Source: Burkholderiales bacterium | Lineage (GTDB): Bacteria > Pseudomonadota > Gammaproteobacteria > Burkholderiales > Burkholderiaceae_C | Direction: 5' to 3' | NCBI GenBank assembly: GCA_025351025.1 | Contig: JANXWR010000026.1 | Location: forward strand, 1-42,676 | DNA length: 42,676 nt | Shown here: piece by piece, positions 1-42,676 of the stretch | Numbering within the stretch: position 1 is the first letter of the stretch | Layout: the number at the start of each line of letters is the position of its first letter | Made by a program: the position numbers and the translations under genes | The notes under the pieces: model-generated | Database searches by the model: none | The model's input: only the letters and a program-made list of their open reading frames with translations | Told to the model about the DNA's origin: nothing

Positions 1-854
<854 letters not shown>

Positions 855-988
855 TCACGCGCTCTCCGAGGGTCGACCCTGCTTCGATTCGCGCACGAGA
901 AACCGCGTCGCCGTGTCGGCCTGGCGTCAACGCGCATCGCCTGGCCCGCGTTGGACAGCGAAACAGCCCTGTCCCGTTCCGACCCGAA

Positions 989-1183
989 ATGACCACTTCC
1001 ACGCTCCGCTTCAGTGGCCCTCCACACGAGGCACGCGTTCAGCTCGTTCAGTTGCTTAGAAAATTTCCGCAGGTGTCGTTTCGCGAGTGCGCGACCACCG
1101 AGTATGAGGTCACGGCTTCCGACGAGTCCACGCTGAAAGCGCTGAGCAGCGTTCCCGGCTGGAGCCTGACCGGCCCGCGCTGA
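989..1183 (+). CDS. putative small hypothetical protein (64 aa, MTTSTLRFSG...GWSLTGPR)
   Basis: 3' part of track ORF 632..1183. Protein-like composition in an otherwise empty gap, but no clear RBS. Confidence 0.35.
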   Translation: MTTSTLRFSGPPHEARVQLVQLLRKFPQVSFRECATTEYEVTASDESTLKALSSVPGWSLTGPR

Positions 1184-1275
1184 GGGAACCTCTGCGGGCC
1201 GGTCTCGCGCCGGCACCTGCAGCCAACACCGACGAACCGCCGCTGCCGGCGCCGAATACCTGAAGTGAAGCGAAC

Positions 1276-2271
1276 CTAGCGCCCTTCGAGCGGGTACTGG
1301 GGATCGTTGTAGCGGGGCGTCGACGGATGGCCAGGCGTCACCAGGCTGTCGACGAGCGCTTCGTCGTCGGCGTCGATGACGCAGTCGAGCGCGCCGAAAT
1401 AGTCCTGCCATTGCGCCAGCGTGCGCGGGCCGGCGATGACGGCGCTGACCGGCTTGGCGGCAAGCACCCAGGCGGTGGCGAAGTGGGCGAGCGAGACGCC
1501 CTTCTTCGCGCAGTGCGCCTTCAGCGTCTCGGCAATGCGCAGCGACTCTTCGCGAAACTCGGTTTCCATCATCCGCTTGTCGCCGCGGCCGGCACGCGAG
1601 TCCTGCGCCGGCTTGCTGCCGGCCGCGTACTTGCCGGCGAGCACACCGCGCGCGATCGGGCTGTACGGCACGACGCCGATGCCGTGATGCGCGCAAGCGG
1701 CCAGCACCTCGACTTCGGGCTGGCGGTTGAGCAGGTTGTAGTAGGGCTGGCAGACGACCGGCGCCGGCATGCCGAGCGCGCGCGCGACATGCGCGGCCTC
1801 GGCGATGCGCCAGCCGCGGAAGTTCGAGACGCCCCAAGAGCGGATCTTGCCGGCGCCGAGCAGCGCGTCGACGGCGCGCAGCGGCTCTTCGAGGTCCATG
1901 CCGTTGAAGTCGCGATGCAGGTAGTAGACGTCGATGTGATCGATCGCGAGCCGGCGCAGGCTCGCCTCGCACTCGCGCAGCACCCAGGCGCGTGAGTAGC
2001 GCGACTCGTTCGGCCGGCTCGACATCGGGTTGCCGACCTTGGTGGCGACGATCCAGTCGTGGCGGTGCTCGCCGATCGCCTCGCCGACCATCTGCTCCGA
2101 CTTGCCGGTCGAATAGACGTCGGCGGTGTCGATGAAGTTGACGCCGTGCTCATGGGCATGCGCGACTATGCGGCGCGCCTCGGCGAGGTCGGTCTGGTCG
2201 GCGAACATCATCGTGCCCAGGCACAGCGCGGACACTTGCAGCGGGCTCTCGCCGAGGTTTCGATATTGCAT
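1276..2271 (-). CDS. aldo/keto reductase
   Basis: MQYRNLGESPLQVSALCLGTMMF, DTADVY, IVATK, SLRRL..DHIDVYYLH, WGVSN, YSPIARGVL are AKR motifs. ATG 2271 follows a GAAGGA RBS. Confidence 0.93.
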   Translation of the reverse strand: MQYRNLGESPLQVSALCLGTMMFADQTDLAEARRIVAHAHEHGVNFIDTADVYSTGKSEQMVGEAIGEHRHDWIVATKVGNPMSSRPNESRYSRAWVLRECEASLRRLAIDHIDVYYLHRDFNGMDLEEPLRAVDALLGAGKIRSWGVSNFRGWRIAEAAHVARALGMPAPVVCQPYYNLLNRQPEVEVLAACAHHGIGVVPYSPIARGVLAGKYAAGSKPAQDSRAGRGDKRMMETEFREESLRIAETLKAHCAKKGVSLAHFATAWVLAAKPVSAVIAGPRTLAQWQDYFGALDCVIDADDEALVDSLVTPGHPSTPRYNDPQYPLEGR

Positions 2272-2354
2272 GTCGTGTCCTTCGCGATGCGCGGGTCCAA
2301 CGCCGATGGGCCGCCATGCTAGCCGCGATATGATGAATCGCACGCTCGAAGGAC

Positions 2355-3764
2355 ATGATGGATCTGGCCGCCCTGACGATCAGCGATGCCGCGACCGCAC
2401 TGCGCCGCGGCGAGTTCAGCGCCGAGGCCTATGCCGAGGCGTTGCTCGCCAAGGCGTCGGCGGGCGCCGCGCTCAACGCCTTCATCCATCACGATCCGGC
2501 CCAGGTGCACGCCGATGCGTGTGCCGCCGACGCGGCGCGCGATCGCTCGGCACCGCTCGGCGCGCTGCACGGCATTCCGCTCGCGCTCAAGGACAACCTC
2601 GACACCGCGGCGATGCCGACCACCGGCGGCACGCCAGGGCTGCGCGGCCATCGTCCGGCGAGGAATGGCGTGGTCGTGCAGAAGCTGCTCGACGCCGGCG
2701 CGATCGTCTTCGGCAAGACCAATCTGCACGAGCTGGCCTACGGCATCACCAACAACAACGCTGCCTTCGGCGCCGCGCGCAATCCTTATGACCCGACGCG
2801 CATTCCCGGCGCCTCGAGCGGTGGCGTCGGCGTGGCGGTGGCGGCGCGGATGGCACCCGGCGGCATCGGCTCCGACACCGGCGGCTCGGTGCGCATCCCG
2901 GCGGCACTCTGCGGCATCGTCGGCTTCCGGCCGACCACGGGCCGCTGGTCGCAGGCCGGCATCGTGCCGATCTCGCACACGCGCGACACGGCAGGCCCGA
3001 TGACGCGCAGCGTTGCCGATTGCGTGCTGCTCGACGCCGTCGTCACCGGCAGCCACGCCGCCGCTGCATTGACCTTGAAAGGCCTGCGCCTGGGCGTGCC
3101 GCGTGCGCATTTCTGGGCACCGCTCGACGCCGAGGTCGCGCGTCTGATGGAAGGCGTGCTCGCGGCGCTGAAGGAAGCCGGTGCGGTGCTGGTCGAGGCC
3201 GACATTCCCGACGCCGGCCGGCTCGACGCCGAGGCCGGCTTTCCGATCGCCCTTTACGAGACCGTCGTCGATCTCGACGCCTACCTCGCCGGCCACGGCT
3301 CGGCGATGAAGTACGCGCAGCTGGTGGCGCAGTGCGCCAGCCCTGACGTCGCCGGCCTGCTGCAGAGCCTGCACGGCGAGGGCGCCATTCCCGAAGCCGC
3401 GTATCGTCACGCGTTGACCGTGCTGCGCCCGCAACTGCAAGCGGCCTATCGCGATCACTTCAAGCAGCAAGGCATCGCCGCGCTCGTCTTTCCGACGACG
3501 CCGCTCGCCGCCGCACCGATCGGCGACGACGAGACGGTCGACATGAACGGCGAGCGCGTGCCGACTTTTCCGACCTTCATCCGCAACTCGAGCCCGGGCA
3601 GCGTCGCCGGCATTCCCGGCATCAGCCTGCCGGCGGCGATGACATTGAGCGGCTTGCCGCTCGGCCTCGAGCTCGACGGGCCTGAGGGCAGCGACGCGAG
3701 CTTGCTGGCGATCGCCCGGGCGGTCGAGGCCATGCTGCCGAAGATGCCGGCGCCGCGAGCCTGA
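2355..3764 (+). CDS. amidase-signature enzyme, indoleacetamide hydrolase / mandelamide hydrolase-like
   Basis: LKDN (catalytic Lys), GKTNLHELAYGITNNN, PGASSGG, GSDTGGSVRIPAALCG, SHTRDTAG. Start is ATG 2355 or 2358. Confidence 0.88.
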   Translation: MMDLAALTISDAATALRRGEFSAEAYAEALLAKASAGAALNAFIHHDPAQVHADACAADAARDRSAPLGALHGIPLALKDNLDTAAMPTTGGTPGLRGHRPARNGVVVQKLLDAGAIVFGKTNLHELAYGITNNNAAFGAARNPYDPTRIPGASSGGVGVAVAARMAPGGIGSDTGGSVRIPAALCGIVGFRPTTGRWSQAGIVPISHTRDTAGPMTRSVADCVLLDAVVTGSHAAAALTLKGLRLGVPRAHFWAPLDAEVARLMEGVLAALKEAGAVLVEADIPDAGRLDAEAGFPIALYETVVDLDAYLAGHGSAMKYAQLVAQCASPDVAGLLQSLHGEGAIPEAAYRHALTVLRPQLQAAYRDHFKQQGIAALVFPTTPLAAAPIGDDETVDMNGERVPTFPTFIRNSSPGSVAGIPGISLPAAMTLSGLPLGLELDGPEGSDASLLAIARAVEAMLPKMPAPRA

Positions 3765-3802
3765 GAAGAGACTTCAACCAGAACAACCCGGAGGACCGAA
3801 CC

Positions 3803-4990
3803 ATGAGCCAAGAATTCCTTCCCGCGCGCCGCCGCATCCTGACCGCCGCCGCCAGCAGCGCGGCGCTCGGCGCCTCGGCCGGCTACATCGGCAGCGCCTT
3901 CGCCCAGCCGAAGGACTTCAAGATCGGTTTCTTCATCGCCCTGAGCGGCCCGGCCTCGCTGTTCGGCCCGACCCAGCGCGCCTGCGCCGACCTCGCCGCC
4001 GAGAAGATCAACAAGGCCGGCGGCATCATGGGCCGGCCGGTCAGGCTGATCTTCACCGACGCCGGCGGCCCGCCGGCCGAGACCGCGAAGTCGGCGGTGC
4101 GCCTGATGCTCGAAGACAAGGTCGATCTTTTCATCGGCTCGCACGACAGCGCCACGCGCGAGGCCAACATCGCGACGATCAAGGGCAAGACGCCCTACAT
4201 CTATTCGCCGGTCTACGAAGGCGGCGAATGCTCGCCCAACGTCTACTGCCTGGGCGAGACGCCGCCGCAGCAGGCGCAGCCGGGGGTCGAGTTCCTGGCC
4301 AAGGAGAAGAACGCCAAGACCTTCTTCCTGATCGGCGACGACTATGTCTGGCCGCACAAGTCGAACGAGCAGATCAAGAAATACGTGGCGCAGTACGGCG
4401 CCAAGGTCGTCGGCGAGGAGTACGTGCCTTTCGGCGCACCGAACAAGTTCGAGGAGGCGGTGACGCGCATCAAGGGCATCAAGCCCGACGCGGTGATCGC
4501 CACGCTGGTCGGTGCCGACAACGTCAACTTCAACCGCACCTTCGCCGGCTTCGGCCTCGACAAGACGATCGCGCGCCTGTCGATGCTGCTCGAGGAGAAC
4601 ACGCTGATGGGCGTCGGCGCCGAGAACAGCGCCAACCTCTATTCGTGCATGGGCTTCTATGCGAACAGCCCGTCCGAGGTGACGAAGGCCTTCAAGGCCG
4701 AGTACATGGCCAAGTACGGCGCCAAGGCGCCGCAGCTCGCGACCATCGGCGCCGACTGCTACTCGGCGCTCAACCTCGCCAAGGCGATGTTCGACAAGGC
4801 CGGCTCGAGCGACGTGAAGAAGCTCACCGCCGCCTCCGAAGGCCTGACGTTCGACACCGCTTCGGCGCGCGTCACGATGCACGGCCGCCAGGTCGACAAG
4901 GACATGTACCTGGCGAGCTGCAAGGGCACCGAGTTCGAGGTCTTCAAGACCATCAAGGCCGTGAAGAGCGGCACCGCCTGCCGGGCCTGA
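3803..4990 (+). CDS. ABC transporter substrate-binding protein, UrtA/FmdD/AmiC (urea/short amide) type, Tat-like signal
   Basis: ARRRIL followed by a hydrophobic stretch and AFA cleavage site. INKAGGIMGRPV, YEGGECSPN, IGDDYVWP. GGAGG RBS. Confidence 0.88.
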   Translation: MSQEFLPARRRILTAAASSAALGASAGYIGSAFAQPKDFKIGFFIALSGPASLFGPTQRACADLAAEKINKAGGIMGRPVRLIFTDAGGPPAETAKSAVRLMLEDKVDLFIGSHDSATREANIATIKGKTPYIYSPVYEGGECSPNVYCLGETPPQQAQPGVEFLAKEKNAKTFFLIGDDYVWPHKSNEQIKKYVAQYGAKVVGEEYVPFGAPNKFEEAVTRIKGIKPDAVIATLVGADNVNFNRTFAGFGLDKTIARLSMLLEENTLMGVGAENSANLYSCMGFYANSPSEVTKAFKAEYMAKYGAKAPQLATIGADCYSALNLAKAMFDKAGSSDVKKLTAASEGLTFDTASARVTMHGRQVDKDMYLASCKGTEFEVFKTIKAVKSGTACRA

Positions 4991-4996
4991 ACCGGT

Positions 4997-5033
4997 GCGG
5001 CGCAGCGCGTCGGTAGCGATCGCGCTGCGCCGC
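4997..5033 (+). other. GC-rich stem-loop after SBP gene (13-bp perfect stem), probably mRNA stabiliser/attenuator
   Basis: GCGGCGCAGCGCG (4997-5009) and CGCGCTGCGCCGC (5021-5033) are exact reverse complements. No U-tract. Confidence 0.6.
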
Positions 5034-5061
5034 TGAGCGGCCGGCCGCGTTTCGCCCGCGC

Positions 5062-5910
5062 ATGGAGGTCTTCGTCGCGCAGGCGCAGAACGCGCTGTTC
5101 GGCATCTCGACGCTGGCCATCGTCGCGCTCGGCCTGGCGGTGGTGCTCGGCCTGCTCGGTGTGCTCAACCTGGCGCACGGCGAGCTGGTCATGATCGGCG
5201 CCTATTGCGCCTACGTGGCGCAGATCAATGGCTGGCCGTACCTGGCCGCGGTGCCGCTGGCGATCGGCGTCTGCGGCGTGCTCGGCTATGCGGTCGAGCG
5301 CTGGCTGGTGCGGCCGCTTTATCAACGGCCGTTCGACACCCTGGTCGTCACCTGGGGCCTCAGCCTTTTGTTGCGCAAATGCGCCGAAGCGATGTTCGGC
5401 CTCGGCTACAAGAGCCTGAACGAGCCGATCGGCGGCACAGTCGTGCTGCTCGGCGCGACCTATCCGCGCTACCGCCTGGTGCTGATCGCGGTGAGCGTGC
5501 TCGTGCTCGGTGGCCTCGTCCTCTGGTATGCGAAGAGCCGCACCGGCACGCGCATCAAGGCGATGGTCGGCAACCCGGACCTGGCGCGCGCGCTCGGCAT
5601 CCCGGTGACGCGCTACGCCTCGGCGACCTTCGTCGTCGGCACCTGCCTCGCGGGACTCGCTGGCGTGCTAATCGCGCCGCTGGTGCCGGTGCAGCCCTTC
5701 ATGGGGCTCGACCACATCCTGATGTCGTTCTTCGTGCTCGTCGTCGGCGGCCTCGGCAGCGTCGGCGGTCTGCTCACCGGATCGACGGTGATCGGCGGCG
5801 CGAACAGCGTCGTCTCTGCCCTCAGCGACAGCACCGGCGGCTACTTCTCGGTGCTGGCCCTGGCGATCCTCTTCCTGTGGCTGAAGCCGCGCGGCATCCA
5901 TGCGCGCTGA
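5062..5910 (+). CDS. ABC permease, LivH/UrtB type
   Basis: ALGLAVVLGLLGVLNLAHGELVMIGAY, TWGLSL, LAGLAG, FFVLVVGGLGS. Multi-TM. Confidence 0.92.
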   Translation: MEVFVAQAQNALFGISTLAIVALGLAVVLGLLGVLNLAHGELVMIGAYCAYVAQINGWPYLAAVPLAIGVCGVLGYAVERWLVRPLYQRPFDTLVVTWGLSLLLRKCAEAMFGLGYKSLNEPIGGTVVLLGATYPRYRLVLIAVSVLVLGGLVLWYAKSRTGTRIKAMVGNPDLARALGIPVTRYASATFVVGTCLAGLAGVLIAPLVPVQPFMGLDHILMSFFVLVVGGLGSVGGLLTGSTVIGGANSVVSALSDSTGGYFSVLALAILFLWLKPRGIHAR

Positions 5911-7657
5911 TCGGCCCGCACGCGGTATTCCGATGCCGGCGCGCGTCGGCATCGCGATCGCGGCGCTGCTACTCCTGCCGTTCGCGGTCGGCGAGTTCTG
6001 GGCTTACCAGCTCGGCCTGCTCTACCTCTACGCCATCGCTGCGCTCGGCCTCGGCCTGTGCTGGGGCCGGGCCGGCTTTCTGCCGCTTGGCCAGGGACTC
6101 TTCTTCGGTCTGGCGGCCTATCTCTCCGGCCTGGCGCTGATCGCCTTAGAGCAGAGCGCGTGGCTCTTGCTCCTGCTGCCGCTCGCGGCCTGCGCCTCGG
6201 GCCTGCTCGCCTTCCTCATCGGCACCCTGGTGTTCCGCCGCCGCGGCGAGAGCGGACCGTACTTCTCGATGATCACGCTGGCGCTCTCGCTGCTCGCCTA
6301 TCAGGTGGCGAACAACTGGGAGTCGGTGACCGGCGGGTTCAACGGCCTGAAGGGCATTCCCGGCCTGCCCGGCCTCGACAGCTACACCGCCGCCTACTAC
6401 GTCGCCGCGACGGCGCTGATCGCGTCGACGCTGGCCATCGGCTGGCTCTACCGCGCGCCGCTCGGCGTGCTCTGGGCGGCGCTGGCGCACAACGAGCGGC
6501 GCGTCGCCATGTTCGGCTTCGACACCAACCGGCTGAAGGCGTTGGCCTTCGGCGTGAGCGGCCTGCTCGCCGGCGTCGGCGGCGCGCTCTATGCGCCGCA
6601 GCAGGGGCTGGTCACGCCGCAACTCTGCGGCTTCGCGTTGTCGGCCGACCTCGTCATCTGGGCCGCGGTCGGCGGCCGCGGCCGGCTGCTCGGGCCGGTG
6701 CTCGGCGCGATCGCGATCGGCGCGTTGACGAGCGGCCTGCGCGACCGCTTTCAGTTCTGGGAGATCGGCATCGCCATCGTCTTCATCCTCGTCGTCCTGC
6801 TGTTCCCGCAGGGCCTGGTCGGCGTGTTCGCGCCGCTCGAGCGCTGGTGGAGCCGGGGCGCGCGCCGCGCGGCGCCGGTGACGGCGACCGAGCGAGTCGC
6901 CACGACCGGCGACACGCGCCTCGAGATCGATGCCATCGACGTGCAGCTCGGCGAGGTGCGGATCCTCGACCGTCTCTCGCTCCGCTTCGACAAGCCTGGC
7001 ATCTATTGCGTGATCGGGCCGAACGGCGCCGGCAAGACCTCGACTTTCAACATGCTGACCGGCGAGCTGCCGGCGCAGGCCGGGCGGGTCAGCTTCGACG
7101 GCCAAGCCATCGGCCGGCTGCAGACACACCGCATCGTCCGCCTCGGCATCGGCCGCAAGTTCCAGATTCCGTCGGTGTTCGCGCCGCTGCCGATTGCCGA
7201 CAACGTCGCCATCGCGCTCTGGAGCGGGCGCGCCCGCGCGTTCGAGCTGCTGCGGCCGCGTCTGCGCCGCTGGACCAGTCCGGTGCTCGAAGCTCTGCAG
7301 GCGCGCTACCGGTTTCTCGCCGACGCCGGGCGCACCGCGTCCGAGCTCTCGCACGGCGAGCGGCAGATCCTCGAGCTGGCGATGGCGCTGCTCGGCGAGC
7401 CGCGCCTGTTGCTGCTCGACGAGCCCTGCGCCGGCCTCTCGCCGCAGGAAACGGCGGCGGCCATCGACGTCATCCGCTGGGCCAGCGAGCGGCGCGGCGC
7501 CACCATCGTCGTCATCGAGCACGACATGAGCCTGGTGCGCAAGCTCGCCGACCATGTCTTCGTGCTGCACAACGGCAGCCTGATCGCTGAGGGCAGCGTC
7601 GCCGAGGTCCAGGCCAACACGGCGGTGCAGGCGGTCTACGTCGGGGCCGAGAAGTGA
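5900..7657 (+). CDS. fused ABC permease + ATPase (LivM-LivG / UrtC-UrtD)
   Basis: N-half: WGRAGFLPLGQGLFFG, YFSMITLA, TGGFNG. C-half: Walker A GPNGAGKT, LSHGERQ, LLLLDEP, IEHDM. Confidence 0.92.
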   Translation: MRADRPARGIPMPARVGIAIAALLLLPFAVGEFWAYQLGLLYLYAIAALGLGLCWGRAGFLPLGQGLFFGLAAYLSGLALIALEQSAWLLLLLPLAACASGLLAFLIGTLVFRRRGESGPYFSMITLALSLLAYQVANNWESVTGGFNGLKGIPGLPGLDSYTAAYYVAATALIASTLAIGWLYRAPLGVLWAALAHNERRVAMFGFDTNRLKALAFGVSGLLAGVGGALYAPQQGLVTPQLCGFALSADLVIWAAVGGRGRLLGPVLGAIAIGALTSGLRDRFQFWEIGIAIVFILVVLLFPQGLVGVFAPLERWWSRGARRAAPVTATERVATTGDTRLEIDAIDVQLGEVRILDRLSLRFDKPGIYCVIGPNGAGKTSTFNMLTGELPAQAGRVSFDGQAIGRLQTHRIVRLGIGRKFQIPSVFAPLPIADNVAIALWSGRARAFELLRPRLRRWTSPVLEALQARYRFLADAGRTASELSHGERQILELAMALLGEPRLLLLDEPCAGLSPQETAAAIDVIRWASERRGATIVVIEHDMSLVRKLADHVFVLHNGSLIAEGSVAEVQANTAVQAVYVGAEK

Positions 7658-8349
7658 GCGCGGCGCGGCTCGAGTTCGAAGGGCTGGTCGGCGGCTACGG
7701 CGACGTCGTCGTCGTGCGCGGCGCCTCAGGCGCGGTCGCCGCCGGCGAGGTGCTGTGCGTTATCGGCCGCAACGGTGTCGGCAAGAGCACGCTGCTGAAG
7801 ATGCTGTTCGGCCAGCTGCCTTGCCGCGAGGGCAGCGTCCGCCTCGAAGGCCGCGCCATCGACGGCGTCGAGGCGTCGGCGCGGCGTGCGCTCGGCATCA
7901 GCTACTGCCCGCAGGAGCGACCGGTGTTCGACGACCTGAGCGTGCGCGACAACCTGACCCTGATGCGCGCCGACCGCGGCCTCAGGGCTTTCGCGCCGCT
8001 GTTCGCACGCTTCCCGATCCTCGAGCGGCGCCTCGAGCAGCACGCCGGCACGCTCTCGGGCGGCGAGAAGAAGATCCTGTCGTTCGCGCGCGGCCTGGCC
8101 GAGGCGCAGCCGCTGCTGCTGCTCGACGAACCGAGCGAGGGCGTGCAGTGGGAAAACATCGTGCATATGGCGGCGCTGATCGAGGCCGCGAAGGGCGCGG
8201 GCACGGCGCTCGTCGTCGTCGAGCAGAACCTGGCCTTCGCCGAGCTGATCGCCGACCGCTATCTGGTCATGGAGCAGGGTCGGGTCGCCCTCGAAGGGCG
8301 CCGCGACGAGATCGATCGCGAGCGACTGCTCGCGCACCTGCACGTCTAG
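7654..8349 (+). CDS. ABC ATPase, LivF/UrtE type
   Basis: [32 protein letters not shown] overlap with the upstream stop. Confidence 0.92.
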   Translation: MSAARLEFEGLVGGYGDVVVVRGASGAVAAGEVLCVIGRNGVGKSTLLKMLFGQLPCREGSVRLEGRAIDGVEASARRALGISYCPQERPVFDDLSVRDNLTLMRADRGLRAFAPLFARFPILERRLEQHAGTLSGGEKKILSFARGLAEAQPLLLLDEPSEGVQWENIVHMAALIEAAKGAGTALVVVEQNLAFAELIADRYLVMEQGRVALEGRRDEIDRERLLAHLHV

Positions 8350-8370
8350 CGAGGCGGGCGGCCCGCGCCG

Positions 8371-10272
8371 CTACATCATGTGCAGCATTCGCGGCACGAT
8401 CAGGCTGAACCAAGGCACGAAGGCGATCAAGAGGAGCCCGATCACCAGCACGATGAGATAGGGCAGCATGTGCCGGGTCGCGTTTTCCATCGTCGTGTGG
8501 GCGATCGAGCAGGTGACGAACATGCCGACGCCGATCGGCGGCGAGAAGGCGCCCAGGCCCATGGCGATGATGAGGACGATGCCGTACTGCACCGCGTCGA
8601 TGCCGAAGGTCGCGGCCATCGGCAGCAGCAGCGGGCCGAAGATGAGCAGCGCGGGCAGGCCTTCGAGCAGCGCGCCCATCAGCACCAGCGTGACGACGGT
8701 GGCGATCATGAAGAGCGTCGCCGAGCCGTGCAGCACCGTGAAGAGCGCCGCGATCTGCTGCGGGATCTTGGCCAGCGTCAGCGACCACGACAGCGTGCTC
8801 GCCGTGCTGGTGATGAAGAGCACCATGCCGGCCTGGGCCGCGGTGTTGGCCATGACGCGCCAGAGCTGCTTCGCCTTCAGCGAGCGGTAGAGTACGACCG
8901 AGAGCACCAGCGCGTAGATCACTGCCGTCGACGAGACCTCGGTCGGCGTGGCAATGCCGCTGACGATGCCGCCGATCAGGATCAGTGGCGCCACCAGCGC
9001 CGGGATGGCGGCGACGCCGGCGCGCGCGATCTCGCGCGGCGTATGCGCCGAGGTCGTGCCGACACGTCCGCGCGAGCGGAAGTAGATCAGCACCATCAGG
9101 CACACGGCCATCAGCGCCGCCGGCAACAGCCCCGCCGCGAACAGCGTGCCGATCGAGAGCGATGTCACCGAGGCCAGCACCAGCATGGCGATGCTCGGCG
9201 GCACCGTCTCGCCCATGATCGCGCCCGAGGCCAGTAGGGCCGCGGTCTCGCCCGGGTCGTAGCCTTCCTTCTTCATCACGCCCTTCATCGTCGTGCCGAC
9301 TGCCGCGACGTCGGCGACCTTCGAGCCCGAGATGCCGGACATGATGTACATGCAGAGCACGATCACCTGCAGCATGCCGCCGCGAAAGCGGCCGACGATG
9401 GTGATCACGAAATGCGTCAGGCGCCGGCTCAGGCCGCCCTCCGTCATGACGTAGCCGGCGAGGATGAAGAACGGGATCGAGAGCATGACGAAGCTGCTGA
9501 TGCCGTTCTGCAGGTTGATCGGCACGACCGAGAGCGGCACGAGCTTCGAGGTGTAGAGAAAGAGCAGCGTCACCATGAGCAGGGCGAAGCCGATCGGCAC
9601 GCCGAGCACGAGCTGCAAGGCGAAGACAGCGAAGGCGACCGCGAGCGCGTAGCTGCGGCCTTCGGCGCCCAGCGTCGCCGCGACCGCGAAGGTCAGCGCA
9701 ACCAGCATCGCGACGGCGATGCCCGCGCCGACGGCCTGTCGCCGGGGCAGCAACAACACGCGTTTGACGGCGAAGTAAGCGAGCAAGGCCATGCCCAGCA
9801 GCATCGGCAAGGCGAACCAGATCGCGCTGAGGCCGAGGTACACCGTGTGCTCGTCCCAGCGCGACAGCATCATCTGCCAGGCCAGCCAGCAGCCGATCGC
9901 CGCCATCACGAACACCTGCCAGTGGCAAAGCGCCTCGATGCTGCCGTGCCAGCGCGCCGGCAGCCGCTGCACGACCGCATGCAGCGCCATGTGCTCGTTG
10001 CGCGGGTAGGCGATGGCGCCGCCCAGAAAGGTCATCATGACCAGCGCCAGCTCGCCGATCTCGAGGCTCCAGAGCAGCGAGGTGTCGAACAGCGAGCGGG
10101 CGATGACGTTGCCGAACATCGCGACGAGCTCGACCACCAGCGCGGCGACGACGGCGACCTCGGCCGCCTGCTCGATGCGGTCGCTGCCGTGCGCGCGCCG
10201 GGCGGCGCGGTCGTCGCTTTCGTCGCCGGCCTCGCTTTCGTCGCACCGATCCGCGGCGACAGCCGTCGTCAC
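8371..10272 (-). CDS. TRAP transporter fused small+large permease (DctQ-DctM)
   Basis: N-terminal DctQ-like part (WSLEIG..TFLGGA..HM). C-terminal DctM motifs SIPFFILAG, SGISGSKVADVAA, VPPSI, ATPTE, SPPIG. Confidence 0.92.
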   Translation of the reverse strand: MTTAVAADRCDESEAGDESDDRAARRAHGSDRIEQAAEVAVVAALVVELVAMFGNVIARSLFDTSLLWSLEIGELALVMMTFLGGAIAYPRNEHMALHAVVQRLPARWHGSIEALCHWQVFVMAAIGCWLAWQMMLSRWDEHTVYLGLSAIWFALPMLLGMALLAYFAVKRVLLLPRRQAVGAGIAVAMLVALTFAVAATLGAEGRSYALAVAFAVFALQLVLGVPIGFALLMVTLLFLYTSKLVPLSVVPINLQNGISSFVMLSIPFFILAGYVMTEGGLSRRLTHFVITIVGRFRGGMLQVIVLCMYIMSGISGSKVADVAAVGTTMKGVMKKEGYDPGETAALLASGAIMGETVPPSIAMLVLASVTSLSIGTLFAAGLLPAALMAVCLMVLIYFRSRGRVGTTSAHTPREIARAGVAAIPALVAPLILIGGIVSGIATPTEVSSTAVIYALVLSVVLYRSLKAKQLWRVMANTAAQAGMVLFITSTASTLSWSLTLAKIPQQIAALFTVLHGSATLFMIATVVTLVLMGALLEGLPALLIFGPLLLPMAATFGIDAVQYGIVLIIAMGLGAFSPPIGVGMFVTCSIAHTTMENATRHMLPYLIVLVIGLLLIAFVPWFSLIVPRMLHMM

Positions 10273-11267
10273 TTCACCTCGTCGATGCTGGCGAGCAGCT
10301 CGGTCAAGCCCATGCTCTTGGCGAAGTCGGCGATCACCGGCTTGGTCGCCGCCTTGAACGGCTCCTTGTCGATGCTGTTGAACTTGACGTTGAACTTCGT
10401 CTGCATTTCGGCTTCAGCCGCCACGCCGGCCTCGGCCTCGGTCTTACGCTCGAACACGGTCGCTTCCCGCGCGTCTTTCAGGACGATTTGCTGCAGGTCG
10501 GGTGGCAGCTTGTCGAAAGTCTTCTTCGACATGAACATCGGCCGCACGGTGAACTCGTGCTCGGTACGGGCGATGAATGGCGCCGGCTCGTAGAACTTCA
10601 TGTCGCGCACCGCGACCGACTCGTTTTCCATGCCGTCGACGACGCCGGACTTCATCGCCAGGTAGGTCTCCATGAAGGCGATCGGCGTCGGCACCGCGCC
10701 TACCGCCTTCCAGACGTTGACCTTGAGCGGACTGGAGATGAGGCGCAGCCGCATGCCCTTCATGTCGGCCATGCTGAGGATCGGCTTCTTGGTCGACAAC
10801 ACGTTGCGGCTCGAGCCGCCCCAGTAGCCGATGATTTTCATGCCGGTCTTTTCCTCGACCAGCGCGGCGTAGCGCTTGCCCGGCGCGCCGTCGAGCGACT
10901 TCTGCCAGTGCGCGTAGTCGTGGAACATGAAGGGCAGGGCGAAGAAGTCGAGCTCCTTGGCGAAAGGCGCGCCGGCCGAAGGATCGGAGACCACGAAGTC
11001 GAGCGAGCCATCCTTCACGAGCTGCATGGTCTGCGCCTCGCTGCCGAGGATGCCGCCGCTGAAGATGTCGATCTGGATGCGGCCGCCGCTGTCGTCGCCG
11101 ACCTTCTTGGCGAAGAAGGCGAGGGCCTTGTGCCAGGGATGGTCTTCCTTGAAGTAGTGCGCGGTGCGCAGCGTGAACTGCGGCGCCTTGGCTTGCGCCA
11201 GAGCGGCCGGCGGCGTGGCGAACAGCAGCGCCGCGGCGCCGAGGGCGAGCAGGCCAGTCCTGCGCAA
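10269..11267 (-). CDS. TRAP transporter substrate-binding protein (DctP); start uncertain
   Basis: Signal peptide ending ALA-Q. SGGRIQIDIFSGGILGSE, DMKGMRLR, GAVPTPIAFMETYLAMKSGVVDGMEN. Confidence 0.9.
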   Translation of the reverse strand: MRRTGLLALGAAALLFATPPAALAQAKAPQFTLRTAHYFKEDHPWHKALAFFAKKVGDDSGGRIQIDIFSGGILGSEAQTMQLVKDGSLDFVVSDPSAGAPFAKELDFFALPFMFHDYAHWQKSLDGAPGKRYAALVEEKTGMKIIGYWGGSSRNVLSTKKPILSMADMKGMRLRLISSPLKVNVWKAVGAVPTPIAFMETYLAMKSGVVDGMENESVAVRDMKFYEPAPFIARTEHEFTVRPMFMSKKTFDKLPPDLQQIVLKDAREATVFERKTEAEAGVAAEAEMQTKFNVKFNSIDKEPFKAATKPVIADFAKSMGLTELLASIDEVK

Positions 11268-11414
11268 CGTCGTCGTCGTCCTCGAAAGCTCGCGAAAGGT
11301 CAGGCTCGATCTCCCAGATGGAACGACTCGGTTCCGGTTTGTGTAACGTTTTACTGTATCGATCTACAACGACTCGGCGGACAAGGGTTTGCCCGTACCG
11401 TGTAGCCGCGGCGA

Positions 11415-11463
11415 TGAAACTAAATTACAAGCGGACCGGGCCCGCGTCTGAAACTAAATTACA
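11415..11463. promoter_or_regulatory. two identical 15-bp candidate operators TGAAACTAAATTACA (RpiR/HexR-type)
   Basis: Exact direct repeat at 11415-11429 and 11449-11463. Each copy is a quasi-palindrome TGWAA-N5-TTACA in the AT-rich divergent intergenic region. Confidence 0.65.
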
Positions 11464-11497
11464 GGCCGCCGCGCTCGGTTTCTCGAAGGAGGATTCA

Positions 11498-13087
11498 ATG
11501 ATTCCCAGTCTCTTCGCCGGCACGCAGTCGCGCGGCAGCTCGAACTTCTCTCGTCATGGCTTTGCGGTCGCGTTGACGACCTTCATCGCCGCCCTCACGC
11601 TCGCGGGCGGCGGCGCGCTCGCCGCGCCGCCACGGGGCGGCGCCGCCAACATCGCCATGATCGGCGAGCCGCAGACGCTCGACCCGATGGCTTCGACCGC
11701 CGACCTGGTCGGCACGATCATGCTGCACGCCTACGAGCAGCTCTACACCTTCGACGCGAACTGGAACATCGCGCCGATGCTGGCCGAGAGCCTGCCCGCG
11801 ATCTCGAACGGCGGCTTGGTCTACACGATTCCGCTGCGCAAGGGCGTCAAGTTCCACAACGGCCGTGAGATGACGTCCGACGACGTGCTCGCGTCGCTGA
11901 AGCGCTGGATGGAGATGGCGCCGCGCGGCAAGGCCGTCGCCAAGGAGATCAAGACGATCGAGGCGAAAGGCCCGAACGCGATCGTCGTGACGATGAACCG
12001 CGCCTATGCGCCCTTGCTTGCGCATTTGGCGCTGCCGAACGGCTTTGCCGCGATCATGCCCAAGGAGGTCATCGCGACGCCGCTGACGCAGTTCGTCGGC
12101 ACCGGTCCCTACATGTTCAAGGAGAGAAAGCCCGACCAATACGTGCAGCTGGTCCGCTTCGACGGCTACGCCGCGCGCAGCGAGCCGGCGAGCGGCTACG
12201 CCGGCAAGCGCGAGGCGCTGCTCGACGAGCTGCGCTTCATCCCCGTGCCCAACGCCAACACGCGCGTCGAAGGGTCGCTCTCGGGGCAATACCACTTCGC
12301 CGACCTGTTGCCGGTCGAGTCGTACGCGCGGCTCGAGGCGGCGCCCAACGTCAAGCCGGTGCTGACGGCTCCGTTCGGCTTTCCCTACCTCGTGCTCAAC
12401 ACCAAGCAGGGGCCGCTCGCCAACGTCGCGCTGCGCCAGGCGGTGCAGGCGAGCCTGAACGACGCCGACATGCTCGGGGCAGGCTTCGGCGACCCGAAGT
12501 TCTACAGCGCCGACGCCAACCACTACGCGAAGAACACGCCGTTCTATTCGACCGCCGGCACCGAGCAGTACGGCAAGGGTGACGCGAAGAAGGCGGCGGC
12601 GATGGTCGCGGCGGCGAAGTACGACGCCACGCCGGTGAAGATCCTGACCAGTCAGCAGTACGACTTCCACTATCGGATCGCGCTGGTGATGGCCGAGAAC
12701 CTCAAGGCCGCCGGCTTCAAGGTCGACATGCAGGTGGTCGACTGGTCGACCCTGATCCAGCGCCGCAACGACCCGGCGCTGTGGGACATCTACATCACGC
12801 ACTCGGCCGTCCTGCCCGAGCCGACGCTGACGCCGCCGCAACTCGGCGACGGCGCACCCGGCTGGTGGAGCTCGCCGGCCAAGGACGCGGCGCTGGCCGC
12901 CTTCAACGCCGAGTCGGATGCCAAGAAGCGCGGTGCCTTGTGGGGCAACATCCAGTCGGTGGTCTACAGCGAGGTGCCCTACATCCGCGTCGGCAACTTC
13001 AACAGCGTGACGGCGCGCTCGACCAAGCTCGACGGCTACGTTGCGATGCCCTGGCCCTTCTTCTGGAACACGGGCCTGCAGAAGTGA
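11498..13087 (+). CDS. ABC transporter substrate-binding protein, family 5 (Dpp/Opp)
   Basis: AAGGAGG RBS before ATG 11498. EPQTLDP, PMLAES, LRKGVKFHNG, VGTGPY. Confidence 0.92.
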   Translation: MIPSLFAGTQSRGSSNFSRHGFAVALTTFIAALTLAGGGALAAPPRGGAANIAMIGEPQTLDPMASTADLVGTIMLHAYEQLYTFDANWNIAPMLAESLPAISNGGLVYTIPLRKGVKFHNGREMTSDDVLASLKRWMEMAPRGKAVAKEIKTIEAKGPNAIVVTMNRAYAPLLAHLALPNGFAAIMPKEVIATPLTQFVGTGPYMFKERKPDQYVQLVRFDGYAARSEPASGYAGKREALLDELRFIPVPNANTRVEGSLSGQYHFADLLPVESYARLEAAPNVKPVLTAPFGFPYLVLNTKQGPLANVALRQAVQASLNDADMLGAGFGDPKFYSADANHYAKNTPFYSTAGTEQYGKGDAKKAAAMVAAAKYDATPVKILTSQQYDFHYRIALVMAENLKAAGFKVDMQVVDWSTLIQRRNDPALWDIYITHSAVLPEPTLTPPQLGDGAPGWWSSPAKDAALAAFNAESDAKKRGALWGNIQSVVYSEVPYIRVGNFNSVTARSTKLDGYVAMPWPFFWNTGLQK

Positions 13088-13088
13088 G

Positions 13089-14030
13089 ATGACGCGGTAT
13101 CTCGCGGCCCGCTTTGCCGGGATGGTGGTGGTGATGTTGCTCGTCGCCACCCTGGTCTTCTTCATCACCCGGCTCGCGCCGGGCGACCCGGCGGCGGTGA
13201 TGCTGGGCGAGCAGGCGACCGCCGCCGACATCGCGCAGCTGCGTGCCTCGTACGGGCTCGACAAGCCGCTGCCGCTGCAGTTCGCCTACTGGCTGAAGGA
13301 GCTGGCGCACGGCAACCTCGGCCAGTCGATCTTCCTGCAACGCCCGGTGGCGCAGGCGCTGTGGGAGCGGGCCGAGCCAACGCTGTTCCTGACCCTGTTC
13401 TCGATCGCCATCGCCACCTTGATCGGCGTGCCCTGCGGCATCGTCTCCGCGGTCTGGCGCGGCAAGGCCGTCGACCAGGTGTTCTCCGGTTTCGCGATGC
13501 TCGGCGCGAGCATCCCGAGCTTCTGGTTCGGCCTGATCCTGATGCAGATCTTCGCCGTCGGCCTTGGCTGGTTTCCGGTCGCGGGCTATGGCGACCCCGG
13601 CGTGCCGCTCGCCGACCGGCTGCATCACCTGGTGTTGCCGGCCCTCGTGCTCGGCATCGTCAACTCGGCGCTGATCCTGCGCTTCACACGCGCGAGCATG
13701 CTCGACGTGCTGGGCGAAGACCACATCCGCACCGCCCGCGCCAAGGGGGCAGGCGAGCCGCGCGTGATCCTGCACCACGCCCTGCGCAACGCCCTGATTC
13801 CGGTGATCACCGTGCTCGGCCTCACGTTCGCTCTGCTGGTCGGCGGCGCGATCGTCACGGAGACCGTGTTCGGCTTGCCGGGCATCGGCAACCTCGTCGT
13901 CTCTGCCGTGCTGCGCCGCGACTATCCGGTCATCCAGGGCGCGCTGCTCGTGATCGCGGGGCTCTACGTGCTCATCAACCTGGCGATCGACCTGCTCTAC
14001 CTGGTCGTCGATCCGCGGGTCACCTACTGA
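13089..14030 (+). CDS. Dpp/Opp ABC permease B
   Basis: APGDPA, YGLDKPL, GNLGQS, SIPSFW, RTARAKG, HALRNAL, ETVFGLPGIG, RDYPVIQG. Confidence 0.93.
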   Translation: MTRYLAARFAGMVVVMLLVATLVFFITRLAPGDPAAVMLGEQATAADIAQLRASYGLDKPLPLQFAYWLKELAHGNLGQSIFLQRPVAQALWERAEPTLFLTLFSIAIATLIGVPCGIVSAVWRGKAVDQVFSGFAMLGASIPSFWFGLILMQIFAVGLGWFPVAGYGDPGVPLADRLHHLVLPALVLGIVNSALILRFTRASMLDVLGEDHIRTARAKGAGEPRVILHHALRNALIPVITVLGLTFALLVGGAIVTETVFGLPGIGNLVVSAVLRRDYPVIQGALLVIAGLYVLINLAIDLLYLVVDPRVTY

Positions 14031-14863
14031 TGCGCACGTTGTTCGCCAAGCTGTCCCGGAGGAAGCTGGTGCTGGCGGGCGCGGTGATCCTGGCCAGCGT
14101 CGCCCTGCTCGCGCTTTTCGCGCCCTGGATGACGCCGTACGACCCGACGGCGCTGAAGATCCTCGACCGGCTGCAGAGCCCGCGCGCCGCGCACTGGTTC
14201 GGCACCGACGAGCTCGGCCGCGACGTGTTCTCGCGGGTGATTTTCGGCGCGCGCTATTCGCTGATGATCGGCGCGCTCGTCGTCCTGATCTCGATGTTTT
14301 GCGGCGTCCTGCTCGGCCTCGCCGCGGGCTTCTTTCGCCGCCTCGACGGCCCCATCATGCGGCTCGTCGACGCGATGATGTCCTTCCCCGACATCCTGCT
14401 CGCGATTGCCCTGGTCGCGGTGCTGGGCGCGTCGATGACGAACGTCATCCTGGCGCTGGCCATCGTCTACACGCCGCGCGTGGCGCGGGTCGTGCGCGCC
14501 TCGACGCTGGTCGTGCGCGAGCTGCTCTTCATCGAAGCCGCGCGCGCGATCGGCATTTCGATCTGGCGCATCCTCTTCATCCATGTCCTGCAGAACATCG
14601 CCTCGCCGATCCTGGTGCAAGCGACCTTCATCTTCGCCTACGCGGTGCTCGCCGAGGCCGGCCTGTCGTTCCTCGGCGTGGGCGTGCCGCCGGTGCTGCC
14701 GACCTGGGGCTCGATGATCTCGAGCGGCCAGCAGTTCTCGCACCAGGCGTTCTGGCTGGTCGTGTTTCCGGGCATCGCCATCATCCTGTCGGCCCTGTCC
14801 CTTCAGATGGTGGGCGACGGCTTTCGCGATCTGCTCGACCCGAAATTGCGCAAGGCGCTGTGA
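14030..14863 (+). CDS. Dpp/Opp ABC permease C
   Basis: [56 protein letters not shown] coupling at 14028-14032. Confidence 0.93.
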
Positions 14864-15899
14864 GCATCGCCCCGCCTGTTCTCGTGCCGGCTGCCGGACT
14901 CGGTCCGCTGCTGCAGGTCAGGAATCTGCGCACGCACTTCTCGAGCGACGCCGGTCTGGTCAAGGCCGTCGAGGACGTGTCGTTCAGCCTCGACGCCGGC
15001 GAGACGCTTGCCGTGGTCGGCGAATCCGGCTCGGGCAAGTCGGTGACCAGCCTGTCCATCATGGGCCTGGTCGCCGATCCGCCTGGCCGCGTCGTCGGTG
15101 GCGAGATCCTGTTTCGCACCCGTGCCGGGCCGGTCGTCGACCTCGCGCGCTTGCCGGCCCCGGCCTTGCGCGCGCTGCGCGGACGCGACCTCGCCATGAT
15201 CTTCCAGGAGCCGATGACCAGCCTCAATCCGGTGTTCACGATCGGCGAGCAGATCGCCGAGGCGGCCGTCCTGCATCTGGGCATGCGCGGGGCGCAGGCG
15301 TCGCGCCGTGCCCTAGAGATGCTCGAGCTGGTCGAGATTCCCGCGGCGAAGCAGCGCTTCGGCGACTATCCGCACCAGCTCTCGGGTGGCATGCGGCAGC
15401 GCGTCATGATCGCCATCGCGCTCGCCTGCGATCCATTGCTGCTCATCGCCGACGAGCCGACGACGGCCCTCGACGTGACGATCCAGGCACAGATCCTCGT
15501 CCTGATCGACAAGCTGCGCCGCGAGGTCGGCATGGCGGTGCTGTTCGTCACCCACAACCTCGCCGTCGTCGCCGAGATCGCCGATCGCGTCGTCGTGATG
15601 TACGCCGGCAAGGTGGTCGAAGAGGGCGACGTGCGCAGCGTCTTCAGGGCAGCGAAGCATCCCTACACGCAGGGCCTGCTCGCCTGCCTGCCGCGCCGCG
15701 CGCTCGATGCGCTTGCGCCGGGCGCAGCGCGCCGGCTGAAGGCGATTCCCGGCCAGGTCGCCGGGCCGCACGACCCGCTGCCCGGCTGCGCCTTCGCGCC
15801 GCGTTGCGGGTTGGCGCTCGCCGAATGCTCGGCCGCCATGCCGCCGCTCGCCGACATCGCGGCGGATCGGCGCTCGCGCTGCCTGCGCTGGAGCGCGCT

Positions 15900-15903
<4 letters not shown>
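14860..15903 (+). CDS. Dpp/Opp ABC ATPase D
   Basis: [49 protein letters not shown]-terminal Cys motif. GTGA overlap start. Confidence 0.93.
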
Positions 15904-16853
<950 letters not shown>

Positions 16854-16870
16854 ACAGGACAGGACCGACC

Positions 16871-18178
16871 ATGAAGCCGCTCGACCTGAGCTCCCTGCTT
16901 GCCGAGGTCCTCGATCCGACGACCAAGGGCTACCCGCTGTCGGCAGCGCCACTGCCGATCTCGGCGATCGGCGCCCAGGGCTGGCATCTCTTCGCCGGCG
17001 ATCTGCCGCTGCCGCTGGCGGTGTTGCGCGACTCGGCACTCGCGCACAACCACGCCTGGATGCGCGACTTCGCCGCGGCGACCAGGGTCCTGCTCGCGCC
17101 GCACGGCAAGACGACGATGGCGCCGCAGATCTTTGCCCAGCAGCTCGCCGCAGGCGCCTGGGGCATGACGGTGGCCAACGTGCAGCAGCTCCGCGTCTGC
17201 ACCCGCTTCGGCGTGCGCCGGGTGATCATGGCGAACCAGCTGCTTGGTGTGCAGGAAGTGAGCGCCGTGATCGGCCTCCAGGCGCAGTACCCCGACCTCG
17301 AGTTCCACTTCCTGATCGACTCCCTGGCGCAGCTTGCGGCGATCGAGGCCACGGCCGCCGCCGCTCCGCCGTCGCGCAAGCTCACCGCGCTGATCGAGCT
17401 CGGCGTACCGGGCGGGCGCACGGGCCTGCGCACCCACGGCCACGCGCTGGCGCTGGCGCGTGCCGTCGCCGCCAGCGGCGTCGTCGCGCTGTCGGGTCTC
17501 GAGTGCTACGAGGGCCTGGCGATCAGCGGCGACTCGGCACGCGATGCGGCGACGGTGGGCGCGCTGATGCAGCGCGTGAAAGAGCTGGCGCTGGCCTGCG
17601 ACGGCGAGGGCCTGTTCGCCGGTGCAGCGATCATCCTGACGGCCGGCGGCTCGGCCGCGTTCGACATCGTCGCCCGCGAGCTGCCGGTGCGCCTGTCGAA
17701 GCCGGTGCTGACGATCCTGCGCAGCGGCTGCTACGTCACCCACGACTCGGGCAACTACATGCGCCTGCTCGAGGGCGTCAAGGCACGCAGCGGCGCGGCC
17801 TGGCAGGCGCGCCCGGGCCTGCAACCGGCGCTCGAGGTGTGGTCGCGGGTGCAATCGGTCCCGGAGCCGGGGCTGGCGATCCTGACCATGGGCAAGCGCG
17901 ACGCCTCGTACGACATCGAGCTGCCGATTCCGCTCAAGCGTTTTCCCGCGCGCACCAGGACCGGCGCGGAGGCCGTGCCGGCGACCTGGACGATCGCTGC
18001 GATGAACGACCAGCACGCCTACCTTCGCTTCGCTGCCGACGAGACGGACCGGCCGCAGGTCGGCGACCTGATCGGCTGCGGCATCTCGCACCCGTGCACG
18101 ACCTTCGACAAATGGCGGGTGCTGTTCCGGGTCGACGATGGTTATCGCGTCACCGGCGCGATCCGCACCTTCTTCTGA
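16871..18178 (+). CDS. PLP-dependent fold-type III enzyme, DSD1/D-serine dehydratase-like amino acid deaminase
   Basis: LAPHGKTTMAP (PLP Lys), MANQL, GRTG, YEG, RSGCYVTHD, NDQH, ISHPCTTFDKW. Confidence 0.88.
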   Translation: MKPLDLSSLLAEVLDPTTKGYPLSAAPLPISAIGAQGWHLFAGDLPLPLAVLRDSALAHNHAWMRDFAAATRVLLAPHGKTTMAPQIFAQQLAAGAWGMTVANVQQLRVCTRFGVRRVIMANQLLGVQEVSAVIGLQAQYPDLEFHFLIDSLAQLAAIEATAAAAPPSRKLTALIELGVPGGRTGLRTHGHALALARAVAASGVVALSGLECYEGLAISGDSARDAATVGALMQRVKELALACDGEGLFAGAAIILTAGGSAAFDIVARELPVRLSKPVLTILRSGCYVTHDSGNYMRLLEGVKARSGAAWQARPGLQPALEVWSRVQSVPEPGLAILTMGKRDASYDIELPIPLKRFPARTRTGAEAVPATWTIAAMNDQHAYLRFAADETDRPQVGDLIGCGISHPCTTFDKWRVLFRVDDGYRVTGAIRTFF

Positions 18179-18200
18179 TGCGCCGCGCGCCCGGACTGTC

Positions 18201-19109
18201 GTGAGCCCGCCCCGCAAGACTGACCGCACGCGGCAGGGCGACCTGCTGGTGGCGATGCGCGAGCGCTCGGCGTCGCTCTCGCAGGCGCAGCGACAAGTCG
18301 CCGCGGCGATGCTCGACGACCCCGAGTTCGCGCTGCGCGCCAACGTCGATGCGCTGGCCCGGCGGGCCGACGTGAGCCCGCCGACCATCACCCGGTTCTG
18401 CCGTGCGCTCGGCTATTCGGGGCTGCGCGAATTCAAGCTGTGCCTAGCGCACACGCTGGCGGTCGGCAAGTCGACGCTGCACCGCGCCGTGAAGAGCGGC
18501 GACGACATGGAAACGGTGACGCACAAGGTGCTGCAGGACGCCGTCAGCGCGCTCTCCAACCTCGAGCAGCATGTCGTGCCCGAGGACCTGGAACGCGCCG
18601 CGACGCGCATCGCGCGGGCGCGGCGGGTCGACTGCTACGGCGTCGGCAACGTCTCGATGTTCATGGCCAGTGACGCGCAGGCGCGCTTTGCCCGGCTCGG
18701 CATGAATTGCGGCGCGTACTTCGACGCCCATCTCCAGCTCATCTCCGCCGCGACGATGGGCAAGCGCGACGTCGTCCTGGCGATCTCGTACGTCGGCCGG
18801 ATGCGCAGCCTCCTGCAGGCGGTCGAGGTCGCCCGCGAGCAGGGCGCGCTGGTCGTCGCCATCACGCAGCCGCGCACGCCGCTGGCGGCACTGGCCGACG
18901 TCGTGCTGCCGGTCGTCGTGCCGGTCGACCGGGCGATGCGCGTCGGCACCGAGGCCTATCTGGCGCAACTCACCTATCTCGAGATCCTGATGGTCGGCGT
19001 CGGCCTGCGCCGCGGCGCCGCCGCCTTCCGGAAGCTCAAGCGGGTGCGCCAGGTGCTGAAGGAACGCGGCTCGGAAAGCGAGCCGCATCCGGTCATGCCT
19101 TCGGCGTGA
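18201..19109 (+). CDS. MurR/RpiR family transcriptional regulator (HTH + SIS)
   Basis: LARRADVSPPTITRFCRALGYSGLREFK helix-turn-helix, then a SIS domain (YGVG, DVVLAISY.G, VVAIT). GTG start at 18201 inferred. Confidence 0.9.
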   Translation: MSPPRKTDRTRQGDLLVAMRERSASLSQAQRQVAAAMLDDPEFALRANVDALARRADVSPPTITRFCRALGYSGLREFKLCLAHTLAVGKSTLHRAVKSGDDMETVTHKVLQDAVSALSNLEQHVVPEDLERAATRIARARRVDCYGVGNVSMFMASDAQARFARLGMNCGAYFDAHLQLISAATMGKRDVVLAISYVGRMRSLLQAVEVAREQGALVVAITQPRTPLAALADVVLPVVVPVDRAMRVGTEAYLAQLTYLEILMVGVGLRRGAAAFRKLKRVRQVLKERGSESEPHPVMPSA

Positions 19110-19132
19110 ACGACAACGACGAGGAGTCTGCG

Positions 19133-20596
19133 ATGAATGCGCAACACGACACGAGCCCGTCGGCCTGGCTGCTGCGCGGCGGCACCGTCATCGATGGCAG
19201 CGGCGCGCCGCGCTTCGCTGCCGACGTGCGGATCGAGGGAGGGCGCGTCGTCGCCGTCGGCGAAGGGCTCGCAGAGGGCGGTGCGCGGGTCGTCGACGTG
19301 GCGGGAAAGATCGTCGCGCCCGGCTTCATCGACGTGCACACACACGACGACCAGATCGTGCTCGCGGCGCCCGAGATGCTGCCCAAGATCAGCCAGGGCG
19401 TGACCACGGTCGTCATCGGCAATTGCGGCATCAGCCTGGCGCCGCTGGTCCATGCCAACGTGCCGCCGCCGCTCAACCTGCTCGGCGGCGCCGACAAGTA
19501 CGTCTACCTGACGATGGCCGCCTACGTCGCCGCGGTCGATGCGGCGCGGCCGGCCGTCAACGTCGTGGCACTGGTCGGCCACTCGACCTTGCGCGTCGCG
19601 ACGATGGACGATCCCTACCGCCCGGCGACTTCCCAAGAGCAGGCGCGCATGGTCGAGCTGCTGCAGGAAGGCCTGGCTGCCGGCGCCGCCGGCCTGAGCT
19701 CGGGCGTGTTCTACGCCACCGGCGCCGCCGCCGACATCGACGAGCTGGCGCTGCTTGCCGGCGTCGCCGGCGCGGCTGGCGGCGTCTACACGACGCACAT
19801 CCGCCAGGAGATGGACAAGGTCATCGATTCGCTCGACGAAGCCTTCGCCACGGGGCGGCGCGGCAAGGTGCCGGTGATCGTCTCGCACCACAAGTGCGCC
19901 GGCCCGCGCAACTGGGGCCGCACGATCGAGACGCTGGCCCACATCGACGCGGCGCGCCGGCACCAGCCGATCGGTCTCGACTGCTATCCCTACGTCGCCG
20001 GCTCGACCGTATTGCGCAGAGAGATGGTCGACGGCGTCATCGAGATACTGATCACCTGGTCGACGCCGCATCCAGAGATGGCAGCGCGCCGCCTCGCTGA
20101 CATCGCGGCGGAGTGGGGCTGCAGCCAGCAGGCAGCTTGCGAGCGCCTGCAGCCGGGCGGCGCCTGCTACTTCCAGATGCGCGAGGACGATGTGCAGCGC
20201 GTCTTGTGCTATCCGGTGACGATGATCGGCTCCGACGGGCTGCCGCACGACCAGCATCCGCACCCGCGGCTCTGGGGGACGTTTCCGCGCGTGCTCGGCC
20301 ACTACAGCCGTGAGCTCGGCCTGTTTTCGCTCGAGACCGCGGTGCACAAGATGACCGGGCTCTCGGCGCGCCAGTTCCAGCTCGTGGATCGCGGCGAGAT
20401 TCGGGTCGGCGCGTTCGCCGATCTCGTCGTGTTCGATGCGGCGACGGTCGAGGACAAGGCGACCTTCGAGCAGCCGAAGGCACTCTCGGCAGGCATCGTT
20501 CGCGTGTTCGTGAACGGCGAGCCCGCGTACCGCGGTGACGACGGACAGGTCCAACGCCACGGCCGGTTCCTGAAGCGAACGCCCGACCTCGCCTGA
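19133..20596 (+). CDS. N-acyl-D-amino-acid deacylase (D-aminoacylase)
   Basis: VIDGSG, APGFIDVHTHDD, QGVTTVVIGNCG, HIR, SHHK, YPYVAGST, GSDG, HPRLWGTFPRVLG. GAGGAG RBS. Confidence 0.93.
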   Translation: MNAQHDTSPSAWLLRGGTVIDGSGAPRFAADVRIEGGRVVAVGEGLAEGGARVVDVAGKIVAPGFIDVHTHDDQIVLAAPEMLPKISQGVTTVVIGNCGISLAPLVHANVPPPLNLLGGADKYVYLTMAAYVAAVDAARPAVNVVALVGHSTLRVATMDDPYRPATSQEQARMVELLQEGLAAGAAGLSSGVFYATGAAADIDELALLAGVAGAAGGVYTTHIRQEMDKVIDSLDEAFATGRRGKVPVIVSHHKCAGPRNWGRTIETLAHIDAARRHQPIGLDCYPYVAGSTVLRREMVDGVIEILITWSTPHPEMAARRLADIAAEWGCSQQAACERLQPGGACYFQMREDDVQRVLCYPVTMIGSDGLPHDQHPHPRLWGTFPRVLGHYSRELGLFSLETAVHKMTGLSARQFQLVDRGEIRVGAFADLVVFDAATVEDKATFEQPKALSAGIVRVFVNGEPAYRGDDGQVQRHGRFLKRTPDLA

Positions 20597-20694
20597 GCAC
20601 CGTCGCGCGGCTCAGCCGAGACGAATCAGCATCGAGCCTGCCGTCGCCAGCGGGACCGCGACGAGCCAGGTGTTCATGGCGCCGGCGACGAGGG

Positions 20695-21231
20695 TCAGCC
20701 CAGGGTGCGATAGAAGTAGTGCGTGTCGCACAGGCCGCCGTGGGGCAGCAGGGCATAGCCGGGGATGACGCCGCAGGACTGCCAGCCGAGCCGCGCGTAG
20801 AGTCGCTCGGCGTCGCCGCTCGCCGTGTCGAGCACCAGCAGCGACTTGCCGAGCTCGCCGGCCCACTGCTCGGCCGCGACCATCAGCGCCGCGCCGATGC
20901 CGTGCCGGCGCGCCCGTCGATGCACCAGCATTTTCGACAGGTCGGCGCGGTGCGTCTGGTTCTCGGGTTGCTCGAGCACGAGCTGCACGGTGCCGACGAT
21001 GCCGTGCCCGTCTTCGGCGACGAGCAGGGCGCGGGCGCCGGTCGCGACGTCGTCGGCGACGCGGCGCCAGAAGGCCGTCGCTCTGTTCATCGACAGGGGA
21101 TGCATGAAGCTGACCGAGGCGCCGCCGTCGACGCAATCGATGAGCAGCAAGGCCAGCGCCTCGATCTGCGCCGCGGTCGATTCCGAGAGACGGCGGACAG
21201 TCGCGGCTGAGTCGGGGCTGGGTGCCGTCAT
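20695..21231 (-). CDS. GNAT N-acetyltransferase (Ttr-like)
   Basis: DCVDGGASVSF, GTVQL, NQTHRADLSKMLVH, RRHGIG, LVLDT, LYARLGW, GVIPGYA. Confidence 0.9.
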   Translation of the reverse strand: MTAPSPDSAATVRRLSESTAAQIEALALLLIDCVDGGASVSFMHPLSMNRATAFWRRVADDVATGARALLVAEDGHGIVGTVQLVLEQPENQTHRADLSKMLVHRRARRHGIGAALMVAAEQWAGELGKSLLVLDTASGDAERLYARLGWQSCGVIPGYALLPHGGLCDTHYFYRTLG

Positions 21232-21232
21232 G

Positions 21233-21868
21233 TCATCTCCAGGCGCCGGTCTCGATGGCGATGACGACGGCGTAGCGCGCCCGCCTGCGCGTCGGGTTGT
21301 GGTACGCGATGGGCCGGTCGAGCACCAGCGCCAGGCAGTCGCCGACGCCGAGGCGATGGCGCTCGTCGCCGAGCGTCACCTCGATCGCGCTTTCGAAGAC
21401 CCAGATTTGCTGGTGCACATTGGGGCTGCGCGCGCCCGTCTCGTAGGTCACCCGCGCACCGGCTGGAAAAGACACCTCGACGATCTGGATCGGCGAGGCG
21501 AAGCCGGCCGGCGAGACGTTGCGCCGCACATAGCCCGACCCGGGGTCGCGCCAGGAGACCTGGTCGGCGAGTCGCGACACCGGCTCGGCGCCCGGCGTCG
21601 GTGCATCGAAGAGCGAGGCGAGTGGCACGCCGAGCCCGACCGAAAGCTTCTCGAGCACGACCGCGGTCGGGCTGCTCTCACCGCGCTCGATCAGCGAGAT
21701 CATCGAGCGGCTGACGCCGCAGAGCGTGGCCAGCTCCTCGAGCGAGAGGCCGCGCAAAGCGCGCAGGACGCGCACGCGCCCGGCGATGCGGTCGGTTAGG
21801 CTGGGCGAGGCGACTTCTTCGATAGTGGATAGATAATCCAGTATCCTGGAATAGTCGTCAAGCGCCAT
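21233..21868 (-). CDS. XRE-family HTH regulator with C-terminal cupin domain; true start probably downstream of 21868
   Basis: GLSLEELATLCGVSRSMISLIERGESSPT, WRDPGSGYVRRNVSP, HQQIWV, LGVGDC. Confidence 0.9.
   Translation of the reverse strand: MALDDYSRILDYLSTIEEVASPSLTDRIAGRVRVLRALRGLSLEELATLCGVSRSMISLIERGESSPTAVVLEKLSVGLGVPLASLFDAPTPGAEPVSRLADQVSWRDPGSGYVRRNVSPAGFASPIQIVEVSFPAGARVTYETGARSPNVHQQIWVFESAIEVTLGDERHRLGVGDCLALVLDRPIAYHNPTRRRARYAVVIAIETGAWR
21833..21861 (-). promoter_or_regulatory. sigma70-like promoter TTGACG-N17-GATTAT with palindromic operator TCCAG-N4-CTGGA (21837-21850)
   Basis: -35 at 21861-21856 and -10 at 21838-21833 on the minus strand. A perfect 5-4-5 inverted repeat spans the spacer and -10. 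Confidence 0.55.
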
Positions 21869-21903
21869 CGGGGCGGCGCGATCCTCGGGCGGTGCCTGGC
21901 GGC

Positions 21904-22248
21904 CTACGCGCGCATGAACAACCGGCTGCGCATCAGTGAATCGGCGTCGCGCACGTCGACGCCTTGCACCGGACTCTCGGCCGTGAAACGGTACTCGATG
22001 CCGCTCGCCGCGCCACGAACGACGACCGCGCTGCGTTCCACGTAGCGCAGCAGCACGGCACGACCGAGTGGCCGCGCCGATGAACCTGCGCCACGGCGCT
22101 CAGCCGCGGCGTTTGGCGGCGAGGTCAACGTCGAAAGTCCCGTCCGGTACGCGCTCGGACCAGGCAGGTTCGGTCGCACCTCCCATGACCGGTTGCTCAC
22201 TGACGGCGGATTGCTGAACGCCGCCCGATTCTGTCCGCAACATCCCAT
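21904..22248 (-). CDS. small hypothetical protein (114 aa): N-terminal MGCCG, disordered linker, C-terminal Y..VVRG..SG..YRF..VD.RDA domain
   Basis: AAGGAG RBS closely upstream of ATG 22248. Last gene of the three-gene cluster. Confidence 0.75.
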   Translation of the reverse strand: MGCCGQNRAAFSNPPSVSNRSWEVRPNLPGPSAYRTGLSTLTSPPNAAAERRGAGSSARPLGRAVLLRYVERSAVVVRGAASGIEYRFTAESPVQGVDVRDADSLMRSRLFMRA

Positions 22249-22582
22249 CGGTTTCTCCTTGTGCAACCGGATTCAGGGGTTGGATCACGAGCTTGTCTGC
22301 GCTCGCGCGCTCGAGCAGACAAACCGCGCCCGACAGCGCCAACCACAGCACGATGCCGTCGCCCAGGGTGGTTGCCAGCCACCACGCCATCGGTGCGGCG
22401 ACCCAGAGGCTGGTGCAGTTGAAGCAGTCCATCAGGTGGCCGAGCCAGCCGCCGCCCAGGCGGGCGCGCAGCCGCGCGACCAGATCGGCCGGCCCATCCT
22501 CGCGGGCGATCAGGTGCGTCAGCCGCCACGTGGCCAGAACGGCCAGCGCCAGCCTGGCCCAAAAGGCCGCGTCGGCGGTCAT
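22100..22582 (-). CDS. DUF1360-like small membrane protein with CxxC
   Basis: LATWRLTHLIAREDGP...LR...G.LGHLMDCFNCTSLW matches the DUF1360 pattern (RLT.L...D...G.L..C.xC...W). About 3 TM segments. ATG 1 nt after the upstream TGA. Confidence 0.78.
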   Translation of the reverse strand: MTADAAFWARLALAVLATWRLTHLIAREDGPADLVARLRARLGGGWLGHLMDCFNCTSLWVAAPMAWWLATTLGDGIVLWLALSGAVCLLERASADKLVIQPLNPVAQGETDGMLRTESGGVQQSAVSEQPVMGGATEPAWSERVPDGTFDVDLAAKRRG

Positions 22583-22583
22583 C

Positions 22584-24977
22584 TCAGGCGGCGGGTTTCA
22601 CGACCGGCAGATCGTTGCAGATGCAAACCGCCCATGGCAGCGACCAGGCGGCATGGCACGGCGGGGAGCTGGTGCGTGTCTTGTCCTGCGCGTAGAGCTG
22701 GAAGGTGTAGCCGCAGCAAGTGCCGCGCTCGAGCGCGAAGCCCGCGGGCGGCGCGATCGGTGCGACCAGCGAGCCTACGCACCCGACATCGAAGATGCGC
22801 AGATCGATGGTCGTGAGCAGGCCCAGCACCCGTGGCGGGATCGGCGGCGGCACCGGGCAGCCGGCCACGGTGGGCAACGGCTCGCAGCGCACGCCCGGGT
22901 CGCCGACGCGGGTCGTTCCCTTCAACGGGTCTGGGCCGAAGATTGACGGCGCCAGGGTCGGCGTGATCGGAACCCCATAGCTCGGCCCGCCCTGGCGCGT
23001 GATCCACAGGCTGTAGTAGTCGAAGTTGTCGCTCGGGAACGAGGTGTCGGTCTCGTCGACGTACTCGTCGAAGGCGATGCCCTGCAGTCCGGCCGGCCAC
23101 GGCACGGCGCACGGCGCGCCGGGCGGGATGAAGCTGCCGTCGAGCGAGAGGTGCATGTCGGTGCACGACGGCAGGCCGCGGATGCCGCCGAAGTAGACCT
23201 GCGTTTCGCCGATCATCGGCTTGTTGTCGAAGTACACGTGCTGCGTGTCGTAGTAGTGGGTGCCGAGCGTGTCCGTCACGTCGAGCAGCAGCGTGTACTT
23301 GCCGCTCTGGCAGCGGTGGTGCGGGTCGGGACAGCCGGCCGCGTCGGTTACGCCGGAGGGCAGCGCGCTCGCGCTCGGAAAGCAGGTCGGCTGCAGTTTC
23401 CAGAGGTGATGCAGGTTCAGCGAGGGGATGTCGATGTTGTCGACGAGGGCCGTGGTCAAGGTCGCGTTGACGCCGATGACCTGATTCCACGGCGCGCGCT
23501 TGCGCGACTCGACCACCGGGTCGGGATCGGTGTAGCAGACGGGCCCGGAGAGCAGCAGCGAGCCGGTGTAGGCCGCCGGGCTGAAGCCGGGCTGGGTCGG
23601 CCCGGGCAGATAGCCCAGCCCCCAGCGCAGATCGAAGCACTTGATCTTGCGGCCGCTGCAGTCGCCCACGTAGGCGCTGCCGCCTACCTGCACGCAGCAG
23701 CCGACCGGCACTTCTTCACCGGCCGAGCCGGAGATGACTGCGTCGGGATCGAACGGATCGGTCGGGTTGATCGGCGCTTCGGCGACGTGATCGATCCAGA
23801 CCATGACCTTGAACAACGCGAATTGCTTGCAGAAGCAGCAGAGCGCGCCGCCGCCGGACGGGAACACGCAGAGACGGATCTCGAACGAGTCCGGCGGGAG
23901 CGTGGTGGTCTCGATCCAGCCGAGCGTACCGGCGCCGACCTGCACCGAGCCGACACTACCGCCGCCGGGATAGCTGATGCCGACGCTCGACCAGTCGAGC
24001 CCGTCATGGCAGTCCTGCCCCTGGACCTTGCGCCATTGCAGCACGTAGTGGTCGAACATGCCGCCAGAAGCCGTGCCGACGATCTCGAGCCCGACCCCGC
24101 CGGTCGCGAGCGGCTTCTCTGCGGCGCAACCGGTCGGAGCGGTCACGTCGCAGCGCAACGGCTGAAAGCACTCGCGCAGGCAACGCCGATAGAACTTCAG
24201 GCAGCGCAGCACGTCGACGAGACGGCGCGCCCGCCCGAGGCAGCAGCCGAACCGGATCGCGCACAGGCACCAGCAGCGGCAGAACCAGAAGAACGGATCC
24301 TTGCTGTGCTGCTCGAAGGCCTTGGCACCGAGCAGCGCCTGCGCGGCGTCGACGGTGAGAAGGCGCTCGAAGATCGCGCTCGCGTCTTCTTCGCCGCTGT
24401 TGCAATCGATCTTTCCTGCCAGCACTTCCTCGGGCAGGCCGAGCGGAAAATCGACGGTGGCGAGTTGGTCAGTCAGGAACGGCCGGTAGGCGGCGGCCGC
24501 CGCCTTGACCAGGACCTGGAAGTCGGCCCGGTCGTGGGCCGTCGGCGGATTGGCGATCGGTGCGCCGATCGCCTGGCGTACGCACAGCCAGTAGCGATGC
24601 AGGTAGTAGACGAACAGCCGGAAGTTGCGGGGCCGCCGACACAGCAGCCAGCCGAACACGATGCAGCAACGGATGTGCAGCAGGCACCAGCGCCAGCGCT
24701 CGACCGGGCCGAGCAGCTCGCGCGCCTCGACGGGCAGCAGGCTCACCGCGACTTCTTCGGTGAAGAAGCGGTCGAGGATCTGGCTGGTCTGGGTGATCTC
24801 GTCTTCGCAGTTGGCGGGGTGCGCTTCTGCTTCCTTTTCCAGCGCCTCGGGATCCTTGCTGCGTGCCAGCTCCTGTTCGAGGATCGGCTGATAGGCGCTG
24901 AGCAGTGCCTTCAGTGCGAACTGGAAATCCGGGTCGCGATCATCGGCAGCAGCCGTGACCGGAGCTTTGGTCGCCAT
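22584..24977 (-). CDS. large cysteine-rich hypothetical protein (797 aa, 41 Cys): tandem 135-aa helical repeat + three Ig-like beta-sandwich repeats
   Basis: AGGAG RBS before ATG 24977. Coding-like codon usage, visible internal repeats, no signal peptide, no recognised catalytic motif. Confidence 0.88.
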   Translation of the reverse strand: MATKAPVTAAADDRDPDFQFALKALLSAYQPILEQELARSKDPEALEKEAEAHPANCEDEITQTSQILDRFFTEEVAVSLLPVEARELLGPVERWRWCLLHIRCCIVFGWLLCRRPRNFRLFVYYLHRYWLCVRQAIGAPIANPPTAHDRADFQVLVKAAAAAYRPFLTDQLATVDFPLGLPEEVLAGKIDCNSGEEDASAIFERLLTVDAAQALLGAKAFEQHSKDPFFWFCRCWCLCAIRFGCCLGRARRLVDVLRCLKFYRRCLRECFQPLRCDVTAPTGCAAEKPLATGGVGLEIVGTASGGMFDHYVLQWRKVQGQDCHDGLDWSSVGISYPGGGSVGSVQVGAGTLGWIETTTLPPDSFEIRLCVFPSGGGALCCFCKQFALFKVMVWIDHVAEAPINPTDPFDPDAVISGSAGEEVPVGCCVQVGGSAYVGDCSGRKIKCFDLRWGLGYLPGPTQPGFSPAAYTGSLLLSGPVCYTDPDPVVESRKRAPWNQVIGVNATLTTALVDNIDIPSLNLHHLWKLQPTCFPSASALPSGVTDAAGCPDPHHRCQSGKYTLLLDVTDTLGTHYYDTQHVYFDNKPMIGETQVYFGGIRGLPSCTDMHLSLDGSFIPPGAPCAVPWPAGLQGIAFDEYVDETDTSFPSDNFDYYSLWITRQGGPSYGVPITPTLAPSIFGPDPLKGTTRVGDPGVRCEPLPTVAGCPVPPPIPPRVLGLLTTIDLRIFDVGCVGSLVAPIAPPAGFALERGTCCGYTFQLYAQDKTRTSSPPCHAAWSLPWAVCICNDLPVVKPAA

Positions 24978-25072
24978 CGTCGACTCTCCTCGCGGATGAG
25001 GATTCGTCACCGGCACGGGTTCGGCAGTGGCCGCACTCGAGGCGCCTTCGAAACGTGACAAATCGGACGCGG

Positions 25073-25118
25073 ATGCTACTCAATTCGAATTTGCATGAAT
25101 AGCTGTCAGACCTGACAG
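25073..25118 (-). promoter_or_regulatory. candidate activator-dependent promoter: perfect 7-2-7 palindrome CTGTCAG-AC-CTGACAG abutting weak -35 TATTCA-N17-TAGCAT
   Basis: Palindrome at 25103-25118, -35 at 25101-25096, -10 at 25078-25073 (minus strand). AT-rich island upstream of the Cys-rich gene. Confidence 0.5.
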
Positions 25119-25206
25119 TTTCAAGGATCGCAGCGCCGGGGGATCATCACAGGTTTGTCGCCCGCCGTGCTGGCAAGGGAGGCGGTGCTCCGGCCCGCCG
25201 AGCGGC

Positions 25207-26964
25207 TCAGGCGGTGCGTTCCTGGCGCAGCCCCAGCAGCTCGATCATTGTCTTTTTCATCTCGAACTTCTGTGCCTTGCCGGTCGCGGTGAGCGGAAAG
25301 GCGTCGACGATTCGCACATAGCGCGGCACCTTGTAGTGGGCGATCTGTCCCTTGCAGAAATCGCGCACCTCCTGCTCCGCGAGGACCATGCCGCGGCGCG
25401 GCACGACCCAGGCGCAGACCTCCTCGCCGTACTTCGGGTCGGGCACGCCGAACACCTGCACGTCCTGGATCGCCGGGTGGCGCAGCAGGTACTCCTCGAC
25501 CTCGCGCGGGTAGACGTTCTCGCCACCGCGGATCAGCATGTCCTTGACCCGGCCGACGATGTTGGCGTAGCCCTCGGCGTCGATCGTCGCCAGGTCGCCG
25601 CTGTGCATCCAGCCGGGTTCGTCGATCGACTCCCGGGTGCGCGCCTCGTCCTTCCAGTAGCCGCGCATCACGGCATAGCCGCGCGTGCAGAGCTCGCCCT
25701 GAGCGCCGACCGGCACGATGCGCCCCGCGGCGTCGACGATCTTGACCTCGAGGTGCGGCTGGACCCGCCCGACCGTCGAGACGCGGCGCTCGAGCGGATC
25801 GTCGAGGCTCGACTGGAACGAGATCGGCGAGGTCTCGGTCATGCCGTAGCCGATCGTCACCTGGTGCATGTGCATCTTCGCAATCACCTTGCGCATGACC
25901 TCGATCGGGCAGGGCGCACCGGCCATGATGCGGGTGCGCAGCGACGAGAGCTCGTGCTGTGCGAAGCCCGGCTCGTCGAGCATCGCCGTGAACATCGTCG
26001 GCACGCCGTGCAGCGCGGTGCAGCGATGCCTGGCGATCGAGCGCAGCGTGTCGCCCGCGTCGAAGCCTTCGCCGGGGAAGACCATCGTCGCGCCCGACGT
26101 GGTGGCGCAAAGCACGCCCAGGACCATGCCGAAGCAATGGTAGAGCGGCACCGGGATGCAGAGCTTGTCTTCCGGGCCGAGCGCCATCGCCTTGGCGTTG
26201 TAGCGGGCGTTGTTGACGATGTTGAAGTGCGACAGCGTGGCACCCTTCGGCGCGCCGGTCGTGCCGCTGGTGAACTGGATGTTGATGGCGTCGTCGGGGT
26301 CGAGCGCGGCGCTGAGGGCGTCGAGACGGGCGCGCTGCGCCGGGCCGCCGAGCGCCAGCACCTTGGCATAGGAAAGACAGCGCGGCGGCGTCGGCTCGTC
26401 GCCGAGCAGCACGATGTGTTTCAGCTCGGGCAGGCGGACGCTGTCGAGCACTTCGCTGGCACCCTTTAAATGGATCTCCGGCGCGATCTCGCCGAGCATG
26501 CCGAGGTAGTCGTTGCTCTTGTAGCGGCGCGCCATCACCAGAGCGCGGCAGCCGACCTTGTCGAGTGCGTACTCGACCTCGGTTTTGCGATAGGCCGGAT
26601 TGATGTTCACGAGCACGAGCCCGACCCGCGCCGTCGCGAACTGGGTGACGAGCCATTCGTGCCGGTTCGGCGCCCAGATGCCGACCCGGTTGCCGCGGCG
26701 CAGCCCGAGCGCGAGCAGGCCGGTGGCGAACTCGTCGGCCTTGCGCTTCAGGTCGTACCAGGACAGGCGCACGCCCTCGGCGTCGAAGATCGCGGCGTCG
26801 CGCGAGCCGTGCCGACCGACCGTCTTGTCGAGCAATTGCGGCAGAGTGATGAAACGCAGCGGCTGGTCGGTCGAGCCCGATACGTACGACAGCGTGCCCC
26901 GCGGCTGACGCTGGCTGGCGGGCCCGCCGTTGAGCCAATCGGAGCGGAAGGGATTCGCCGCCAC
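25207..26964 (-). CDS. AMP-binding acyl-CoA synthetase / acid-CoA ligase; start approximate (GTG 26964)
   Basis: [61 protein letters not shown]. Confidence 0.92.
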
Positions 26965-26975
26965 CGCCGCGCGAT

Positions 26976-28493
26976 TCAGAAGTTGCGCCAGTCGCCGAGC
27001 TGCTCGAAGGCGTGCGCGGCGCGGTAGATCGTCGACTCGTTGTAGTGCGCGCCGACCAGCTGCATGCCGACCGGCAGCCCCGCCGAGAGACCGCAGGGCA
27101 CGTTCATCGCCGGATGGCCGCTGACGTCGAAGGGCGCGGTATTGGCGAGCATTTCGAAGGCGCGCTGACAATAGAGGGCGAGCGGCGCGTCCTGCGGCGG
27201 GATCGGCGTCGCCTTCATCGGCGTCGTCGGCATCAGCAGCAGCTCGTGCCGGGTCAGGGCCTCGTTGTAGGTCTTCTTCAACAGGCGCGACAGGTTCTGC
27301 GCCTTGGCGTAGAAGTGGCCGCGGTACTGCTTCATGAAGTACTCGCCGGCGAACATCGAGATCTTCAGCGTGCGCGAGAGCTGGTTGGCGCGGGCCCGCC
27401 AGTTGGCGTGCGCGTCGAGCAGGCTGGTCGTATACAGCCCTTCCCAATTGAAGCCCATGCCGTTGCCGTGCATCATCTGCGCCTGCAGGCCCTCGAGGGC
27501 GATCGGCGTCCAGATCGCGACGCCATCGAGATGCATGGGGATCGAGATCTCCTCGACGATCGCGCCCAGGCCGCGCAGCCGCTCGGCCGCCTGGCGCACT
27601 TTCTGGATCACGTCGGGCTCGCAGTTCGCGTGCTGGAAGCCTTCGGTCAGGACGGCGATGCGCATGCCGGCGACGCCGCGGCCGAGCGCCGCCGTGTACT
27701 TGTCGACGCGTACGTTGTACTGGCGTGGATCGAGCCCGTCGGCACCGGCGATGACCTCGAGCAGCAAGGCGCTGTCGGCGACGCTGCCGGTCATCGGCCC
27801 GAGGTGGTCGATTGTCGCTTCGATCGGCATCGCGCCGGTATAGGGAACGAGGCCGTGGGTGCCCTTCATGCCGTAGCAGCCCGAGAACGAGCCCGGCATA
27901 CGGACCGAGCCGCCCTGGTCGCCGCCGATCGCCATCTCGATCTCGCCCGAGCCGACCAGTGCGGCGCAGCCGCTCGACGAACCGCCCGCCGAGTAGCCGA
28001 ACTTGTACGGGTTGTGGACCGGCCCGCTCGCGGAGGTGTGGCTGCCGCCGGACAGGCAGAACTGCTCGCAATGCGCCTTGCCGACGATCGTGCCGCCGGC
28101 GTCGAGGATGCGCGTCGCGACCGTGGCGTCGACGTCGGGAACATAGCCTTCGAGCGTCGAGGCGCCGTTCATCATCGGCACGCCGGCCAGGCAGATGTTG
28201 TCCTTCAGCACCACGCGCTTGCCGGCGAGCGGCCCGTAGGGAGCGCCCTTGATGTCGGTCTTGACGTACCAGGCGCCTAGCGGATTCTCGGCCGCGGAAG
28301 GCCGCGTTCCGGGCGTGCGCGGATAGCGCACCTCGGGCAGGTAGTCGGGCAGCTGGTCGACGCGGTCGTAGGCCTGCATCGTGCCTTCGAGCACCTCGAG
28401 GTACTCGCCGACTTCGTGGTCCGACATGCTCATGTGCAGCTTGGCGACGATGGCCTTCATCTGCTCGAGCGTGGGGCGCTTGACCATCGACAT
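26976..28493 (-). CDS. amidase (Rhodococcus-type, CX3C subgroup), possible independent internal start MSMVKRPT (505 aa)
   Basis: GAGGTG RBS 5 nt before ATG 28493. [45 protein letters not shown]. Confidence 0.85.
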
Positions 28494-29453
28494 GTTGTCA
28501 CCTCGGGAAAGTGGTGCCGGCGCAGGCGGCGAGGAACGGGAGCCGTCGGGCGCTGGCCGTGCTGCGGCCGGCGGCGTGAGCGCAGTCAAGGACGCCGGCG
28601 CGGCCGATCGTGACGATGCCGGCGGCACCGCCGCCCACGCCGCGGTCGCGACCTGCGCCGCCGGCCGTGCCCCCGCGCCGCCGGGCCGGGTCATGCGCAT
28701 CGCACCCATGCCGAGCAACTCGGCCAGGCCGCCGGCCTGCACGACGTGGGCGTCGACCTCGCGCTCGATGCGGCCGCGCTCCATGACGACGATGCGGTCG
28801 GCGACGTCGAGCACGAGGTCGAGGTTCTGCTCGACGACGACGAGCGAGAGCCTGTCGCGCTTGCGCAGGCCGGCGAGGATTTCGCCGATCTCCTGCACGA
28901 TCGAGGGCTGGATGCCTTCGGAAGGCTCGTCGAGGAGCAGCAGCCAGGGCAAAGGCATGAGGGCGCGGCCGAGGGCGAGGATCTGCTGCTCGCCACCCGA
29001 GAGCGCGCCGCCCTTGCGGTCGAGGATCGCCGAGAGGCGCGGCAGCGTCGCGGTGATGCGCTCGATCGCGGCGCTCTCGGTGTCGCCCGAGTCGGCGGTC
29101 CAGGCGAGTCGCAGGTTCTCCAGCGCGGTGAGGCCGGGCAGGATGCCGCGGCCCTGCGGCACGTAGCCGATGCCGAGCCGGCTGCGGTCGTGCGCCTTCA
29201 TGCGCGTCACGTCGATGCCGTCGATCGAGATACGGCCGGCGGTAACCGGCACCAGGCCGATCAGCGTCTTCAGGAAAGTGGTCTTGCCGACGCCGTTGTG
29301 GCCGACGATGCCGACCGCCTCGCCGGCGTGCAGCGCGAAGCTGATGCCGTGCAGCACCGGCACGTGGCCATAGGCCGCGCGCAGGCCGGCGACGTCGAGC
29401 ACGACGTCCGGGCCGGTGGCCTCGGCGGCGAGCGTGGAGTGGGACTCGATCAT
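26976..29453 (-). CDS. in-frame fusion: LivF/UrtE-type ABC ATPase + Pro/Ala linker + amidase-signature enzyme (825 aa)
   Basis: ATG 29453 (ATGA overlap). [30 protein letters not shown]. No stop codon before the amidase domain. Confidence 0.8.
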
Positions 29454-30175
29454 TTGGCGCGACTTCCGATGTAGACCTCGCGCACCTTGGCGTCGGCCAG
29501 CACCTCGTCGACAGGCCCTTCGCGCAGCACCGCACCCTGGTGCAGCACGGTGACACGGCCGCCCAGCATGCGCACGAACTGCATGTCGTGATCGACGACG
29601 ACGACGGTCGCCGTCAGGTTCACCTCGTGGATGATGCGCACCAGCGCCTCTGCCCCGGCGCCTGTGATGCCGGCGGCCGGCTCGTCGAGCAGCAGCAGCC
29701 ACGGCCGCTGCGCCAGCACGATGCCGATCTCGACGAGCTGGCGCTGGCCGTGCGCGAGCTCGCCGACCAGGCGGCGGGCGATGCCTTCGAGCGAGACCTG
29801 CCTGATCACTTCGGCGACAGTCGCCTGCGCCGCATCGCGGTGGTTGACGCGGCGCGCCGAGAGCCAGAGGTTTTCTTCGACGTTGAGGCCGTTCATGACC
29901 GAGGGCACCTGCGTCTTGATGCCGACGCCGAGACGCACGATCTCGTAGGCGCGCCAGCCGGTCACGTCCTGGCCCTTGATGAAGACGCGGCCGTGCGAGT
30001 GGTCGAGCCGGATCTGGCCGGTCAGGCACTTGAAGAAGGTGCTCTTGCCTGCCCCGTTCGGGCCGATCAGGCAGCGTAGCTCGCGGTCGCGCAGCGAGAA
30101 GTTGACGTTGTTGACCGCCTGCACGCCGCCGAAGCGCATCGACAGGTCGCGTGTGTCGACGACGGTATCGCTCAC
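29450..30175 (-). CDS. ABC ATPase, LivG/UrtD type
   Basis: FGGVQAV, GPNGAGKS, LAHGQRQ, LLLLDEPAAG, VDHDM. GTGA overlap start. Confidence 0.92.
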   Translation of the reverse strand: MSDTVVDTRDLSMRFGGVQAVNNVNFSLRDRELRCLIGPNGAGKSTFFKCLTGQIRLDHSHGRVFIKGQDVTGWRAYEIVRLGVGIKTQVPSVMNGLNVEENLWLSARRVNHRDAAQATVAEVIRQVSLEGIARRLVGELAHGQRQLVEIGIVLAQRPWLLLLDEPAAGITGAGAEALVRIIHEVNLTATVVVVDHDMQFVRMLGGRVTVLHQGAVLREGPVDEVLADAKVREVYIGSRAK

Positions 30176-31221
30176 CCATCGCTCCGGTTGCCGCGCCGTC
30201 GCCGCGTGCTGCTCGCCTGCCGCCTGCTGACGCTGGCCCGGTCGCGGCGTACGCGCCAGCGCGTCAGCGCCGGCAGCAGGCCGCTCGGCAAGAGCAGGAC
30301 GACGAGCACGAGGATGAGCCCGAGCACCAGCGAGTTGTCGATCAGCGTCTGCTGGCCGAGGAGCAGCTTCAGGTAGCCGAGCACGATCGCGCCGATGATC
30401 GGCCCGGCCAGCGTGCCCAGGCCGCCGACGATGGTCCAGATGATCACCTCTGCCGACTGGCCGAGGCTGAACACTCCGGGCGTGACGATCTCGGCCCAGT
30501 TCGCGAAGAGGCACCCGGCCAGCCCCGCCATCGCCGCGCTGATCGTGAAGATCGCCGTCTTGTAGAGCGGCGCGCTGTAGCCGAGCAGCTCGACGCGCGC
30601 TTCGTTCTCGCGAATGCCGATCAGGACGCGGCCGAAGTACGAAGAGAGGATCCAGCGGCAGAGCAGGTAGCAGAGCATCAGCAGCACGGCGACCAGGTAG
30701 TAGAACGGCGTGCCGAAGATCTGGATGCTGGTGTCACCCGGCACGTTGAGGACGGGAAAGGCCGGAATGCCGTTAAAGCCTCCGAGCCGCGCTGTACCGA
30801 TCTTGTAGGCGTCGCCGGCGGTGGCGTTCATGAACTTGAACAGGATCAGCGTGACGACGAGCGTGATCACCCCCATGTATACATCGCTGATGCGGCCGTA
30901 GAACATCATCGCGCCGATCACCGCAGCGAAGGCCGCGGGAACGATGATGGCGAGCAGCAGCGGGCCCGTGCTTTCGCCGACATTGGTCGAGGCGATCGCG
31001 TAGGTGTAGGCGCCGAGGCCGAAGTAGGCGGCGTGGCCGAAGCTCAGGATGCCGGCAAAGCCCCACATCAGCCCGAGCGAGAGCGCGAACAGCGCCCAGA
31101 TCAGCAGCAGCGTCGGCGTGTTCGTGCCGGTCACTGCCGGCAGGAGCAGCAAGATCAGCGATCCGCCCATGAACCAGGCCCAGCGGATCCGCCCGACGCC
31201 GAAGTTGGGGCCGCCCGTCAT
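30172..31221 (-). CDS. ABC permease, LivM/UrtC type
   Basis: WGFAGILSFGHAAYFGLGAY, GGFNG, GIRENEAR, GGLGTLAGP. ATGA overlap start. Confidence 0.92.
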   Translation of the reverse strand: MTGGPNFGVGRIRWAWFMGGSLILLLLPAVTGTNTPTLLLIWALFALSLGLMWGFAGILSFGHAAYFGLGAYTYAIASTNVGESTGPLLLAIIVPAAFAAVIGAMMFYGRISDVYMGVITLVVTLILFKFMNATAGDAYKIGTARLGGFNGIPAFPVLNVPGDTSIQIFGTPFYYLVAVLLMLCYLLCRWILSSYFGRVLIGIRENEARVELLGYSAPLYKTAIFTISAAMAGLAGCLFANWAEIVTPGVFSLGQSAEVIIWTIVGGLGTLAGPIIGAIVLGYLKLLLGQQTLIDNSLVLGLILVLVVLLLPSGLLPALTRWRVRRDRASVSRRQASSTRRRRGNRSDG

Positions 31222-32084
31222 GTCGAGTTCTTGAAGAAGCGGCCGGTGATGCCCTGCGGCATCAGGCGCAGCAGCACGATGGCCAGCGCCAGCATCGCGA
31301 TCTCGCCGATCACTGGCGTCGAGCCGAACGAGACGATCTGGTTGACCGTGCCGAAGATGATCGAGCTGGCGAGCGTGCCAGAGATGATCGCCGCGCCACC
31401 GGTGATAACGGTGATGAAGGACTTGGCGATGTAGAGCGACCCCGACGACGGCAGCAGGCCGGTCAACGGCGCCATCACGCCGCCGGCCAGGCCGGACAGC
31501 GCGGCGCCGGCCGTGAAGGTCCACATGTAGATCTTCTGCGGGTTGTAGCCCAGCGACGAAGCGACGTCGGCGTTCTGCATCGCGCCGCGCGCGACCAGAC
31601 CGACGCGCGTGTACCGCAGCACCAGCCAGAGCGCGAGCATGAGCAGGATGGCGACGGCGATGATGAACAGGTTGTAGCCGCCCATCTGGTAGGCGCCGAC
31701 CTGGTAGGACTGGATCGGCGCGGTGACGCTGACCGGGGTGTTGCCGAAGATCAGCGTCACCAGCCCGACCATGAGCAGGCTCAGGCCCCAGGTGGCGAGC
31801 ATGGTGTCGATCATGCGGCCGTAGAGATGGCGGATGACGATGCGCTCGACGACGAGGCCGAGGATGCCGACGACCAGTGGCGAGAGCACCAGCATCGAGA
31901 AGAAGATGTCGATGCCGGCGCGGGTGCTGGCGATGGTGACGTAGCCGCCGATCATCACGAACTCGCCGTGGGCGAGGTTGATGACCCGCATCATCCCGAA
32001 CACGACCGCCAGCCCCGCGCTGGTGAGCACGAGGAAGGCGATCATGTACAGGATCTCGAGGAAGACGACGGCCGCGTAATCCAC
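31218..32084 (-). CDS. ABC permease, LivH/UrtB type
   Basis: GLAVVFGMMRVINLAHGEF, LATWGLS, LSGLAG, SFITVITGG, PQGI. Confidence 0.92.
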   Translation of the reverse strand: MDYAAVVFLEILYMIAFLVLTSAGLAVVFGMMRVINLAHGEFVMIGGYVTIASTRAGIDIFFSMLVLSPLVVGILGLVVERIVIRHLYGRMIDTMLATWGLSLLMVGLVTLIFGNTPVSVTAPIQSYQVGAYQMGGYNLFIIAVAILLMLALWLVLRYTRVGLVARGAMQNADVASSLGYNPQKIYMWTFTAGAALSGLAGGVMAPLTGLLPSSGSLYIAKSFITVITGGAAIISGTLASSIIFGTVNQIVSFGSTPVIGEIAMLALAIVLLRLMPQGITGRFFKNST

Positions 32085-32150
32085 CGTAGGGTCAATGCGA
32101 GGCCGGCCGGCCTTGAAGGCCGCGGCGTTGCGAGACGCGACGCCTCCTCG

Positions 32151-32233
32151 TGCCGTCCATGCCAGCGCAGGCCGGCATGGAGCCGCGGCACCCGGCCCCC
32201 TCGGGGGGCAGCGAACGAAGTGAGCGTGGGGGC
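32151..32233. repeat. REP-like / stem-loop element directly downstream of SBP stop
   Basis: Hairpin TCCATGCC (32156-32163) / GGCATGGA (32174-32181), then GCCCCCTCGGGGGGC-AGCGAACGAAGTGAGCGTGGGGGC (32195-32233). Resembles interspersed extragenic palindromes I recall from Comamonadaceae genomes. One copy in the window. Confidence 0.5.
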
Positions 32234-32234
32234 A

Positions 32235-33461
32235 TTAGATCGTGACCTCGAACTGCTTGTTCTCGTTCGGGTTCTTCAGCAGGTTGCAGGAGGCTGCGGT
32301 ATCGCTCGGCGGACGCTGCTTGAACGCCTGCTTGATCGTCAATTTCTGGTTCTTCACCTCCATCACCTTGATGTCGAGCGAGGCGTGGTGCGTCGCCGGA
32401 TCGATCTTCACCAGGCCGCCGGGCCCTTCGACGCTGATTCCCGATTCGATCGCCTTCAGCATTTTTTCGCGGTCAAGCGAGCCGGCCTTCTTGACCGCCT
32501 CAGCCCACAGCTTGATGCCCTGGTACTGCGAGACCGCGATCTCGTGGACGATCTTGGTGTCGCCGAAGCGCTTGGCCCAGCGCGCCAGGAAGTCCTTGTT
32601 CGCCGGCGTTGTCTCCTCCTGGCTGTAGTTGCCTGCGATGAGAATGCCGTCACCCTCGGCTGCCGAGAGCGCGAGGTGCTCGTTGCCGACGCCGAACGTC
32701 GTCGAGCAGAGCGGGATCTTCTTGTTCATTCCCGAGGCCGCCCATTGGCGGAAGAACGAGAGGTGGGCACCGCCGACCAGCGCCGCGCAGACGTAGTCCG
32801 GCTTGGCCGCCTGGATCTTGGCGATCGTCGAACCGAAGTCGGCGACGTCGAGCGGGAAGAAGTCGGTCTGCAGCACCGTGCCGCCGAGCTTCTTGGCGTA
32901 ATACGCAAGCCACTTGGCGGTGATCTGTCCGTAGTTGTAGTCGGCGGCCAGCACGTAGACCTTCTTGCCCCACTGCTTGCTCGCTATCTCGACGATCGGC
33001 TCCATCACCTGCGCCGGCGTCGTGCCGGTGACGACGCAATTGCGGTCGCAGACGCCTCCCTCGTAGAGCACGTCGTAAAAGTAGAGGATGTTGGAGCGCC
33101 GGAAGGTCTGCCTGATGGCTTCGCGCGAAGCCGACGTGATGCCGCCGTGCACCACGTCGACCTTGTCGTCGCGGGCGAGCTGTTGCGCGTACTTGGTATA
33201 GAGCGCGATGTCGGACTGGGTGTCGTACTGGATGACCTCGATCTTCCTGCCGAGCAGGCCGCCGGCGGCGTTGATCTCCTCGGCGGCGAGCGTCGTCGCC
33301 TGCACCATCGGCTTGCCGTAGCCGTCGAGGTTGCCGGAGTTGTCGAGCACCGAGCCGAGCTTGATCGGCGTGCCCTGCGCGAGCGCCTGCATGAAGGGAA
33401 GGGCGGTGCCGGCCGCTGCGCCGGTGGTTGAAACGATGAATCGACGACGTGAAACAGTCAT
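32235..33461 (-). CDS. ABC substrate-binding protein, UrtA/FmdD type, Tat signal
   Basis: MTVSRRRFI twin-arginine motif. INAAGGLLGR, YDTQSD, GGITSASRE, YEGGVCDRN, ADYNYG. GGAG RBS. Confidence 0.92.
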   Translation of the reverse strand: MTVSRRRFIVSTTGAAAGTALPFMQALAQGTPIKLGSVLDNSGNLDGYGKPMVQATTLAAEEINAAGGLLGRKIEVIQYDTQSDIALYTKYAQQLARDDKVDVVHGGITSASREAIRQTFRRSNILYFYDVLYEGGVCDRNCVVTGTTPAQVMEPIVEIASKQWGKKVYVLAADYNYGQITAKWLAYYAKKLGGTVLQTDFFPLDVADFGSTIAKIQAAKPDYVCAALVGGAHLSFFRQWAASGMNKKIPLCSTTFGVGNEHLALSAAEGDGILIAGNYSQEETTPANKDFLARWAKRFGDTKIVHEIAVSQYQGIKLWAEAVKKAGSLDREKMLKAIESGISVEGPGGLVKIDPATHHASLDIKVMEVKNQKLTIKQAFKQRPPSDTAASCNLLKNPNENKQFEVTI

Positions 33462-33520
33462 GGTCTTCTCCAGAGTTTTATGGGGCGCCGGATGGCAATG
33501 AAACGATGGCGACGCCGGCC

Positions 33521-35155
33521 TCATGCCTTGGGCGTTGCCTTGTCGCCTGCGGGAGCGCTCGCATCCGGGCCTCCCCCCTTCTTCGGGCTGACCGCCGAGG
33601 AAAGATCCACGCCGATCGAATCGCCGATGCTCTTCAGGGCCGGCAGCTGCAGTGCCATGCCCAGGATGCTGTCCATCACCTGTGTCACCGGCGCGCGCGT
33701 GTCGGCGGCGCCGCCGCTGCCGCCGGCTCCGCCTGGCGTCGACGAGCCGCCGAAGCCGGTGACCTGGTGAATGCGGATGCTGTCGATCTTCTCGGCCGGC
33801 TTCATCATCTGGGCGATGATTTCGGGCAGCCGGTCGAGCCGATGCTGCTCGAGCTGCATGTGCATCAGCTCGCCGCTGCGCGAGTTCTCGGCCGAGATCA
33901 TCGCCCGCGTGCCCTCGGACTCGGCGTTCAGGCGGATGCGATGCGCCTCGGCGCGCGTCGTCGTCGCCGCCGCTTCCGCGCGCGCCGTCATCAGCAGCAC
34001 CGCGGTCTCGCTCTCGGCCTTGGAGGTCTCGACCTCGCCGCGCTCCTGCTCGCGCTTGAGCGCGATCTCGCGCGATCGCTCGGCCACGGCGCGCTCGCGC
34101 TGCGTCTGCAGCTGCTCCTGCGCCAGCACGATCTCGATCCGCGCAAGCTCGGCCTGGCCTTGCGCGCGCGCCTCTTCGGCATGCTTGGTCGCCAGCGCGA
34201 TCGAGCTGTCGACTTTCCTCACCTCGGCGCTGAGCTGAGCCTCGATCTCGAGCTTGCGCAGCTCGCGCGCCTTCTGGATCTCGGCGATCCGGGTGTCCTT
34301 CTCGCGATCGATGCGTGCGTTCTCCGAGGCCACTGTCGACTGCTCGCGGGCGCGCGCCGTGTCGGCGTCGCTGGCCGCCTTGAGCTTTTCGATCTCGAGG
34401 CGCTGGCCGATCTGCGCTTCCTCTTCCTGGCGCGAAAGCACGAGACGCTGCTTGATCGCCTCGAGCTGGGTCTGGCGCACCGACACGTCGGCGTCGGCCT
34501 CGATCTCGGCGCGCTTCTTCTTGCTCGTGGCGATGATCTCGGCGAGCTTGCGCAGGCCGACCGCGTTGAAGGCATTGTTGTCGTCGAGGGCGGCGAAGGC
34601 GGCCTGGTCCATGCGCGTCAGCGAGACCGACTCGAGCTGTAGGCCGCTGTGCGCCAGGTTGTCGCGCACCGATTCGCGGATCGTGCGCACGAACTCGGCG
34701 CGCTTGTCGTGCAGCGAGTCCATCGTCAGGCCGGCGGCAGTGGCCTGGATCGCGTCGATGAAGCGGCCCTCGAGGAGGTTGCGCACGCCGTCGGGGCTGA
34801 GCGACTTGGAGCCGATCGCCTGCGCCGCCGTCGCGACGCCGCCTTCGGTCGGTTGCACGCGCAGGTAGAACTCGAGCTCGACGTCGACGCGCATCCGGTC
34901 TTCGGTGATAAGCGACCTGGCGCCGGCGCGCGTCACCTCGATGCGCATGGTGCGCATGTTGACCTCGTCGACCTTGTGCAGAAAGGGCAGGGCGAGGCAG
35001 CCGCCCGAGAGGACGATCTTCTGCCCGCCGAAGCCGGTGCGGATGATCGCGACGTCGCGCGAGGTCTTGCGATAGAAGCGGCTCAGGAACGCGACCGCCA
35101 CGGCAATCGCGACGATCAGGACGATCAGGCCGAACAGCCAGGCCAGCAAGGTCAT
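33521..35155 (-). CDS. flotillin / SPFH-domain protein (YqiK-like)
   Basis: N-terminal TM. IRTGFGGQK..GG..LP..H, LITEDRMRVDVELEFYLRV, GLQLESVSLT, NNAFNAVGL. Long E/A/R coiled coil and C-terminal MMKPAEKIDSIRI. Confidence 0.92.
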   Translation of the reverse strand: MTLLAWLFGLIVLIVAIAVAVAFLSRFYRKTSRDVAIIRTGFGGQKIVLSGGCLALPFLHKVDEVNMRTMRIEVTRAGARSLITEDRMRVDVELEFYLRVQPTEGGVATAAQAIGSKSLSPDGVRNLLEGRFIDAIQATAAGLTMDSLHDKRAEFVRTIRESVRDNLAHSGLQLESVSLTRMDQAAFAALDDNNAFNAVGLRKLAEIIATSKKKRAEIEADADVSVRQTQLEAIKQRLVLSRQEEEAQIGQRLEIEKLKAASDADTARAREQSTVASENARIDREKDTRIAEIQKARELRKLEIEAQLSAEVRKVDSSIALATKHAEEARAQGQAELARIEIVLAQEQLQTQRERAVAERSREIALKREQERGEVETSKAESETAVLLMTARAEAAATTTRAEAHRIRLNAESEGTRAMISAENSRSGELMHMQLEQHRLDRLPEIIAQMMKPAEKIDSIRIHQVTGFGGSSTPGGAGGSGGAADTRAPVTQVMDSILGMALQLPALKSIGDSIGVDLSSAVSPKKGGGPDASAPAGDKATPKA

Positions 35156-35217
35156 GGGGCTTCCTCCCTCGACGACTCAGGGGCTGCAAGCACCGGGCAG
35201 GAGCCGCAGCGTCCGTT

Positions 35218-35240
35218 TACTTTCCGTGGAAACTATAGCA
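35218..35240 (-). promoter_or_regulatory. extended -10 (TGCTATAGT) overlapped by candidate MarR operator TACTTTCCGTGGAAACTA
   Basis: Operator 35218-35235 shares the core TTTCC-N2-GGAAA with the palindrome at 36506. TGn-TATAGT at 35240-35232. Confidence 0.65.
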
Positions 35241-35307
35241 GCGGATTGCAAGTTCCATGCTCGCGCCTGTGCGTCGTGCGACGGCGCGGCGCGGGCAGAA
35301 CCTGCGC

Positions 35308-36453
35308 CTAGAGAGCGAGGGGTTGCTGGAAGAGGTGCCCGCCGGCTTCTGCGAGATAGACAGGATGCGAGCAACGCTCGTTGCCGAGATAGCGGATGCC
35401 GCGCACCGACTTGAAGGTGAGCGGCGAGGGCAGCTGGCCGAGCAGTTGCGCGTCGTCGTCGGCGGCGCGCTTGGCGAGCGCGGCCATGAAGTGCACGCCC
35501 TCGTAGGTCGATTGGCCGAGCGCGTTCAGGGTCGGGGCGCGCTGGCCGAAGTGGTTGTAATAGCGCTCCTTGAACGCCATGTTGGCGTCGCTGGCGAGCG
35601 AGGCGAAGTAGCCCGAGGAAACGAACAGGCCCTCGGTGTTGTCGGCACCGATGGCGAGCAGGCCGTTCTCCTCGATCGCGCACGACAGCCGGAAGACGTC
35701 GCGTGACAGGCCCGAGCTGCCGAAGTCGCGGTTGAAGTGGACCGCGTCCTGGCCGACCAGCGAGAGCAGGATCGCGTGCGGTTTCAGGCGCGCGATCTCG
35801 TCGAGCAGCTCGGCATAGTCTTCCATGCCGAACGGCAGGTAGCGGTCGGCGAGCAGCTGGCCGCCGCGGTCGCTGACGTAGCGCGCGGCCAGGCGGTGCG
35901 AGACGCGCGGCCAGACGTAGTCGTGGCCGATGAACATCCAGCGCCGCGCCCGATAGCGCTCGATCAGGTAGTCGATCGCCGGGCGCAGCTGCTGCTCGGG
36001 TGTCTCGCCGATCGCGAACACGCCAGGCGTGCTCTCGCCGCCTTCGTAGAGCGGCGTGTAGACGTAGGGGATCTGCCGCGCCACGTCGCGCAGCACGCGT
36101 TGGCGCACCTGGCTGGTGTGCATGCCGACGATGGCGTCGATGGCGCCCGAGTGCATCAGGTCGGCGGTGACGCTGCCGACGTCGAGCGCCTCGTCGGACG
36201 AGTCGATCACACGCAGCCGCACCTGCCGCTCGAGCAAGCCGCCGCTGGCGTTGATCTCGGCCTGCGCGAGCTGCGCGCAGGCGATCGACGAGGGACCCCA
36301 GATGCCGGCCGTGCCGTTGATCGGAACGAGTAGCCCGACCACGAAATCGCCGTTCGCGTCGGGCGCCGCGTAGCGCGCGCCGCGGCGCCGCGGGTGCTTC
36401 GGCGGCGAGGCATTCCTCGCGCCAGCGCCGCCGACAGCCGTCGTCTGCTGCAT
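35308..36453 (-). CDS. AmiC-like cytoplasmic amide-sensing protein (periplasmic-binding-protein type 1 fold, no signal peptide)
   Basis: EINASGGLL, VGMHTS, PYVYTPLYEGGE, GETPEQQ, GHDYVWP, YEGVH. N-terminus lacks a hydrophobic signal core. GGGAG RBS. Confidence 0.85.
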   Translation of the reverse strand: MQQTTAVGGAGARNASPPKHPRRRGARYAAPDANGDFVVGLLVPINGTAGIWGPSSIACAQLAQAEINASGGLLERQVRLRVIDSSDEALDVGSVTADLMHSGAIDAIVGMHTSQVRQRVLRDVARQIPYVYTPLYEGGESTPGVFAIGETPEQQLRPAIDYLIERYRARRWMFIGHDYVWPRVSHRLAARYVSDRGGQLLADRYLPFGMEDYAELLDEIARLKPHAILLSLVGQDAVHFNRDFGSSGLSRDVFRLSCAIEENGLLAIGADNTEGLFVSSGYFASLASDANMAFKERYYNHFGQRAPTLNALGQSTYEGVHFMAALAKRAADDDAQLLGQLPSPLTFKSVRGIRYLGNERCSHPVYLAEAGGHLFQQPLAL

Positions 36454-36505
36454 GTGACTCCCTGCACGAGAAACCCGCGCCTGTGACAGGCTCTGCGGCC
36501 CGCTA

Positions 36506-36523
36506 TGCTTTCCCGGGAAAGCA
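36506..36523. promoter_or_regulatory. perfect 18-bp palindrome TGCTTTCCCGGGAAAGCA, candidate MarR operator
   Basis: Lies in the 89-bp gap between the divergent amiC-like and marR genes. TACAAT -10 at 36529-36534, 8 nt before the marR ATG. Confidence 0.7.
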
Positions 36524-36542
36524 ACTTCTACAATAGCACAGC

Positions 36543-36977
36543 ATGAGCCGCCCCACCCCCCATCTCGGCCTGCTGCTCGAGCGTGCGGGCCGGGTCGTCG
36601 GCGAGCGGCTGAGCCGCTCGATCGGCCGCGAGGGCACCACCTCGGACCACTGGCGCGTGTTGCGTCATCTGGCCAACGAAGCCGGCCACACGATGGGCGA
36701 GATCGCCGAGCGGCTGGAGATGAATCCGCCGACGCTGACCAAGCTGGTCGACCGCATGGTCGACAAGTCGCTGGTGCAGCGTGCCGCCGATCCCGAAGAC
36801 AGCCGCCGCGTTCTCGTTTACGTCACCGACGCCGGGCTGGCGCTGCTGCAGGTGCTGCAGTCGAAGGTCGACCGCCACCACGCCGCCTTGCAGACCTTGC
36901 TCGGCGAGCGCAACGCCCGCCAGCTCGAGCGCCTGCTGACGATGCTGGTCGACGCCGCCGAGCGGCCGTCGGCCTGA
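36543..36977 (+). CDS. MarR family transcriptional regulator
   Basis: WRVLRHL, TMGEIAERLEMNPPTLTKLVDRM, LVQRAADPEDSRRVLVYVTDAG winged-helix motifs. Confidence 0.93.
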   Translation: MSRPTPHLGLLLERAGRVVGERLSRSIGREGTTSDHWRVLRHLANEAGHTMGEIAERLEMNPPTLTKLVDRMVDKSLVQRAADPEDSRRVLVYVTDAGLALLQVLQSKVDRHHAALQTLLGERNARQLERLLTMLVDAAERPSA

Positions 36978-37017
36978 GCCCGCCGCCCGCACAGAGGGGC
37001 GAGCGGCGCGACGCCGC

Positions 37018-38412
37018 TCAGAGCCGTGGGTGCCGCCGGTGCCAGTCGGTGGCGCGCTGGAAAGCCCGGCCGACGCGGCAGATCTGCGCTTCGCCGAGAT
37101 GCTTGCCGGCGAACTGCACTGCGACTGGCAGGCCCTTGACGGTGAACGCGGCCGGCACGGTCAAGGTCGGCAGGCCCGACATGGCAAAAGGCACGGTGTA
37201 GCGGATCAGCGCGGCCAGCTCGGCGGGAACGCGACCGAGCGTGGCCATGCGCTCGACGGTGGGCGCGGCGAAGGGCTGCGCCGGCACGAGCATGACGTCG
37301 ACCGGCGCCATCGCTTCGAGCGCCCGGCCGGCGAAGGCCTTGCGCCGCAGCAGGATGCGCTGGTAGTCGAGCGCCGAAAGGCCGCGGCCGAGCTCGATCA
37401 AACCGGCCAGGCCGGCGCCGTACTCGGTGCGCCGCGCCGGGTAGGTCGCCTCATGCGCCACCGCGGTCTCGACGGCGCAATTCGGTCCCCAGTCCGCCGC
37501 CATCGCCGCGACGTCGGGAAAGCGCAGCGCGACGATCTCGGCGCCGAGGGCGCGCAAGGTGGCCAGCGCCGCGTCGATGGCTCGGTGCGTGTCGGCATCG
37601 ACGCCGTCGAGGGCGTAGCGCTCGTCGAAGCCGATCTTCACGCCGCGCAGGTCGGCGTCGTGGGCGGCCATGTAGTCAGGCACCTCGGCGCGCAGGGTCG
37701 TCGGGTCGTCGGCGTCGATGCCGGCGATGGCGCCGAGCATGATCGCGGCGTCGGTCGCGCTGCGGCACATCGGGCCGATGTGGTCGAGCGAGGCGGCGAG
37801 CTCGAAGCAGCCGTAGCGCGAGACCCGGCCCCAGGTCGGCTTCAGCCCGGTCGTGCCGTTGGCCGCCGACGGAAAACGGATCGAGCCGCCGGTGTCCGAG
37901 CCGAGCGAGCCGAAGCAGAGTCCCGCCGCGGTGGCCACGCCCGAGCCGCTCGACGACGCCCCCGACCAGTGGTCCCGGTGCCAGGGGTTGACCGGCGGCG
38001 TGACATCCGGATGGTGATCGGCAAACGCGCCTTCGGTCATCTGCAGCTTGCCGAGCAGCACGGCACCGGCCTCGCGCAGCTTCTTCACGACGGTGGCGTC
38101 GACCGTCGGCACGAAGTCGCGGTGCAGCGGCATGCCCGCGGCGGTGGCGACGCCTCGGGTGAAGCAGAGATCCTTTACGGCGATCGGCACGCCGTGCAGT
38201 TGAGAGAGAACCTGGCGCCGGCCGATCATCTGCTCAGCGGTGCGCGCCTGCGCCAGCGCCAGCTCGGGCGTGACCAGGGCATACGATTTGAGTCCCGGTT
38301 CGAGACGCTCGATCCGGCACAGCATGTCCTCGGTCAGCTCGACGGGCGAGACCTTGCGCGAAGCGAGCAGGCGCGAGAGCTCGGAAATCTCGAGAAAGGC
38401 CAGCTCGTCCAT
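37018..38412 (-). CDS. amidase-signature enzyme (alternative start 38460, overlapping mgtA stop)
   Basis: SRKVSPVELT, LHGVPIAVKD, GKLQMTEGA, SGASSSGSG, GSDTGGSIRFP, GLKPTWGRVSR. Confidence 0.9.
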   Translation of the reverse strand: MDELAFLEISELSRLLASRKVSPVELTEDMLCRIERLEPGLKSYALVTPELALAQARTAEQMIGRRQVLSQLHGVPIAVKDLCFTRGVATAAGMPLHRDFVPTVDATVVKKLREAGAVLLGKLQMTEGAFADHHPDVTPPVNPWHRDHWSGASSSGSGVATAAGLCFGSLGSDTGGSIRFPSAANGTTGLKPTWGRVSRYGCFELAASLDHIGPMCRSATDAAIMLGAIAGIDADDPTTLRAEVPDYMAAHDADLRGVKIGFDERYALDGVDADTHRAIDAALATLRALGAEIVALRFPDVAAMAADWGPNCAVETAVAHEATYPARRTEYGAGLAGLIELGRGLSALDYQRILLRRKAFAGRALEAMAPVDVMLVPAQPFAAPTVERMATLGRVPAELAALIRYTVPFAMSGLPTLTVPAAFTVKGLPVAVQFAGKHLGEAQICRVGRAFQRATDWHRRHPRL

Positions 38413-38456
38413 GGCGTCATTCTCGACCAGACTGCTCACCCGGGTCGCATCGGCGC

Positions 38457-41183
38457 TCATTGCCAGCCGAAGCGGCGGATGTAGATGCGCTTCATGACCG
38501 TGGTCAGCGCGCAGTAGCCGAGCAGGATCGCCACCAGCCAGGGGAAGTAGGCGAGCGGCAACGCCTGCAGCTTGAAGTCGCCGGCCAGCGGCCCCATCGG
38601 CAGGAAGACGCCGAACGCCATGATCGCCAGCGTCATCGCCAGCAGCGGCGCCGAGGCGCGGCTTTCGATGAAGGGCAGCCTCGGCGTGCGGATCATGTGC
38701 ACGACGAGCGTTTGCGTCAGCAGCCCGACCACGAACCAGCCCGACTGGAACAGGCTCTGCCGGGCGATCGTGTTGGCGCCGAAGACGAACCACATCAGGG
38801 CGAAGGTGGCGATGTCGAAGAGCGAGCTGATCGGTCCGAAGAAGACCATGAATCGGCCGATGTCGCCCGGGTTCCACTTGAGGGGCTTTGCCACCAGCTC
38901 CGCGTCGACGTTGTCGAACGGGATGCCGGTCTGCGCGATGTCGTAGAGCAGGTTCTGCGTCAGCAGCTGCAGGGGCAGCATCGGCAGGAAGGGCAGGAAG
39001 GCGCTCGCCACCAGCACCGAGAAGACGTTGCCGAAGTTCGAGCTCGCCGTCATGCGGATGTACTTCAGCATGTTGCAGAAGGTGGTGCGGCCTTCGACCA
39101 CGCCTTCGTCGAGCACGAGCAGGCTCTTTTCGAGCAGGATGATGTCGGCGGCTTCCTTCGCGATGTCGACCGCCGAGTCGACCGAGATGCCGATGTCGGC
39201 GGCGCGCAGCGCCGGCGCGTCGTTGATGCCGTCGCCCATGAAGCCGACGACGTGGCCACCGGCGCGCAGCGCGCGCACGATGCGTTCCTTGTGCAGCGGC
39301 GCCAGCTTGGCGAACTGGCTGTGCTGCTCGACGGCGAGCGCCAGGGCCGCGTCGTCCATGGCTTCGATCTCGGCGCCGAGCAGCACCCGGTCGGCGCCCA
39401 GGCCGACCTGCGAGCAGACATGAGCCATGACGAGCTCGTTGTCGCCGGTCAGCACCTTGACCCGGATGCCGTGCGCGGCCAGCGCCTTCAGCGCCGGTGC
39501 CGCCGATTCCTTCGGCGGGTCGAGAAAGGCGATCGTGCCGATCAGGGTCAGGCCGGTCTCGTCGGCGACCGAGTAGGTGGATTGGTCCGGCGGCAGCTCC
39601 TTCATCGCCACCGCGACGACGCGCAGCCCTTCCTCGTTGAGCGCGCAGCTGACCCGCTTCACGCGGGCCAGCATGGCGGCGTCGAGGGGCAGGTCGCTCG
39701 CGTCGCCGGCCTCGGGCCGCACGCGGGTGCAGATCGCCAGCACTTCCTCGACCGCGCCCTTGCAGATCAGCTCGTGATGGTCGTCGCGCTCGGAGACGAC
39801 GACCGACATGCGTCGGCGCTCGAAGTCGAACGGAATCTCGTCGATCTTGCGGTAATCCTGCTCGAGCTTCAACTGCGCCGCCAGCTCGACGTGCTCGAGC
39901 ACGGCGCGGTCGAGCAGGTTCTTCAGGCCGGTCTGGTAATAGCTGTTCAGGAAGGCGAGGTTCAGCACCTCCTGCGACGGACGGCCGAACGGATCGTCGT
40001 TGCGGGCGAGGGCGATCTTGTCCTGCGTCAGGGTGCCGGTCTTGTCGGTGCAGAGGATGTCCATCGCGCCGAAGTTCTGGATCGCGTCGAGGCGCTTGAC
40101 GACCACCTTCTTGCGCGACAGCCGCACCGCACCCTTGGCCAGCGTCGAAGTGACGATCATCGGCAGCATCTCCGGCGTCAGGCCGACCGCGACGGAAAGG
40201 GCGAAGAGCAAGGCCTCGGTCCAGTTGCCCTTGGTGTAGCCGTTGACCAGCAGCACGATCGGCGCCATCACCAAAGCGAAGCGGATGAGCAGCCAGCTGA
40301 CGCTGTTGACGCCGGCCTGGAAGGCCGTCGGCGCCGGATCGGTGGCCATGACCTTGGCCGCCACCGCGCCGAAGTAGGTGGCGTTGCCGGTGGCGACGAC
40401 CAGCGCGGTGGCCGACCCCGAGACCACGTTCGTGCCCATGAAGACGAGGTTGCTCTGCTCGAGCGGCACGGTGGCCTCGCCTCGGCGATCGGCGAACTTC
40501 TCGACCGGCAGCGATTCGCCGGTCATCGCCGCCTGGGCGACGAAAAGGTCGCGCGCCGAGAGCACGCGGCAATCGGCCGGGAGCATGTCGCCGGCGGACA
40601 GCAGGACCAGATCGCCGCGCACCAGGCTGCGCAACGGAATCTCGAGCCGTTTCGATGCCGCATGCGGGCTGCCGGTGTCGCTGCGAAGCACCGTGGCGGT
40701 GTTGCTGACCATCGCCCTCAGGCTCTCGGCGGCGCGGTGCGAGCGGCCTTCCTGGACGAAGCGGATCACCGTGCTGAGCACCACCATGACGACGATGACC
40801 GTGGTCGACTTGGCGTCGTGGCCGATCGCCGATACCACCGCCAGCGCCGTCAGCAGCAGGTTGAAGGGGTTGCTGTAGCAATGCCACAGGCGCAGCCAGC
40901 CGGGCAGGGGTTTCTCGTGCGCCACCTCGTTGGGACCGTCTCGCGCCAGGCGGGCTTCGGCCTCCGCGACGGTCAGGCCGCCGTCGCGCGAGGCGAGGCG
41001 GGCCAATGCGTCGGCCGGCGCGTCGCGGGCGACGAGCAGCAACTCGTTCGCCAGATGCGCCGGCGCCGCCTGGATCGGCCCGTGACCGGCAAGCGCTTCT
41101 AGCGCGGGCGGCCGACCGAAGCGCCGCAAGACGCGGCGGCGGCGCAGAAAGCTGCTGAACGGCTGCGTCAGGACCTTGTTCAT
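38457..41183 (-). CDS. mgtA: magnesium-translocating P-type ATPase
   Basis: TGESLPVEK, AVGLTPEMLP, DKTGTLT (phospho-Asp), KGAVEE, FLDPPK, TGDN, GDGINDAP, SSNFGN, NLLYD. AGGAGG upstream of ATG 41183. Confidence 0.93.
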   Translation of the reverse strand: MNKVLTQPFSSFLRRRRVLRRFGRPPALEALAGHGPIQAAPAHLANELLLVARDAPADALARLASRDGGLTVAEAEARLARDGPNEVAHEKPLPGWLRLWHCYSNPFNLLLTALAVVSAIGHDAKSTTVIVVMVVLSTVIRFVQEGRSHRAAESLRAMVSNTATVLRSDTGSPHAASKRLEIPLRSLVRGDLVLLSAGDMLPADCRVLSARDLFVAQAAMTGESLPVEKFADRRGEATVPLEQSNLVFMGTNVVSGSATALVVATGNATYFGAVAAKVMATDPAPTAFQAGVNSVSWLLIRFALVMAPIVLLVNGYTKGNWTEALLFALSVAVGLTPEMLPMIVTSTLAKGAVRLSRKKVVVKRLDAIQNFGAMDILCTDKTGTLTQDKIALARNDDPFGRPSQEVLNLAFLNSYYQTGLKNLLDRAVLEHVELAAQLKLEQDYRKIDEIPFDFERRRMSVVVSERDDHHELICKGAVEEVLAICTRVRPEAGDASDLPLDAAMLARVKRVSCALNEEGLRVVAVAMKELPPDQSTYSVADETGLTLIGTIAFLDPPKESAAPALKALAAHGIRVKVLTGDNELVMAHVCSQVGLGADRVLLGAEIEAMDDAALALAVEQHSQFAKLAPLHKERIVRALRAGGHVVGFMGDGINDAPALRAADIGISVDSAVDIAKEAADIILLEKSLLVLDEGVVEGRTTFCNMLKYIRMTASSNFGNVFSVLVASAFLPFLPMLPLQLLTQNLLYDIAQTGIPFDNVDAELVAKPLKWNPGDIGRFMVFFGPISSLFDIATFALMWFVFGANTIARQSLFQSGWFVVGLLTQTLVVHMIRTPRLPFIESRASAPLLAMTLAIMAFGVFLPMGPLAGDFKLQALPLAYFPWLVAILLGYCALTTVMKRIYIRRFGWQ

Positions 41184-41310
41184 GCCGTCCCCGCCTCCTG
41201 CCGTCGAGGCCTCGCGAGTATCGGCCTGCCAGCCGCTCCGCACTGTGCGCTATCGCGCATAGGGGACCGGCCACGCCTGAAGCGTGGCCGGCGGTGGAAC
41301 AATCGGGCCG

Positions 41311-41805
41311 ATGGACGATGAAACCTTCATGGTCGAGGCCTACCGCCTCGCCGCCAAAGGCTACGGCGAGGGCGGCTGCCCGATCGGCGGCGTGCTCGTG
41401 CGCCACGGCAGCGGCGAGATTCTCGGCCGCGGCCACAACGCGTTGGTGCAGGAAGGCAATCCGATCCTGCACGGCGAGATGGCGGCGCTGCGCGACGCCG
41501 GCCGCCTGGTGAATCGCCACGACACGACGATGTACACGACGCTGCAGCCCTGCTTCATGTGCGCCGGCACGATCGTGCAGTTAGGCATCCCGCGGGTCGT
41601 CATCGGCGACGTGCTGAACGCATCGAGCGACGAGACGATCCGCTTTATGCGCGGCAAGGGGGTCGAGGTCGTCGTCATGGATCCGCAGGCGAGCGCAGCG
41701 GCGCGCGACTGCGTCGCCTTGGTCAGGACGTTTCGCGCCGAGAAGCCAGATCAGTGGCTCGAAGACTGGGGCGGCGGCCCGAACCCGGCGTTGAAGCCCG
41801 CCTGA
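41311..41805 (+). CDS. zinc-dependent nucleoside/nucleobase deaminase, yeast-type cytosine deaminase-like
   Basis: [30 protein letters not shown]-terminal WLED. Confidence 0.85.
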
Positions 41806-41827
41806 CGCGAGCGCGCCGCGCCGGCGT

Positions 41828-42268
41828 TCAGGGCGTGGCGGGAAGCGCGTGCAGCAGGCCGCGCGTCTCGATGAACGCCACCACCTCGTCGAGGCCGTCT
41901 TTCGTCTTCAGGTTCGTCATCACGAAGGGCCGCGCGCCACGCATGCGCAAGGTGTCGGCGCGCATCACCTCCAGGCTGGCGCCGACGTAAGGTGCGAGGT
42001 CAGTCTTGTTGATGATGAAGAGGTCGCTCTTGGTGATGCCCGGTCCGCCCTTCCTCGGAATCTTCTCGCCGGCGGCGACGTCGATGACGTAGATCGTCAG
42101 GTCCGAGAGCTCGGGGCTGAAGGTGGCGGCCAGGTTGTCGCCGCCGCTCTCGACGAAGACGATGTCGGCATCGGGAAACTTCTCGAGCATGCGGTCGATC
42201 GCCTCGAGGTTGATCGACGCGTCTTCGCGGATCGCGGTGTGCGGGCAGCCTCCGGTCTCGACGCCGAG
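41828..42268 (-). pseudogene. ureG: urease accessory GTPase UreG, 5'-truncated fragment (copy A)
   Basis: [50 protein letters not shown]. The N-terminal P-loop is missing; the upstream part of the track ORF is the antisense of copy B. Confidence 0.85.
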
Positions 42269-42676
42269 CGCATCATGGGTGTGGAGACCGGGGGCTGTCC
42301 GCACACTGCCATCCGCGAGGACTGCTCCATCAACCTGGAAGCGATTGACCGCATGCTGGTGGACTTCCCCAACGCCGACATCGTGTTTGTGGAAAGCGGC
42401 GGCGACAACCTGGCCGCCACCTTCAGCCCCGAACTCAGCGACCTCACCATCTACGTGATAGACGTGGCGGCAGGAGAAAAGATCCCGCGCAAGGGCGGCC
42501 CCGGCATCACCAAGAGCGACCTGTTCGTCATCAACAAAACCGACCTGGCCCCGCACGTGGGCGCGAACCTGGACGTGATGGAATCCGACACCCGTCGCAT
42601 GCGTACCAATGCCCAGGGCCTCAAGCCGTTTGTGATGACCAACCTTAAAACCCTGACCGGACTGGCCGAGGTGGTG
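42263..42676 (+). pseudogene. ureG: urease accessory GTPase UreG, second 5'-truncated fragment (copy B), runs off window
   Basis: Hand translation: [50 protein letters not shown]...[26 protein letters not shown]...[16 protein letters not shown]. Confidence 0.85.

Follow-up and report, generated by a model that had tools for sequence, protein, structure and literature searches.

A DUF1360-like membrane protein and a small Cys-Cys protein as a possible cytoplasm-facing disulfide relay for modular cysteine-rich proteins

On the minus strand of the window (the whole stretch of DNA analyzed, 42,676 nucleotides of contig JANXWR010000026.1 from a Burkholderiales bacterium), three adjacent genes encode a large Cys-rich protein (A), a DUF1360-like membrane protein (B) and a small protein opening on a Cys-Cys motif (C). 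We propose, with a probability of roughly four in ten, that B and C form a cytoplasm-facing thiol-oxidizing relay placing disulfides in the neighboring client A. What we observed directly is a widespread gene order, conserved cysteines that in A change in pairs, B and C behind other Cys-rich proteins, and fusions of B to C. The portable conserved unit is B+C and not the triad. None of the three proteins belongs to a characterized family, and no description of the cassette was found in the main texts of the open-access literature, a mention elsewhere being possible. The features are as follows:

22584..24977, minus strand: gene A, 797 aa, 41 Cys, no visible signal peptide or membrane helix; likely disulfide-bonded client
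24162..24938, minus strand: head of A (residues ~14-272), a duplicated all-helical module rich in Cys and Trp; AF2 pLDDT 93
22608..24161, minus strand: body of A (residues 273-790), three tandem Ig/FnIII-like beta-sandwiches
22100..22582, minus strand: gene B, 160 aa, DUF1360-like membrane protein, conserved core ~5-95, tail overlapping C
22415..22426, minus strand: CxxC of B (C53 and C56; CFNC, residues 53-56), invariant in 61/61 rows
21904..22248, minus strand: gene C, 114 aa, with N-terminal Cys-Cys-Gly, variable linker and small conserved C-terminal domain
22237..22242, minus strand: Cys-Cys of C, invariant in 61/61 rows
24978..25206, no strand: intergenic region upstream of A, with an AGGAG ribosome-binding site and a 7-2-7 palindrome (25103-25118), a possible operator

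The tight coupling of the three minus-strand genes, described in an earlier note on this DNA, was confirmed, A and B meeting in a TGA-G-ATG junction (22586-22580) and B and C overlapping by 149 nt, within an operon of 3.1 kb in which the MGCCG start of C is preceded by an AAGGAG site. The Cys motifs listed in that note were all recovered: CFNC in B, MGCCG in C and, in A, 41 Cys (5.1% of 797 residues vs 0.3-3.0% in ten further genes of this window, among them B and C) with CRCWCLC at residues 233-239, CIC at 785-787 and CC pairs at 104/105, 245/246, 380/381, 427/428 and 754/755. As for a promoter island of its own, the 230-nt gap upstream of A and its perfect palindrome (25103-25118) are there, but no sigma-70 consensus was found in this gap. 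The palindrome is unique in the source genome at up to one mismatch and is also present in the closest relative (L001); across the family it is not enriched (3/78 upstream regions vs a mean of 1.2 and a maximum of 4 in shuffles), and a shared operator was rejected on this ground.

In a 121-row alignment of A, cysteine is the best conserved residue class, 33 of the 41 being kept in at least 90% of ungapped rows. No signal peptide was seen by eye and hydropathy, as previously stated. The two modules of the head (34% identity, E 6e-13; hhalign 98.5%) carry invariant Cys clusters. The AF2 model of the body shares the fold of tandem FnIII/Ig proteins, namely contactin FN1-3, SiiE and the FnIII-like modules of CbhA (Z 8.4-8.6, with 8.6 to FnIII triplets), a generic match at 8-14% identity to proteins that are exported, whereas A has no visible signal; these whole-model searches covered residues 272-788. 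No family match to A was obtained in Pfam (E ≤ 0.01), PHROGs, NCBIfam (E ≤ 0.1) or PADLOC, its only PDB matches by sequence were antibody V domains (E ≥ 0.15), and Atlas hits were limited to clusters lacking a name and to Ig-domain leads scoring below 0.9.

Covariation was analyzed in 173 dereplicated A homologues, after removal of a frameshifted one (L048), on a tree built without the Cys columns. Cys200 and Cys242 are both present in 46 sequences, both absent from 125 and single in none, with 12 changes each and 11/11 independent contrasts in agreement (p ~0.001). For Cys427/Cys774 the counts are 67 both, 105 neither and 1 single (6/6 contrasts, p 0.03). In a control ranking of the 1,839,991 residue-trait pairs in which both traits change six times or more, these two pairs come 1 and 3. 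Beside these two clear pairs, Cys428/Cys532 forms a weaker third (100 both, 63 neither, 10 single; 4 contrasts agree, 0 oppose and 3 are without change), and all three lie within the 22 trait pairs having phi ≥ 0.85. Such exclusive pairwise gain and loss is the pattern predicted for disulfides, despite the lack of a visible signal peptide, and it supports the thiol cross-linking of the large protein suggested earlier. The pattern would look alike whatever the compartment and timing of these bonds and whichever direction B and C work in, and the pairs could be intramolecular. An odd number of Cys is found in 98 of 123 full-length A proteins, among which kin are not independent; spare Cys could hence link A subunits.

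The same data bear on metal sequestration, also put forward in the earlier note. In the form considered here, the CxxC of B and the Cys-Cys of C would deliver a soft metal (Cu(I), Hg, As or Zn) to the helical, Cys-lined head of A, with copper storage proteins and ArsD/MerT-type relays as analogues. The invariant Cys clusters of the head, a core to which covariation cannot be applied, would suit such a role, as would a tetra-repeat head with Cx3C helices found on an A-type body. However, the varying Cys come in exclusive pairs that no third ligand column follows, His or Met replaces a lost Cys in just 9 of ~760 cases, none of the families recurring next to the 80 loci serves metal resistance or metal transport, and most other clients of B+C have no Cys-lined head. 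Copper storage protein (Csp) profiles gave no match to A in Pfam (E ≤ 0.01) or NCBIfam (E ≤ 0.1). Because replacements by His or Met are few and the varying Cys go in twos, metal sequestration is disfavored and we consider it improbable.

The three genes occur together in other genomes: among 75 loci that could be read, 66 show the order A-B-C, across ten named phyla (80 loci in total, five of them interrupted by contig ends; a weak, broken locus devoid of CxxC, L179, was dropped before counting). The earlier view of a conserved undescribed triad thus holds for its spread but not for its unit, which is B+C. No fourth conserved gene was found: what recurs around the 80 loci is confined to regulators, transporters and, in 4 loci, a protease-like gene, with no flavoprotein or thioredoxin gene among them. 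Radical SAM genes, considered as partners, were rejected, as they stand beside Geobacter copies in 3 loci only. Within the genus, A is present in 1 of 35 other genomes, at a different genomic site, and it had no match in the plasmids searched. In three soil runs, 5-8% of the words turned up, in every case within contigs from relatives; two of the runs are possibly DNA, and the data are uninformative on expression.

Samples of five phyla (995 genomes) yielded 27 B matches, or 23 loci once 4 centre loci chosen through A were excluded. The CxxC of B is present in all 23, and C comes next after B in 22 by HMM, the exception (L107) having a 33-aa MSCCG frame. Upstream of B, in the 22 readable cases, we found type A in 3, other large Cys-rich proteins in 17 and two exceptions (L107 and L115) with an N-terminal hydrophobic stretch, neither of which fits the relay. 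The 17 other clients have 432-768 aa, 11-20 Cys and no visible hydrophobic signal; in each of six aligned groups (2-4 sequences each), conservation is highest for Cys. Type-A and Cys-zipper heads gave no indication of homology (hhalign 0.3-2.5%). The bodies of the other clients match that of A at best at a borderline level (11.5 bits; E 0.47 with the genome as decoy), and they are therefore not called homologues of the A body. A suspected LecB-like motif in the MQGNW group received no support from a PDB search. PADLOC anti-phage defense profiles matched 0/11 proteins (A, B, C, six other clients and two head-swapped relatives) at E ≤ 0.01.

The assignment of B to DUF1360 stands for the family, all 61 aligned relatives matching PF07098 at E ≤ 0.1 (best 1.6e-8), but B itself scores 20.0 bits (E 7e-4), slightly under the 21-bit cut-off; the B of the cassette in the L024 genome passes it with 25.3 bits. 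B also matches phrog_781 (7.5e-5), and a CxxC followed by Trp is common to B and to actinobacterial and phage members, although the actinobacterial ones, among the loci listed, have no adjacent A or C. In phages B had no match, one distant DUF1360 protein being found in viral contigs. No tested function of DUF1360 was found in open-access papers naming the family. The core of B, of ~95 residues, has three predicted helices, with the CxxC at the cytoplasmic end of the second. Mean Lys+Arg counts are 0.16 for the N-terminus, 4.75 for the loop before the CxxC and 0.88 for the next loop, and by this positive-inside pattern the CxxC is predicted to face the cytoplasm.

This architecture is reminiscent of VKOR, DsbB and the crenarchaeal VKOR of Aeropyrum pernix (ApVKORi), small membrane proteins with a CxxC at a membrane-helix start, the last of which faces inward, as predicted for B (PMC13486548). 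Counting against the relay, no link of B to these families was found: none of the 61 rows matches VKOR, DsbB or MauE in Pfam at E ≤ 0.1, a PDB search with the B profile returned no such chain, and VKOR and DsbB are absent among the best 50 PDB matches in a fold search run on a weak model (pLDDT 66, pTM 0.36; best Z 5.0, to unrelated chains). The best viral match in that fold search is a DUF1360 protein (E 0.28).

Nor does C have the thioredoxin fold of a DsbA-like partner, which also counts against the relay; no row of 61 matches that fold, and a vicinal Cys-Cys on a flexible arm is found instead. Its linker is of low complexity (25-86 aa, median 55), and C has no family, PDB or named Atlas match. 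No relative of C was found among proteins of at least 243 aa, which is weak evidence, and a suspected resemblance to ribosomal L9-N/YqbF domains was not supported. B and C are fused in frame in three records (L066, P0300 and P0294); since the two genes overlap in a fixed frame, these fusions could be single-base assembly errors. Indeed, 54 of 55 overlaps share one frame, for which a programmed frameshift from B into C was considered and judged unnecessary, since C is equipped with a start and a ribosome site of its own and an overlap is missing from 7 of 62 pairs. Prediction of a B-C complex gave no answer either way (score 0.00, mark 0.32).

Disulfide formation normally occurs outside the cytoplasm. 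In the proposed relay, the CxxC of B would pass electrons to the membrane from its inner surface, quinone being a guess for the acceptor by analogy with VKOR, DsbB and MauE, while C, docked through its folded domain, would carry its N-terminal Cys-Cys back and forth between B and the client on the long flexible arm. A, which combines a duplicated helical head with three Ig-like domains, would be cross-linked into a rigid protein with a structural or binding role. The Cys pairs of A, the modularity of B+C, the invariant Cys of B and C, the positive-inside counts, the fusions and several precedents count for this reading. Enzymatic disulfide formation in the cytoplasm is reported for poxviruses and some hyperthermophilic archaea (PMC13486548). 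The vaccinia E10/A2.5/G4 proteins are described as a dedicated cytoplasmic relay with a small Cys-pair protein (PMC9282662), as proposed for B+C, but they are viral, belong to the ERV1/ALR and glutaredoxin families, and no homology was found. MauE and MauD, a membrane thiol oxidase and its soluble partner, are encoded with their disulfide-rich client, the methylamine dehydrogenase small subunit, a client-linked arrangement similar to that of B+C; unlike B and C, to which they show no Pfam match, MauE has CxC and MauD a thioredoxin fold, and they are described among periplasmic pathways (10.64898/2026.03.05.709764). Under the best explanation, the cassette resembles such client-dedicated disulfide relays.

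Motifs and topology would be identical if B+C were reductive or proof-reading, keeping client Cys reduced or reshuffling wrong pairs until assembly or exit, and this would fit their dispensability where host reductases suffice. Yet the cytoplasm possesses thioredoxin and glutaredoxin systems, so a dedicated inward-facing membrane reductase is hard to motivate, and no flavoprotein or thioredoxin gene accompanies the cassette; we hold this option to be improbable as well.

Several loci lacking B or C count against the relay. Nine readable loci have A with no adjacent B, and this A keeps 34-40 Cys (median 38 with B); 8 of the 9 genomes have no B match anywhere, most being MAGs of unknown completeness, and the five Geobacter-type ones also have no C match. 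Three loci have A and C without B. Relatives of A headed by a two-helix membrane anchor, with 5-6 conserved Cys and a body predicted inside, were readable at 14 loci, 12 of them distinct, and at none of these is B or C adjacent, a B+C pair being found 2.8 kb away on the opposite strand in L127/L128 and on another contig in G350. The TTR-headed body of L135 is also without B and C. In a rival reading, B+C would tether signal-less clients to the membrane or serve as a small device for their export, C adapting the head to B, with disulfides arising during export, upon lysis or through cooperative assembly. The anchor would then substitute for B+C, adjacent in 66/75 soluble type-A loci vs 0/14 anchored ones; in keeping with this reading, A retains its Cys without B. 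Client heads are interchangeable, the A body also occurring under four other heads, and client folds (Ig/FnIII, transthyretin-like) are typical of outside proteins. Nevertheless, a tether leaves the invariant Cys pairs of B and C unexplained, one B+C type serves unrelated heads (type-A and Cys-zipper; the TTR-like and NPNYFG ones differ), and both the anchor and B+C are missing from L135 and from six soluble A loci. We regard tethering or export as unlikely, while taking it seriously.

Finally, A could assemble into a shell, coat or filament resembling a spore crust, B acting as its anchor or as oxidase, and such an end product is compatible with the relay. The disulfide signature and the odd Cys count of A would suit it, and PF07098 has matches in Bacillus subtilis, presumably including yjcA, which we take to be the DUF1360 gene beside cotVWXYZ. 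The yjcA gene is reported to be a sigma-E gene (PMC517825) and CotY lattices are disulfide-linked (PMC4950064). CotY and CotZ are, like A, Cys-rich and signal-less, and their disulfides form intracellularly; in E. coli those of CotY are reported to arise as the protein assembles itself cooperatively, the passages on this assembly invoking no dedicated oxidase, which counts against the relay (PMC4950064). However, CotY is a protein of ~18 kDa and A a head-plus-Ig protein of 797 aa in a patchy cassette, with no sequence match between them. A matches no coat family, its presence in so few genomes of the genus and at another site in the relative is unlike core developmental genes, and the Cys pairs demonstrated can be intramolecular. 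The spore-coat or cyst specificity imagined earlier was not borne out, as no coat or sporulation family accompanies the 80 loci, and we find a crust-like shell distinctly improbable.

The cassette offers a compact test system, since one 3.1-kb operon encodes a membrane protein of 160 aa, its partner of 114 aa and a client whose Cys pairs are predicted. Should the relay prove false, an undescribed tethering or export module common to several protein families remains. If it is true, DUF1360 would gain a function, proteins locked by disulfides inside the cell would form a new class, and oxidative folding in the cytoplasm could be achieved with a minimal tool. The catalyst of a disulfide-linked phage particle is called an open question in a recent report (10.64898/2026.07.24.740622). 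It is conceivable, though rather doubtful, that ordinary mesophiles of at least ten phyla possess a two-gene cytoplasmic oxidative folding machine for modular, signal-less, disulfide-locked proteins or assemblies, and that the same family would explain disulfide-linked phage particles and spore layers that have no known catalyst.

The earlier note described three tightly coupled minus-strand genes carrying Cys motifs, and this description stood when the window sequence was re-read, including a TGA-G-ATG junction between A and B and an overlap of 149 nt between B and C:

24977-22584, minus strand: gene A, large Cys-rich protein (797 aa, 41 Cys)
22582-22100, minus strand: gene B, DUF1360-like membrane protein (160 aa, CxxC motif CFNC)
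22248-21904, minus strand: gene C, small protein (114 aa, MGCCG motif)

By Pfam-type calls, the flanks are ordinary (AMP-binding enzyme upstream, HTH regulator and GNAT protein downstream, amidases, transporters). Genes at 16871-20596 (plus strand) for a D-serine dehydratase-like protein, an RpiR regulator and an amidohydrolase form, by Pfam, an ordinary D-amino-acid catabolic cluster. Upstream of A, a perfect 7-2-7 palindrome (25103-25118), unique in this genome and found with one mismatch in locus L001, is a possible operator.

The A-B-C cassette is real and undescribed. Among 7990 candidates scored, 507 relatives of A were found at E <= 0.001; the best 120 (45-93% identical) carry no Pfam domain and, where named, are hypothetical, leaving A without a known family. 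B is DUF1360-like by its family matches. A GTDB scan gave 197 A relatives, and among the best 80 loci of these the downstream region was readable in 75, with the order A-B-C in 66, A-C in three and A alone in six (five of them Geobacter-type). The triad, whose recurrence the earlier note proposed to test, co-occurs in other genomes, the 66 loci spanning ten named phyla by record title, with 3 unassigned; no further family accompanies it among the neighbour families examined. It is rare and patchy, A being present in 1/35 other genomes of the genus and 0/24 others of the order, and B in 0/350 other genomes of the phylum save one weak broken match. In the single relative with the cassette, 83% DNA similarity is confined to window positions 21873-24977 and the flanks differ. 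A 330-370-aa protease-like gene, presumably akin to Nal1-type S1 peptidases, adjoins the cassette (beside A or C) in four loci (L002, L003, L011, L020). In two Geobacter loci (L060:10300-12340 and L068:10433-12396), A precedes genes for a small protein whose end is a Cys/Thr-rich CxxC run and for a radical SAM-like enzyme; these two probably form a peptide-modifying pair with no connection to the cassette.

Regarding the structure of A, a confident AlphaFold2 model (pLDDT 93, pTM 0.77) predicts an all-helical head (about 14-272), which is a duplication, and a body of three beta-sandwiches; neither a signal peptide nor a membrane helix can be seen in the sequence. The body matches tandem FnIII/Ig domains generically (best Z 8.6, rmsd 8.7 over 277 residues). 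Its profile search gave 352 matches at E <= 0.001 and, among the 150 listed, the body is joined to four further kinds of head: a Cx3C helical repeat in four copies, a membrane anchor of two helices, and two duplicated domains, one transthyretin-like and one of NPNYFG type that has weak GEVED matches (P0128, P0132-P0134, P0143-P0144, P0166-P0181, P0221, P0224, P0257; loci L116-L135), none with a described function. C440, C605 and C755 are invariant across 41 bodies, together with a domain-3 polar cluster (D637, N651, D765).

Of all residue classes, Cys is the most strongly conserved in A, 33 of its 41 positions being kept at 90% or more in homologues, as the earlier note's proposal demanded. 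Covariation was followed in 173 proteins (<90% identity) kept from 207 aligned, on a FastTree tree built without Cys columns. Cys200 and Cys242 occur together in 46 proteins and are jointly missing from 125, and no protein has just one of them (12 changes each; 11/11 independent contrasts agree, p about 0.001); Cys427/Cys774 are both present in 67, both absent in 105 and single in one (6/6 contrasts agree, p 0.03). For Cys428/Cys532 (both 100, neither 63, single 10), four contrasts agree, none opposes and three are unchanged (p 0.125), and Cys113/Cys245 were jointly lost once. Among 1,839,991 control residue-trait pairs, each trait with at least 6 changes, 22 reached phi 0.85; Cys200/242 and Cys427/774 take ranks 1 and 3, and neither is followed as closely by a third column. 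No clean partner was found for the variable Cys 370, 379-381, 383, 517 and 785, and 98 of 123 full-length A proteins have an odd Cys number. Asp566 and His574 also covary in A homologues (phi 0.99, 11 changes each); this A has Leu and His there (window about 23282-23256). A is likely disulfide-bonded, judging from these patterns, which are more in line with structural disulfides than with metal sites and bear on the varying Cys, not on the invariant core or the compartment. The thiol cross-linking proposed in the earlier note thus gains from paired Cys evolution, while metal sequestration loses from the pairs and the rarity of His/Met swaps (9 of about 760 lost Cys). A metal relay formed by B and C, disfavoured by the same Cys pattern, is improbable.

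B and C form a portable unit. The B alignment was searched in samples of five phyla, so that loci were not picked through A, with matches in 9/301, 5/221, 4/101, 2/151 and 7/221 genomes; four loci chosen through A were left out, and L107, from such a genome but away from its A, was kept. Among the 23 resulting loci, all encode the CxxC and 22 encode C by HMM. The upstream gene, readable in 22, is of type A in three, an exception in two (an outer-membrane-type protein 945 nt away in L107, a CHAT/TPR protein in L115) and another large Cys-rich protein in 17. These 17 (432-768 aa, 11-20 Cys or 1.4-2.7%, no evident signal) form about eight BLAST groups, four being close kin; in 53 neighbouring frames the median is 0.66% Cys, with 10 at 1.4% or more. 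Two groups have the transthyretin-like or NPNYFG heads also found on the body of A (E 1e-91 and 1e-58), but the client bodies are related to that of A borderline at best. In 6/6 small client groups aligned, no residue is better conserved than Cys, clients being the proteins encoded before B and C. L115 departs from the rule of Cys-rich clients: at 6069-11404 (minus strand), B and C come after genes that by eye are sigma-factor-like and anti-sigma-like, one for an unknown protein of 309 aa and one for the CHAT/TPR protein, which has only 3 Cys. Two related proteins of 430-450 aa, each with conserved terminal Cys and a long stretch rich in Ser/Thr, are encoded directly before B (L177:2331-3626, minus strand) and after C (L174:6766-8106, plus strand); by eye we take them to resemble beta-pore-forming proteins, and those scanned had no significant match in Pfam, PDB or PADLOC.

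In B, W19, R20, D29-G30-P31, R39, C53, C56, S58, W80, S84 and G85 are invariant; its model is weak and fold searches were uninformative. C comprises an invariant Cys-Cys-Gly, a variable linker of 25-86 residues and a small conserved domain, for which family, structure and atlas searches gave no known relative. The tail of B overlaps C by >30 nt in 55/62 loci, and the two are fused in frame in L066, P0300 and P0294, three further records looking like frameshift products. By the charge rule of thumb, the loop before the CxxC of B is predicted to be cytoplasmic. On a viral contig (L081:740-5578, plus strand), a distant DUF1360 gene is flanked by genes for a multi-glycosyltransferase of 1050 aa and for a 425-aa protein that has 10 Cys and belongs to no known family. 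DUF1360 is named in two open-access papers, PMC10551460 and 10.1101/2023.05.30.542743, the latter on a mycobacteriophage membrane protein with no test of function.

We favour, at a probability of roughly 0.4, B and C as an inward-facing thiol-oxidising relay, because B and C each have a Cys pair as invariant residues, both pairs are predicted cytoplasmic, fusions occur, and what unites the clients is conserved Cys, not one type of head. In nine loci that lack B, A still has 34-40 Cys (eight of these genomes show no B, five no C). The bodies with a membrane anchor, judged by eye to be inside the cell, also have conserved Cys, with adjacent B/C in 0/14 readable loci (12 distinct; partial metagenome scan and genome sample). 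B and C are therefore not strictly required for Cys retention, which fits either a helper speeding or directing oxidation or a tether replaced by the membrane anchor; B and C as tether or exporter are the less probable of these readings, though not negligible. Directly after the anchored body, L129:2659-3342 and L131:2923-3606 encode a protein of 184 aa with 8 Cys that is related to neither B nor C. The paired-Cys signature of A and the portability of B and C are direct observations; the direction of the redox reaction, its compartment and the end function are predicted at most. A reductive chaperone is as doubtful as the metal relay. Ordered Cys-rich proteins such as CotY can acquire disulfides intracellularly (PMC4950064) and yjcA is a sigma-E gene (PMC517825); a crust-like shell as the main point is the least likely reading.

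The relay would work like MauE/MauD with its client (10.64898/2026.03.05.709764), an inward-facing crenarchaeal VKOR (PMC13486548) or vaccinia E10/A2.5/G4 (PMC9282662), with membership by sequence in none; the Jabs phage paper leaves the virion disulfide catalyst open (10.64898/2026.07.24.740622). In such a relay, a quinone may accept the electrons, C may serve as a swinging arm, and the client may acquire inter-subunit links.
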